DNA of 64,000 nucleotides from Adineta vaga (Eukaryota > Animalia > Rotifera): contig CP075494.1 of the NCBI GenBank assembly GCA_021613535.1, forward strand, positions 9,300,001 through 9,364,000. The letters run 5' to 3'. The notes under the pieces are model-generated. The model saw nothing but the letters and a program-made list of their open reading frames with translations. It did not search any database and was not told where the DNA came from. The stretch's first letter is position 1, and each line of letters begins with the position of its first letter. The translations under genes were made by a program, and so were the position numbers. This document shows positions 1 to 64,000 of this stretch, one piece after another.

Positions 1-1328
1 ACCCAACACGGTTTGTATATGCTAGTATGTTTTTTTTTCTTCCGAAAATCTATCGAACGAATCAAAAACGAATGTTTGGCAAATGATCGTTGGTTAGATG
101 ATCAAAACCAGATTTCTAACAAAATAATTTCGACTAAATATCCAATAACGTCTAAGAGAGATCGAGAAAAATCTACGTAAGTTACGCGTAAAAGATTTTC
201 TTTAACAACTACCATTGAACTAAAAAAATAACAACAATAATTATTATTTTCTGTTATAATTTTTTTAAAGTATTTTACGTCATCAATAATAAATTCTCAA
301 TGCCATTAAGGTTGTCCGTCCTGAAAATTAGTACACTCACCGAGTTCCATCTTTTACCAGTACGATGTTGTCAAGTCAAGATCACTTACTTATTATGTCA
401 ATCGTACGTACGAGTTAACGAACAGATGATTATAATTTCAACAATTCAAAAATGAAGTAACGAAGAATCTTCATCAGAAGAGAAAATGTACGAAATGATT
501 TTTGTCATGATTTTCTCGCACGAATTGTTACTTCTTTCGATAGAGGACGCTTATGTCTAATGATATCAAAATAAAAACTATATTGATCATTCTATATACA
601 TGTACACATAACATAAAATGAAAGAAAATACTTTGTCAACAAAAAATCGTTTCATAAGAAAAAAAGTATGATTAGATAGTTAACTCGAATACTATGATTA
701 TATCAAGTTCATTTATTCTAAGAATAGTAACTATGCGTATTCTTATGCTTGATGGATAGAGAGCAATCGATGAGGAACGATGTAACGTCCTTTCAAAGTA
801 TTCTTATTATTGGTTCATCGAAGATTTAAGTGATATATGACTATAATAATCATTATCAAGTTCTTAAATATATCCTTCAATGAAATTACTTTGTTTTCTT
901 TTTCTTAAGTACATAAAATATTCGATGTTTTATATTCAATTTAAATTTTCAACTAACAATTAATTTACATTGAACACGGCATGAAAATCTATAACGGTCC
1001 ACTGATAGATCATCTAGACATCGTTAGATGAATTTTGTTGGTTATTTTAGTCTTTCATCTAACGATCATTACTAGTCAAATTATGCATCTCTCAAAGAGC
1101 GGAATCTAATAATATATGATCATTATTTTCCGGTATATATTATCTCTATGAGATTCCTGTTATTTGAAAAGAATCTTTTTTGCGGTCTTCAAATGACTGA
1201 GTAAGAAGTATCATTTTTTTTCTTTTTCTTTGAACTATCCAGACCTTTCATTTCTATTTTAGTGTTAATACTCATCGGTTCTCACATATTCATCACATCC
1301 GTCTTATACAGAGATAAAAATTATTGAA

Positions 1329-3149
1329 ATGGAAAAGCAATGCTGTGTTGTGATTATTGGTGCAGGTATTGCTGGACTTTCATGTGCAAAATATTTGATT
1401 GAAAATGATATACAAGATTTTGTTATACTTGAAACCAATAATCAAATTGGTGGACGTTGCCAAACGATTAAATTAAGTATGGCTTTATTAAAAAGTTTAT
1501 ATATATATACTAATCAATGATTTTTGCTATTTTAGTGGATCAATCAATTGAATTAGGTACTGAACTATTACAAGGTAATTCAACAAATAATCCATTGTAT
1601 CAATTAGCTGAAGAACATCATTTATTCGATCAGAGTGACAGTAAGTTTTTTATCCTTGACTTCTTTCATGTTCAAAGTACAAATGTATCTCTATCAGCCA
1701 GTAATTATCCGTAATTAAAGGATCCAGGTTGACTATTTCTCTTTTCATCTAGGTGGATTTGATCGAGATGATTGTTATCATGATGAAGATGGCGAATCAA
1801 TTGATGAAGATATTATAAATGAAATTCGAACCATTTATGATGAAATTTTAGAGAAGAAAGTACCAACATATCCATATGAAAATTATCCTGATTTATCATT
1901 AGGCGAATTTATTTTAACAGAATTTGATCAATATTTTCAATTGAAAAAGGTTGCATTAGATAAAAATGAAATTGATCAAAGAGAAAAAGTTATTGATTGG
2001 CTAAGTAAACAACATCCAATTTTAAATGGAATTGGTTGTGAGAAATTAATGGATGTTTCAGTTCAAGGTAAATGAATATTTAGTTCGATTTTGACAGTTT
2101 TTCACATTATTTCTGTATTATTCGAGGCTGGATTTCGTTTGAACGTCTATCAACAGATGAAGAATCCCATAATGTTGACAAATACATTCAAGATGGCTTC
2201 TCAAATTTTTTACAAACGATTTTTGAAAACAAAATTACAACAGAAAAAATTCATTTGAATTCGAAAGTCAAACGTATTACTATTCACGAAGCAAATCAAT
2301 CGGTTAGTATTGAAGTCATTGACCAAAATCATGAAACCATAACCTATCAAGCAAAACATGTTGTTTGTACCCAATCAATTGGTTGTTTAAAGAAAACAAT
2401 GCACGAAATGTTTGTACCACCATTACCATATTCAAAACAAATCTCAATTGAAAAACTCGGTTTTGGAACAATCAATAAAGTATAGTTTCATTCATTGTCT
2501 TGTTGTTTTGTGTTCTTATTTGTTTTCTTCAAGATCTATTTGATTTTTTCTCAACCATTTTGGGATGTTGATTTTAATTCATTCAACTTTCTATGGAAAT
2601 CAAATACCGAATGGAAATTAACTTGTCTGAAAAATACAGCATATGATGTAAGTTCAATTCTTTGCATGATTATCTTTTTTCAAAAACGAAATTCTCGTTC
2701 TTATGTCTTTGTTTTAGAGCCAATGGTATAAAAGTATAACAGGCTTTTATGTTCACCATAATTTATCCAATACCCTCGTTACACAAATTGGAGGCGAAGC
2801 TGGCAAATATATCGAAACTATTCCAGATGAAATACTATCCAATTGTTTTCAAGAATTGTTTTGCCGTTTCTATCCGGACATTCAAATACCAAAACCGAAT
2901 AAATTAATTCGATCACAATGGTTTAATAACACATCTACCTATGGTTCACATACATTTATTGCATTAGGTTCAACTATACATGATATCAAAAGATTAGCAC
3001 TACCATGGCCAAATAAACCAACGGAACCGCTCGTTCTTTTTGCAGGTGAAGGAACACATGAAAGATTTTATGGAACAGCACATGGAGCTTTTCTAACGGG
3101 TATACGAGAAGCAAAACGAATAGTTGAATTGTATAAAAATAATATATGA
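1329..3149 (+). CDS. Flavin-containing amine oxidase (spermine/polyamine oxidase family), multi-exon
   Basis: N-terminal FAD motif IIGAGIAGLSCA..GGR, ELGTELLQG, KLGFGTINK and C-terminal LFAGEGTHERFYGTAHGAFLTGIREA. Exons join across short GT-AG introns. Confidence 0.9.
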
Positions 3150-3224
3150 AGAAATAAAATATCATTTTGGAAAGTAATAAGAACTGAGGAAGCATGTGAT
3201 CAAATTTTCTTTTTGTTTTTTAAC

Positions 3225-4045
3225 TTAAAAAGTACAACTAACTTTCAACGATATATGCTCCACTATTATCCATGACCTGTCGCCAACGCTAGGGTAAAGA
3301 AAGGATCCCATTTTCGTAGAAGTCCTGGGATTTTTCGCCAAAGTAGTTGAGCAGATCCATTTATAGGTCGTTCTCGTCGTCGAATTATTTTTGCTTAAAT
3401 AATTCGATAAAGAGTGAAACAAGTGGTAGTCTGTAGGAGCCAAGTCTGGTGAGTAAGGGGGATGTGGAACCGTGACCCTTACGAGCTTCAATAATTTTTC
3501 ACGCGTCGACTTTGCAATGTGGGATCTGGCGCTGTCATGCAAGAAATTAGTTCTGTGTTGCTTCCCCCTGAAGTTTTGTTGCAACTTGGTCCCATTGCTG
3601 ACAATAGATATCAGCAGTGATTGTGCAACCAGCTGGAATGAGTTCCCAATGAATAATTCCTTTTACACTCTACCAAACACTCAGCATAATCTTCTTTGAA
3701 TGAAAGTCACTTTTGGGTGTTGCTACACCTGTTTCTCCCGCTCCCAGCCACTGTCGCTTGTGCGTGTGGTTAACATATAATACCCACTTCTCATCCTCAG
3801 TAATAACATTGTGGAGCCATTGGTAGTTGCGATGAGATGTCATTAATTCCATACAAGCGACAATCCTATGTTGAAGCTGATGTGCTGACAACTCATGTGG
3901 TATCCGAACACCATATATTCACGTTTTGCCTAATTCATGAAGATGTGTTTCCACTGTAACATGGGAGCATCCAAGTTGTTCTGCTAAACATTGTGTTGTC
4001 AACTGAGGATCTTCTTCGATAAGCTACTTTAATCCATCCATATCC
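3225..4045 (-). mobile_element. Degenerate mariner (Tc1/mariner) transposase remnant, 5'-truncated and frameshifted
   Basis: VITEDEKWVLYVN, KIMLSVW, FLHDSARSH and HPPYSPDLAPTDYHLF mariner motifs are spread over several frames. No TIRs were recognisable. Confidence 0.93.
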
Positions 4046-4054
4046 GCCTGCAGT

Positions 4055-4097
4055 TCTGATTTAGTAAAATAAATTTCAATACAAGTTTTTCTAATAA
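4055..4097 (+). repeat. ~43-bp imperfect direct repeat, copy 1 (copy 2 at 5476-5518)
   Basis: tctgatttagtaaaataaatttca..acaagttttt(t)ctaata occurs at both places. Confidence 0.85.
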
Positions 4098-4681
4098 TTT
4101 TTCTAATTTGCTTAGGTACTTGGAATAGGTCTGATACTTCTGGGATGGATAGAATTTATTATTCTGCATCGAATGGTATAGGTTGAGAGGGGGGAGGTTA
4201 TTGACCAAGAACCAGGGATTTCACCCAAAATACTGGGCAAATGGATGACTACACCCAGTAAGCCTTGCTGATATTCCCTTTGAGAGTTGGAATAATTACA
4301 TGCGAAATGTTTCCGTATGAATGACAACATAGTATTTTCATTGCTATAATCTTTTGTAAAAGAAGATTTTATACAACTGTAAGTTACGGAAATCCTTAAA
4401 AATCAGTTTCAATGTAAATTTGTACGTTTAAATAATTGTAGATGTCATATGTTCTATACTTTTCATGTGGTAGATTAGAAAAGTAGAACTTTTCCTGACA
4501 TAGACTATTTGAAGCATCATCTAGTAACTGTTTGTATATTAGCTTTGTTACATCTTGTTACAGACCGTCAAAATATTTGAGTTATATATAGATCGGATTG
4601 AAAGAATGGATGTTATGACATTTCTCTGTTAATCTTAAGCAATTAATGTAAAGAAAATGTAGATATTATTGTGATGCTATC

Positions 4682-4916
4682 CCCAGGACGGACGTTCCGG
4701 CCTCCGGATCCGAAAGGAACCTTCCAGAAATCACGCCTTTCTGAGGATATTCCGGACAGTTCCAGCTAGTTCCAAAAGGTTCCGACTGGAACTTACTGGA
4801 AGTTAGTTAGAAGCGAGTGGAAAAGTCCGAAAATATCTGGTTCGGAATCCTGCTTCCATGAAATTGCCGGAATGTTCTGGTTTCGACCGGATCCGGCTCG
4901 GATTTTTCGACCTGGG
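4682..4916. mobile_element. 235-bp GC-rich non-autonomous DNA element (MITE) with CCCAGG...CCTGGG termini and 2-bp TSD (TC)
   Basis: tc|CCCAGGACG...TCGACCTGGG|tc, with many internal TTCC/GGAA/CCGG motifs. GC-rich in an AT-rich background. Confidence 0.85.
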
Positions 4917-5729
4917 TCAACATATAAGTTGTCGTTAGTGATTCTAATTATGTGTTCAAATGGATGGGTTTAATCAAAAACACAGAAATATGAACAGACT
5001 TGTTTACATGAATAAAAAACAATCAAATCAGAATATAGAGAAAAGAAAAGATATCGAGATATATAAAACTGCGGCTGAGTGAAAGAAGAGAAAAATGTAT
5101 ATACATCATATGTAATACAAGAAAGATCGATATATATATCATTAAATTAAGAAAAAGTAAGATTCATCATGTATCTCGAGGGGTGTTCAGAGCGTGATGA
5201 GAGTAAGACTTAATATCGATGAACATTTAACAGAAATCCAAATGAATAAATCTTAAAAATGACTTTATTAAATCTATAAAGAAAACTTTTTATTTTATAA
5301 TAAAATAAATATTTTCAACAAAGCAGCGATAATTTATCGATGATAAATATTGAAAATTATTTGGCCGATATTCTACGTCATATAAAATAACGTCTTATAC
5401 TGTGTAACATAATTATTTGGATCAAACAGTTTTTTTACAAAGACAGAATGAATACATACATGCGTGAATATATCCTCTGATTTAGTAAAATAAATTTCAG
5501 CCACAAGTTTTTTCTAATATTTTCGATCACAATAGATATCGGAATTACACCATAGCTGAACGATTTCCTTACACGCAATTGTTACGTTCTGTGCAGCAAT
5601 CTATGTACGATTAAAAATAAAAGAAACAACAAACTGTACATTGGATCGTCTATCTTTGTGTTTCAACATCTTGATTTGAAGGTGAAGACACATGTTATTC
5701 TTAAAACTATAATAATAACAATAATACTG

Positions 5730-6613
5730 ATTTTTAGATATTTTTCTCTAATCGAAGTTTGAATAATCCCAGGTCGAAAAATCCGAGCCGGATCCCGCCG
5801 GATCCAGAACATCGTCCTGGGATTCATGGCATCGACATCGGCTTTGGTTAAAATTAAGTAATGGTTTATTTAATAAATGAACGTAATTACGAAGAAGTAG
5901 TTGCTGAACAAATTTTATAATGCTGCTATTGATTTATATCATCAACTATTAACAATTATCGATTTCAATACATTCAGATCGATACAGGATGAAGTTCTCA
6001 CGTCACTCTTGATCATTATCAGAGAAAACTTTGAATTAAACAATTCATTTAAGTAAGTATTATGAATTCATGGTTCAGAATATTCCTTAAAAAAGAACAA
6101 CTATATCTTGTTGCCTCTTCACATTTTCCCCCATACATTTCGTGTATATAATATACTGAACAATGAATTAGTATATCATTCAAAATGAAAATAAGAATAA
6201 ATCATAACAATGCAGAGAAATAATCAAAACTAAATACTTTTTTTCTTTAGATTCCACATGTCTGTTATTCTCTATTTGGTTTTTTCATGTGAAAACGTCA
6301 ATTGTACATCGGTATTTTATGATTGGGTTGCATTTAAAGCTTAAGTAAAGGATACTGAAGATGGCATCGACTTTTTAATCTATATATTAACTGAAGTTCG
6401 AAATTATATTGTAAGAGTATTAGATTTCTACAGTTTATCACATTGTTTTCTATTATTTAGGAACAAAATAATCTAATACTAACAGATCATATTCGAGATA
6501 CTTTAAAAACGTTAAATTGAAATATTAATTTACTTCGAAAAAAATCAAAATCTTTAGATGCAACAGAACAACAAATGATAAATGAGGCACGTGAAAAACA
6601 AATTTTTAACTAA
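5730..6613 (+). pseudogene. Decayed multi-exon gene fragment of unknown family
   Basis: Exon-like segments bounded by gtaag/ttag: FYNAAIDLYHQLLTIIDF... and EQNNLILTDHIRDTLKTLN*NINLLRKKSK..QIFN*. In-frame TGA at 6518 and a MITE insertion at 5768. Confidence 0.5.
5768..5821. mobile_element. 54-bp internally deleted copy of the same MITE, opposite orientation, 2-bp TSD (AT)
   Basis: at|CCCAGGTCGAAAAATCCGAGCCGGATCC...CGTCCTGGG|at. Its left end is the reverse complement of the right end of 4682-4916. Confidence 0.85.
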
Positions 6614-7620
6614 ACTTTTACAATTGAAAATCTGTATATTTCAGATTCACAATCGATTCAATGTATGTTTGTTAGTATTTATTCCAAATATATTTAAAAT
6701 TAAAAAAATTTCGGGTTTTTTTTTTCTAGAAAAGAATTAAATATTGTTTTATCGGTAAGTTATTGGTGTGAGACTCCTATTAGTATCTATTAAATTTGAG
6801 AAGAATAAATTTCAAAATGATTCAAGAACTTTTAAACATTCTTTAATACCATTTTTTATATTTTATATTTATAGGATGAAAGCGATGCATCAAGCAGCTC
6901 AAATGAACGTGCTCCAATGTATTAAAATTCGTTCTTAAACATTTTATTAAAGTTGTCAAAAAAATAGTAGAATCACTTTATCTTCCTTTACTATCAACTA
7001 CCTTCCAAGACTTGTTTTGCGATGTTTATTAAGATCTTTCAATACATCTCAGCATTCTTTTCTTGCGAACAGAAAAGAACAACCCAGGACCACCAATCCC
7101 ATACTCGAATCCTAGTAACGTGAACCCATGATTTCCACCATATTCCGGCAGAATCCAACGAATTCCGACATAAATCTTAAAATGAATATTATGAACAACT
7201 AAAAGACGCATTAGATGAACGTGAAACACGATATTCAAACTATTTGACTCTATTTATTAATATATATTATCTAACTCAGTAAAATTCGTATTTTTGAACC
7301 GTTCACATTTTAACCAGACCGTATTTTTCTTATTTCATACCTCATAAATCAATCAGAGAGTATCATAATCAAAATTCTACGGCATCCACAACCTTGACAA
7401 CCATAGCGACGCAACAGTCAGCGTTCTGCAAAAACCAACACATAGCACAACAACAGATATTCTCCTTTGTCGTATTTTAAAAGCACAAATTCCCACCAAA
7501 AACATCTGCTTAGCTAATATAAATGCCAGCTTCGTGCATTCTGCAAAAAAACAAGACCTACTGATGTACAAATACTGCTTATGAAAATAATTAACACTGT
7601 TCATGGGAAATATGGTCTTT

Positions 7621-8331
7621 AGAACAATTTGGCTATATATTGATTGAACATTTTATTTTCATCATGTTATACTGTTTGCTTGGGTAACAATTGAAAGACA
7701 TATTCTGATCTTTCATAACCATCTCGTATCCACGAGAAAGAAACGTATTCTTATTCATTATCTTCCTCCAATTCTTATAACTATCTACATTTTCACATAT
7801 CAGACAATAATCTTCTTTGGTTTTCCGTGTGAGAATCATTTCGACAGCATACAAATCTCATTTAACTATCCTTGCAGTCACGACATCAATGCGGTTAATT
7901 TATTTGATCTTATAACCCATGCAATAGTTCCTACCTTCACTATTGTTTTTTCTAGTATTTTTCTCTTAATACGTAGTTTATGGCAAAGACATAAGATGCG
8001 AAGACAAATTCAGTGGCGACAATATCTACAGATGATAGTTCAAGTGTCAATGATTTCAACTATATATTTATTGTTCACGTTTCTTTTAATGATTGCAATA
8101 CTTCTCCTGATATGTGGCATGACATCAGATTTCGGTACTCAATTGTACAGTCGTAGCATGTATATCTCTTATTATACATTGCTCCTCTTTCCAATTGTCA
8201 CGATGGAATCAATACCAACAATACGAGGGAAAATCAGGAGTATTTTAAGATTACATCGACGACGAAATGCTGTTCATCCAGCAGATTTAGTCATGAGTAA
8301 TAGGACCGATAGAGATGCAACAATCCGATAA
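7621..8331 (+). pseudogene. 5'-truncated rhodopsin-like 7TM GPCR pseudogene, paralog of 57076-58056
   Basis: The frame upstream of ORF 7996 reads IWLYID*TFYFHHVILFAWVTIERHILIFHNHLVSTRKKRILIHYLP..FPCENHFD..RQIQWR. TGA at 7645, TM1-2 missing. Confidence 0.85.
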
Positions 8332-8838
8332 AAGTGGTCGTACGAAAATGAACATTATTATCACACAAAAACTCAAAATATAAACATTTTTCAATAAAGT
8401 TTTGATCACGAACGTACTTATTGGCAGACTATATTTACATCAGTCTTGACTTGATGTAAGGCATATGAGATAAGATTGGTAAACTATAATTTCATCATCT
8501 ATATGACTATATAAGTGTGTAGTGCCAATCTTCTTATGTATAATCTACTTACATTTGATTATTTTTAGTTCGTTGAAATAAAATACTGCAAGCATACTAT
8601 TAATGACAATGTTTTTTCAACCAAAACAGGAATGTAAACAATCTCTTCTCTTCTTAACATGAGCACATGAAACCCTTGGTGCAGTAGATGTCGTTAATTC
8701 AAAATAAAAGATGTCAATGTTAATATTAATTATATTACCAATATATCTGTACATAAAGAAGAGAACTTCTTAAATACATGATTAAATTCCTTTTTCTTTT
8801 TTTCTCTATTACTGATTAACTCTTTTCACCTGATCAGC

Positions 8839-8851
8839 GTTACTTAGCAAT
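8839..8851. promoter_or_regulatory. RFX X-box-like motif upstream of the ankyrin gene
   Basis: GTTACTTAGCAAT, one terminal mismatch to the X-box consensus. Confidence 0.35.
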
Positions 8852-9422
8852 CAGTTTGAGAGAAAAGTTCTCTATGGATTACAGTCGACATTGTTATGTT
8901 AACGTATGATGTGCTATAATATAAACATTCCGAGATCTATTTTAAAGTATTATACCTCTTTTCTATCTTTTCATAAGTTCATTTGAGCAACATTAGTTTG
9001 CATTATCCGTATGCATAGAGATATGATCTTTTTCCTCCTCGACGTCTTCATTTTGTGTGAATTTACATATGTCTAAAGAACTTTGACAGTTAGCTAAAGT
9101 CACATCATCATTGCGCATGATATAAATGATTAATTAAGAGATAGTACAAAGCAGAAACAAAAAATATTAAGAAGAAGAAGAAGAAGAAGAAGAAATCGAT
9201 CGTTCATGTATGTGAATAAAGGTGAATAGTATCTATGAAACATGAACACAAGGTAAAGAACATGGGGAGGTCAACCAGATAGGAAGAAAAAAAAAGATAC
9301 TATGGGCTATGTTGTTGACGACAGACTGTAATAGAGGTCAATATTATTTATAAAAGAGACTTTTGATTATGTATGTATTAAGAATACAGAATTTTTATAA
9401 TGATTTGTTCTAGTATATTTTA

Positions 9423-12162
9423 ATGACTAGTTTAACTCGAAATAAACGACGAACTAAATTAGTTACTCCAGCTAATACATCATTTTCTAATTGTGTACAT
9501 GATCAGTTATTTGTTCAACCATTACGAGGATCTCTCGATCAATTCAAACCTGTAGTTTATTTGGATGAACATGGACGTCGGCATGGTCGTGTTAGTGATC
9601 ATCTCTTACAACGACAAATTGAAAGTGATCGACAAAAATTAAAACAACAATCAAAACCAAAGGTGCCTATATCATCAAATTTATATGGAATTCGAAATCC
9701 AAATATTGTTGCCTTAGTAAAAGACGTGCCTGCCGATGACAAAGATAGTGATGAGGATAATGATAATGAAAACAACACAACGGTAACTAGTGATGAAGTC
9801 AAGATGATTGAATATAAGAAACCTCCCAGTATTAGAGCATCAGCAACAAATAAACGACAAACATCATCCACTAGTGGCAAACAATCAGTTCGATTTGATA
9901 GTACATCATTCGCAACTACAACAAAACTTGTGGATAGTCATTTAAGTGGATTAGATGATGCTAATACAATTGATGGAAGAGATGATGATGAAGAACAAGA
10001 AGAAGATCTTCACTCTAGTAAACCAGAGGTAAATCTTAATATAATAAAATAGTTTTATTATGTTTATTTACATCTGTTCTATTTTTTTTGAAGAGTAATC
10101 ATGATGTAAATTCTCACGAACAGACTACGAAATCACCATTGAATCCTACTGATAAAGCCTCGACACCAAAAACTAATGATAATATGAAGTCAATGAATTC
10201 ATCTCGTGAATCACAACGAACACATTTGCCACCTAGCGTTGAAGATATTAATGATGTAGAAGAACAAAGAAAATCAACTGATAGAATATCTTCATCTAGA
10301 GCTACACAACGACAAAAACAATCACCTGTCTCTAGTGAAAAAAGAGATGAACGTATTAAATCTTCGTCATCTCGTCCAAAAACTGCCTTTTCATTACGAT
10401 CTCGTACTGAAACTGATGGAGGCAAATCATCTCGTGTCTCATCTGCATCAAGTTCATCTATAAATACATCGGCTTTATTACGTAGCGAAAATGATTCTCA
10501 ACATTTATCCGATGAAGACTTAGATAATGAAGAAGATCAAATAGTACCTCTTGAAACTCCAATAGAATCAGAACATACAAAGTCTCCAACCAACGATGTA
10601 GTAGATATTCTCGATGAAGAACCAATTTCACCTGAACCAGTGAACGCATTACAATTACGTAATGCAAAAGGTGAATATGATTCAAGTAAAGTTATTCAAT
10701 TGCGAGAATCATTTCAACCAATTATTAATGAGGCAGCTTCATATGGACATCTTGATGTTGTTCGACAATTAATTGAGGTTATTTACATGGTTTTAAATAC
10801 AAATTTCTCTCTCATATGTGATCTTTTTTACTTCTCTTTATAGAGTGGTCAAAGTGTACATACACAAAATCTATTGGAACGTACACCACTTCATGAAGCA
10901 TGTGCTAGTGGTAATAGTCAACTTGTTGCAGAATTATTGAACAATGGAGCACTGATTGATCAAAGAGATGCTCAAGGAATGACACCATTGCATGCTGCTG
11001 CTGGTCATGGTTCTACCAAATGTGTACGATTACTAACGGAAAAAGGTAAAAACAAAAGATAGTAGTGAGATAGAAAAATGCTATACTTAAATTATGATTA
11101 TTGTTCTTTTGTTTTCTCAAAATAATTCATATTTGTGTGCATTTTCTTATAGGATGTGATATTAATGCTCAAGATGATTTTGGTCGAACAGCTGTTCATT
11201 ATTGTGCAATGCATAATCATATCGATTCATTCAAATATCTGATTAATATGAAAACAATTGATTTAACTATTGCTACAAATGAATCTAAGTTATCGATTCA
11301 TTATGCTGCTAAAAATGGTGCAAGAAGTGTATTAAACTTTTGTTTTCAAGCAAATGTAATGATATATGTAACAGATATACATGGAAATACCATTGCACAT
11401 GAAGCAAGTGAATATGATCAACTTGATTGTGTTCGATTAATATGGAAAAAGAATCGAAATCTATTCCAATGTAAGAATAATCTTGGCCGAACACCGATGC
11501 ATATGGTTAGTTATTACAATTAATAGAATAGCTTCTATCGTTTCTCTTTTCTGATAATTGTAGGCTGCTTTATTTGGAGCTGCTAGTGTATTACATTGGT
11601 TATTAGAATTGAAAATAATCGATATCGATGTAGCAGACAGTAAGTATATACTTCAAATCTTAACGAGAGATTCGTATTTTCTTTCATTTTGTCATTAGAT
11701 GAGGGTTATACAATGGCTCATCTGGCGGCTAGTCGAGGTCATGCAGAATGTTTTGCTTGCTTATTAATACATAATGCTCCACTTGATTTGTACACATTTG
11801 ATCGACAGGAATCGGTCATCGGTGTAGCTCGACGAAGTGGTAAAGGAAATCGAATCGAACAAGCTCGTAAGTTTGATTTATTTTAGATGAAAAATAACTC
11901 ATCTTCCATTTTGACAGGTGTTGGTATCATTCGATGCTGTCAATGTGATGAAAAAGTTGCCAAAGAAAAGTACGAACAGACTCATGGTCGTACTGCTGTC
12001 GAACAACTGATTCATACACAAATCCAGCGTGGCTATAATTTAAGTATACCCACTACTCAATCTCCGATTAATATCAGGTTTCTATTAAGTAAAAAAGCAT
12101 ATATCTGACTATTCCCTCTCTTTCTCTTTTCAAATAGTGGATCCAATCGTTCGTCGACTTGA
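9423..12162 (+). CDS. Ankyrin-repeat protein with a long disordered Ser/acidic N-terminus, multi-exon
   Basis: Repeats EAASYGHLDVV, RTPLHEAC, MTPLHAAA, RTAVHYCA, NTIAHEAS, RTPMHM and YTMAHLAA. The spliced end reads ISGSNRSST*. Confidence 0.88.
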
Positions 12163-12594
12163 TTCAAACGACATTCTCTTTCTTTCTCTTTTTTTTTTTA
12201 CCAAAGTTACGTATTTGTTTTGTTTCTTACATTTTACATTCAACATACCAGTAATCATGCCATGTGCAGGTGTTTTTTTTTGCTTTCTATCTTCATACTT
12301 TTTTTTAATGTATTACACATTTTCTTACCTATGAGTAACGCTCCATCGTCCTTCAGAAGAGAAAGGACGAAACGATGCGGAACACTCTATCAAATAATCA
12401 CGAACATCGTGGTTTCTTTTTTTTCTACTAGTTTATATGTCATTCTTCCTTTCTAATTTGTACTTTTTCATAACTCAACCGAACTGATCATGATGCCAAA
12501 AGTAAAAATTCCTTAATACTCCGGTGTTCTTTTTTTTTGTAGATGTAATCTAACAAGCTTTGACTAATATTTGCATGAGCTTTTGATTTCGATT

Positions 12595-13775
12595 ATGGCA
12601 AACAACAATGAGAGAGCTAATGCAGCTGATGCTCTATTTGTATGTTTCTGCGAAACTTTTTCTTCTCCAAAAATTCTTTGAAAATAATCTCTTTGCTTAT
12701 TTTATTAAGGTTAAAGTCGATCCACCTTCATCTCATTCATCCTATAAACGATCACCCCCATCAAATGTATTGGGAGAACAAATTCGTGTTGTATCAGGAT
12801 GTGCCGCAAATATTTTATCTTCCATTGGTATTATATTTCTTAATAAATATATTTTTTCACATTGTCAAATTAAAACAATGACATTAACGGCAATTCAAAT
12901 GGCTTTTACAACATTAGGATTAATCATCTGTTTAAAAATGAATACATTCGTACGTAAATCAGTTCCATTAATGAAAGTCTTACCATTAGCCATTGCTTTT
13001 TGTGCTTTTGTCGTCTTTACAAATCTTTCATTAGAACATAATACAATTGGTACATATCAATTATTTAAAGTATTAACAACGCCAGTTGTTGCATTGATTT
13101 CATGGCAATATTATAAAACAAAATATTCACGTATGGTGATTGCAACATTAATACCTGTAGTCATTGGTGTATGTACACATTCAGTGAATGATATTAAATT
13201 ATCAATATTTGGCACAGTTATTGCAGCCATTGGTGTCATTGCAGCATCACTTTATCAAGTTTGGGTTGGTGAACGTTTGAAAGAATTAGATATGAATTCT
13301 CAACAATTACTTTTCTATCAAGCACCATTATCAGCTATTTTATTAGTACCATGTATTCTTTTAATGGAAAGTTTTCCTTCGTATAAAACAAGTAAAGAAC
13401 AACAAGCAGCATTTCTTGCAGTAGTTGCATCTGGTATTGTTGCATTCGTAGTCAATTTATCCGTTTATTGGGTGATTAAAAATACGTAAGTGATTTATTA
13501 TGATCTTTTCTGATGGATAAGTATAATACATATATATATATATATATTTGTAATTTAGGTCGGCATTGACATATAATATGATTGGACATATGAAAACCGT
13601 TTCAATTCTGGTTGGTGGTTTTGTTCTTTTTCAAGATAACTTGAATTTTAAACAATTTCTTGGTATTTTATTAACTTTATTTGGTCTTTTTGCTTATACA
13701 TTCGTGAAAATGGGCGAACAAAATCAATTACCATGTAAACGTTGGAATACAAATCCTACGAATAGTATAGTTTAA
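12595..13775 (+). CDS. SLC35E3: SLC35E3-like nucleotide-sugar/triose-phosphate transporter family protein, 3 exons
   Basis: SSIGIIFLNKYIF, FVVFTNLSLEHNTIGTYQLFKVLTTP, QLLFYQAPLS, TYNMIGHMKT. First exon MANNNERANAADALF. Confidence 0.85.
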
Positions 13776-14231
13776 AAGCTAAAAGTTTAACATTATCTCA
13801 CTTGTTATTTATCATTATTATTTCTCTTCTTAATCAGAAATAAGAAAAATTCATTTTAATAAAAATTGATATTGTGATAATTGTTTGTTGCTACTCTCTA
13901 TTACATTTCCTTTTTTGTATGTTAAGCTTCTTGTAATCGTCAAAAATTATGTTTTATGAATACACCAGTCGAAAAAAATAAAAGATTCTGTCCTACCACC
14001 TATCAATCTATATCGACTAATCTTTGTTTTGTTTTATGAAGAAAATATGGAAATTGAGACGAGAAATCATAAATTCAGATAATTATTCTTTTATTTTCGA
14101 ATCTACAACAAAATGAGCTACACAAATAACAAAAACAACAACATTTCAATTCATTCAGATAAACAAGAATACTTCTACGAAGAAGCATAATAATAAACAA
14201 TTTCTTCAATAATACTAGAATTATTTGAATT

Positions 14232-16103
14232 TTATTCTTCAAGAGCAGCAGCAGCTGCTGCTGCTTCTGCTTCCTTACGACGTTTTTTCTCCTTTTTTCG
14301 TCGTTTCTTTTCTTTTGCTAATATTTGTTCACGTTCAACTTCAGCTTCTTCCAAAGCAATTTTCATTACATCAACATTTTTCGGTGGTAATTCACCATTA
14401 TCATAGAATTTCAACCGATCCGATACTTGTTGTTTTAAATGATCACCAAAAACTGTAGTTGGAATATCTGAAGTATCAGAACAAAAATTAAAAACTAATG
14501 CATCCAAAGACAAACAAACCCGAAAAACAATCAATTCGTGATGCAATTGCACATTTATTTGCAAGGTAACGAGATATACGACCTTTATTTTGTGTACTTG
14601 CTTTACCAATATGTGATGAATGATAGATAAGACCGTATTTTGGTGTATTGCCTTTGGTTTTCAATGCCCTGAAAGATACGATTCAAACAGATATTAATTG
14701 AATCAAATATCTTACCGAAAAAGTGCCTTTTCCGCACCTAAAATTTGAATTGTTGATGCAGGATACTTTGCAAGATTAGTTAAACTACCCGCATGAGCAA
14801 TAAGACGAGCACCGATCTAAAGAAATTGTATCAATACACTATATATTCAATGAACACATCAAAGATCTAAGAAATATCAATGTTCTATGATTCGTACTTG
14901 TTCACCGATTAACATCGCTAAATTTGGAGCTACTTGTCCCATTTTACTCTTCAAATACTATAACAAAGATAGGTCTATATTATTTAATATGAAAATAAAA
15001 AATCAACTGTTTACTTCTTGTAAACTTTTTCTATATTCAAATAAATGAATAACACGATTCGCAAATGATTCAATATTAATCAAATCAATGGGTGAAATAT
15101 CCATTCCTAAAATATTCAATCAAAATTTTTGTTGTCATTGTGAAAGTCAATATCACAAACCAATTGTTGTTTTCATTGCTTCAAAGATGGCTGCTGTTTT
15201 TCCACTATCCATTGTAATTGCTTCTAATTCTTCTTCACGATCGATTGTAAAATCTTTTCGATTTTTCATCAAATGTACAACACGTGCATAGGTATAATTA
15301 TCTGTAACAATTCGAATCAATTCGGGAAAATGATAACCATACCATTCTCTAAAGAGTAATTTGTACGAAAGAGAAAGTTCGTTTTTTTTGGAACAATTAT
15401 CTTACCGAATACGCATGGAAAATGTATTGATATCTTTATCAAGTTGATCGAGTAATGCTATTGATTGTATAATCATATTATCAACACGATTTACATTAAA
15501 CTTAACTTTTGCACGAGAATACGCATGACCTAAACCAAGTTGTGCTTTATTTTGATTTTGATCAGTTAAACCTTTGACTAAGTTGGGAAAATGAAGACGA
15601 AGACCTGTAAGTAGACGAAAATCTCAATTTAAATTTGTTCTGTTTTTTTTAAATTTAATACAATTTCTACCTCGTAGAAGTTCAGGTACAACGCCTGTAT
15701 GTTGACATGTAATGGAAAATAATTCATTAATGGTAGATGCTATACGCGAATCAGCCACGCCAAGACTCATTTTAGCACGTTTCTTTTCTTTGGGTAAGTT
15801 TGTATCGAGAAATGTTCGCAGATCATCATGAACTAAGCCTTCAGATATTGAATTCATATTATCCAATGCATTCACACCAGATTGAAATGGATGAAATGCT
15901 GTTAGTTTAACAACAGTTGCAAATTTTGATAGATCAAGTACGCTTGCTTCTACTTGTGGTATGTTCATACCGATTTCTTCAAATTCACGTATTTGAAATA
16001 ATGCATAACCAGATGCATGTTCAAACAGAATATATAATTTCGGCTAAATAAAAGATAAAAACAAGTCTTAAGATTGAAAAACCATTAGTCATTTTATTAC
16101 CAT
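14232..16103 (-). CDS. NOP56: Nucleolar protein 56 (box C/D snoRNP)
   Basis: M|[59 protein letters not shown], and a Lys-rich tail. Confidence 0.97.
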
Positions 16104-16440
16104 ATTTCTTTCTCTGTTGCTGTTCGTTCAATTAAAATACAAATATGATGAACGTAAGAACGTTAAAGAATTGCTATAAAGTTGTTGTATTAGTTCATCC
16201 ATCAATCAGTATGTTGATGAATAAGAGGGCGCTGTGCATCAATCATTATTTCATTTCAAAGTCACTAAATGACTTAAGATCTGAAAAAAGAGTTATGTAA
16301 AAAAACGAGCTTCAATCTCAAGAACTTTATACATGTAAGACGAAAGTTTTACTTTCTTTCTCTATTAAGTTTCGTTCGAGCGACAAAACTAGACGATGTG
16401 CAAAATGAAATATTATCACTCTATACGATTTTAAACAGGT

Positions 16441-16451
16441 GCCGCCATCTT
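16441..16451. promoter_or_regulatory. YY1-type motif in the divergent NOP56/ARPC4 promoter
   Basis: GCCGCCATCTT between two head-to-head housekeeping genes whose starts are ~525 bp apart. Confidence 0.5.
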
Positions 16452-16628
16452 TTATAGATAAATTAAAACATGACTAGTCTAACGATACTAGGAACGATCG
16501 AATCATTACAAAGAAAGAATTATTTTGTTGTTTGTTCTGTTTAACATCAACTATTTTACGTTTGTTCGTCCATTTGTGGCTTTTATCTGCATAATCTTTT
16601 TCTCAATTGTCTGTAAAGTTTAAATACT

Positions 16629-17386
16629 ATGACACAACCGGTGCCTCCTAGAGTAAGATTATTATTTATTTACTATATAATCATCACTAATTTCATTATT
16701 TTAGACGTCCGCTCATAAACCGTATCTTGACGCTATCCGTGCAACACTTCAAGCTGCATTCTGTATTGAAAATTTCGAATCCCAAGTTGTCGAACGACAC
16801 AATAAACCTGAAGTTGAAGTGAAGTATGTTTATTCGAAATATTGATAAAACGAAAGAACAAGTATCTCTTTCTATTCAATTTAGATCTTCAAAACAATTA
16901 TTACTTAATCCAGTTGTGGTTAGTCGTAATCAAAATGAACGAATTCTCATCGAAGGTTCTGTTAATTCCGTCCGAATAAGTATTGCTGTGAAACAAGTAA
17001 ACATTTATTCTATTTCTTCTATCTTTAATTTCAAACTTACTCTATAGGCGGATGATCTTGAAAAGATTTTATGCAAACGTTTAATGCGTTTTATGATGCA
17101 ACGAGCTGATGATTTTCATATACTACGACGAAAACCAATTCCTGTATGTTAATTAGTTCATTTCTTCGATCATTGTATAGATGAAATCATTTTCTCTTTC
17201 ATTTAGGAGTATGATATTAGTTTTTTAATCACAAATTTTCATGCTGAAACCATGTATAAACATCGTTTGGTTGATTTTATAATTTATTTTCTCGAAGAAA
17301 TCGACAAAGAAATCAGTGAAATGAAATTAGCTGTTAGCTCACGTGCTCGAATGTGTGCAGAAGAATTTTTAAAGAAATTCAACTAA
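16629..17386 (+). CDS. ARPC4: Actin-related protein 2/3 complex subunit 4
   Basis: [79 protein letters not shown]. Confidence 0.97.
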
Positions 17387-17892
17387 TCATTCCATTCAAT
17401 ATATAGGAATTTAATAGCTACACTATGATAATGTATATCTATCTTGAGAAAAAAAAATAGCAAACTTATCTTTTCGTATAACGCTGTGGTTCGCATGTGA
17501 AATGATTGTATTTGGTGATTTTCTCTTCCTTCTCTTTTTTCTTTTCTTCGTTATTGATGGCCATCTTTTTCTTTTGCTTTTAATATATACATATACATAC
17601 ATTAAACATTGTTTACATTTATACGTTCAGTTTTATATTTGAAAAGAAATACAAACATCGATTATTAACATTTTCTTCTTTGATTTATAAAGAAATTCTG
17701 CTTCGTTTTCAATGGTTTTGTATCTCTACGTTCAGCAGTGTATTTGTTCGTAAGAAATGAAATACAAAATTAGATAAAAAAATATGTGTCGTCAATTGAG
17801 ATCATATGTTCGCATAAATCCTACTATTATATGTTGTCATATGCACTCAAAACCTCCGCGAACACATTACTAGTGAACCTTGTTCTCTCAAT

Positions 17893-17975
17893 ATTGCATC
17901 AGGGTATTGCGAAAGAAAAGAAAAAAGAAGAACGCAAATGACGTCACCAATACACAGAACTCGATTCCATATAAA
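17893..17975 (+). promoter_or_regulatory. AOX promoter: CARE/AARE, CRE, CCAAT, TATA
   Basis: ATTGCATCA 17893-17901 (reverse complement TGATGCAAT), TGACGTCA 17939-17946, CCAAT at 17947, TATAAA 17970-17975. Confidence 0.6.
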
Positions 17976-18020
17976 CATTACGATAGGCGTTCTATACTAT
18001 ATGATTTTCTAGGATACAAA

Positions 18021-19245
18021 ATGAGTTTAATGATAAGAACAACAAATTTATTACTTCATAATTCTCATTTGACTTCGTCAACAGTAAAATGTTTATCTCA
18101 GTTGAATTATATTCAACCATGTGTCTCTCTTCATACATGTTTACCGTTGATGAACGAAGGACAACAGCAACATCATTTAACAGAAATTGAACAGAAACGT
18201 AAGTAGAAAATATTTCATACCTATTGATAATTGTTATTGTGCAAAAAATTTGAAAAATTATACATAGCATCAAATGATTATATGTTACATCATGAAATCT
18301 ATTCGGAAAAGGAACTGCAAAATATCAAAATAACTCATAAAAAACTCGAATCGTGGCATGATCGAGTTGCTTATGCAGCTGTTCGTACATTACGTTTATT
18401 TTTCGATACATTCACCGGTTATCTTCATGGATCGACAATGACAAAATATGGGTATCGAAAACAATCTATGACGGAAGAACAATGGTTACGACGTTTTATA
18501 TTTCTTGAAACTATTGCTGGTGTACCAGGCATGGTTGCTGGAATGACTCGTCATATGAAATCACTTCGTAAGCTGAAGTTAATATGAAGCTGAAGATCAG
18601 TTTCGATATTTAAAGGTACAATGCGTCGTGATCATGGATGGATACATACACTTTTGTCTGAAGCTGAAAATGAACGAATGCATCTATTAACATTTTTAGA
18701 ATTACGACAACCAGGATGGATGTTTCGTGGATTTGTTCTTTTAGGTCAAGGTGCATTTTTCAAGTAAATATCGTTCTTATTCTATTCAATATATCTCAAA
18801 AGAGATTTATTTTTTCAGTGCATTCTTTCTGACTTATCTTCTTTCACCAAAAATATGTCATCGATTCGTTGGTTTCTTGGAAGAAGAAGCAGTCATAACT
18901 TATACTCGATGTCTTGAAGATCTTGATGCAGAAAAACTTCCAGCTTGGTCTCATTTACCAGCACCACAAATTGCTAAGAAGTATTGGAAATTATCAGCTA
19001 ATGCAGTTCTAAGAGATGTCTTATTAGCTATACGTGCTGATGAAGCTACTCATCGTCAGTATGTATTTACAGCTCTAAATCAGATCTATAGATTTCTCAT
19101 TGTAAACTTTTCTTTTAGAGTTAATCATAAATTAGCTGATGTTGGACCTAATGCACCAAATCCATTTTTGATTGAAGTAAATCAAACACAAGATCCACCA
19201 AGTATCGAAGAACAACGAACAATCGATACAGCAGATAAAAAATAA
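18021..19245 (+). CDS. AOX: Mitochondrial alternative oxidase, 5 exons
   Basis: Diiron motifs [28 protein letters not shown] and RADEATHR. The N-terminus is Ser/Thr/Leu-rich, lacks acidic residues and resembles a presequence. Confidence 0.97.
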
Positions 19246-19846
19246 ACATTTATTTTGACTAAATTCTTTTCGCTTTTATAAAACAATATTTACATTCTCT
19301 AATATCGATGAGTTTGAAAAAAACATGTAAAACTCCAATTATGAGCAAATAACTTACCACTTGATTGTAATGATATAGATCTACATTCGAAATTCATATA
19401 TATTCAATATATTATTGATTTATTCAAGTCACGAGGCAATAAGTGTGCGTAATATTGGATAAATAGTCGATCGGAGTATGTAGTACACTTCATTTCTTTC
19501 CTTGGTCTTCTATCGTCGATACACTCCATTGATTTTACATCCTTACATTATCTAATACGATGACATATGTGCGATATGTGTTTCTCTTCCTATTCTTTTT
19601 AGTCCAATAATTATTATTTCAAAGTATACTTTGAAAATCAAGGCATATAATGACGTGCATAATCAAAATGTGTACTCTTTATCTCCTTCCGAAGAAAAAT
19701 CGAGAAGCTTCTGCATTGCTTATTCTTAACCCAACCTCCATACACGCCCCTTTCACTTCATAACCGTATATAAACCTTAGACAAAATCTGTATATTTCAT
19801 TTTTTGAAAAAGTATTTCTTACTCTTCAACGTTTTCGAATCAAACA

Positions 19847-20129
19847 ATGGAAAAAATTACTGAAGCATGCAAAGCTGGTGTTGAAAAAGTCAAAGAAACT
19901 GTCTCTGGAACCAGTAAAGAAGCTAACAAAGAAGTTGCCAAAGATTCCAATCAAAGTTTAGGCACACGTGCTGAAGCATGTTGCAATGCTGTCGGTTAGT
20001 AAATTCTTATAAAAAAACGATCTCTACTTCAATTAATAAACATTCATATTTTCCTATTTAGGTGACAAAATCGATGAAACAAAACATGCTGTTAAAAAGG
20101 AAGAACACAAACAAGAAGCAACTCATTAA
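19847..20129 (+). CDS. grg1: 71-aa Grg1 (fungal glucose-repressible / ccg-1)-like hydrophilic protein, 2 exons
   Basis: Exons 19847-19994 and 20062-20129 give MEKITEACKAGVEKVKETVSGTSKEANKEVAKDSNQSLGTRAEACCNAVGDKIDETKHAVKKEEHKQEATH, with the Grg1 signature SKEANKxVAKDS..GTR. TATATAAA at 19767. Confidence 0.9.
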
Positions 20130-20519
20130 ATTTGCTCAATACGACTGTGTACAATAGATAATCACAAATTACGAACATTTGTTTTCGTTTATATCTTTAT
20201 AAATTAATCAATACTAACAGAAATAATAAAAAATAGAAAAATATCTTTCATAATCATAGTATTTAATTTATCACTAGTAGCAGTAGCAAAAATGTTCTAT
20301 AACAAGAAAAGAATGTTTGTTTCTCATCGTATTGGGATGATGTTTAAACACATCGATTTATCAGTAGTGTAACAAAAATATATACATAATTTATTATTAG
20401 TTCTTCATTGTATTTTTCATTATCAGATCACACGTGCTTTTTGTTTGTAAACACACTCATAATGAGCAAAAATGTCTTGTAACATACAAAGTAACAGTCT
20501 ATTAAAAATCTTGATTTAC

Positions 20520-23500
20520 TTATGATAGATCATCGATTTCAAATCTGTTTATATCAATTAGTGTTTTCTATTATAAAAAGAATAGATAATTTACACATGT
20601 ATCATTTTTATTTAATAAGAATTAAACTTAACTTGTGTAGTAGTCTGTGATTGTTTTATTGTCTAATAAAAGAAGGAGATGACAGATTTATTCAGTAAAG
20701 TCTTACTGTCTTACCTGAATGCAATATTGTTTCTGATTGATTTCTATGATCAATTGTTATCGTAGTAATTGATTTATTTGTATTATTTTTAGAAGACGTT
20801 GATTTTGAAACGTCTGTTGATGTTTGTTTAGATCGTTTGAAATCATCGTTTGTTTCGTCATTGAGTATCTGTTGTAATAGAAGATTATCTTGAAAGAGAT
20901 TATCACTTGTCATTGTTGTTGATATTCTTGGTAAGACAAGAATTTTTGTTGTTGATCGATCTTCAAGTAATTTCAATCCATGTTTCGTTAAAGAACGTCT
21001 TATAAATACTGGCGCTTCATAAACACATTTAGTTATCTGATTTCGAACAGAACCAGTAATAAGTAGAAGATCTTCATATAACTGAATAATATCATCTGTT
21101 GAACATGTTTTATCATTATAAATGAGTAAACCTGCATTTAATAAGCGTCTATTGATTAGAGTAAAATCAGTCATTAGTCGATTCTCGTGTGTTTTTATTC
21201 CTGATTGTTGAAATGGTGAAATATTTGGTAGAATACGTAATGCCAAATGAATACCTCGAAAAGAAAAATCATGAACACAATTCAGATTTTTCGTTTGACA
21301 ATTACTATTTGAACATACTCATTTCAAGCCAAACGATATCCCATAATGCATATGTATTAAAAATATGAAATAATTTTTGTTTTGAAACGAAAAATACTGT
21401 GACATTGGTCAAACATTTTGCTGTTGATTCATGTTTTTCACCATTATTCATCAATAGATCATGAAGACCAATACAGTGACCAGAACGAAATGAATAACGA
21501 CGATGTATTCGTTCACTTGTAGCTGGATGCATTTGTCGATATTTTTCAAATGTTTCATCGAAATATTCATCGAAATTTTCCTCGATTTGATTATGATGAT
21601 AATATTGATGGATACCATCATCAATTGCAATCGATTTATCTCGGAATTTATTATCCGTTGAATTCGTCATTAGATGGTACCATCGAATATAAAATCCATC
21701 TTCAAAAGCAATACGAACTTGTGTGGTAGAAATCGGATATTTATCATTGAAAGATATAATGTCTGTTACTGTGTCTTTTTCAATAGATCTAAAAATCAAT
21801 AAATCGATGGGGAGTAAAAATATTCTAATCATACTTGATAGAATTAATGCCACTAACATAATTTGTATCTACGGATAATATAGATTCTTTTTTGGACCTT
21901 ATCACAGGAATCGTACTGTAACTGAAGTCTTGTCTGATATATTTTCCTTTAGATTTGATATGATTATAGGGATTTAAAATCTGTTGTGTTGTTGATGTCA
22001 TTTTTTTTGAACGATAATTTTCTTTCCATCGTACTTCACTTTGAGATGCGTCTATATCATAGGGATCGAGTTTCCATTCTTCAACGATACCATTTACTAA
22101 TAGATAAACTCCATTGAGTTGATCATTTTTATGCCATAAGAAATCTTGCCAAGAAAAGCTTTGTGGATGTAATAAAGTTTCATTTTCAAAACGTTTTATG
22201 TTTTCATTTGGCAAAGCTTCAAGTAATAATTGTTCAATTTCATTTCTTTGATCAACATTCAATCGTTCATTAGAATAAAGCCAAGAGAATTGTCGAATCC
22301 CAATCATTGGTGAAACAGATGGCATTGTCGATGGTATATGTAAATGAATGTGCATCGTTTTTAATGATTGTTCAAGTAAATCACAATCATCAACATCAAG
22401 AACTCCTCGAGCACGTATTTGTGCTATACCTCGTTTTGCAGTATTGTATAATAAATTAATCGTATGACGTGTTTTGATACTAATTATAGTACCTGGATGA
22501 GTTTCTTGCATTAAAAGAACATGATTTAAAACACTTTTAATGTGTTGAAGTGAAAGTTCACGAATACGAATTCGAATATTTTCTAAAAATAAATTTGAAA
22601 GAGTTGAAAATATGATAAGGAACATAAAATAGTATTTACCATTCTCTGTCAATCGATGTATTATTCGTAGAACTTGTTCTTCAGATGATATATAAGCTAG
22701 ACCAATATCATAACTAATGCTTATATATCTATTGAGAATACAATCAACTAATAGTTGAAGAGGTTGAATCAAAAATAAACATAGAATAATAGATTCGATT
22801 AAACTTAAACTTTTAAGAATATAAAAAGTTAAACATAATTGATTTGTATGTCGTCCTTTCTCAATTAAAATGAAATGAATTATACAACTAAGACAACGAC
22901 AAGTAATACTAAAAGTATATACAATAATCCATATTAGATTTGAACTAGGAAATTTTTGTTGCCGATAATAGGAAAACCAATAATATATTTGAATATAATC
23001 GAAGATTAATAATAGACTAGAAAGAATTTCTAATGTAATATGAAGTGTTTGTATGGTATTATCTAATGATTTATTGCAAAGATTTGTGTGAAGTTGATAG
23101 ATAATAATCATGCATTCGATTAGAATGACAAAAAATGTAAGTAATAAAGAACGAAATAGTTCTTTGAAGAATTGATATTGTTGATCTTGATGGTTAGAAT
23201 ACCAAGGTAGACATTTTTGCCATTGTCGTGTGTTTGTACGTATAAAATTTAATATAGATCGTATTCGAGTTTTACCAATTATATGTTCTTTGATTGTATC
23301 CAGATCAATAAATTGTTTCGGTGTATCAATTGCTTGATCACATAAGGAATTTAATGTGTGAAGTCCATAGGATGATAATTGTCCATTATAATAATTCGAC
23401 CAAAAATGTGTCTTTTGCAATCTGAAATGAATCATGCCTTGTTTCAAATTGATACTAAGAAGATATTGCAAACCTTAAAATTCTTATTCTACAATCTTCA

Positions 23501-25509
23501 AATGTTTGTTTGAATTCTGATTTCGATATGGGAACTGTTACATATGCTTGACAATGATCACATTTAATTGTATCAATATGACGTCTTGATAGAAGATTTT
23601 CCTTAAGTAAATCTTCTTTTTTCTCATCAAATGGTGATTGAATATCAATTGCTTTTTGTACAAAAAGCCAATCGGCTGTTGCTAGAAGTGGATTTTTCTT
23701 TAATGATCGAATCATTTCATTCTGTTTTATTTTCAATTCTTTTATTATTTGTATCATTGTTTGTTTGATTAATTCAGATGTTTGATCCAATCGTAAAATA
23801 TGTACTATCTTCGGTATTGTCAAAGCATTTACTAATGAAAAAACGATTCGATCATTGTAGATATTATTCAATAATATTGTTTACCTGTGCATGTAAGAAA
23901 TACAATTGCTGTTGTATGAATAAGCATGATTTCTGCTTGATAATTTTCTTTAATTTTACTATTGAATAATGTCAATGCAAGAACTAAACTTACACCACCA
24001 CGTAAACCTGACCACATTGTTACAATCGAATCTTTCCATGTAAAACCATATGCAATTTGTTTTAATATAAAATGAATACACAAAAGCATAAGACCTCGAA
24101 CTAATGTTAATATAATATAAATCAAGAGTAATTGTGGTAATGAACTCAATAATGATAACATCTTATCACTTCCACTGTATGTTTTAAGTAAAATGACTCC
24201 AACAGTAATAAATATCAATGAATTTGCTACATAGGCAAGCAATTGCCATGTTTGTTCAGATATTGTTATTGCAGATACACTAAAACAAGCACGATTCATA
24301 TTTAATGTTAAACCAAGTAGTACGACACCGATAACACCAGATGCTTCAACAGCTTCACATGTTAAATAAACAAAATAGGACATCGTTATTGTAATACATG
24401 TTTCTAATTCACCAGCATCAATACGATACAAAGTAAATATAGTTATATGAGCCATAATATACCCTAGATGGGATGAATATATACATGTATATTGATCAAA
24501 AAGATGATGATTCGATTCTTACCTATTAAAATAGCTGTTGCAATCGTTTTTAAGACAAATTTAAGAAGATAAATAGCAGTAATTTTACGTTTAATAAGAA
24601 ATCTAATGACATGTGCACATCGTTCGGAATTAATTCCAAGAAGAGTTGCACGAGTTTCTTGTAAAACTTCTTTATCCGACTTAATTGCTTCATAAATTAA
24701 ATTTTTTATTAGAGTATAAATAGTTATTGCCGCAGCATCATTCAATAACTAAAATAGAATTGTATCTTCATATATAACTTCGACAATTATCATACCGATT
24801 CTCCTTCGATAACAGTCGATAATGTTTTCAATGATGTCATTGACTTCAATAGACTAACAACAGATACAGGATCAGTTGCTGAAACAACTGCTGAATATAG
24901 AACAGCTTGATCCCATGTCCAACATGTTTGAACATCATTGGTATGTTCATTTTCATACCAATACATCACAGCTAGAGTTGTCAATGCCACGGATATAAAG
25001 AAACCTATTTAGATATAGTATTAGATTCGCAGACTGTCTGATGGTTTCTGTTTCTTTCTTTTTTTTTTGAACAAAACAATGCGTACCGAGAATAGCTAAT
25101 GTAAGAATTTGTCCAAGACATTTGATGAAAATATGTGGATCACATGAAAAAGCACTTTCAAAGATTAGAATTGGTAAAAATATAGCGAGAATTTGAACAG
25201 GTGTTAAATTAGCAATAAACGTAAATCGTTTAATCAGTTCATATTGATAGAAAGCACCAAGAACAGCACCAACAAGCATTAAGATTACCGTATATGGAAG
25301 TGATAGATGATAATGTCTTTAAAATAGGAAAAATAAAAGTTCAAGTAGATTATATATAGATTATACCTGAGTATTTTTCGAAGAATAGTAGCAAAGAAAA
25401 GTACAAGAAATGGATAGATAAATTCAGGTCCAAGTCCACGTGTATTAGTTGGAGATATTTCATTGCAGGGTGTACCGTAGACATTTCTCTGTTCAATTAA
25501 CGATGCCAT
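20520..25509 (-). CDS. SLC9C1: SLC9C-like (sperm-type) Na+/H+ exchanger with VSD-like and CNBD-like regions
   Basis: FLPILIFESAF, SATDPVSVV, IEGES(L)LNDAAAI and WSGLRGGVSL, followed by a 4-TM bundle, ISYDIGLAYISSEEQV and a CNBD-like GVYLLVNGIV. Apparent frame shifts coincide with introns. Confidence 0.85.
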
Positions 25510-25711
25510 CTATTCAATAGATCACTCAGCGCCATTTAATCAGCTAAGAAGAAAAACACTCATCTATCTATCTACTTCTCTCATCAAATCATTATTTCTT
25601 TTATTTGCATGAAAAGGAACAAAATGATAATATGTATACATATAAAAAAAAAACTTTTTCGCACATAAACCGGTTCGAATTTTTCTTTCCAATATGAATG
25701 TTCTATTTTGA

Positions 25712-26508
25712 TTAATTTAAAGAAGATGACAACGTTTTTTCTGTTGAACGTTTTTCCATGGTCGCTGAATTGAGAGCTGCTTGTTCACTTGGTGTTGATA
25801 GAATTGCTGAAGTTAAATGATAATAATCGGATGTAATTGCCGTTTGACGTGGTGCAAGCCAGTCAATTTGTTTCTCATTAATTTTTAAATGTCGTATACT
25901 TCCATGAAAAAATTGTTTCGTACGAACAGATAAATATGCTGGAGAATATTTTTCTGAATGACCAGCAATAAATAGTGGACCACGCATATCAATTGAACGG
26001 ACTCGAGTTTCCGTCTTTGTGTATTGTCGTTTATCAACTTTCATCGAAAGTGAACTACCATCAAGACGTATTTGAATAAAATGCCATACACCATCACATA
26101 AACGATTTTTTGAAAAATTTGTTCGAACACTATATGGTTGACCATGTGCAACAGCTCGTGCGATAAGCTATACATTCAAAGATATACATGTATAAGGGAT
26201 AAGTACGAAGGATATTTTACCTGTCGATTTTGAATTTCAATTGTAAAACTTGAGTCAGGTAATGGATCACTAATCCATAAAACTAGACCATCATCAGCAA
26301 ATGTTTGTACTTGAAAATTAATTGTAAATGAATCATAAATTTTAAAATTGGGATCTATTCATGACAATACATTGTATAAGTACCAAAACGAAATAACGAA
26401 AAATTATCTCATACCGTATAATGCATATGATCGCCCATCGAATTGAACTCCGTCAGGTGAATTAAGATAATTCACAGATGTTGAGTCATTGTATTCTAAA
26501 TGATCCAT
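25712..26508 (-). CDS. Single laminin G-domain protein, 3 exons
   Basis: GVQFDGRSYALY, FQVQTFADDGLVLW, LCDGVWHFIQI, PLFIAG, FHGSIRHLKIN. Confidence 0.75.
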
Positions 26509-28120
26509 AATGTATCTATCGATCTACTTCAAGAATAGCTCCTATCTAAAACAAATAGAGTGCTATGTATAATACGAGCTGTTCTAACATCAACATTATC
26601 GAAGAGAACGGAATGATAAATGAGTGTCTGGAAATGATTTTTTTCTTTCTTTCTTCTCTGACGTTGATAAAAGCACCATACAAAAAGAAAAGAAAAGTGA
26701 GAGATACTACAATAATTAAGATCATTGTTATACTTGAGATGACAATTTATCAACAATGATTATGTATAGTGATGAATCTATTACTCGATAAAGCATATAT
26801 GTCTGTCTATGTTTGTGACTCTTTCACCTTCTATTGCACTCTGTCTTCTCTTCTCTCTTTCTGTCTCGTTTTTATGTAACACTTCAATATTGATCGAAAT
26901 ACTTTAACGATGAAAATTGAGGTAGAAACACAAGGTAGTATGTAACCAGAAATATCTTTATATAGACATATATATGTATATAGCAGATAATACAAGGTTC
27001 TTTTCAAGGAACTATATAATCAAAAAAAGGCAGAAGAATGAAAAGGATTGTTGAACACTTGAAATAACATTTTTATGTTAATGACCTTCCTAAACGAAGA
27101 GGTCTCAAGAAGGCGAAGGAACATAAAAGTGGCGAAAGAAGAAAAAAAGGCATTACATAGGTAGATATATATATATATATATATTCACGTTCAAGCGCAA
27201 AGAAATAGGACTCTCGTTCGTAATAGTATTTGACATTGAAGGTTAATAGTTAATTTTGACAAAGTACACCTATATTTGTAAACTTATCAAATGAACTTTA
27301 GACATATCTGATGAAATTATATTTGATGAGGGCTAACTGATAACAATTGATTTCATTTATTCTTTCCTTTTTGCGTCTGAATAGAGACATTTATACAATC
27401 AAAAAGATATGAAAATGTAACGTTGTAACGATAGCAGCGTAACTAAGGTGAAAAGCATATTTGATTGACCATCACGGTGTCTGTATCTATTGACAAGCAT
27501 CAAGCAAAAAAAAAGATCGTATTTAAGATACTCATTACCTTCATAAGGTTGTCTTATGTCTGTTCAATTAAAAATAATAATTTTGTTTTTGACAGTGGAG
27601 ATCGAAAGAGAGGTTATAACCTTCTTACCAATAACATTATGTAATATGCAAAGCACACGAAAGTGAATATAAAATTTATAAAAAAAAGCCGAATGATATA
27701 TCTATCTACATAGTGACCTGTGCTATGTTTGAATAAGAAAAATAAATATTGCTTCGATTATTTCATGTTTTAAAATGTAAGTAATAAAAGTTTGAATTGT
27801 ATGAAAGGATTGCCAATTATCTGTATAGCTGAAATAATAATATCATATCTTCTTTCTTGGGATAATTAAGTAGATGTTTTTCTCTTATCGTTATCAGACT
27901 AAAATACTACACATCTGGTGAAGAATATATGAATTCTAAAAGTATTTTGATGAAGCAATCGAAGGACATCTAGTAATATCATGCATACTGTAGATAATTA
28001 TGTCTCTTCTGAACTAGTGTGTCGGAAACGAGAATTATAGTTATCGGTCAAAAGACTAATCGCATTCAAACATTATAAATATTTATTTATAAAAAATCTT
28101 AATTGAAAAAAATCAACTTT

Positions 28121-31003
28121 TCATTTAGCAAGTTCTTTCAATACTTCATTGATAATTACATATCCATTTCGAGAATACATATCAAACGTTCGTTGTATTT
28201 TATTTTCATCAATTTGTAAATCCCATACTTGATTATATGCTCGAAATAATCGACGAGCTTCTTCTCGCGGTAAGAGATAATCCTCTAGAAAGAAAAATCA
28301 TTTCAATTTAGAAATTCTTCACGTATTTTCTATACATACGCATCACATTGGGATCAGTACGATGTGTATACATAGCATTCACTAAACGTAAGAATCGTGT
28401 AAACCAAGCATTTGGATAAGTACTTTCCTAAAACAAACAAACAGAAATGGATATACTAGAATTGTCGAATCAAAGAAAAGAATATGTATTTACCAATCGT
28501 ACTCGTTCGTTATTAGCAATATTCGACATGAATCGTTCAATAATTTTTAAACGATCTTTTTCATTCATTTCTCTATGAAGATCATCAAGCCATTGATTTC
28601 GTGTTCGAGTATACTAAAACAAAGTGAAAAATTTCAGATGGAAAAGAAAAACTTTTTTCTGTTTAGTTTTACTTGAGAAAAAATTGGACTTGATCGATCT
28701 TGAATTTGTTGTAAATCAAACACTCGTTCATGTAAATATTGAACAAATGCTTTCCAACTAGAATAAAGTATCCATAATTTAATTTTTCTTCGCGTTCAAT
28801 ATTTTTACTTGTATAATTTTGGATAAGCTCGACAATGTCTTTCAAGTATTTGATAGGTTAACGAACGTTGTAATGGTATACGAACTTTATAAATAACTTC
28901 TTCAATTTGTTGTCGATTAAGAATACCACTTTGATTTCGATCAACATTACTCAATTCTCGAGTTAATGCATTAAAATCAATTGTACCATCATGTTCAAAT
29001 TGTTTTAAATTTTGTTTTAATAAAAGACGTATTTGAGTTTCATCGGGATCAAACTTCTCGTTGGACTTCGTCGGTTTTTGTGGACTATATTGATCTTGCT
29101 GTTGAGAATGATATCTGAGTAAAAGAAAAAAACATTGTTCAAAATGTATGAGAAACATGTTAACAATTTCATAAATAATCTATTGTAAGCAAACCCCAAT
29201 TCTAAGCATAAAATATACGTACCCGACGTTAGTATCATAGTATCTGGAATGTTCTGTCCAGTGCTTACCATGATGATACTGGCGACTCCTAGAAAGGGAT
29301 AACTGTCGAGGAAAGAAGTAAAACACTGAGATCATTGAAGAAAAAACTTTAGCGACGATATTGTTTTCTAACAAGTTGTTTTAAATTAATGTAGGACTTA
29401 CTCAAATTGATTTGGTGCAAGTGATGACATACATCTTCCAAAATATCGAATCATATCTTCATAATTAATAAAACCACGTGGACGATCAGGTGAAACAAAT
29501 TTACTCATAGCAAATCGAAATGTATCATCGGCCATATGAACCTAAACATGGAAAAGGATTTATTTTAATGAAAAATATCATTATATTAGCATACTCCAAG
29601 TTGATAAGCGACCGATCGAACAGTCGAATAATGCACATAGTTTGTCAAATTTGGATCATAAGCAGCTAATTCTCTATAAAGTAATTTTAATTTTTCTACT
29701 AAACCATCACCTCCTAATTGAGCATGAATTTGTTCTGCTAAACGTTCTTCCTCATAATCAGTTAATAAGATTGGTTCTGAAGGTAAAAAGCCTTCATCGT
29801 CATTCGTTTTCGGTCGCTGTTGCTGTTGTTGTTGTTGCTGTTGCTGCTGTATTAGAGGTGGCGGAGGATGGTTGTCGATTACGCTCTTGTGATCTGATAC
29901 ATCTGTTTGATTATTGTTAGGAGGAATTTTTGGTAAGACAGAATATGAACTAAAAGCATTTTGAAATTGGCGAGTTGGTTGTGAAAATTGATCCTAATAT
30001 AATAGAAAAAGACGTTAACAATTTGAACAAAGTCTTGTATATGACTTTACAACATACTGGTTGTCGTATTCGAGGGACAAATTCTGTTCGATATGTTGTG
30101 TTAAATCTTCCTGTGGGTTGATGTCGTAAACGTGAACTTTCAGCTTCTTGAATATGTTGAATAGGTTTCGTTGGAGCTACAGCTGGGTCACTAGAACAGA
30201 CATATTTATTGATTAAGAGATATTTCTTTGTAATTTTCCTACTAAATATGACTTGACATAGGATAATAGTGTGTAAACGCCATTTTATTTTCAAAATAGA
30301 CTGATTGAAAATAAACTAACACGTTTAATGAAATCTATAGTAAACAAACGCAGCAACACTTTTTTTTGTCACTCTTATTTGATGTATTTTCTTGTTGCAA
30401 TACTTTTGTCATTCTGTCGGTGAAAATGAAGAGCAATTTGAGTTGCTTGGGTAACTTCATTTCTTTGTGAATTGTATGTATATGTCGAAACAAAGATTAT
30501 ACGTGTATATAATCACTTCATTTTGTCGTATTGATCAGAAAAAAAATGTTTTTTTTACAATGAAATTGTAACTATTTTGTTTATAGGAGAGGTGAATTGA
30601 ATGGAGGAAGTAAAATATATGTTACACAAGACGAATAAAATTGATACCTACGGTGGATTTAATAATGATTCAAACGAGAATTTAGGCATATTTGCAAGTG
30701 ATTGTGGTAAAATAATCGATCGACTTCCGACGATTTTTATTGTTTGTGCAGGAGTATATTCTGTACCAAACGGTGCATATGTTGGAATTGCCGCTGTTGC
30801 ATAATTAACAGGAATTGGTAGCTAGATCAAATAGAAATATACTCATTAATTAATGAATAAACAAAAAATTGCAAGAAAAATCGAAGTAATAATGAGTACG
30901 CTTTATATACTTCTTATATTCATACCTTTGGTCGTAAGTGCATTCGCATTTTCGTAAATTGACCATTTCGATTTTCAATTGGTGGCATATATGTCATACG
31001 CAT
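28121..31003 (-). CDS. C1orf87-like EF-hand-related protein, multi-exon
   Basis: N-terminal TIKIVGSR, degenerate EF-hand DRNQSGILNRQQI, and C-terminal EEARRLFRAYNQVWDLQIDENKI..VLKELAK, recalled as resembling C1orf87. Confidence 0.7.
30442..30455. promoter_or_regulatory. RFX X-box (ciliary gene motif) in a probable internal promoter
   Basis: GTTGCTTGGGTAAC fits GTTRCY-NN-RGYAAC. A forkhead GTAAACA lies at ~30340. Confidence 0.65.
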
Positions 31004-31450
31004 CGTTTATATATTTCAAACCTTTAGTAATAACTCTTAAGTACAAATTTTAAGTTTTAACCAACGATTTATTTTCCTCTCTTTTTATACTTGTACTTAT
31101 ATATGTTCCTATGGAAGTGATTCTTCAATCTCATTTTCTTCTTAATTATATCGAAAGCCTTTAAAGTTTACCATCACGACGTTTTGTAAATATTGCGTTG
31201 CAAGTTATTTCGTCAACGTTCTCTCTCAATTTCATATATGAACTCTAGATTTCAAGTTTTATTATAAAGAAAAATGTGAAGAACGAAATAATTCGATTTA
31301 TATTCGTAGGATTGTAAATAGAACGAAGATTGTATGTTATTCAAAATATCTTAGTCCTTGATTTAATGCCATGTTTCAAGTACAATCATTTGTTTAATCA
31401 TATAGCAAAGATAATAAACAGGAAGAACATCAATCAAATCCAGTGGATCA

Positions 31451-31509
31451 GGGATGGGTGTGGGGTGAAGACTAGCTAATCATCTACACTCACACCCACA
31501 CCCACACCC
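31451..31509. repeat. Interstitial telomere-like (TGTGGG)n tract in inverted arrangement
   Basis: GGGATGGGTGTGGGGTG...CACTCACACCCACACCCACACCC. Confidence 0.65.
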
Positions 31510-32607
31510 TCAAGATGTGAAGACTGCATATGTTAATTTGGCCTTTTCTTTTAGGAAACCACTAACACAATCAATAGATTGCGAAAAAACGAACTCTTTC
31601 AAAATCTTTTCTTCTTTGCTGCTACTATTTTATACTCCAGCATACTCGTATTTTTACCTTTTCCAATCGTCTTTTTGACCTTTCTTATTTTTCTGAATTC
31701 TTTTATTTTCCATCAAATGAATTACCGAAAAGATTAAGAATGTGAAATGAAAGGTTATAGTTTTATGAGATACTTTTCATTCAGTGCAATATATTTAAGA
31801 AAATCCGTCGATATTTATTGTATTTTGTTTGGATGCTCTATTAGTGTCACAAGATTCATGCTCAGGATGAAAGATACAAACCGAATGCTATCCTGAATAC
31901 ACCTGTGACTTCTGTGAAATGCTCAACTTGTAATTAAATATAGAATGAACTGAAATCAATATTTTATATTGCATGAGTCTCAGATTTGTCTAAATCTTTC
32001 GATACTTGTCAAACAAGAAATATGAGAATGAACAAGTTGTCTTCTCCACTAATCTGCTACTCGAAATAAATAAACGAGAGACCAAAATATTACAATCAAT
32101 TGTTAATCTATCATTTAATGTCTCATATGTTCTACTGATAACAAAATATTGTGTTTATTTATATAGCTTAATTTTCTCTATTTAAGATATCAAATAGAGC
32201 TCTTATTATAGTATGGAATAATGACATTCTCATATATTTGAAAAACAGAATTACTTTCCCAACACTCACACGTATTCATTACATTTCGATCTGAAATTAA
32301 GTGAAAGACAAAGTAGGATATATGACGGTAGAACTAGATCTATCATTCTATATGCTATGCATATATGAAACAACCTTGTCTAAAAACGCAAGGACTCGTA
32401 TAAAAAAAACGAAAAAAAAATAATTAGATGTAAGTTAAGGGAGAGACAAAATGACGGAAAGATTGATAATGTGTGACGAATTGTAAAAGAAAAACATAAT
32501 GTTTATCGTAACATACTAGACAACGATTCGAGAAAAAATAAACAACAATATAAACGAAATTCTAGTAGACAAATTTACTATCTTAAACTCACTTAATCAA
32601 AGTTAAA

Positions 32608-33048
32608 ATGCAAATGGAACTTGATCGAATATCATCAACACAATCTGATTTACATTCTTCACTTCAAGGGTAAAAACGAAAAAATGAATATCTTTATATT
32701 CTCTTTCTTTACTATATGACTTAATTTTCAGAGATCCAGCAACGTATACATTTGCTCTCTTCTTGATTGGAGCATTGGCTATAATAACAGTGGGCGCCGT
32801 TGTTGGTATTGCTGCTGGAAATATCGCTCACTATGGTATGTATATCATGTAAATTCATTTTATCTCGTTTATTTTGATTTTTCCTAGAATATTTTGGTCC
32901 CAATAACAGCACAACAATATCTTCTAATGATCTTTGGAACGTTTCGATCTTTCAAAAATCTTTCAGCGCAAGAAGCTCTCGCTTATGGTTAGCCTTTAAT
33001 GAACGTTCGGAGCGATCTAATTCCTTCCAAAGAACAGAAGATACTTGA
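32608..33048 (+). CDS. Orphan 108-aa single-pass membrane protein, 3 exons
   Basis: Exons 32608-32669, 32732-32835 and 32888-33048 splice in phase. TM segment FALFLIGALAIITVGAVVGIAAG, with N-glycosylation sequons after the TM. Confidence 0.7.
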
Positions 33049-33185
33049 TAAATATTTAATATATCATCAAACAATTATCGTTAGTCCTGATTTCTCGATT
33101 TCATGTATTTATTTTTTTATATGTTTAAAAGAAAGAAGAAAGAAAGAGTGAACAACAAGAGAACAAGATTTGACACTTGATTTGA

Positions 33186-35060
<1,875 letters not shown>

Positions 35061-35586
35061 ATTCTGAAAAAAATAAGATTGTTTGTACAAATCTGAATCT
35101 AAGATATATTTTATGAACCAACGGAAAAAGGACGAAACGAAATGAGTAAGTATAAAACGATTACACCACACACATCATGTATGCACACAATCTGAATACG
35201 ATAGGTGGACTAGTAATGGATAAATTCAGACTATAGAATAGAGGTCGTCAGTACTCGGATGAAGAAATCGTGTATGTCGTAGACGTCATAGCCATATGTT
35301 TATTTTCAAAACACAAGATAGTATAGCATATAATCGTCACTATTTGTAAATCTGTAGACATATTACACTGCAAATCAAACGATGATTATCTATAGTTATT
35401 ATCATGAAACGAAAGGAATAGTAATGAACATTCGTATTGTATCTGCGGTCTTCAAACAATCATTAAATGTACTAAATTTGACTTTTGAAGATTCTTTTTT
35501 GTTATTGCTATTTCATACAAAAATTCCAAGAGAGAAAAACGACAAATATTTAAAAAATAGATGGCACGTAGACAATCGATTTTCTT

Positions 35587-37342
35587 TCATGACGAAGTCG
35601 TAGAATTATTTCGAACTAAATTTGCCAATTGTTCGAGTGTCATGTATTTCGATTCGAGTGCCATCCGCATTGCCTACAGAAAAATGTTAAATAAATAAAA
35701 AAAGAAATTCTTTACGCTTTTCTCTTTATCGCTTACATAAGCTTGAGCAGTTGTGTCATTTCGATATTTCTCCAATTCTGTTTGATTATAATGGCCAAGT
35801 TTAAAAGCAAATTTAGAAAAACGATTATCCGTATGCCAACAATGAAGATTGAGACGTATACCATTACGAATATATTCTGGACTAGCATCGGTTGATGATT
35901 GATCAAGAAGATTCTGTCCAATTATTACACGGATTTGATTAGTACCAACTAAATGATTTATTGCTAAATGTTGACCATAGAGAAGTAAAACACCATAATG
36001 CCTTTAAATGAAAGAATTTCTCCTACAATATCGTATAATAATTATCTCAATGTAGTATACTTACCATTCTGGCCACATCAATGTCCCTAATTTCGATTCT
36101 CTTTCTGGTCCAGCAAATTCATATTGTGCTAACCACAACATTCCATGTAATGTTTGATTAGCAACCAAAAATCCATCATGAGCAGAACCATACCTAATAT
36201 GATCATTAAAAACGTATTTGTAATTAGATATAAAATATATTTGTCTGTAATACTAACCACGTTGAACCCATTCCAGACATGCCAGTATGTGCAAAACCCA
36301 TATCATGAGCAATACGTGTTAATTTTCTTCGATTAAAATCTGTTCCATAACCGCCACCACCAGTCAAAAGAGTACAATTTCCTGGAATATATGTTCCAAA
36401 ATGTCGATAAATAAAAACATCTAAATATAGATAATTCAATATTCGAACTTTTCATTAACAAATTCTCACTTACCAATATCAGTCCGCAATACAAAATCAT
36501 ACATATTAAATGTATTATAACCTTCATAGATCGTATTAATCGAATCAATATAACCGTATGCTCGAAGAACATTATATAACAATTCAGAACGTTTAGGATC
36601 AAATGTTTTTGAATCATTTAACATTGGAACAGTAATCATTTGTTCAATAGAGTCATTATATATTTTCGAGAGATTTTTTGCAGCATCAAATGCATGTTCA
36701 AAATTATTAGCAATCTTATCCGGTGTACGAAATTGAATAGGAATATAAAGAAAAATACGACACACAGATGGTTCTTGCTTATTTTGACGAATACGATTAA
36801 CACAACCAAGAGCACGGAATTCTGCTGAAAAATTATATGTAAATATCAGAAAATCAGTCCGCCATGTCGGTGGTTGACTAAGTAACATTTCTGCCCATGA
36901 ACGATATAACCTAAGTAGAGAAATATTCAATCAATAAATAATCATAACAATTCGCTTATTTTTACCATCTAACTTCTGGAAAAAAATATTCACTTTGATG
37001 ATGTGGATAATAAATTATAATTGCTCTTTGAACAGCCGCATTTTTCTCAACTGGTTGGCAAGGCGGAAGTGGTGGTATAGTTGTAGTTGTTGTCAAAGTA
37101 TTCGTAGGTGTAGTTACCTGAATAGTTGTCGTTTCTGTTTTCGAAGCATTCGATACTTCTACTTTGACAATATTTGATTTATTTGTTGAGGATTTAGTCT
37201 CGGCGACTGATGGACAATGACACTTTTCTTGAACAACTTCAGTTTCATCTACATTGTGATTATTAAATATAAGAATAATAATAAATACAACAACTGAGAG
37301 AGCAATGGCAGACATTAATGAACGTGGTGATATTCGTCTCAT
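35587..37342 (-). CDS. Type II membrane protein with DxD motif, putative glycosyltransferase-like
   Basis: Signal anchor, Thr-rich stem, EVRWLYRSW, RTDIDVF, GGGGYG, GSTWYG, WPEWHYGVLLLYG, LHCWHT. Confidence 0.7.
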
Positions 37343-38591
37343 CTTGATCTATTCAGTATAAATCTAGAAAAATAAGAAAAATGTATTCTATTTGATAATA
37401 ATCGACATTATTATATGAATATGAAGTTTTTCTCTGCTTTTTTTTTTCAAACAAGAATAGCTGCATATGTATGTATGCACATGTTGAAAGTGTTCGGTTG
37501 TCGATAGAAAAAATATTGCCAAGGACGAATAAATAGGAAAAAGTTGAAGTTTTGGAAGAATGAGAAATTTTTCTTTTTACTTTTTCTTGTATACTTCAGT
37601 CAGTCATAGAGAATAAAGAAATTGCTTACACAACAAATAGTAAGAGAGAATATTACAGAATCAGCTTATTGATCCTTTAGGAATAAAAATCGATTGATTA
37701 ACATAAAAATCTTTTATTATAGTGAATAGATATTAAGTACATGACAGTACAGACTTACATACTCGAAATAGACATGTTATCAATATCGATGTATAATGCA
37801 TTGCCAATCAAAATAATTTATCTTGTTTACACAAAGCGTTATGCTTGAAAAATTTCTGTGGATTTTTTCTAGATCTTTCCATTAGGTCAAAAATATTGAT
37901 TAGATTTATTTTCTCGTTATAAGTGAGAAGAGTATCTAATTAAAACATCGACGTGTGTTGTATGTAGTAAGAAGAAAAAGAAAAAGAATATGGTAGAATA
38001 TAAAAAGCATGTCAGCTTTACAATGGTTGCTACTTACTAGAATTACTTTTACTTTTGCTTGCTCGACGACTCAGACTACATAGTCGACATAAGGTTTCTT
38101 CTCTGTCTAATAAATTGCCTGATTTCACAACGAAGGAAACTAAAAGCGACAAGAAACACGTTTTTTGTTGTCATAAAAGACACGATAGACAATTGTGTTC
38201 AAGTTAGAAAGATAAATTTGAATAAATGCTATTAAATCGTCTTAAGAAACTATATGTACGGATAACAAGATTTGAATTAATACAGTCATTAATTGATTAA
38301 CTAATATAATATTCGAAAAGTATCGAACTATCGATATAAATATATAAATATATACTTGTTTTTTCCGATCTAATGATACATATCGTAACAATTCTATATT
38401 CAACAGATCAAATCTAATTGTTTTGTTTTTCAAATCATTTTTGTCCATAAGAAAATGACGTCATCTATCGACACATTCTGTTATATCGTTTTGTTTTTTT
38501 TCAAATCTAACCATATTCGATGATCCATAAACAATTGAACTATTTTATTTGTTTCGTTATCATTCATTCTACTTCTTATTTTTAGATAGAT

Positions 38592-41500
38592 ATGGCTGAA
38601 GAAATCGAAGAACAAGAAAATCTGTCTCCAGTTATTCGATTATTTGAACGTCTTGCTTTTGAACGAGGTCAAGAAGTTCACGATCAAGTTTCGTCTATGA
38701 TCGAATTATTTTCCATGTCAGAGGTTAGTTAAACTTTTTCATACTTCATTTTCTCGTTCCATATATTGTAGGTAACATTAGATATGTTAGATACATTGAT
38801 TGAATGTGTCAAAGTTATTTTTGTTAATCAACAAACAAATAAGAATCAACGACTCTTAGATTTTCTTATCATATTAGCACATGTTACACATCTGAATTAC
38901 ACAAGTAATAAAAATTTATCATTAGTTTTTGATGCTTTAATTGATATTTTCAGTCAAGTAAGAAACATCGAAGAGTTGATAAAATAAATTCACTATTTAT
39001 GTTTTAGGCTATGATAGCCATCGATAGTCATATTCGTTATACAACATTTCGTATTCTCAATAAACTTCAAACATTTATTGACCTATCTCGATCACCTTAT
39101 GTACCTGATCAATTTGAACAATATCTATTAGAATTACTAAAAAATGAAACAACACTTCTTGTTCTTGATGAAGTCATACCATTAGCAGCCAAATTTCAAC
39201 ATAAAAATCCTCAATTTATTGATGGTTCGTAAGATTTCTTGTTTCGAAGAAGAAAAAAAGCGAAAATAATTTTCATTTTCTCCTAGCTTTTCTCACTAGA
39301 ATCAATTCACCAAAATGGAATTCATACTTGGATCGACGACGTCAAATCGTATCTTTAATTAATTATTCTCCAGCTTCTCTTCAATTTCTTTTAACTTCTA
39401 TTGAAATGGATAGTGATGTATCTCAATTGGCTTTCGAAAGTTTACTAGCTGATGAACGTGGTTTTACTATTGATTTAATCGGTGATCAAGGTCGATTAAC
39501 AATCTTTAAAATAGCAAGTACATCTCGTGATTTATCACGATTAATCTTTACAAAATGGATTATTCAGAGTGGAAATGAACTTGTTGATATACTTCGATTA
39601 TGTAAAGTATCAACATTGAATGAAAACAAGAAAAACAACGAGAGATTAATGATGATTGAAACAAGTTTAAAATATTTTCTAGCTGATGATAATATTCGAC
39701 GAATTGTTAGTAATAATATGAAGAAAGTTATAGGAGTAAATAAGTACGTGTAAATTTGCAATTAAATAGACTTTTCTAATACAATTAAGTCACTCTTCTA
39801 AATAAATTTTTCTCTAGAGGTCGTCTTTTATCATCGAATACTTCCAATTATGTTGAAAACTTATTTACCTGGCGTATCCTATGTCAATTAACAAATGAAG
39901 AAGAAGAAGAAGAAGAAGAAGGTGATGATCATGATACAAATATTCATCCTGATTTTCATGAATTTATCACTTATTTATATCGAATTATTAAAACTTCCAT
40001 TAATGAACCATTATCTGCTACAAAAGAATTCATTCTTTGTCAGCATGCATCGATTCTTCTTACATTCGATATGCTTGATATGTATCGTCGTAAATGTCTT
40101 GAAGCAATGGGTCGATGTATTTTGGTACATTATGGTCAATATGAAACAATTATTCAACAAGCTTATCAACTGATTCATCGTGTTCATCCATCACCGGATA
40201 CAATTAATGAACGATATCAATTGATTACATATACATTAAATGATGTTATTCAACGTTGCAAAAATGTACAAGCCGAAAAAATGATATTCATTCAATGTAT
40301 GACTATTGCAAGAGTTTTCATTGAACAGGAAAAACAACTTGAATTGAATAATACAGATTTTAAATCATTAATCGATTCATTAGTAAAAGACATAAGAAAT
40401 GAAATATTTTACTTCTTTAATCTTATGTTGTCTTCATTTAGATTAAATCAGGTCTATCACACAATCAGGTGGACAGTCAATCACAAACATTATCAACATT
40501 ACGATCATTTATGTGTCATTCACAACCAGTAGCCATTGAATATCTCACACAACTTCTTCATTTGATCGTGTGTAGTAACTTCCACCGTATGAGATTGCAA
40601 TAATTTGTATGCATTTCTCTAGGATAAAACTGATCATGTGCCATTGAAATGTCAATCAGTGTCAACTTTCATCGATGTTCTTCTTGTTCATGGTCTTGAT
40701 ATTTTAAAAAATATCGATCTTTCAAATATGACACCATTTCAATTTACAACAGAATACCTTTCAAATCTGTTTGATGAGCGAGTAAGATTGTAATGTTAGA
40801 TCTACGAATTCAATTACTGAGAAATCATTTGCTTTGTAGAATATTGAAATGAAATCTTTGATTGTATTTGGCTTAATGAAATTATTACTTAGTTCTCGTT
40901 GTGAACCAACAAGTCATTTATTAAAATTGATTCTGGATTATCGTTTTTCAAATGATAATCGATCTGTCAATCAACAACAACGAGATGAAATAACTGCATT
41001 CTTCTATTTTTTCACTCATTTATCTATGTAAGTAACTTTTGTAACATTATTTTCCAATAGTTTTCGATTGATTCTCTATATTTAGATCACATGTTCAACT
41101 AATTGAAGAATTAACATTCGATCTCGTCTCTCGTTGTTTACCATGTGTATCTGATAATACGACTAAAGCTTATCAATCTGTTTTGACTGAATCGATGTGT
41201 TCATTCTGTGTTGAACTTCTGTCATTACGAACTTTACCAATTGATGAACATCCACATTACCATTTGGCAGTAAATCTTCTTGAATCAATTCATCAATCAA
41301 CAAATAACCGGACAACATTTATCATTAAATCTTATTTAAATACCATTAAACATCTACAATTTCAATATATGAATAAAGAACAATTGCAAACTCTTTTGGA
41401 TTTGATTAAACGAGTTCGACAAGTTTGTTGATTTTAATTAGAATATTATCTATTGATATTAATGATGATTCTATTTAGTATCCAAATTTATTATCGATTA

Positions 41501-41996
41501 TATCAAATTTGATCAAAAGTATTGAAGATCAAATCGAATCATCGTTGAAATTAATTCACAAATTGGTTAGTAGGAAATTCATTCTTATTCATGCGAAAAT
41601 ATATCTTCGAAAGTTCTTTTTTCTTGTACTACTGTATTGAATATTCTGTCGATATGTTTGTTAAATATTACAACGATTGAGTTTCGTAATTATCCTCATG
41701 AATTACTCTATGCATAGAATTTATTTTAGACTGGTGGCTGCAATAATGATAAACGACCTCGTTCACCTTCATTATCATCTCCTAACAATACGAAACGTAC
41801 TTCTTCATTGTTCAATCCAGTGGTTACTTCATCACCGAACGTTCTTCAAGATCGAACAAATCAGATGACTGCTAACAATGACAATAATAATAACAACAAC
41901 AACAATCGATCAGGCTTGAAAGGCATCAAACGAAAATTGAATTCACAACGTTATACAACACTTGATTTTGAAAATGATCCAGATGATTATTTCTAG
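38592..41996 (+). CDS. NCAPG: Divergent condensin I subunit CAP-G-like HEAT-repeat protein
   Basis: Long helical protein with STFIDVLLVHG and FGLMKLLLSSR..LLKLILDY..EITAFFYFF, resembling the Cnd3/CAP-G C-terminal domain. Basic SP-rich tail. Confidence 0.6.
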
Positions 41997-42925
41997 TCGT
42001 AGATTTCTTTTTTATATGATTTAATTCAGATGTTTTTGTATGTTCTTATCTTATCCTGATGTTATCTTTTGAAACTTATAGTAATTAAATACAATTAGAA
42101 TTGATGTGATATATTTGTTGTTGAAAAGTTGATGAGATTTGGAACACGAGAATGTGAATGCGGTTAGAACTTAGGATGCCCTAAGCTCATGTCATATCAT
42201 GTCATTCTAATAGTCATAAAGTAATTTGTACGTCAGAGTTATCTTTTCTATTATCGTTCTTGTCATTGTTTTTGAAGGTCATATTACCAAGGTCACTTTG
42301 TCATGTATGATGATCATTACCTTTTTTCGAAGCTAATTCTAAGAAATCGCGTTCAATAATGAAATACATGGATGTAGGAGAGTAAAGGTAAAATGTCTGC
42401 TTTAAGTTTTCTAATAGAATATAATGAGTATTTAACTAACTTGAACTATACAGCTAAAACGTGTCTTTCATTTTGTTGTTTTAAACTCAAAGATTTTAAA
42501 GATTCCATTTCCAGATTTATTTCATTTCATAGATGAAAATACTTAATTACACGCGTAAAATTACATATTTTGATTATAATAATAAAAGATAGGATTTCTC
42601 ATTGAATATCGTTTTCTTTCTCTAACTTTATTTCCAAACGCAAATATATATATGTATATCAAGACAAAAAATAGATAAACATCAAAGGAAAGAAACAAGT
42701 ATATCGAAAGACATATACTTTAGAGAACAGAGGAGAATCAGAAAAAAGGTCACTCAGTTTGGACATGACTCATACATGTATATAGAAGAGAATTACGCAT
42801 GAATAAACTATTTAAAACGCACTTAGATATTGACATATACGTGGAGAACAAGTCGCTTGGCGTATACAAACATGTCAGCACCGATCTATACAATAATACA
42901 AAAGCTTATCACGATTGTTTGTTTT

Positions 42926-45900
42926 CTAAGGTGGTAAAAGCATGGCAGATTGTGTCGGTGGATTCATCCATGTTGTAGTTATTGTCGAGTTGTTTCCATC
43001 GATGATAGTTCCATTTACTGTCGACGATGGTGATGGATTAAATTGATTTTGTAAAGCTTGAGCAGTAATAAGTGCAGCCGTTGCAGCAACAACAGCTGTT
43101 TTTTTCACATCCAGTAATGATGTGGTTGTAGGATTGATAACATCAGGAGAAATGATTGTTGTATTGAATGCTTTGTCAATTGATTGTTCAACTCGGACAT
43201 AATCATTCTAGAAAGATAAATATAAACATATTATTTTCGCATGCTTTATAATAGAAATTATCTCAATCTAAATATTATATTACTTCATGGATTAGACCAA
43301 GTTCTAACAATTCTTTTGCAATACCATTTGGTGTTTCATCTTGTTCAATTTCTGCTGTCATATCACGTTGTAATCGATCTTGAAACTTAACACTAATCAG
43401 CAACTGAATAGTAATGACAAAAAGAAAAACATCAGTCTATTGTTCAAGTCATTCAATAGGAAATCATTTACCAAACATAAGCCAGTTTCTTTGGTTTTGA
43501 TTTTACATTGAATATCAATTATACGTCGATTCTCTTTCTCATCTGCAGGTGCAATCGATGGTATAGATGAATGATTAATATGATTTGCTGTTGTTGCTGA
43601 AATAGATTCTCGACGATGATGTTCAATATCATTGAGAATCGAAGTTGCTCTTTCATGATTTGTTGATAAAGTATTCGTATCATTTATATTATTCGCAAGA
43701 AATATCGATGGATCCGATATCGTTTGTACCGGTGTCTGTAGATCATTTTCAGTCATTGTCGATATTATTGATGAGAGAGAGGATGTGGATGATGCTAAAT
43801 TTTTCTCGGAAACATTCGTTCCTGTCGGAACAGTTAATGAACTTTGAGTAGGAAATAAAAGATGATAAGCTGTAATTGGATATAGACCATTTTGAACGTC
43901 TTCAAGTAATTTATCTAGGTCAAGAGATGGACAATCTTTGTAACTAAAAAATAATGAATAGAATGGATTTGAAGGAATCTATCTTAAATAATTATTTACG
44001 TGTATATCACTGGTTTAACACCTTCTCGTATTGATTCTGATTCTGCAAAGATCTGATCATTTGAAATGGGATGTACAATAGGAGAAACAAATGAACGATC
44101 GGGTTTTAATCCTTGAAAATCAAGATACATAGAAAGAAGACCTACATTGATAATGAATTTTCTTACGGATATCATCTGCCAATGAATGTACAGCAAGTAA
44201 TTTCAATGATGGAATTTCAAATAAGGCTGAATGAAAAAGTAATTCGCGTGCAGTTGGTCGTTTTGTTGGATCAGATTCCAGACATTTCAAAATGAGATCC
44301 TGTTAGAATAAGAAATTTCTATCTTTTTTTTTCGAAGAAATAACCAAATAACATACCTTTTGAAGAGGATTATCTAGGCCGTCAATAGCTTCAACCACAA
44401 CTTCATCAGTTACCGAATGTATATCACCATTACCACCAAGATCAAGATTGATCATCTAAATTTTTGAAAGTTTTAGAATTGAATAGAAACATTCAAGTGA
44501 AATTAGCACATGACAATCTTATCACTATATTGAACAATCAATTTACCTCAAGTGTAACCATTCCAAGTGAATATATATCAGCAGCTGTTGTAATATGACT
44601 TAATTCTAAAATTGAAATCAATATAAAATTTCTCATTTCTTTCCTTTTTCAAATATCTACAAACCTGCTTCGATTTCTGGTGCTTGAAAATGTAAATTCT
44701 TTGCTGCTGAATCTGAAAGACTTTTCACATGACGATGCAACACATCCGGAGCAACTAGAAAAATTATACAAGAAATTGTTAAATAAAATCGCAAATCAAA
44801 ACATATAATTAACAATCAAACATTTTGAATTAACTAATTCATTAGTGCAAAGAGCATTAAATATATAAATATATATATATATATATGAGAACAACAGAAG
44901 CACAAGAAAGAAAACGATATGAAAACAATTAGACCTACCGATGCCCACATCAGCAAATGCTTTCAACTGAGGAAAGTGAACTATAGATATACATAAGGGA
45001 GAGCAGTTTTTTAGTTATAATCTAATAGATGTTAAAAAAAAAGAATAATTTGAAACGAGTTAACTTACTTGATCCAATCTTTACAAGACCGGTATTTTGA
45101 ATAAATATAGTATCACAAGTAAGATTGCCGTGTACAATGGGTTCTTCGCAAGAATGTAAATAACTGGGAAAAAAAGAAAAAGAAAACATAACATTTCCAT
45201 TGATTTATGAGTGATCAATAGATTGTAAATGAATGTCGTCTTGATACGAACACTCTATCTATCTCGAGATTGCATTCCATTACTTTGTTTATAAGTCTTT
45301 AGAAAAGCTTTCAATTCTAATGTCTTATTTCTAAGATTTTCTTCTCCGTAAAAAGCTTTTCAATATGACTTTTATTATATCAAATTTCGTCAATTTAACT
45401 TGAGATATTTCGAACATTATTTTCATACTTAAGTGCTGATAATAATTGAATGCACCAACGTCTCCAGGAATTTTTCGATAGATTTTGTTTTGTTTTCTTT
45501 GTTTTACGTAAAAAATGTTTTAACGATCCACTTGACATGTATTCCGTTATAAAAACGACCTAAAATTCCATAAAAAAAACACAGAAAATAAGACAAATCT
45601 GAAAAATTTTCTTTACACGAGGGCGATCATCATTCACTGTTCGATCTTGCCAATAATCATGAAATTTCACAATATTCATATGATTTAATTCGATTAATTT
45701 ATCAAAAACTTCTCGAATTTTATTCTAAAAAAATCAATATAAAGAAAACATATTTCAATTTAACAAAGATATTTTACATGTTGTATGTCAGTTATTTTTC
45801 TTTCAGAAAATAAAACTTCATTCCAAACAACTTCCACACCTTCTTCAGTATCCATAGCTAAATAGGATGCATCAATACCAGGAATATCACGTTGAGAGAC

Positions 45901-46146
45901 CTGAACGATAAATATTTGTATGAAAATATTGATTCAATTTGAAATACAAACGGTTTCACGTCGTTTTTGCCATCGTGAACACGGACTTGATTCGATATAA
46001 ACTGGTTCATCTTCTTCTTCATCATCTGTTTCAGCTGGATGTTTATTTGATCCACTATTCGTTGTTGTTTCACTGGTAACACCGACCTCTTTATTCTAAT
46101 TAAAATAAACAAATTCATTTTAATTAATCGACTAGACCCTGGACAT
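42926..46146 (-). CDS. NRBP1: Nuclear receptor-binding protein (NRBP/Madm pseudokinase)
   Basis: ESSPCSRWQKRRE, YLAMDTEEGVEVVWNEV, FITEYMSSGSLK, IVHGNLTCDTIFIQ, LFIQPYLKFHHL. Confidence 0.95.
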
Positions 46147-48029
46147 ATCTTTTAGATAATCAAAAGGACTATTCTTCTTACCTCTTCTTCCATTGTTACT
46201 ATTTCGTCTTTTTCCTGATTCATTGTTTATATATAGAGAACATGATTGATAGTGAAGGCAATTTTTTTGTTCGTCGAGGAAGTTAAAGCAAGGAAAACAT
46301 ATAATAAGGAAAGAAAAAAAATGTCGTTGTTTTTTTTTATGTGTTGATTTTTCGAAGTCGTTTTTTATATTCACGAATCCTTTTTTTGTTCGTCTATAAG
46401 GATGGGTAATAAATGTAACAAAATGAGATTCGTCAACACTTCTATCAAAACTGGACATAAATAATGCAGAAAAAAACACGAGAAAAACAGATACGACGAT
46501 AATGATCGAATAGCAATACACTTTATTAACTACATTGGTAGGGGGCGTACAAGTAGGAGAAGATTATTTAGAGAAAATGGTAGATTTGTCAGACTGATGG
46601 AAATGAAGTGATTTTCTTTTTATCTATCGTAGAATTTATAATTTCATTTCGAAACTCGAAAAATTTTTTCTATAAATCATATTTATATGCATATTTTCTC
46701 CCATTAGATACTAGCGAAAATATTGCTGTTGCTTTCATTAGTTTATTTTAAGAGAAAAATATCGAATCATACCTGATGTAATAAAAATTGATTTCTTTTA
46801 TCAATCATTGTCATTGTTGTTGATGATATTCATTTTGTTGTAAACTATAATAAACACATAAGATGATTCTCAATGTCATAACCTTTTCGTCGACCAACAT
46901 TTTAATTCTAATCAAAATAACACACGTACAAAAAAAAGGTGCTGAATCGAATACAAATGAATGAAATAAAGATACTATATAGATATTTAATTTACTATTT
47001 CTATATTTAAAGAAAAAAGAAAAGAAAAGAAAAGAAAAAAACATTAGTATTCTTCCACTGCATATGATTTTCATTCAAGCATACTCAATAAACATATGTT
47101 GCCGTCGTTTTCTGTTAGATTATATTTTGATTAAGAATCTATTCGTTAGTTGCAAATTGTAATCGTGTCAATTACGAAACGAAATATCACCAATGAGATC
47201 ATATTTGTTTACCTGTTCTCCTCTACGAAGATTAGAATTTATTTTATGAAATGCTATATACATACACCCCAACCTATATGGTAAATATTTTGACATAAAA
47301 AAGAAATTGATGTACCGATGCATTGTAAACTATGTCAAACATGTTAAGTGTAAATAAAACATTAGACATGAGAAATAATAAAGCAGAAAAATGAAAACAA
47401 GTTTTAATATGCTGTTATCATTTGCATTCTTGTTGAAATCATGGATTCTTTATATTGAAGAATGCTTTTCACACACAATTTTTTTGCGAAATATTGAGAA
47501 ATTAATATTGTCATTAAAATATATGATTTCATCATAAGGTATCTTCGTTTGGTATATATTAAAAAGTCATTAGTTAGTTTTCGAGTATGCCGAAAGGCTG
47601 CCGGACATTAATATAACCAAAGAAGTCTGCAAACTTAGAGCAGTTTCTCGGATAATTATGCGTTACACTATATTGTAGTTAAAGAGAATTTTCCGTGATG
47701 AAAATATTATATTATCAGGTACAAAACTCAAGCACTCGTTTGATTTCTCAAATCATTCAATAGATGTCAGTACGGTTCGGGTCTATCTGTTAATAGTTAT
47801 TATATACATTTTTGTGAAAATAATCGATATCATTATTGAAATAAATAATTTCATCATTGAGATTAACTTGTATTAGTTCCAAAGTGTTGTTTAATAAAAT
47901 GAGGTTGTATCCAACACAACCAACAAGTTGAATGGTATGAATTACAAATTTCTTATTCAACTTCTCTTCAATTCAAACATTGTATTGCATTGATCTTTTA
48001 CAAATCATCTGATATAACAAAATCTCATC

Positions 48030-48980
48030 ATGGTAAGATTAACTGTTCTCGATAGAAAGTCATTCATGATAATTATTTAGGCAAAAGCAAGTATGACAAC
48101 AAAGGAAGCTTTAGGAAAATGGGTAAGTTCATTTGTTACAAAACTAAAGAAAATAATTTCATTTTTTAGGAAGAAAAAAATCAACAAAAAGCTTCGGAAG
48201 CGAAAGAAGTGTTACTCTATGGACAATTTCCACCAATTGATAAAATGGATGCTTCAATTTCGACTTTAGCTGCTTGCGAGTAAGAATCTAAACAAAAAAA
48301 CTTTCATTCGATATGTTTTGTGATCTTTTTTTTATAGAAAACTATCGTTATCAACAAATATGATTGAAAAAATTGCTAATCTAAATGGTTTAAGTAAGAT
48401 TATTTGAAATAAAAGATTACTTTTTGAAAAGAGAATCTTATGTAGAAAATTTAAAAATTCTTTCTCTTGGTCGAAATTTAATCAAAAATCTTGTTGGTTT
48501 GGTAAGTAATATTCTTCATGTTCTATCATCTTCATCGAAAAAACATTCGTATAGGAAGCTGTTAGTGACACGTTGGAAGAATTATGGATATCTTATAATC
48601 AAATTGAAAAATTAAAAGGTATTGGTGGTATGAAAAAATTACGAGTACTCTATATGAGTAATAATATTGTCAAGGAATGGGCAGAATTTCAAAAATTAGT
48701 AAGAAAACGATTCTGTTTGAAGAAAATGAAGGTTTTCTTTTTGAATTTCATAGGCAGAATTACAAACACTTCAAGAGTTAGTTTTCTGTGGAAATCCATT
48801 ACATGAAACATTTCTGGAAAATAATGATGGAAAACAAGAAATTTGGCAAGCAGAAGTTCAAAAACGTTTAAAATCATTGAGAAAACTTGATGGTAAGAGA
48901 GATTTTTTTGTCAATTTATGATATAAAACTGGTTTTTATTAGGTTTACACATTATTCGTGAACAAGAAGGTGGTGAATAA
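48030..48980 (+). CDS. DNAL1: Dynein axonemal light chain 1 (LRR)
   Basis: [63 protein letters not shown]. Confidence 0.96.
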
Positions 48981-49522
48981 AACATGACTGGATTAGACAG
49001 AATATTTTTGAATTAATCTATGTTTCTATATGTTTTTTTTTCCGAAATAAATTCAACATTTCTTTTTACTCATTTCACGAAAAGATTTTCGAAGAAAACT
49101 CATGGAAATGATATGAATAAAATCTTTCTATCAAATCAGGACGAATTACAGATGTTTTCGCCGACTGATGAAAATGTCGATTGTTGATTCTTTCTGTTTT
49201 TTATTATCAATAAAAGAAATAAAAATAACAACTAAAATGTCATCTCTAGTGTGAGTCACAAAGATGATCTCTATCTTGAAGGGAAAGCAGTATAAATAGG
49301 AGAAAAAAAGGAAGACATCAAACTTCTGTTTATATCCTTCTCATTATTTATTGCGAGAGATAAGATCCTATTTTTTATCATTAATTGGACAGAAATAGAA
49401 GGAAAGACGCCGACGGGTAATATATGATATATGTACATATAAATATGCACTGATGTCGATGCTTGACAAATAGTTGTCTTAGATCCGTCGTTTGTAAGCG
49501 TACAAAGTTAGTCAGAAGAAAA

Positions 49523-50446
49523 ATGCTTGCCCATATTCAATTTGCACTTGTTGCTTCCTTCGTCATTCTTTCGCAAGTTTCAAGTCAACATCAACACCCT
49601 CAAAAGATTACTTGTTATACACAATTTAATTCTGAAGAAACTAGAATTGAATCATCAAATGCTGTTTTGAATTACCATTATCATCAAACTACAACGACGC
49701 AATATCAAACTTCGGAGAATGAATACTGTTCCAATGTTGGTTGTGTTTGTTTCAGTTATCAAGCGGTTTGTAGAACCGCATCAGCTGGTTCAAATCATGT
49801 TTCACAATGTACCGATGCTGATCGACATAGTGGAACGATGAAATGGCATCGTGGATGGGCATCGATTGCTAAATGTGAAGAAATGCGTCAACAACCTCAT
49901 ACTTATCATAATTTAACATGTTGTAATACAGATCGATGTAATAATCAACCTGGAAAAGTAGTAAAAATGGTAAATACACCAAAACTAATTTCACCGAATG
50001 AACTCTTCGGTGATCAATTTGAACCACCACGGTATGACTCTGATAATAATCCACTTCCACAACGTTATGACTCCTATGGTCATCCATCCCCACAACCAAT
50101 GATCAATCCTTATAAGCCTCAACAACACAATCATGATACTAATGATTATTATCCTCGACCACAACCACAGTATGATACTCATTCTCAACATCATCACTAT
50201 CAATCATCATCCAGTTCGTATACAACAACGAAAACAACAACAACAATAGCATCAACCCCAAGACCAGTATATAATACTCGTGCACACTATTCAACTACAA
50301 CACGTTTCTCCGATATATATAAACCTAATGAAGCTTATGACAAATCTTTATCATCAAATACATCGTCATTGTTCAGATCTTTTTCGAATCGGATGATCAT
50401 TTTCTTGTTGATCTCTTATCTTTGTAATATAGTGCGATTTCATTGA
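49523..50446 (+). CDS. Secreted, probably GPI-anchored Ly6/three-finger-like protein with a low-complexity stalk, intronless
   Basis: Signal peptide MLAHIQFALV.., 10 Cys ending in CCNTDRCNN, a P/Q/H/Y- then Thr-rich stalk and a hydrophobic C-terminus. Confidence 0.75.
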   Translation: MLAHIQFALVASFVILSQVSSQHQHPQKITCYTQFNSEETRIESSNAVLNYHYHQTTTTQYQTSENEYCSNVGCVCFSYQAVCRTASAGSNHVSQCTDADRHSGTMKWHRGWASIAKCEEMRQQPHTYHNLTCCNTDRCNNQPGKVVKMVNTPKLISPNELFGDQFEPPRYDSDNNPLPQRYDSYGHPSPQPMINPYKPQQHNHDTNDYYPRPQPQYDTHSQHHHYQSSSSSYTTTKTTTTIASTPRPVYNTRAHYSTTTRFSDIYKPNEAYDKSLSSNTSSLFRSFSNRMIIFLLISYLCNIVRFH

Positions 50447-50855
50447 AAATCATTCAATGACTTCAATATCTCTTTATTTACCTTAAAGATAGACTTTTCT
50501 TTGTAGTAGTACATGTCGTTTTCAATCATATGTAATTTGCTTTTAACCTTTGAATAAAATCATGAACATTTAATAAGAATATTTATTTTTGATATTTGTA
50601 AGTTATTAATATAAAGATAGAGTATGACAAAATCAGATGCAGTGCAGTGCAGTCTGTGTTGTGTTGTGTTGTGTTGTATTGACTGACTTTAAATACATGC
50701 TCAGTACTATTTGTCTATAGATACAACCAATGAAATTCGTTCTATAAGTTTTCTCTCATTTTGTTGTTTTTTGTTTTCATGACTAGCTAGAAAAATATAC
50801 TGAGCAAACGAAAAAAAAAACAGTGGCTTGGAATACAAACCTCATTTTCTTCATT

Positions 50856-52363
50856 ATGACATTTGGTCTCGCTTGCTTTGGAACGATAATCTATCGTTCA
50901 ATGTCAAGAGTTTCTCCGTACGCTAATGATATGATAAAATCAAATGATTCGATGGATTAAGATCGCTTGTTCCTTTAGATCAATATCTCAAATCGAGAAA
51001 AGACCACTGAAGTCAATTAAAATGAATAAACCATCGGCAATTATACCTGCGACCGATAAACATACAGCTAGTGTAAATTCTTTTGAAAACCAAACAGTCA
51101 ATAATCTATTGAAGAATATTTTTAGCTGATCTTCTTGCACGGACTCGGTGATGTTGGGTAAGAAAATAGTGAGCTTTCTCGATATTGCAGTTGAATGTAT
51201 CTTCAGACTGTTGAAGAATAACGATTCAGTATCATACGTATGATTTTTATGTTTATAGAGAAAGTTGGCTTGAAGCCTTTCACATGTACAATATTCCCAA
51301 AGCTGCTCGGCATGTTAAGTTTATTTTTCCAACAGCGTAAGTCATGAATAGATCTGATAATTATATTCATATAACCTTTTTACTTTGTCAATAGTCCAAT
51401 TCGAAAGATTACATTAAATAATGGAATGCCAATGACTGGTTGTAAGTTAATATTAGTAGATACAAATCTTTTTCAATTGTGTTCATATATTGATCAAGGG
51501 TTTGATGCATTTGGTTTGAATCGTAGTGTACAAGAAGATCAAGATGGAATATTGGAAGCATCAAAATATTGTATATATACTTCATCTTTATTTAGTTTTC
51601 TTTATCATCTCAATTTTATTTTCATAGTGAACGATCTTGTAGAAGACGAAATGAAAAATGGAATTTCGTCAGAACGAATTGTATGTCAATAATGATTCAT
51701 GACAATTAACGTTCACTTCTTTAATTCATAGATAATCGGTGGTTTTTCACAGTAGGATTTCGACTGAATTCTACATATTTTTCTAATGACAATATCAATT
51801 TTGTAGAGGAGGTGCAGCTACACTTCATACTGGTAGGAAACATATATTCTAATTATTTTTCTTATTCCTTTATTGTCTCTTGTTTTAGCATTAACAACTT
51901 CTCATCTGTTAGCTGGTGTTTTAGCTCTATCAACATGGCTTCCATTATCGAAAACATTTCCGGATGTTCGTCTTTTGTCCTTGATTATTTTCTTGTAAGA
52001 GATTCTTTCTTTTTGAAGGCTCTTGTAGCTGGTGATAAAAAGCGAAATGTACCCATTCTTCAATGTCATGGTTAGTATAAGAATATCTCTTACATGCAAA
52101 TTATTCTTGTTTTAAAATAGGCAACCGTGATCCAGTAGTAGAAATACAATGGGGTCGTATGACTGAAGAACTTTTTAAATCGATGGGATTTAAACAATAC
52201 GTTTTCAAAGAATATCCTGGAATGGTTCATTCATCTAGTGATGAAGTAACTATCACTAATTGATCATAATTCTGTTCTGAAATAAGTGTATTCTATTTAG
52301 GAAATTCGAGATATTGTTGAATTCATTCGAAAACATTTACCAAAGACAGACGATAAACTTTAA
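50856..52363 (+). CDS. LYPLA1: Acyl-protein thioesterase / lysophospholipase, copy 1 (start uncertain; N-terminal extension)
   Basis: LIFLHGLGD, GGFSQGGA (split by an intron), LQCHGNRDP and GMVHSS give an intact Ser-Asp-His triad. Confidence 0.9.
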
Positions 52364-52469
52364 ACTTGTGTTGTTTCTATTAAATTCATTTTTTATAATA
52401 GAAGAAAATTTACAACTTGTTTTGACATTACAAAATCGTTTTAGATCAACGGAAGATTAGAGTTATATA

Positions 52470-53833
52470 ATGAGTAAAGCACCTGCTGTTATTCCTGCAG
52501 CTGTGAAACAAACAGCTAGCGTAAGATTTTCTTCTTAGATGTGTATTTTATTTATTCATATGTGAATTTTTCTTTCTTATCATTTAGTTAATCTTTTTAC
52601 ATGGTCTCGGCGATGTTGGGTAAGTCGATAACAGTTCAGATTAGACGAAAGTACAACTTAACTAGACTTTCTCAAAAATACAATCGAAATAGAATATAAC
52701 TTTTCTCGTTCGATTTACTTTAGAACAAGTTGGCTTGAAGCATTTAACATGTATCGAATTTCAAAAGCAGCTCCACATGTTAAATTTATATTTCCTAATG
52801 CGTAAGTTGAGGAACAATTCTATTTTGACATAATTCTCTGTCTCTTTCATAGTCCAATTCAAAGAGTTACATTAAATATGGGAATGCCAATGCCTACTTG
52901 TAAGTTCTTTTAATAATTTCCTTACTTTTATCTATACATCAATTCTTTCTATGATATTAGGGTTTGATATAACTGGTCTCGATCAAAGTGCCAAAGAAGA
53001 TCAAGAAGGCATCGAAAAATCATCTAAACTTTGTAATAAATTGCATTGATAAATATTAATTTTATCTGATTGTTTTCACTTTTAGTAAAAGATCTCGTGG
53101 AAGAAGAAATCAAAAATGGTATTGCACCAGAACATGTCGTAAGTGACTATACTTAACTCAATTCTCTTTGTTAATATTGACTTCTTTCTTCTTAGATTGT
53201 TGGTGGCTTTTCAATGTGAGTTTATATTTAAGTACGTCTTCTACTTTCAACAAGAATATTGTTTGTGTTTCCAGGGGTGGCGCTGTCGCTCTTCATGCAG
53301 GTATATACAAATCTAGTTTCATGATTATTAAATATCTTGTTTCTCTAGCATTAACATCACCTCATACACTTGGTGGTGTTCTGGCTTTATCAACATGGCT
53401 TCCATTATCACCAACATTTCCTCAAGTATATATATATATCTGTGGTATTATAAATAAATAAAATAAACTTGTTTGCGTCTCCTAGGCACTTGTATCCGGT
53501 GATAAAAAGATGAACTTACCAATTCTTCAATGTCATGGTATGAATGAAACTAAATGAACAAAACATTACTCGAGTTTGTTGTTCTGTATAGGTGATAGTG
53601 ATCCAATGGTTCAATTACGATGGGCTCGTAAGACAGAAGAAGTAATTAAAGCTATGGGTTTCAAACAATATACATTTAAAGAATATCGAAATATGGGTCA
53701 TTCATCATGTGATCAGGTAGAAAAAAGAATTCTTTTATTATGAAAATCATTTTTCGTATGTCTATGTATTCTAATTTAGGAAATGGACGATGTAAGTTCA
53801 TTTATTGTCAAAAACTTACCAAAAACCGGTTGA
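52470..53833 (+). CDS. LYPLA1: Acyl-protein thioesterase / lysophospholipase, copy 2 (tandem paralog)
   Basis: LIFLHGLGD, GGFSMGGA, LQCHGDSDP, NMGHSS. Same intron positions as copy 1. Confidence 0.92.
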
Positions 53834-54074
53834 CTAATAAACTCTGAACTCTAAAGATTATTATTCGCATTTGCTTATTCTTGATTCATGTGTATGTCCT
53901 TCCATCTTGTCATTTAACTCATATAGAAAAAACTAACACATCTTACCATTCAAACATATTTATTGTACTAAATACTTTATTTATCTTTCTACATGGCTTT
54001 ATTCACAATAAGCACTACAATTGATAGATATTTCTAAAACAAACTATAGAATTTTAAATCTGACTACGAAACAT

Positions 54075-56366
54075 TCATTTATGTGTTGATTCTTGTTCGA
54101 ATATTTCTTTCCATTTTGGTGGCATTACATCGAGTAATTCTTGATAAAATGTTTGCATTCGTGAACGTACTAATGATCCACGAGAATATCCACTAATTTG
54201 TGTAACAAAATTACCTAAATTAACTTGATTTGTTTCATCTATACTTGCTAAAATATCATTCGCCATTCTTTGTACATTTTGTCGTGCATTTTCAGTTTTT
54301 AATAATGTATCATCCGTATTCGATAGATTCAAATTATATGCATTGGCAAATTCTTGTAGATTTTTCAATTTACGTGCTAAAATAACATGAGATTTATTTC
54401 GATGTTTTAATAGTTGGTGATGTTGATTTGTTTCATTATCTGATTTGACCTCTTCTTCATTGGTACCAGTAGGTAATGATGATGGATTTGTACCAGCCAT
54501 TGCTTTCCACATATCGACAAGACCGTTCACATCACGATGTTGCATTGTTTTATTTTGACCACGAACAATACGAACATCATCATGCCAAAATTGTGCTTGA
54601 AGAAAAAATTCCATAGATTACAAAGAAAAAAAATCAATAAATTTAATTCTACCGATTTCATCATCACGAACAATGGGAACTACTTCTTTAATACGTAAGA
54701 TGATCATTGATACAACTAAATAATAAATTATTCAAACGTATACGATAGTCTTTCACAACAATAAATTTTGACTTACCAATAATACAGATAATATTAGTTA
54801 TAGTTAGTATAAACGAACAAACTCCTAGTAAACCTGTTTCTGTCGCCATATAACATGAATAAATTGGCTTATAATCATTACCAACGAATTTCGTACAATT
54901 TTTCGCAACAGCCGTCAATGCATCGATTTTTTCATGGGGTTCAAACATTGTTGTTTGTTTTCCAATCTCTGGTATTAATGCTGATAAAAATGCATAACTA
55001 GAAAGAAGACCAGCATTCACAGCTGGTGGAAGAAGACTAGCACTAATGGCAACACCAACCTAAACATAGAATTCATTTATTTCTTTTTCTTTTTAAATAT
55101 TTATTAATAGTCATACAAGACTTCCAATATTTCCACCCAATACACTCAAAGCTGCTCCTGCTCCAGAAGGTAATGCAACGAGAGCTCCAGCCCATAAACG
55201 ACGAATATCACCTCTATATTAAAATAACATATTATAATCAAGAAAATCTTCCGTCAATGCTTTATTCAGATTGTACCTTGAACGCATTTCATGTGTTGGA
55301 AAAGAATTTGACGAACCCCATTTTGTTTCTGACCATGTCGTACATAGTCCGGCAATAAATCCGGTTAATATCGCGACAAATAATCCAATAGCTTCTGTTT
55401 TTAATCCAACTTTCCACAAACGTGAATCACCAATACATAAACCAAACACAATACCTAATATTGGTCCCTATCAAATTCGAATTTTTGTTCACTTAATTTC
55501 ATCTTAAAACTTCTATCATTATCTTACCATTAATGGAGATACTAACATTGAAGCAACAAGAATTCTTAAAATGAAAAAAATAAACAAATGTTATTATGTC
55601 AGTTGAAAACAAATCATTTTACACCGGATTATCTTCTAGTAAACCTAATAAGGCAATAAATGATGCCAATATTGTTAATAGAAGAAAATCGAATGAAAAT
55701 AAAGTTTGTCCACGTATCGCATTTACTACTTGTAAAACTGTTAGTCGTGCACGGATACTTCGTTTAAAATCACTTTGCTTTGTTCCTAATCGTTTATGTA
55801 ATTCTTGATCATCACTGGCCAATGGTTGAGATTCAGTTGCATTCTCAATTTCTTTTCCTGGATCACTTATATCGACAATAGTTGGCGTTATTGATGTAAG
55901 ATTATGAATTCCAAGTGCACAAGAAAGAGGAAGAATGAATACTTTTGAACCTTGACGAATACCTATTTCAGCTAGACGTAATTCTTCAAGAATGAAATCT
56001 GAATGTTGACCTAATTCAGCAAAACATGTAATAAAAAAATGTTGACGATCTTCAGAAAGAATCTATTAAAGAAAGAAAGAAAGAAAGAAGAGTATTGTAT
56101 CAAACAATTTAAAATATTCATTGTACCCAAATAGCATCGATGAGATTTAATTTTGTACTCAAATGAAAACGAAAACGTGATGTTAATGAAGAACCACATC
56201 CTGTACAAGGAAATTCTTTTGAATGTTCGATTTCAGGTGTTGTAGTCGTTATTTTGATTGGTAAATCAGTTGGATCTTTAACAACTTGTGCAGTATCAAG
56301 AGATTGTTGTTGTTCTGTATTTAAATCATTTGGAATAATAATTATTAAAATACCTTGACCAGCCAT
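54075..56366 (-). CDS. DUF389 family multi-pass membrane protein
   Basis: LVASMLVSPLMGPILG, ALPSGAGAALSV, LVGVAISASLLPPAVNAG. Confidence 0.88.
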
Positions 56367-57075
56367 CGATTATCAATCAATACAGTACCGTTTGCTCAAT
56401 GCTTCTATTCTACACTAGAAGAAATGAAATGGTTGTCATGGTATGTACATGTCTGATTACGTGTTTAAGAGTCTGGAACAAAGAAGAAAAAAAGAAACAT
56501 TACAATCATTTTTCAGTTGATGATGTGATGTTTATTCTTTTGAATAACCATCCACGTGGTTATGTAAGTACATCGACTTTATATGTCTATCAATTCATAG
56601 TAGACTTACTGAGTTCTCATACCAAAAAAATAAAATATAGAGTACATGTTTATTCGAATTATGGTTGCAAAATATGACTTACAATACTAATCGAACTACA
56701 CAGCAAAACTATTTTTCTTTTATCTTGAATGAAATTCCAAATCTTTATCTACTATGAAGTCTATATTGTTTTTCGAATTATTAACTATGGTCGAAGCTAA
56801 ATTGAATAGTCTAATTTACAATATACTAACACTCACACTAATTCACATATAATTTTAGTCGTAAAATTGTATAAACCCATTATTACTGACTTTTAAATTT
56901 ATTGGTACGAAATGTACTTTTAATATATTAAATACAAAGATATTTTCATAATTCTCAATAGTCAAGTAATTATAGTAGTAAAATTCTAAATTTGTTATAT
57001 TCATAAAAGAGGAATTAAAGAAAGAGTTATTCTTTATTCGTGTATGCATCTTGTTCATGCATATTATTTTATTAA

Positions 57076-58056
57076 TTAGATGTGTCGGTGTGTTTTTGAT
57101 CGACGTGTCACTGTCAATACAATGGGAGCGATCATATTTCGTTGTCGATGATGTCGGTTACAGATTGTTCCAAATATAGTAGCTAAACAAATGAATGGAT
57201 AGATAATAAAAATGAAATAATTCAAAAATTCGAAATATGGTTCAAGATGTTCAACAGTATCATCATGTAAACCACAAAATTGAGCAAGTTCTAAGACCAT
57301 CATTGGTAAATTGAAAGCAAGATAAACCAAAGATATTGATAGAAGAATAATAATGATTTTTCGATGTTTATGCCATTGAATTTGTCGATGAAGTCGAACA
57401 TGATTATGGTAAATAACACGAATAATTAATGATATACTAAATATTGCTACAAGAAGTGTAGCTAATATATCATTGATTAGAGTGTCGTACAAGATTAAAA
57501 TTTTATTTTTATATAAACATGATGATGAACACCAGAATTCATCAAAATCATAATGATTTTCACAGGGTGGAAAGGCCATAACTATCAGATAATACAATGG
57601 ACAGTAGATAAGAATTAATGTGATAGGTAAATAATGGACGAAGAATCGTTTTCTTCGATTTGATATCCATTGATCGTGAAAGATAAAGATATGTCTTTCG
57701 AGTGACGCCCAAGCCATAAGAATTGTCATTGTGTCTGCATAACCATCACCAACAAACCACCAGAGTTGACATGTTGCTGGTACTTGTGGCCAAACATAAC
57801 CTAATCGAAGATAATTCAAATACATCGGCAGATGTATGAGTAAGAAAATCAATCCAGCAATAATTTGAATGATAATTATACGATGATTTAATGAACGACG
57901 ATACTTTTGTTTACTAAATATGATACCAAGAATAAATAAAGAACATAGAATAGATGCAGTTGTTGGAATAAGAAGGATCCAAAAACGAAGAGTTGGTGAT
58001 ATAGCTAACTCTTCATCGGAATCATCGTGATCATCATGATCAGTTGATGAATTCAT
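57076..58056 (-). CDS. Intronless rhodopsin-like 7TM GPCR
   Basis: Seven hydrophobic segments, WASLERH (DRY equivalent), FNLP, YPF. Probable start MNSSTD at 58056. Confidence 0.9.
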   Translation of the reverse strand: MNSSTDHDDHDDSDEELAISPTLRFWILLIPTTASILCSLFILGIIFSKQKYRRSLNHRIIIIQIIAGLIFLLIHLPMYLNYLRLGYVWPQVPATCQLWWFVGDGYADTMTILMAWASLERHIFIFHDQWISNRRKRFFVHYLPITLILIYCPLYYLIVMAFPPCENHYDFDEFWCSSSCLYKNKILILYDTLINDILATLLVAIFSISLIIRVIYHNHVRLHRQIQWHKHRKIIIILLSISLVYLAFNLPMMVLELAQFCGLHDDTVEHLEPYFEFLNYFIFIIYPFICLATIFGTICNRHHRQRNMIAPIVLTVTRRSKTHRHI

Positions 58057-58782
58057 CAATGTGTTATTGCGGAGATAGTCACATCCATAACTAACAAAGA
58101 AATGACGTTCTATCGAAGGTTTTAAAAACAAGACAATTTCTGAGGATATAAATAGGTGAAATGACTTTTGAGATTAATTGCTCGTTTCTGTGTTTGAAGA
58201 GTCTTTTAAGTATAAATAATTATTTATTGTTCTGCATTTGAAATCTGACAAAGTTTCTGAGAAAAATACTAAAACTAATTTTTATTTTTATAAAGAAAAA
58301 GGCCAAAATCAAAAATAATCTTTATTGTTTAAATAATCAGACACCTGTGTACTGTTATCATTATACATTGCGAAGGGTCAAATGTACTGGAATAAAATGT
58401 TCTTATTTTATATTCAAGAGGTCTGTTTATATATATATTCCGTTAAGAAAATTAGATCAGATCGTGTATCGTTTCGCACAATCAAACTCGTACATGTTTA
58501 AATAAGTGTTAGTACTTCATCGTCGAAATATTCATACCAATGAGTTCATGAGTAACAAGGACAGTACACAGATTTAGTTCCATGAAAAAAATCCGATTAA
58601 TTCGTTATTTTACGATGGAAAAAAGCGAAAAAATATGATCTATTTCAAATGTATATGTAAATAGACTTCCACAAGACAAAAGAGAAAAAAAAGGAAACGA
58701 TTGTATTCCGAATAAAAGATAGAGTAAACACATGAATTCATTGCTTGACAAGAAAAGAAATGAATACCAATTGTTCTGATTA

Positions 58783-60197
58783 TCATCGATCAGGTTCACT
58801 TGTATCGGCAGTTAACATTTGATATAGAACTCGATCAGACATACAACCACGAATGAATTCTTCTTCTGTAATTACTCTATAAAAATACGAAGAAATATTT
58901 CTATTGATTTCATCATATTAATACTCACCCATTATTATCTTCATCCTATTCATAGAGCAGAAAATTTAATTACTTTTAATGACAAAATGAGATATAGAAA
59001 TCTTACCATAATAGCAAAGATTTGTGCTGTTCGACTTTCCGGTGTATCATTTGGATCACGACCTGACATGGCACCGTTCGATGCACCTTTTATAACACCA
59101 GCACCGAGTAAATCATAGATTGACTAAACAGAAAACAGAGCATTGATGTTCTTCTTCTTCTTCTTCTTCTTCAATTCGAATTCTTTCAACATACTTCAAT
59201 AATTCGAAGCATTTCTTGTCGATCAACACTGCCATTCGAATCAATATCATACATTTTGAAAGCCCATTTCAATTTTTTCTCAGGATTACCTTTCGCTGTG
59301 ATATTGATTGCCATTAGAAATTCTCTATAAAACAGTTTAATATTCACAAGAAACATAAAAACAATTTTCTTTACTTGAAATCAATTTTCCCGGAATTATC
59401 AGCATCAAATGTACGAAATATATGCGTACAAAATGCTTCTGCTTGTCCATTAGGAAAAAATTGTCGATAAACTTGAATGAATTTCTTTTTAGTTAATTCA
59501 CCAGTTGGACAATCAAGCTACAAGATAGCAATGCGATCTTTTTTTTCTCAACAAATAAAATCATTACGAACAATTTATTCTATATTTAGAATTCTGACAC
59601 GATGTTTCCTGAAGTTTATTACAATATTAATAAGTTTATATGAACTATAATTACATAAACGGGTTCTCATAGATTAAAATCCTTCCTTAGATGAAATAAC
59701 AAACTAAACAAAAAATGGCTTCTAAAAATACCTAAAAGGATGTTTACACACAGAGTTTTTCTTCCTCTTTCTCTCTCTTTTAATATTATTTAACGATTAC
59801 TAGCTCGAATCTAGTCAGTGTATTCACCCGAGAAAGATATGATTATAAATTTGAATAAATCTCTCGTTGTTTACTCAAATGAAAAGAAGAAATGTTAATC
59901 AAGTGATATAACGTCAGTTGTTTTGCGTGTTCTTTCATTGAAAAGAGACGAAGAAAAAAGAATGTACTAGGTAGTTCAAACATAAACCAACTTCCATTGT
60001 TAGTTTTTCGAGAAAAAGAAAAAATCTTTTGATCGTATATCTGACGCTTTAGATGATTAGAATATAATAGACTTCGGTGTACTTACGATAAAACCTTCAT
60101 ACCAATCGGTAATTTGTTCTCGAGTAAATTCTGTATTTTCTTCAAGAAATTGTAAATCAGCTTTGGAAAGTTTCTTTTTCGATGATGAACAGCCCAT
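58783..60197 (-). CDS. Neuronal calcium sensor (NCS/neurocalcin family) EF-hand protein, absent from the ORF track
   Basis: [12 protein letters not shown].., WYEGFI|[58 protein letters not shown]. Confidence 0.93.
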
Positions 60198-60400
60198 TAT
60201 GTTTTAGTTGTAGAAGAATATATCGAAAACATGATTAGTAATTAAACTTTTTTGGAAGATTTTCAAAACTAAATATCAATTTGAAAGTAACTAATCGACA
60301 GTTAGCTTGTAGTTCGTCGGTTTATTGATGTATGTTCTAATGATTTTCTCTCTTTGACGTTTTCTTCTTTTTTTTTTGTTACAAATAGCGAAAAAAAATG

Positions 60401-60575
60401 CGAGAGAGAGAAACAGAGAGAGAGAGAGAGATAGAGAGAGAGAATAACTATCTAGCCGAAACAATATGGAGCTCGTAACAGACGGGTGAGTGAATTTTTC
60501 TCAATAACATTGCTAATTCAATTGGCAAACACATATATTACCCGTTGTCGTCATCATCATCATCATCATCATCAT
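60401..60575. repeat. (GA)n and (CAT)n microsatellites upstream of the NCS gene
   Basis: gagagaga run at ~60402-60443 and catcatcat run at ~60552-60575. Confidence 0.85.
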
Positions 60576-60971
60576 CCGTTCAGTTTCTATTGCTTTTTCT
60601 TTTTAATCATAACATAAGCGAACGACAATTTATCAACGATCTTAACGATGAAAATACGACACATACTTGATAGAATTAGCAAAGTTTAGTTCGATTTTGT
60701 CAAGAAAGATTATTGATAAAACTGATTGGCGTGCTTTTTTTTTATTGAAATTATCAAAGTTAGGATGACACTGACAAAACGAAAGAATTGAGTCAACTAT
60801 TTCTGATTTATTTTTAAAACTATGTAGTTATATGAAACAAGATTCACTACATTGTCTTATACCAGATGGTTCCACATCATTAAAAACATTTGTTATTTCA
60901 TGTTACCAACACTATCGAACAAGAATGAATGTAGATTAAGTCCTTTTCTTTTAATTTTGAAAGAATTGCTT

Positions 60972-61865
60972 CTATGATCGTTTTTTATCGAAAATATATT
61001 GAGCCCAATTCGCATTACAAGGTGTTTGAGGTTCATGCCATTTGACTGGAATGATGTTGTTGAGTGATGAAAAATGAGGTGTTAAATATTGATCCCATGC
61101 TTGTCGAGTTTCTATTAAATCATTTACATTCTGATGAGCTCGGAGAAAATCATGAGCATCGGAATTTATTGATTCATAAAATGATCGATCGTTATTATTA
61201 AAAAGACTATTATATAAATCAATATCAGAACCATGTGCTTTTCTTTCGATTTCCTGTTGATATTCATGTAATTTCGTAGTACAAAGATTCTCAACTTGTG
61301 TTAATTCATCTAAAGTTTGACTATTTGGCTGCTGTGGTTGACGATTATTTTTTGATTGTTTTAGATTTTTAATTGTTTGAAGAAGTGCATTGATTTCTCG
61401 AATTTTTTCTTCAAGAGATTTTTCATTTGTTGACTGTTGTTCTTCAATCATATCAATTGAAACTTTCTCTTCTTTTCGTCGACGAAGACGTGCACGTTTA
61501 GCTTTTCGTCGTTGAATTTTCTTTTGAATATTTCTAATCAATTCAGCATCGTAGATGAAATTATTCGATTGTTCAATTTGATTTTTTAATTCTAAAAGAC
61601 GTTCTCGATTGGAATGATTCAATGCATGAACATATTGTTGAAGAAGATGAGCATGTTGAATTAATTTTTGACGATATTCAAATAATGTGACTTGAGTCGA
61701 GGTTAAGTCTTGTTGTTGTTCTTTTTTTCTTTCAAGCCAAATTTTTAACCATTGATGATCAATTTTCGATTGTTCTAATAACTTCAAACCTTCATGAATA
61801 ATTGATTCACGAGTTGGAATAGGTGGTGGAGGATAATTAGGAACGAATGATTGATAAGTTTGCAT
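60972..61865 (-). CDS. PDCD7: Programmed cell death protein 7 (U11/U12 snRNP 59K)-like
   Basis: Pro-rich start, basic coiled coil, and C-terminal RQAWDQYL..IPVKWHEPQTPCNANWAQY. Confidence 0.78.
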   Translation of the reverse strand: MQTYQSFVPNYPPPPIPTRESIIHEGLKLLEQSKIDHQWLKIWLERKKEQQQDLTSTQVTLFEYRQKLIQHAHLLQQYVHALNHSNRERLLELKNQIEQSNNFIYDAELIRNIQKKIQRRKAKRARLRRRKEEKVSIDMIEEQQSTNEKSLEEKIREINALLQTIKNLKQSKNNRQPQQPNSQTLDELTQVENLCTTKLHEYQQEIERKAHGSDIDLYNSLFNNNDRSFYESINSDAHDFLRAHQNVNDLIETRQAWDQYLTPHFSSLNNIIPVKWHEPQTPCNANWAQYIFDKKRS

Positions 61866-62169
61866 TTTGAATGATCTGGAATAAGGTAAATGTAAAACAC
61901 AAGATCAAACCATGCTTGAATACTCTTCACATTGTGTTCCGATGAATTAATTCGACTTTTCTCTATATTATCTCAAAAAAATCTCGTTTTTCGCTGATTG
62001 ATTTTCATTTATTGAGAACAATACATTTAACATGACAAAAAAAAGAGAGTAATTGATTGGTACCAAAACGTATTAACATTCAAAATTATTCATTAATAAA
62101 ACAAAAAAATAGATATAGGAATAACCAGAAATGATTACTAATAGCAATTACATGCATCGTAATGTGATC

Positions 62170-64000
62170 TCATTCTTGAGTATGTGAAAGTTTTCGTGGA
62201 TCAAATGTAGGTGAATCTGGTGTACATGGTTGACAACTCAGATATCCCGATGTACTTATTGATGGATCATCTGTATCCGATGAATATCCAATTAAATCTG
62301 TACCAAAATATCGATCACCAAAATTACCCAAACCAGGACAAATAAAACCTGTTTCAGGATCGAGTTGAGTATCACATGCTGTTGTTACTATTTTCACTTT
62401 TGGGAACGCATATGCTACTGTGTGTATTCCTATTATTCAAATTCATAGATATTCAATAATGATCCTATACAAACAAACAGACCTTGTTTTGATACTAATA
62501 GTGAAAGTAGTGCGATTTTCTCTTCGGGAACATTGTGATCTAATAATACTCGTATGGCCATTAGTGCTGCCGCACCAGTTGCTAAAATAAAAATCATTTT
62601 AGATTAATCAAATTAGGAAAAAACAAATGATTGGAATACCAATCGTAGCATCAAGAATTAATACATAAGCATCAGCAATATCACGAGGTAATCGAAGATA
62701 ATGAAGCTAATAATTAGCAAGATGAAATAGGGTTGATGAATATTTTGAAAAAAAAGTGTAATATTTAGGTTTACTTCTGGTTCGCCCGTACGTTGATTTG
62801 TTTGAATTAAAATTTTTCCAATTTTTGCATTTTTATAAATTTCACTCAATGCAGGTTCTAAACATTCGCCAGCTCGAACAATCGATACACCACACACCTA
62901 GAAATATCTCTTTCATTTTCTTTTCAGTTTTAATTTATATTTACATCGGAATAGACATGTTTTTTTCCTAGATATAGAAGACCTTGTGGTGTTTCAACAG
63001 TAACATTCTAAAGAAGAAGAAAAACAAATTAATGAATAATCTCACAGATATGTTTTTTTAATAAAATTACCTCAAATGGTAACAACGATAGAGCATATTC
63101 AATCAAAATTCGCATCAGACGTTTTGAATAGAAAATAAATTCATCACGATCCGTCTCTTTATTTCTTTATTATGAAAAGAAAACACTTCATTTAAGAATT
63201 AAATCATAGAACTTACCGAATAATCGTATGTAGATATTTTACTTGCGCTGTCTGATCTATTATAAAGAATGTATCAGGCATTGGAGAATCATCAATTAAT
63301 TCAGATTGATGAAAAAGTTGTGTTCGAACTTTTACACCACGCTAAAAGAGAAGTGATGTCGAAATAGAATTATATTAGTGTTAAATAATTCCACCATATA
63401 CTTTATGTAGTTCACGATTCACATGTTGTATAATCAAATCAATAGCGATTTGATTTTCACCACCTAAGAATAGAATTATTCGTTTCTGTAGAAGAAAATT
63501 TAACATACTTACCTCTTGGAACAATTAAATCGGCATGAGTCATCGTTGGTGCAATGTAATGATCATAAGAAGGTTTAACAAAACGTGTATATTGTTGTAT
63601 AACACCTTCAATTTCTCTTCCACGTTCTGCAATATCTCGTTCAAGTCTTCGTGCTAGACGAATATCTGCGTCAGTATCCACAAATATTTTCATGTCCAAA
63701 ATCTATGAATAAAATAAAAAACAAATAAGTAGATCAATTGTTTTTTACAGATTGACTTACATCACGAAGTTCTTTATTGAAGAAAGCTAGAATACCTTCG
63801 AAGATGACTACATTAGCACCATAGAGTTTTTTCTATAAAACAAAAAATACATATTCAAGAAGGTATGTTTTTTAATAAAACTTACTGAATATGATTCACG
63901 AGAATGAGTAGTAAAATTGTACAATGGAATTTCCACCTAAAATGAAACTCATAGAAGATTCGTTGGTTCTGTTCCTATTGATTGCTCTTACTTGTTTGCC
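62170..64000 (-). CDS. UCKL1: Uridine-cytidine kinase-like 1 (kinase plus UPRT-like domain); 5' part outside the window
   Basis: [59 protein letters not shown]. Confidence 0.95.

Follow-up and report, generated by a model that had tools for sequence, protein, structure and literature searches.

Bdelloid rotifers are the classic example of extensive horizontal gene transfer into animals, and of extreme tolerance of desiccation and radiation. AOX was already present in the animal ancestor and occurs widely among Spiralia, and the work of McDonald, Vanlerberghe and Staples from 2009 is reportedly the reference for the animal AOX type. For the rotifer enzyme horizontal transfer was proposed by Weaver & McDonald 2023, as cited in the available part of bioRxiv 10.64898/2026.06.01.729305, and the accessible portion of Moris et al. 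2024 (PMC10809525) carries a horizontal transfer flag from the Alienomics pipeline on the Adineta vaga AOX gene FUN_022082. The same portion proposes horizontal transfer for the eight Grg1 genes of A. vaga. Here we describe a locus on A. vaga chromosome 5 in which one AOX gene and one Grg1 gene are immediate neighbours.

The locus lies in a stretch of 64,000 nucleotides that we analysed as a whole (the window). AOX (5 exons, 330 aa) and Grg1 (2 exons, 71 aa) are both encoded on the + strand, with ARPC4 on one side of the pair and an SLC9C-type Na/H exchanger on the other. The initial annotation had placed the two genes about 600 bp apart on one strand, between animal genes, with host-sized introns and a TATA promoter each, and all of this held up. 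The spacer measures 601 bp; the flanking genes have Pfam matches to ARPC4 and to Na_H_Exchanger; the introns of both genes are 48-69 bp long, within the rotifer (host) range, and all are spliced in transcript contigs; and TATAAA occurs at 17970 for AOX and at 19769 for Grg1. Both genes are already annotated, AOX as I4U23_024892 and Grg1 as I4U23_024893, and the database records (P0184, 330 aa, and P0001, 71 aa, respectively) map exactly onto the exons. The features of the locus are as follows.

16683..17386, + strand: 3' part of ARPC4, the upstream animal flank (Pfam PF05856, 54.5 bits at 17252-17383)
17939..17946, + strand: palindromic CRE/ATF site TGACGTCA, 82 bp upstream of the AOX ATG
17970..17975, + strand: TATAAA box of AOX (sequence; transcript contigs start at 17986 and 17995)
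17986..19387, + strand: extent of the AOX mRNA according to transcript contigs
18021..18198, + strand: AOX exon 1, N-terminal presequence region (frame, contig joints, alignment)
18268..18567, + strand: AOX exon 2, Dikarya-type insert and LET iron-ligand motif (Pfam AOX, 97 bits)
18616..18763, + strand: AOX exon 3, NERMHL motif (Pfam AOX, 68 bits)
18819..19058, + strand: AOX exon 4, LEEEA and RADEATH motifs (Pfam AOX, 128 bits)
19119..19245, + strand: AOX exon 5, C-terminus NPFLIEV without the animal xPG[KQE] (frame, alignment)
19693..19707, + strand: Grg1 promoter block AGAARAATYGAGAAG, conserved in A. vaga, A. ricciae and R. sordida and only loosely HSE-like
19731..19739, + strand: conserved Grg1 promoter block CCAACCTCC
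19767..19776, + strand: conserved Grg1 TATA box TATATAAA
19847..19994, + strand: Grg1 exon 1 (Pfam Grg1 PF11034, 56.2 bits; 100% identity to P0001; joint seen in contigs)
20062..20129, + strand: Grg1 exon 2 (weak match to PF11034 profile positions 51-67; joint seen in contigs)
20692..25509, - strand: SLC9C-type Na/H exchanger, the downstream animal flank (Pfam Na_H_Exchanger, 68 bits, and a weak cNMP-binding match)

Profile and homology searches were done per exon and full-length analyses on the two database records, while the joined reading frames of both genes were checked by script. The joined AOX exons form an open frame of 330 codons. Matches of exons 2-4 to the AOX profile PF01786 (cut-off 22.7 bits) cover its positions 1-208 of 216, and the alignments show all four di-iron carboxylate ligand motifs (LET, NERMHL, LEEEA and RADEAxH) in this copy, hereafter AOX-A. 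The Trypanosoma brucei AOX structure 3VV9 matches it with E = 9e-67. By composition, the first 40 amino acids are rich in Ser/Thr and contain two Arg/Lys and no Asp/Glu residues. AOX-A is probably imported into mitochondria.

The description of the second gene as a fungal-like Grg1 is borne out: exon 1 scores well above the PF11034 cut-off of 25 bits, and among the named hits its relatives are found in fungi and bdelloids only. The fungal hits, a sample of Sordariomycetes, align without gaps across the full 71 aa at 49-57% identity, with 19 columns invariant between the window gene and the fungal members and a core of SGTSKEANKE.AKDSN..GTR. Grg1-A shares with Sordariales Grg1 its length of 71 aa, the C-terminal ATH and an identical 16-aa core. 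The protein is very hydrophilic and largely disordered (structure model pLDDT 56), and is most likely a hydrophilin-like protectant. We rejected inheritance of a fungal Grg1 intron, as the rotifer intron interrupts codon 50 and those of Fusarium follow aa 30 and 41.

Assembled contigs from three transcript runs, whose RNA label is only a guess yet whose contigs are spliced, contain the joints 18198|18268, 18567|18616, 18763|18819, 19058|19119 and 19993/4|20061/2, all of them GT..AG; a DNA run retains the same intron positions unspliced. No contig in the three transcript assemblies bridges 19387-19607 between AOX and Grg1, an observation from contigs that cannot prove absence of such a transcript. 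An operon-like co-transcription of the two genes was rejected on these grounds.

The gene order ARPC4-AOX-Grg1-exchanger is conserved beyond A. vaga. It is kept in A. ricciae (L021 and L022), with 558 bp between AOX and Grg1, and in Rotaria sordida (L023-L025), with a spacer of 3.4-5 kb that contains no ORFs. The adjacency is therefore not limited to the A. vaga genome, and the linkage is older than the divergence of Adineta and Rotaria. The window ARPC4 is collinear with the copy on chromosome 2 and with the annotated ARPC4 of A. ricciae and R. sordida, and the exchanger likewise recurs as a neighbour in both species. As the whole block is syntenic, including the neighbouring animal genes, the conserved adjacency need not mean selection on the pair itself. 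AOX paralogues form two clades, each with Adineta and Rotaria sequences. The second locus, which in A. ricciae as well as on A. vaga chromosome 2 reads ARPC4-b561-AOX-LamininG, has neither Grg1 nor the exchanger, and a single deletion explains the lack of both. A search for a Grg1 relic beside the chromosome 2 AOX recovered none (tblastn, E up to 100). The accessible portions of Moris et al. 2024 (PMC10809525) and Boschetti et al. 2011 make no mention of a Grg1 copy adjoining AOX, and the two terms occur together in none of the papers searched. The conserved order, the chromosome 2 duplicate without Grg1 and the promoter site TGACGTCA, conserved upstream of AOX only, are new here, as is the agreement of tabulated X-ray responses between two consecutive gene ids that we equate with the pair.

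The site TGACGTCA is also found at -68 in A. ricciae and at -99 in R. sordida AOX. The window contains two such sites against 0.5 expected, and none lies upstream of the chromosome 2 AOX paralogue. Its conservation across genera suggests that AOX-A may be controlled by an ATF/CREB-type bZIP factor through this putative CRE; the bZIP genes FUN_018596 and FUN_016964, which are induced by radiation, are candidates. In A. vaga, Grg1 has an HSF-like palindrome GAAGCTTC at about 19704 and a TGACGT half-site, neither of which is conserved in Rotaria, and the Grg1 promoter has no canonical three-unit HSE. At the Grg1 paralogues, the conserved promoter blocks of this copy lack counterparts. The wiring of both genes to animal bZIP/HSF factors put forward by the initial annotation is thus reduced to a conserved bZIP-type site at AOX. 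A promoter logic shared by the two genes was rejected: the CRE is conserved at AOX-A only and no motif is common to both promoters.

The stress induction of both genes is already published. In the available tables of Moris et al. 2024 (S3/S5, PMC10809525), the lfc of Grg1 FUN_022081 is 1.59 at 2.5 h (FDR 7e-6), -0.07 at 0 h and 1.62 at 8 h, and that of AOX FUN_022082 is 1.65 at 2.5 h (FDR 6.7e-6), -0.13 at 0 h and 0.78 at 8 h; in desiccated animals, both have risen about three-fold by 2.5 h after X-irradiation. We take these two genes as the window pair because their ids are consecutive and, of the AOX loci, only that on chromosome 5 has Grg1 beside it. If so, the expected correlation of expression is seen in part: the values move together in the three contrasts covered, out of the many of that study, but the response sets differ, with AOX listed as radiation-specific and FUN_022081 as common to radiation and rehydration, so that regulation is not identical. 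Table S5 of the same source, as far as available, also has a second PF01786 entry.

Taken as a whole, the locus probably represents two separate, neighbouring fungal-type stress genes, linked since before the split of Adineta and Rotaria; their arrangement would be a retained microsynteny of foreign genes that became domesticated and share some of their induction. The domesticated foreign stress module that had been suggested survives as a pair of real, spliced genes in conserved linkage; seven fungal loci and the transcript contigs gave no sign of co-transfer or co-transcription, and the transfers themselves had already been proposed in print. An unlikely alternative is that a single fragment of Dikarya DNA carried both AOX and Grg1 into the ancestor of bdelloids, before the genome duplication, and that selection kept them as a co-regulated mitochondrial-stress and desiccation unit. 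Both genes are of Dikarya type, with Grg1-A resembling Sordariales in length, C-terminus and core; in two bdelloid families they directly adjoin each other on one strand; their linkage probably predates the genome duplication; and their radiation responses match in the three contrasts available from the published tables. By a rough estimate, the chance that one of about 4 pre-duplication Grg1 loci should adjoin AOX is about 1e-3, a figure made post hoc. In fungi, the synteny check lends such a transfer no support: by annotation and tblastn, AOX and Grg1 lie within 10 kb of each other at none of the seven loci of our small sample (4 fungal AOX and 3 fungal Grg1 loci). The lack of a common regulatory motif and of a bridging contig, the growth of the ORF-free spacer in Rotaria and the equal synteny of the neighbouring animal genes also speak against this alternative. 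If true, such a co-transfer would be a rare passage of a functional gene pair from a eukaryote to an animal.

In a careful ML tree of AOX, rotifers group with Dikarya (95/87) and with fungi (92/81), outside an animal clade supported at 100/98; Ascomycota, Basidiomycota and rotifers form a trichotomy. An AU test with the rotifers constrained to animal AOX does not reject the animal affinity (p = 0.114, lnL difference 6.5), and in a quick tree the constrained topology is even slightly better (p = 0.61). Long-branch attraction is possible because the rotifer stem is long (0.73). Bit scores of the window AOX are close, 346 against fungi and 315 against animals. The classical alien indices, about 22 for AOX and about 15 for Grg1 exon 1, are both below the usual threshold of 45. 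AOX entries of Actinostola, Rhizoclosmatium and Parachlorella reach very high scores, which probably do not reflect closeness to rotifers, as a starfish query scores equally high and they take own-taxon positions in the tree; these entries are probably merged or two-domain models.

Three other characters point the same way as the best tree. The segment after GY.H is 20-28 aa long in all ten rotifer sequences, 21-30 in Ascomycota and 29-30 in Basidiomycota, as against 11 aa in 19 of 20 animals, 12-13 in chytrids and 10 in green algae; taking more than 20 aa as the Dikarya type, the window AOX belongs to it. The core NP[YF]xPG occurs in 15 of 19 scorable animal AOX, 14 of them ending in K, Q or E, and in none of the ten rotifer sequences. 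Six intron positions are common to Lingula and Actinia, and none of the four rotifer introns coincides with them, the nearest being 11 nt off. A fungal origin of AOX is favoured by these comparisons rather than proven, and the fungal likeness noticed initially stands to that extent, with the AU test sparing an animal affinity.

That AOX is instead a fast-evolving descendant of the ancestral animal enzyme, its fungal look produced by long-branch attraction and convergence and only Grg1 being foreign, seems to us quite improbable. The AU tests, the close bit scores, the ancestral presence of AOX in animals, including Spiralia, and the mid-chromosome position among animal genes would fit such a descent. 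It would have to explain a best tree with rotifers inside Dikarya, an insert of Dikarya length with its GY.H start in every rotifer copy, the loss of an otherwise near-universal animal NP[YF]xPG[KQE] and the retention of none of the six ancient intron positions; the independent conclusion of transfer by Weaver & McDonald 2023 (via the available part of bioRxiv 10.64898/2026.06.01.729305) and the Alienomics flag also weigh against it. Alien-index flags make the phylogenetic case for AOX transfer look more decisive than it is, and the rare insert and introns weigh as much as the tree. The notion that the fungal-like genes are contamination or misassembly, with hardly any probability left to it, is already refuted, because independently assembled genomes of three further bdelloid species have the locus as well and its rotifer-sized introns are spliced in transcript contigs; it also lies within a chromosome-scale contig at a GC of 0.32 (0.31 in the window), and the DNA run is contiguous across it.

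As two separate domesticated genes, AOX and Grg1 would each be expressed from their own TATA promoter, with AOX-A additionally under the putative CRE TGACGTCA. AOX-A would act as a di-iron ubiquinol oxidase that passes electrons from ubiquinol to oxygen in mitochondria and skips complexes III/IV. Such a bypass may help to keep the quinone pool from becoming over-reduced and to limit ROS formation while respiration resumes or when it has suffered damage. The components are known, and the linkage is a modest new observation: the pair is physically linked across bdelloid genera, the conserved CRE is found only on the Grg1-linked AOX copy, and, by the ids, the linked Grg1 would be the family member that shares the radiation response of AOX. 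The pair therefore lends itself to an inexpensive, concrete test of whether foreign genes that lie side by side come under common regulation once they are domesticated.

Among known systems, fungal (Dikarya) AOX such as Neurospora aod-1 and Aspergillus aoxA share with the rotifer enzyme the Pfam AOX domain, the four ligand motifs, the NERMHLLTF signature, the Dikarya-length insert after GY.H and a tree position in Dikarya (95/87). The rotifer gene differs in residing in an animal genome, in being AT-rich and duplicated by the bdelloid genome duplication, in its four rotifer-sized introns at positions absent from the sampled fungi and in a promoter that bears a conserved CRE. Animal AOX, for example of Ciona, oyster and Lingula, belong to the same enzyme family and have a presumed role in stress-tolerant invertebrates. 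Unlike them, rotifer AOX has an insert of 9-17 aa, LLTF where animals have LMTAL, no C-terminal NP[YF]xPG[KQE] and no intron at any of the six positions conserved in animals. Fungal Grg1/CCG-1/CcgA, small glucose-repressible, clock- and light-controlled proteins, resemble the window Grg1 in a length of about 70 aa, the invariant core, a hydrophilic and poorly ordered character and stress induction. The window gene belongs to an animal, its single rotifer-sized intron interrupts codon 50, and its reported inducers are rehydration and radiation. Within the bdelloid Grg1 family of Moris et al. 2024 (PMC10809525) and Boschetti et al. 2011, it is one of eight annotated A. vaga members and has its intron at a different place from those of its paralogues.

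Using exon-by-exon searches of the window sequence, which is G000:C5:9300001-9364000, with full-length analyses run on the database proteins P0184 (I4U23_024892, AOX, 330 aa) and P0001 (I4U23_024893, Grg1, 71 aa), we recovered the following order of genes:

upstream of AOX: ARPC4
18021-19245, + strand: AOX, five exons, 330-codon open frame (joined by script)
between AOX and Grg1: spacer of 601 bp
19847-20129, + strand: Grg1, two exons, 71 aa
downstream of Grg1, opposite strand: Na/H exchanger with a weak cyclic-nucleotide-binding match
beyond the exchanger: laminin-G gene

In the exon-wise profile search, each of AOX exons 2-4 matches Pfam AOX well over the cut-off, and exon 1 of Grg1 matches Pfam Grg1 at 56 bits (cut-off 25). 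The four AOX introns (69, 48, 55 and 60 bp), together with the 67-bp intron of Grg1, are removed at the predicted GT..AG joints in contigs of three runs, whose RNA label is only a guess in the records but whose contigs are spliced; a DNA run carries the same joints unspliced. P0184 and P0001 map exactly onto the exons, so both genes were already annotated and not hidden. Because exons, splice joints and flanks are confirmed, the initial annotation was right in every detail in describing an AOX/Grg1 pair between ordinary animal genes.

The AOX transcript contigs span 17986-19387 and the Grg1 contigs 19607-20300; among the assembled contigs of the three runs none bridges 19387-19607. In two runs the Grg1 contigs (window 19607-19850) begin 100-160 bp 5' of the Grg1 TATA box, which could mean that transcription also starts further upstream or reads through weakly from AOX. 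Intron 4 of AOX (19059-19118) spans 60 nt, keeps the reading frame and contains no stop, and its retention would add 20 residues; it is removed in every transcript contig. The runs are set apart from the reference by a 9-bp deletion in the AOX 3' UTR (window 19320) and a dozen substitutions, among them several single-base sites, all of which are allelic or strain differences.

The order ARPC4-AOX-Grg1-exchanger is kept in two A. ricciae assemblies, where 558 bp separate AOX from Grg1, and in three of Rotaria sordida, where the spacer is 3.4-5 kb and free of ORFs. The two genes have therefore been neighbours at least since Adineta and Rotaria split, and their adjacency is not a peculiarity of this genome. 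The A. vaga genome (100.8 Mb, six contigs) has a single further AOX locus, on chromosome 2. It runs collinear with the window from ARPC4 until AOX ends, and then passes straight to the laminin-G gene. The ~5.2 kb carrying Grg1 and the exchanger is absent there, and no relic of it is left; the corresponding A. ricciae locus has the same layout. The exchanger, an animal gene, must have been ancestral at the AOX locus, so that one deletion on chromosome 2 is the simplest reading, and we infer that the AOX-Grg1 linkage is probably older than the bdelloid genome duplication.

The chromosome 2 copy, AOX-B (3555-4769 of region L018), is preceded by a membrane-protein gene (L018:2500-3289; G000:C2:10672500-10673289) that lies between it and ARPC4 and has no counterpart at the window locus. 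It is annotated as cytochrome b561 in A. ricciae; the A. vaga ORFs of this gene gave no b561 Pfam match. Several bdelloid annotations contain merged b561+AOX proteins (P0194, P0195, P0201). In A. vaga a stop codon closes the upstream ORF 266 bp short of the AOX-B ATG; these fusions are therefore probably merged gene models, though a real b561-AOX fusion transcript may exist. AOX-B reads as a single 135-aa ORF (L018:4186-4593) across the position of intron 3 of the window copy; the two copies thus differ by one intron gained or lost after the duplication.

The named relatives of Grg1 outside bdelloids are fungal without exception, with 49-57% identity, gap-free, over the whole 71 aa. A 16-residue core is identical to Fusarium, and the C-terminal ATH is that of Chaetomiaceae proteins. 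The alien index is low (~15) because the protein is too short, which may be why the pipeline of Moris et al. left it unflagged. The intron lies in codon 50 in the rotifer and after residues 30 and 41 in Fusarium, and was therefore gained in the host. Moris et al. 2024 (PMC10809525) reported eight A. vaga Grg1 genes, six strongly over-expressed after rehydration, with fungal best BLAST hits, and hypothesised fungal horizontal transfer; they also credit Boschetti et al. 2011 with the family in desiccating A. ricciae. Our count is likewise about eight loci, most of them tandem pairs that sit on ohnologous chromosome pairs, which implies that four or more already existed when the genome duplicated. 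The codon-50 intron of the copy next to AOX is missing from the other loci, listed here by chromosome (C):

C4:12270335-12270965
C1:2243483-2244124
C2:11534549-11535062
C5:7983299-7983807
C2:12425949
C5:7280788
C3:5814945

Horizontal transfer of rotifer AOX was proposed by Weaver & McDonald 2023, as cited in bioRxiv 10.64898/2026.06.01.729305, and Table S5 of Moris 2024 (PMC10809525) flags AOX FUN_022082 as HGT, with best hits in Saitoella and Spizellomyces. Our tree comprised 83 proteins (11 named rotifer, one close relative, 26 animals, 38 fungi, two green algae and five others). The careful maximum-likelihood analysis (LG+C20+F+G4 PMSF; UFBoot/SH-aLRT) recovers an animal clade without rotifers (100/98), a rotifer clade on a stem of 0.73 (100/100), Dikarya with rotifers (95/87) and fungi with rotifers (92/81). 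However, constraining rotifers to group with animals lowers the log-likelihood by only 6.5 (AU test, p = 0.114), and a quick tree even scored the constrained topology slightly higher; by itself the tree is therefore not decisive.

Three features of the compared sequences, independent of branch lengths, all argue against vertical descent. The stretch that separates the two conserved anchors, FD..[ST] and WL.R, measures 10 aa in green algae, 11 aa in animals (19/20), 12-13 aa in chytrids, 21-30 aa in Ascomycota and Basidiomycota and 20-28 aa in rotifers (10/10). The animal C-terminal core NP[YF]xPG occurs in 15 of 19 scorable animals, followed by K, Q or E in 14 of them, but is missing from all 10 rotifers; rotifer and fungal AOX have NERMHLLTF in common where animals have NERMHLMTAL. 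None of the six intron positions common to Lingula and Actinia matches the four common to A. vaga, A. ricciae and R. sordida. The classical alien index, calculated without anomalous Actinostola entries, is ~22 (Saitoella 4.9e-98 vs Dendronephthya 2.1e-88), in the indeterminate range. With rotifer as well as starfish queries, entries P0035 and P0196 (Actinostola), P0185 (Rhizoclosmatium) and P0301 (Parachlorella) score far above what their identity would justify; the probable cause is that tandem genes were merged or that the models have two domains, and such entries would skew alien-index values. Overall, AOX is very probably of fungal origin, in agreement with the literature, with weaker support than the HGT flag suggests.

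No AOX-Grg1 adjacency within 10 kb was detected, by annotation and tblastn, at four fungal AOX loci (Saitoella, Spizellomyces, Terfezia, Daedalea) or three Grg1 loci (Fusarium, Remersonia, Cordyceps). Since seven loci are a small sample, co-transfer may still have occurred but is unsupported.

Of the elements behind the proposed bZIP/HSF wiring, only the candidate bZIP site at AOX is conserved. In A. vaga, A. ricciae and R. sordida alike, this palindromic CRE/ATF site, TGACGTCA, precedes the AOX TATA box by ~30 bp. It is rare in the AT-rich window, occurring twice in 64 kb, and the region upstream of AOX-B lacks it. The sole second site is at 38456-38463. Grg1 has its own conserved blocks, AGAARAATYGAGAAG and CCAACCTCC, and a TATA box; the blocks were not found at AOX or the Grg1 paralogues. 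The GAAGCTTC palindrome and TGACGT half-site at Grg1 are unconserved in Rotaria, and its promoter contains no three-unit HSE.

In the accessible data of Moris 2024 (PMC10809525), genes with the consecutive ids FUN_022081 (Grg1) and FUN_022082 (AOX) behave almost alike in three contrasts after X-rays: log fold changes of -0.07 and -0.13 at 0 h, 1.59 and 1.65 at 2.5 h (FDR about 7e-6 for each), and 1.62 and 0.78 at 8 h. We infer that these are the window genes, since the chromosome 5 AOX alone has a Grg1 neighbour. The paper lists FUN_022081, and no other Grg1, among the genes that respond to rehydration and radiation alike, and AOX among those of the radiation response; the pair would therefore be partly, not fully, co-regulated. 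Table S5 holds a second PF01786 entry; should it be AOX-B, both copies would be radiation-responsive, and induction of AOX would depend on neither the Grg1 neighbour nor the CRE.

The pair is thus real and its components already known; what is new, and modest, is that the linkage is conserved, that the CRE is specific to one AOX paralogue and that the radiation responses match. In the literature searched we found no paper mentioning AOX and Grg1 together. The two genes may form the suggested stress module.

Grg1, with a GRAVY of -1.03 and a low-confidence helix-loop-helix model (pLDDT 56), would fit a hydrophilin-like protectant. The AOX N-terminus, basic and without acidic residues, is compatible with a putative mitochondrial presequence. 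All four di-iron ligand motifs are kept in AOX, which matches the solved Trypanosoma enzyme at E = 9e-67.

Follow-up and report, generated by a model that had tools for sequence, protein, structure and literature searches.

The 64,000-nucleotide stretch of Adineta vaga DNA analysed here (the window) corresponds to C5:9300001-9364000 in a 100.8-Mb assembly of six contigs, and it carries a Grg1-type gene located at 9.32 Mb on chromosome 5. A base-by-base reading of the stretch reveals a spliced and expressed gene with two exons and a product of 71 residues. The start codon ATG at 19847 opens the coding part of exon 1 (19847..19994, plus strand), which provides codons 1-49 and the first base of codon 50 and is recognized by its ORF, its translation and its Pfam match. 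An intron of 67 bp with GT..AG ends follows (19995..20061, plus strand). It has a G+C content of 21%, begins with GTTAGT, ends with TTTAG and lies inside codon 50 in phase 1. The coding part of exon 2 (20062..20129, plus strand), identified from its translation and Pfam match, supplies the two bases that complete codon 50, followed by codons 51-71 and the stop codon TAA (20127-20129). Among the GT..AG pairs that were compared, only that at 19995-20061 unites a strong GTTAGT donor with a frame of 71 codons.

The initial annotation had proposed that a 67-bp intron splits the gene and that the product contains the motif SKEANKEVAKDSNQSLGTR and ends in HKQEATH. Both proposals agree with our reading of the exons and of the GT..AG splice, in that the motif is found in exon 1 and HKQEATH forms the C-terminus encoded by exon 2. 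The gene had also been called hidden, which holds true for an ORF list that takes no account of introns, but not for the public record: the gene is annotated at NCBI as hypothetical protein I4U23_024893 (Adineta vaga), and its family has been published. The annotated protein (P0001, 71 residues) is 100% identical to exon 1, and its C-terminus equals our reading of exon 2.

Transcript contigs from four runs belonging to three studies were compared over the 3,501 letters of positions 17800-21300. In all four runs (X1, X2, X3 and X9), contigs skip exactly 67 bases with GT..AG ends, and thus the proposed splice is present in RNA. We consider the runs to be cDNA because the neighbouring alternative oxidase (AOX) gene has its four introns removed in three of these four runs. 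The unspliced Grg1 intron is spanned by one low-depth contig from run X9. Beyond the stop codon, contigs extend to 20179, 20210, 20420 or 20653 depending on the run, and we therefore assign a 3' untranslated region of uncertain end to 20130..20650 (plus strand). More broadly, 14 runs from six studies contain the whole or part of the stretch. Transcript contigs depart from the assembly at two sites, with a synonymous C>T change at 19912 in the third position of codon 22 (runs X2 and X3) and a T>C change at 20180 in the 3' untranslated region (runs X3 and X9), which are probably allelic or strain variants.

Three short blocks upstream of the start codon are evident when the corresponding regions of A. 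vaga, A. ricciae and Rotaria sordida are aligned. The most distal block (19694..19718, plus strand) resembles a heat-shock element (HSE), with alternating GAA/TTC units and one mismatch. A. ricciae retains its core and R. sordida retains part of it, and matches to the pattern lie at 19694-19706 and 19699-19711. Given that one-mismatch HSE matches in the window occur at the chance level (42 found versus 39.9 expected), we assign weight to this block by virtue of its conservation alone. A second block, CnAACCTCC (19731..19739, plus strand), includes the sequence AACCTCC, which is invariant in the three species. The third is a putative TATA box (CGTATATAAACC; 19765..19776, plus strand) approximately 75 bp before the ATG, and CGTATATA is also invariant across all three species. 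Some transcript contigs begin upstream of the TATA box, at 19619-19752. Elsewhere in the window, six chance-looking HSE matches at 4717-4877 derive from a G+C-richer stretch (4680-4920) that is full of GGAAC/GTTCC units. This stretch, which adjoins a fragment of a mariner-type transposase gene (3670-3891, minus strand; PF01359, E=2.8e-9), is probably a decayed transposon.

Directly upstream of the Grg1 gene is an AOX gene (17984-19349, plus strand), two exons of which match the Pfam AOX profile (E=1e-39 and 5e-29) and whose four introns, at 18199-18267, 18568-18615, 18764-18818 and 19059-19118, are evident from transcript contigs. The remaining neighbours in the window include ARPC4, NOP5, an Na/H exchanger with a cyclic-nucleotide-binding domain and a laminin-G gene. 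The same neighbours recur in A. ricciae, where the order is TPT, NOP5, ARPC4, AOX, Grg1, the cyclic-nucleotide-binding Na/H exchanger and laminin-G, and R. sordida has the order AOX, Grg1, exchanger. The orthologous proteins of A. ricciae (P0005, 80% identity) and R. sordida (P0009, 77% identity) are each 71 residues long, and in their genes, too, a phase-1 intron with a GTTAGT donor follows codon 49 (57 bp in A. ricciae and 62-63 bp in R. sordida). Because these orthologues keep both the intron position and the neighbours, the gene and its intron must be older than the split between Adineta and Rotaria. The gene is under purifying selection, with dN/dS values of 0.08-0.23 when calculated per exon with the split codon omitted.

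An ohnologous block on C2 (C2:10668000-10685999; L023 and L024) matches the 14-30 kb portion of the window. NOP5, ARPC4 and AOX are collinear between the two, and the AOX copies exhibit 57-87% identity by exon. Neither Grg1 nor the Na/H exchanger is found in the C2 block examined, which resumes approximately 1.3 kb further on with the laminin-G-side genes. This looks like loss after the duplication. We considered the block as a clue to the time at which Grg1 arrived and rejected it as uninformative.

Membership of the encoded protein in the Grg1 family is established. Exon 1 alone matches positions 1-50 of the 67-position Pfam Grg1 profile (PF11034) with 58 bits and E=1.1e-15, and the 21 residues of exon 2 alone match positions 51-67 with E=0.071, such that the two matches are collinear and between them cover the entire domain. 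The occurrence of the splice together with these collinear matches is far beyond chance. When searched as a whole, P0001 matches profile positions 1-67 with residues 1-67 of its 71 (80.6 bits, E=9.4e-23), well over the curated gathering threshold of 25 bits, and the proposed resemblance to Grg1/ccg-1 is thereby borne out. In an alignment of 78 family sequences, the invariant columns are M1, E25, K28, A31, K32, D33, R41, A44, D51 and K66 (A. vaga numbering), and P0001 carries every one of them. It also includes the conserved Grg1 core SKEANKEVAKDSN...GTR.

Known fungal Grg1 proteins, such as Neurospora crassa Grg-1 (Ccg-1), Fusarium graminearum P0015 and PaGrg1 (P0084), are likewise 69-71 residues long. 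They align with the A. vaga protein in a common register without gaps and with 50-58% identity over the full length, and residues E25, K28, A31, K32, D33, R41, A44, D51 and K66 are present on both sides of the comparison. There are also differences. The hosts of the Neurospora-, Fusarium- and Podospora-type proteins are fungi, whereas A. vaga is an animal, and the A. vaga protein has cysteines at positions 8, 45 and 46, whereas the sampled fungal proteins have none. The name of the Neurospora protein comes from its induction under glucose starvation, during conidiation or by the clock.

The gene described here is one of several in the genome. The PF11034 model yields 12 matches on five chromosomes of A. 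vaga, and a six-frame HMM scan resolves these into eight genes, including the AOX-linked gene. Four genes encode two Grg1 domains (C1 at 2.24 Mb, C4 at 12.27 Mb, C2 at 11.53 Mb and C5 at 7.98 Mb), and two encode a single domain of a second type (C2 at 12.43 Mb, corresponding to P0090 or I4U23_009616, and C5 at 7.28 Mb). The other is a divergent Grg1-like gene (L012, C3:5814945-5815133, minus strand) that scores 27.6 bits, slightly above the cut-off. A weaker second unit lies approximately 300 bp upstream of L012, and the branch of L012 in our tree is very long (2.26). The two-domain gene models are computational only. For the pair at C2:11.534 Mb (L003 1040-1662, plus strand) and C5:7.983 Mb (L004, minus strand), the best model gives 147 residues and three introns, after codons 16, 52 and 94 and all in phase 1. 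The other pair comprises L001 (C4:12.270 Mb) and L002 (C1:2.243 Mb).

The number of genes recovered by our scan equals that published by Moris et al. (2024, BMC Biol 22:11, PMC10809525), whose report describes eight PF11034 genes in A. vaga. According to that report, six of the eight genes reach high TPM and are over-expressed following rehydration, one has constitutively high expression, and the family is induced around desiccation and rehydration alongside LEA genes. The best BLAST hits are stated to be fungal, and the authors hypothesise that Grg1 was acquired from fungi and has a role in desiccation. They also note that the family was seen earlier in A. ricciae by Boschetti et al. (2011, J Exp Biol 214:59; as cited in PMC10809525). 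In the portions of text and tables available to us, the AOX-linked paralogue is not singled out, and the number 024893 is absent among the FUN_ identifiers of the expression tables, which follow a numbering that differs from the NCBI locus tags. This paralogue may be the constitutive gene or else the one that is not highlighted. The initial reading of the gene is correct, but neither the gene nor the probable acquisition of its family from fungi is new.

A profile search for relatives returned 750 sequences, and among the best 120 of these every named match is from a fungus or a bdelloid rotifer. The fungi in this set include many Ascomycota and the basidiomycete Rhodotorula. The bdelloids span three genera and comprise A. 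vaga, A. ricciae, A. steineri, R. sordida, Didymodactylos carnosus, Rotaria sp. Silwood1 and Rotaria sp. Silwood2. No non-bdelloid animal appears among the named matches in the best 120 of 750, and hence a broad distribution among metazoans, which would have counted against the initial annotation, is not what these matches reveal. The other two outcomes named there as refuting, lack of a Grg1 profile match and lack of a spliced transcript, did not occur either. Metagenome and Logan contigs also provide proteins of 50-53 residues that are 68-82% identical to exon 1 (P0002-P0004, P0006-P0008 and P0010-P0012). Three of these metagenome proteins, read in sequence, stop at the intron position or within three residues of it. 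Proteins of this group are probably rotifer first exons that were called by prokaryotic gene finders.

A tree of 48 rows and 71 columns places the rotifer rows in three groups and identifies no donor lineage. The attempt to name a donor by phylogeny was given up, as 71 columns do not resolve the backbone. Forcing the 16 rotifer rows into a single clade costs 1.2 log-likelihood units and is not rejected (AU p=0.44), and 28% of bootstrap trees already group all rotifer rows together. These data are compatible with a single acquisition from a donor that they do not allow us to name. A two-domain protein is also found in Rhodotorula toruloides, and because its two domains are mutual sisters (100/99), the doubling of the domain must have occurred independently in Rhodotorula and in rotifers.

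Intron positions were also compared among family members. The AOX-linked gene has its intron at codon 49 in phase 1, a rotifer group designated B has one at codon 16 in phase 0, and the introns predicted for the two-domain genes are those given above. In the three fungal Grg1 genes examined, the positions are 12/1 and 52/0, 29/0 and 40/2, and 40/2 (codon/phase), respectively. Shared introns were sought as a mark of transfer at the DNA level, and none is shared with these three fungal genes. Two fungal loci (L013:1501-1889 and L014:1501-1882) encode an identical protein of 69 residues (P0015) and differ only by synonymous changes, and yet their introns differ wholly, with positions 29/phase 0 and 40/phase 2 in one and 12/phase 1 and 52/phase 0 in the other. 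This reflects either strikingly fast intron turnover or two paralogues that are kept identical. Given that an identical protein can have differing introns, we consider that intron position carries little weight in this family.

We infer that Grg1 most likely passed from a fungus to the stem lineage of the bdelloid rotifers, and that duplication, domain doubling and the gain of rotifer-type introns probably came afterwards. The AOX-linked paralogue has occupied its place between the AOX and Na/H exchanger genes since a time earlier than the Adineta-Rotaria split. Vertical descent is an alternative, in which fungi and animals would both have inherited the gene from a shared ancestor and every animal lineage other than the bdelloid rotifers would have lost it. 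In its favour, fungi are the sister group of animals, the gene has a long history within bdelloids (Adineta, Rotaria and Didymodactylos) with fixed synteny and host-type introns, and the HGT pipeline Alienomics is reported not to have flagged the A. vaga Grg1 genes (PMC10809525). However, this history requires many independent losses, and no further animal is seen among the named matches in the best 120 of 750. Moreover, the rotifer proteins lie among the fungal sequences and are about as distant from them as fungi are from one another, and approximately a billion years of separation would not be expected to leave a low-complexity protein of 70 residues as close as the 50-58% full-length identity to ascomycete Grg1 that we observe. 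We therefore judge vertical descent to be very improbable. The match could also be explained as contamination from a fungus, as an artefact of assembly or as a fragment that is decaying and non-functional, and the unusual taxonomic pattern is the one observation in favour of such an explanation. The gene resides among ARPC4, NOP5, AOX, exchanger and laminin-G genes inside a chromosome-scale contig of 16,930,519 bp, and this order recurs in A. ricciae and R. sordida, whose assemblies are independent. Its short, A+T-rich intron is akin to the four introns of AOX (48-69 bp, GT..AG), and a sequence that recurs across so many runs and studies, and that is spliced, expressed and under constraint, does not behave as debris. 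The case against contamination that was originally made from physical linkage is thus fully upheld by chromosome location, conserved synteny and the rotifer-type intron, and the probability that remains for this class of explanation is close to nil.

Somewhat more credible, but still unlikely, is the possibility that the rotifer subfamilies (AOX-linked, METIKNAANAV-type and two-domain) were derived from several separate fungal donors. When unconstrained, our tree splits the rotifer sequences into three groups on a poorly supported backbone, and intron positions are unlike between the subfamilies. Furthermore, the best fungal match of the AOX-linked gene is from Fusarium, and the best BLAST hits given in the published study vary by paralogue among Microbotryum, Fonsecaea and Cladophialophora (PMC10809525). 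Variation in best hits is nonetheless noise for a protein of 70 residues, and the small cost of a single rotifer clade and the bootstrap trees that already contain one both argue against multiple donors. Likewise, the sister relationship of the two Rhodotorula domains removes any link between rotifers and basidiomycetes on the basis of two-domain architecture. A single transfer from a fungus to the bdelloid stem lineage is accordingly the history that we favour.

With regard to function, the A. vaga protein is 7.7 kDa with a GRAVY value of -1.03, 38% charged residues, and neither aromatic residues nor proline. Hydrophilins, as defined by Garay-Arroyo et al. in 2000, reportedly have more than 6% glycine and a hydrophilicity index above 1. 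The description of this protein as hydrophilin-like therefore holds with respect to hydropathy, where its mean falls below -1, but its glycine content of 5.6% (4/71) is narrowly under the formal value, and that of the R. sordida orthologue is 7.0%. AlphaFold2, when provided with the 78-row alignment, predicts helices at residues 2-31 and 38-70 around a KDSNQS loop with a mean pLDDT of 63, a low confidence that is in keeping with conditional folding. The helical hydrophobic moment is greatest (0.48) in the N-terminal 18 residues. A sequence search of the PDB produced a sole match that is insignificant (E=0.17), and thus no solved relative.

Two groups of stress proteins offer points of comparison. 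Yeast Hsp12 (HSP9_HSP12, PF04119) and the hydrophilins are also small, hydrophilic proteins of high charge that are predicted to form amphipathic helices and to have little order. By language-model features, the nearest clusters other than Grg1 itself are HSP9/HSP12 (0.85) and plant KIN2/LEA (0.82), which we treat as leads only. The match to PF04119 is below threshold (13.9-14.1 bits versus 26.3, E=0.065-0.077), and so the likeness to Hsp12 concerns a possible mode of working, and does not denote family membership or a significant sequence relationship. Similarly, LEA proteins of the KIN2/LEA1_2_D7 type from rotifers and plants resemble the protein in composition and have a feature-space score of 0.82, whereas the A. 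vaga protein has no LEA Pfam match, lacks 11-mer repeats and is much shorter. By analogy with Hsp12 and the hydrophilins, the protein may be largely disordered in water and form an amphipathic helix upon water loss or at membranes, and the helical form would shield proteins or membranes through metabolic arrest. A small hydrophilin-like protectant is the best functional reading that we can offer, based on the composition of the protein, the published induction of the family and the expression of fungal Grg1 in starvation and conidiation. We found no functional test of any Grg1 protein in the literature, and for this reason the protective mechanism rests on analogy.

The initial annotation also suggested that the three cysteines might add redox sensitivity. 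The cysteines are indeed present, but the idea is weakened by their distribution, since only Cys8 is conserved and the Cys45-Cys46 pair is found in A. vaga only. Within the AOX-linked subfamily, Cys8 is retained by the orthologues of A. ricciae and of two Rotaria and by several environmental relatives, and a Didymodactylos protein that belongs to the second subfamily (P0102) has a cysteine at this position too. Other Grg1 paralogues have single cysteines at other positions. To judge from this conservation, a redox role for Cys8 is at most a weak lead. One could go further and envision the AOX-linked paralogue as functionally distinct, kept beside AOX through all of Adineta and Rotaria history and driven by a conserved HSE-like promoter, with a subfamily-specific Cys8 that would make it a redox-responsive protectant deployed with AOX under oxidative or desiccation stress. 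This paralogue may be regulated by stress, but we consider the more elaborate proposal to be quite improbable.

Taken as a whole, the gene is best viewed as a bdelloid member of the Grg1 family that the bdelloid stem lineage probably acquired from a fungus and that probably encodes a small, conditionally folding protectant, and we assign this complete reading a probability of roughly 0.8. Relative to the earlier report (PMC10809525), what is new for this one paralogue is its exact splice and confirmed gene model with RNA support, its orthologues, the conserved AOX-Grg1-exchanger neighbourhood, the evidence of selection from dN/dS, and the intron comparison, which adds the small point that rotifer Grg1 introns are at positions unlike those in the three fungal genes examined. 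Following up the AOX-linked gene in this manner raises no new question.

Bdelloid rotifers are the textbook example of an animal group in which numerous foreign genes go together with the ability to withstand complete drying. As has already been reported, a Grg1 family of fungal type with induction upon rehydration is consistent with this picture, and the AOX-linked paralogue is one of its long-established members.
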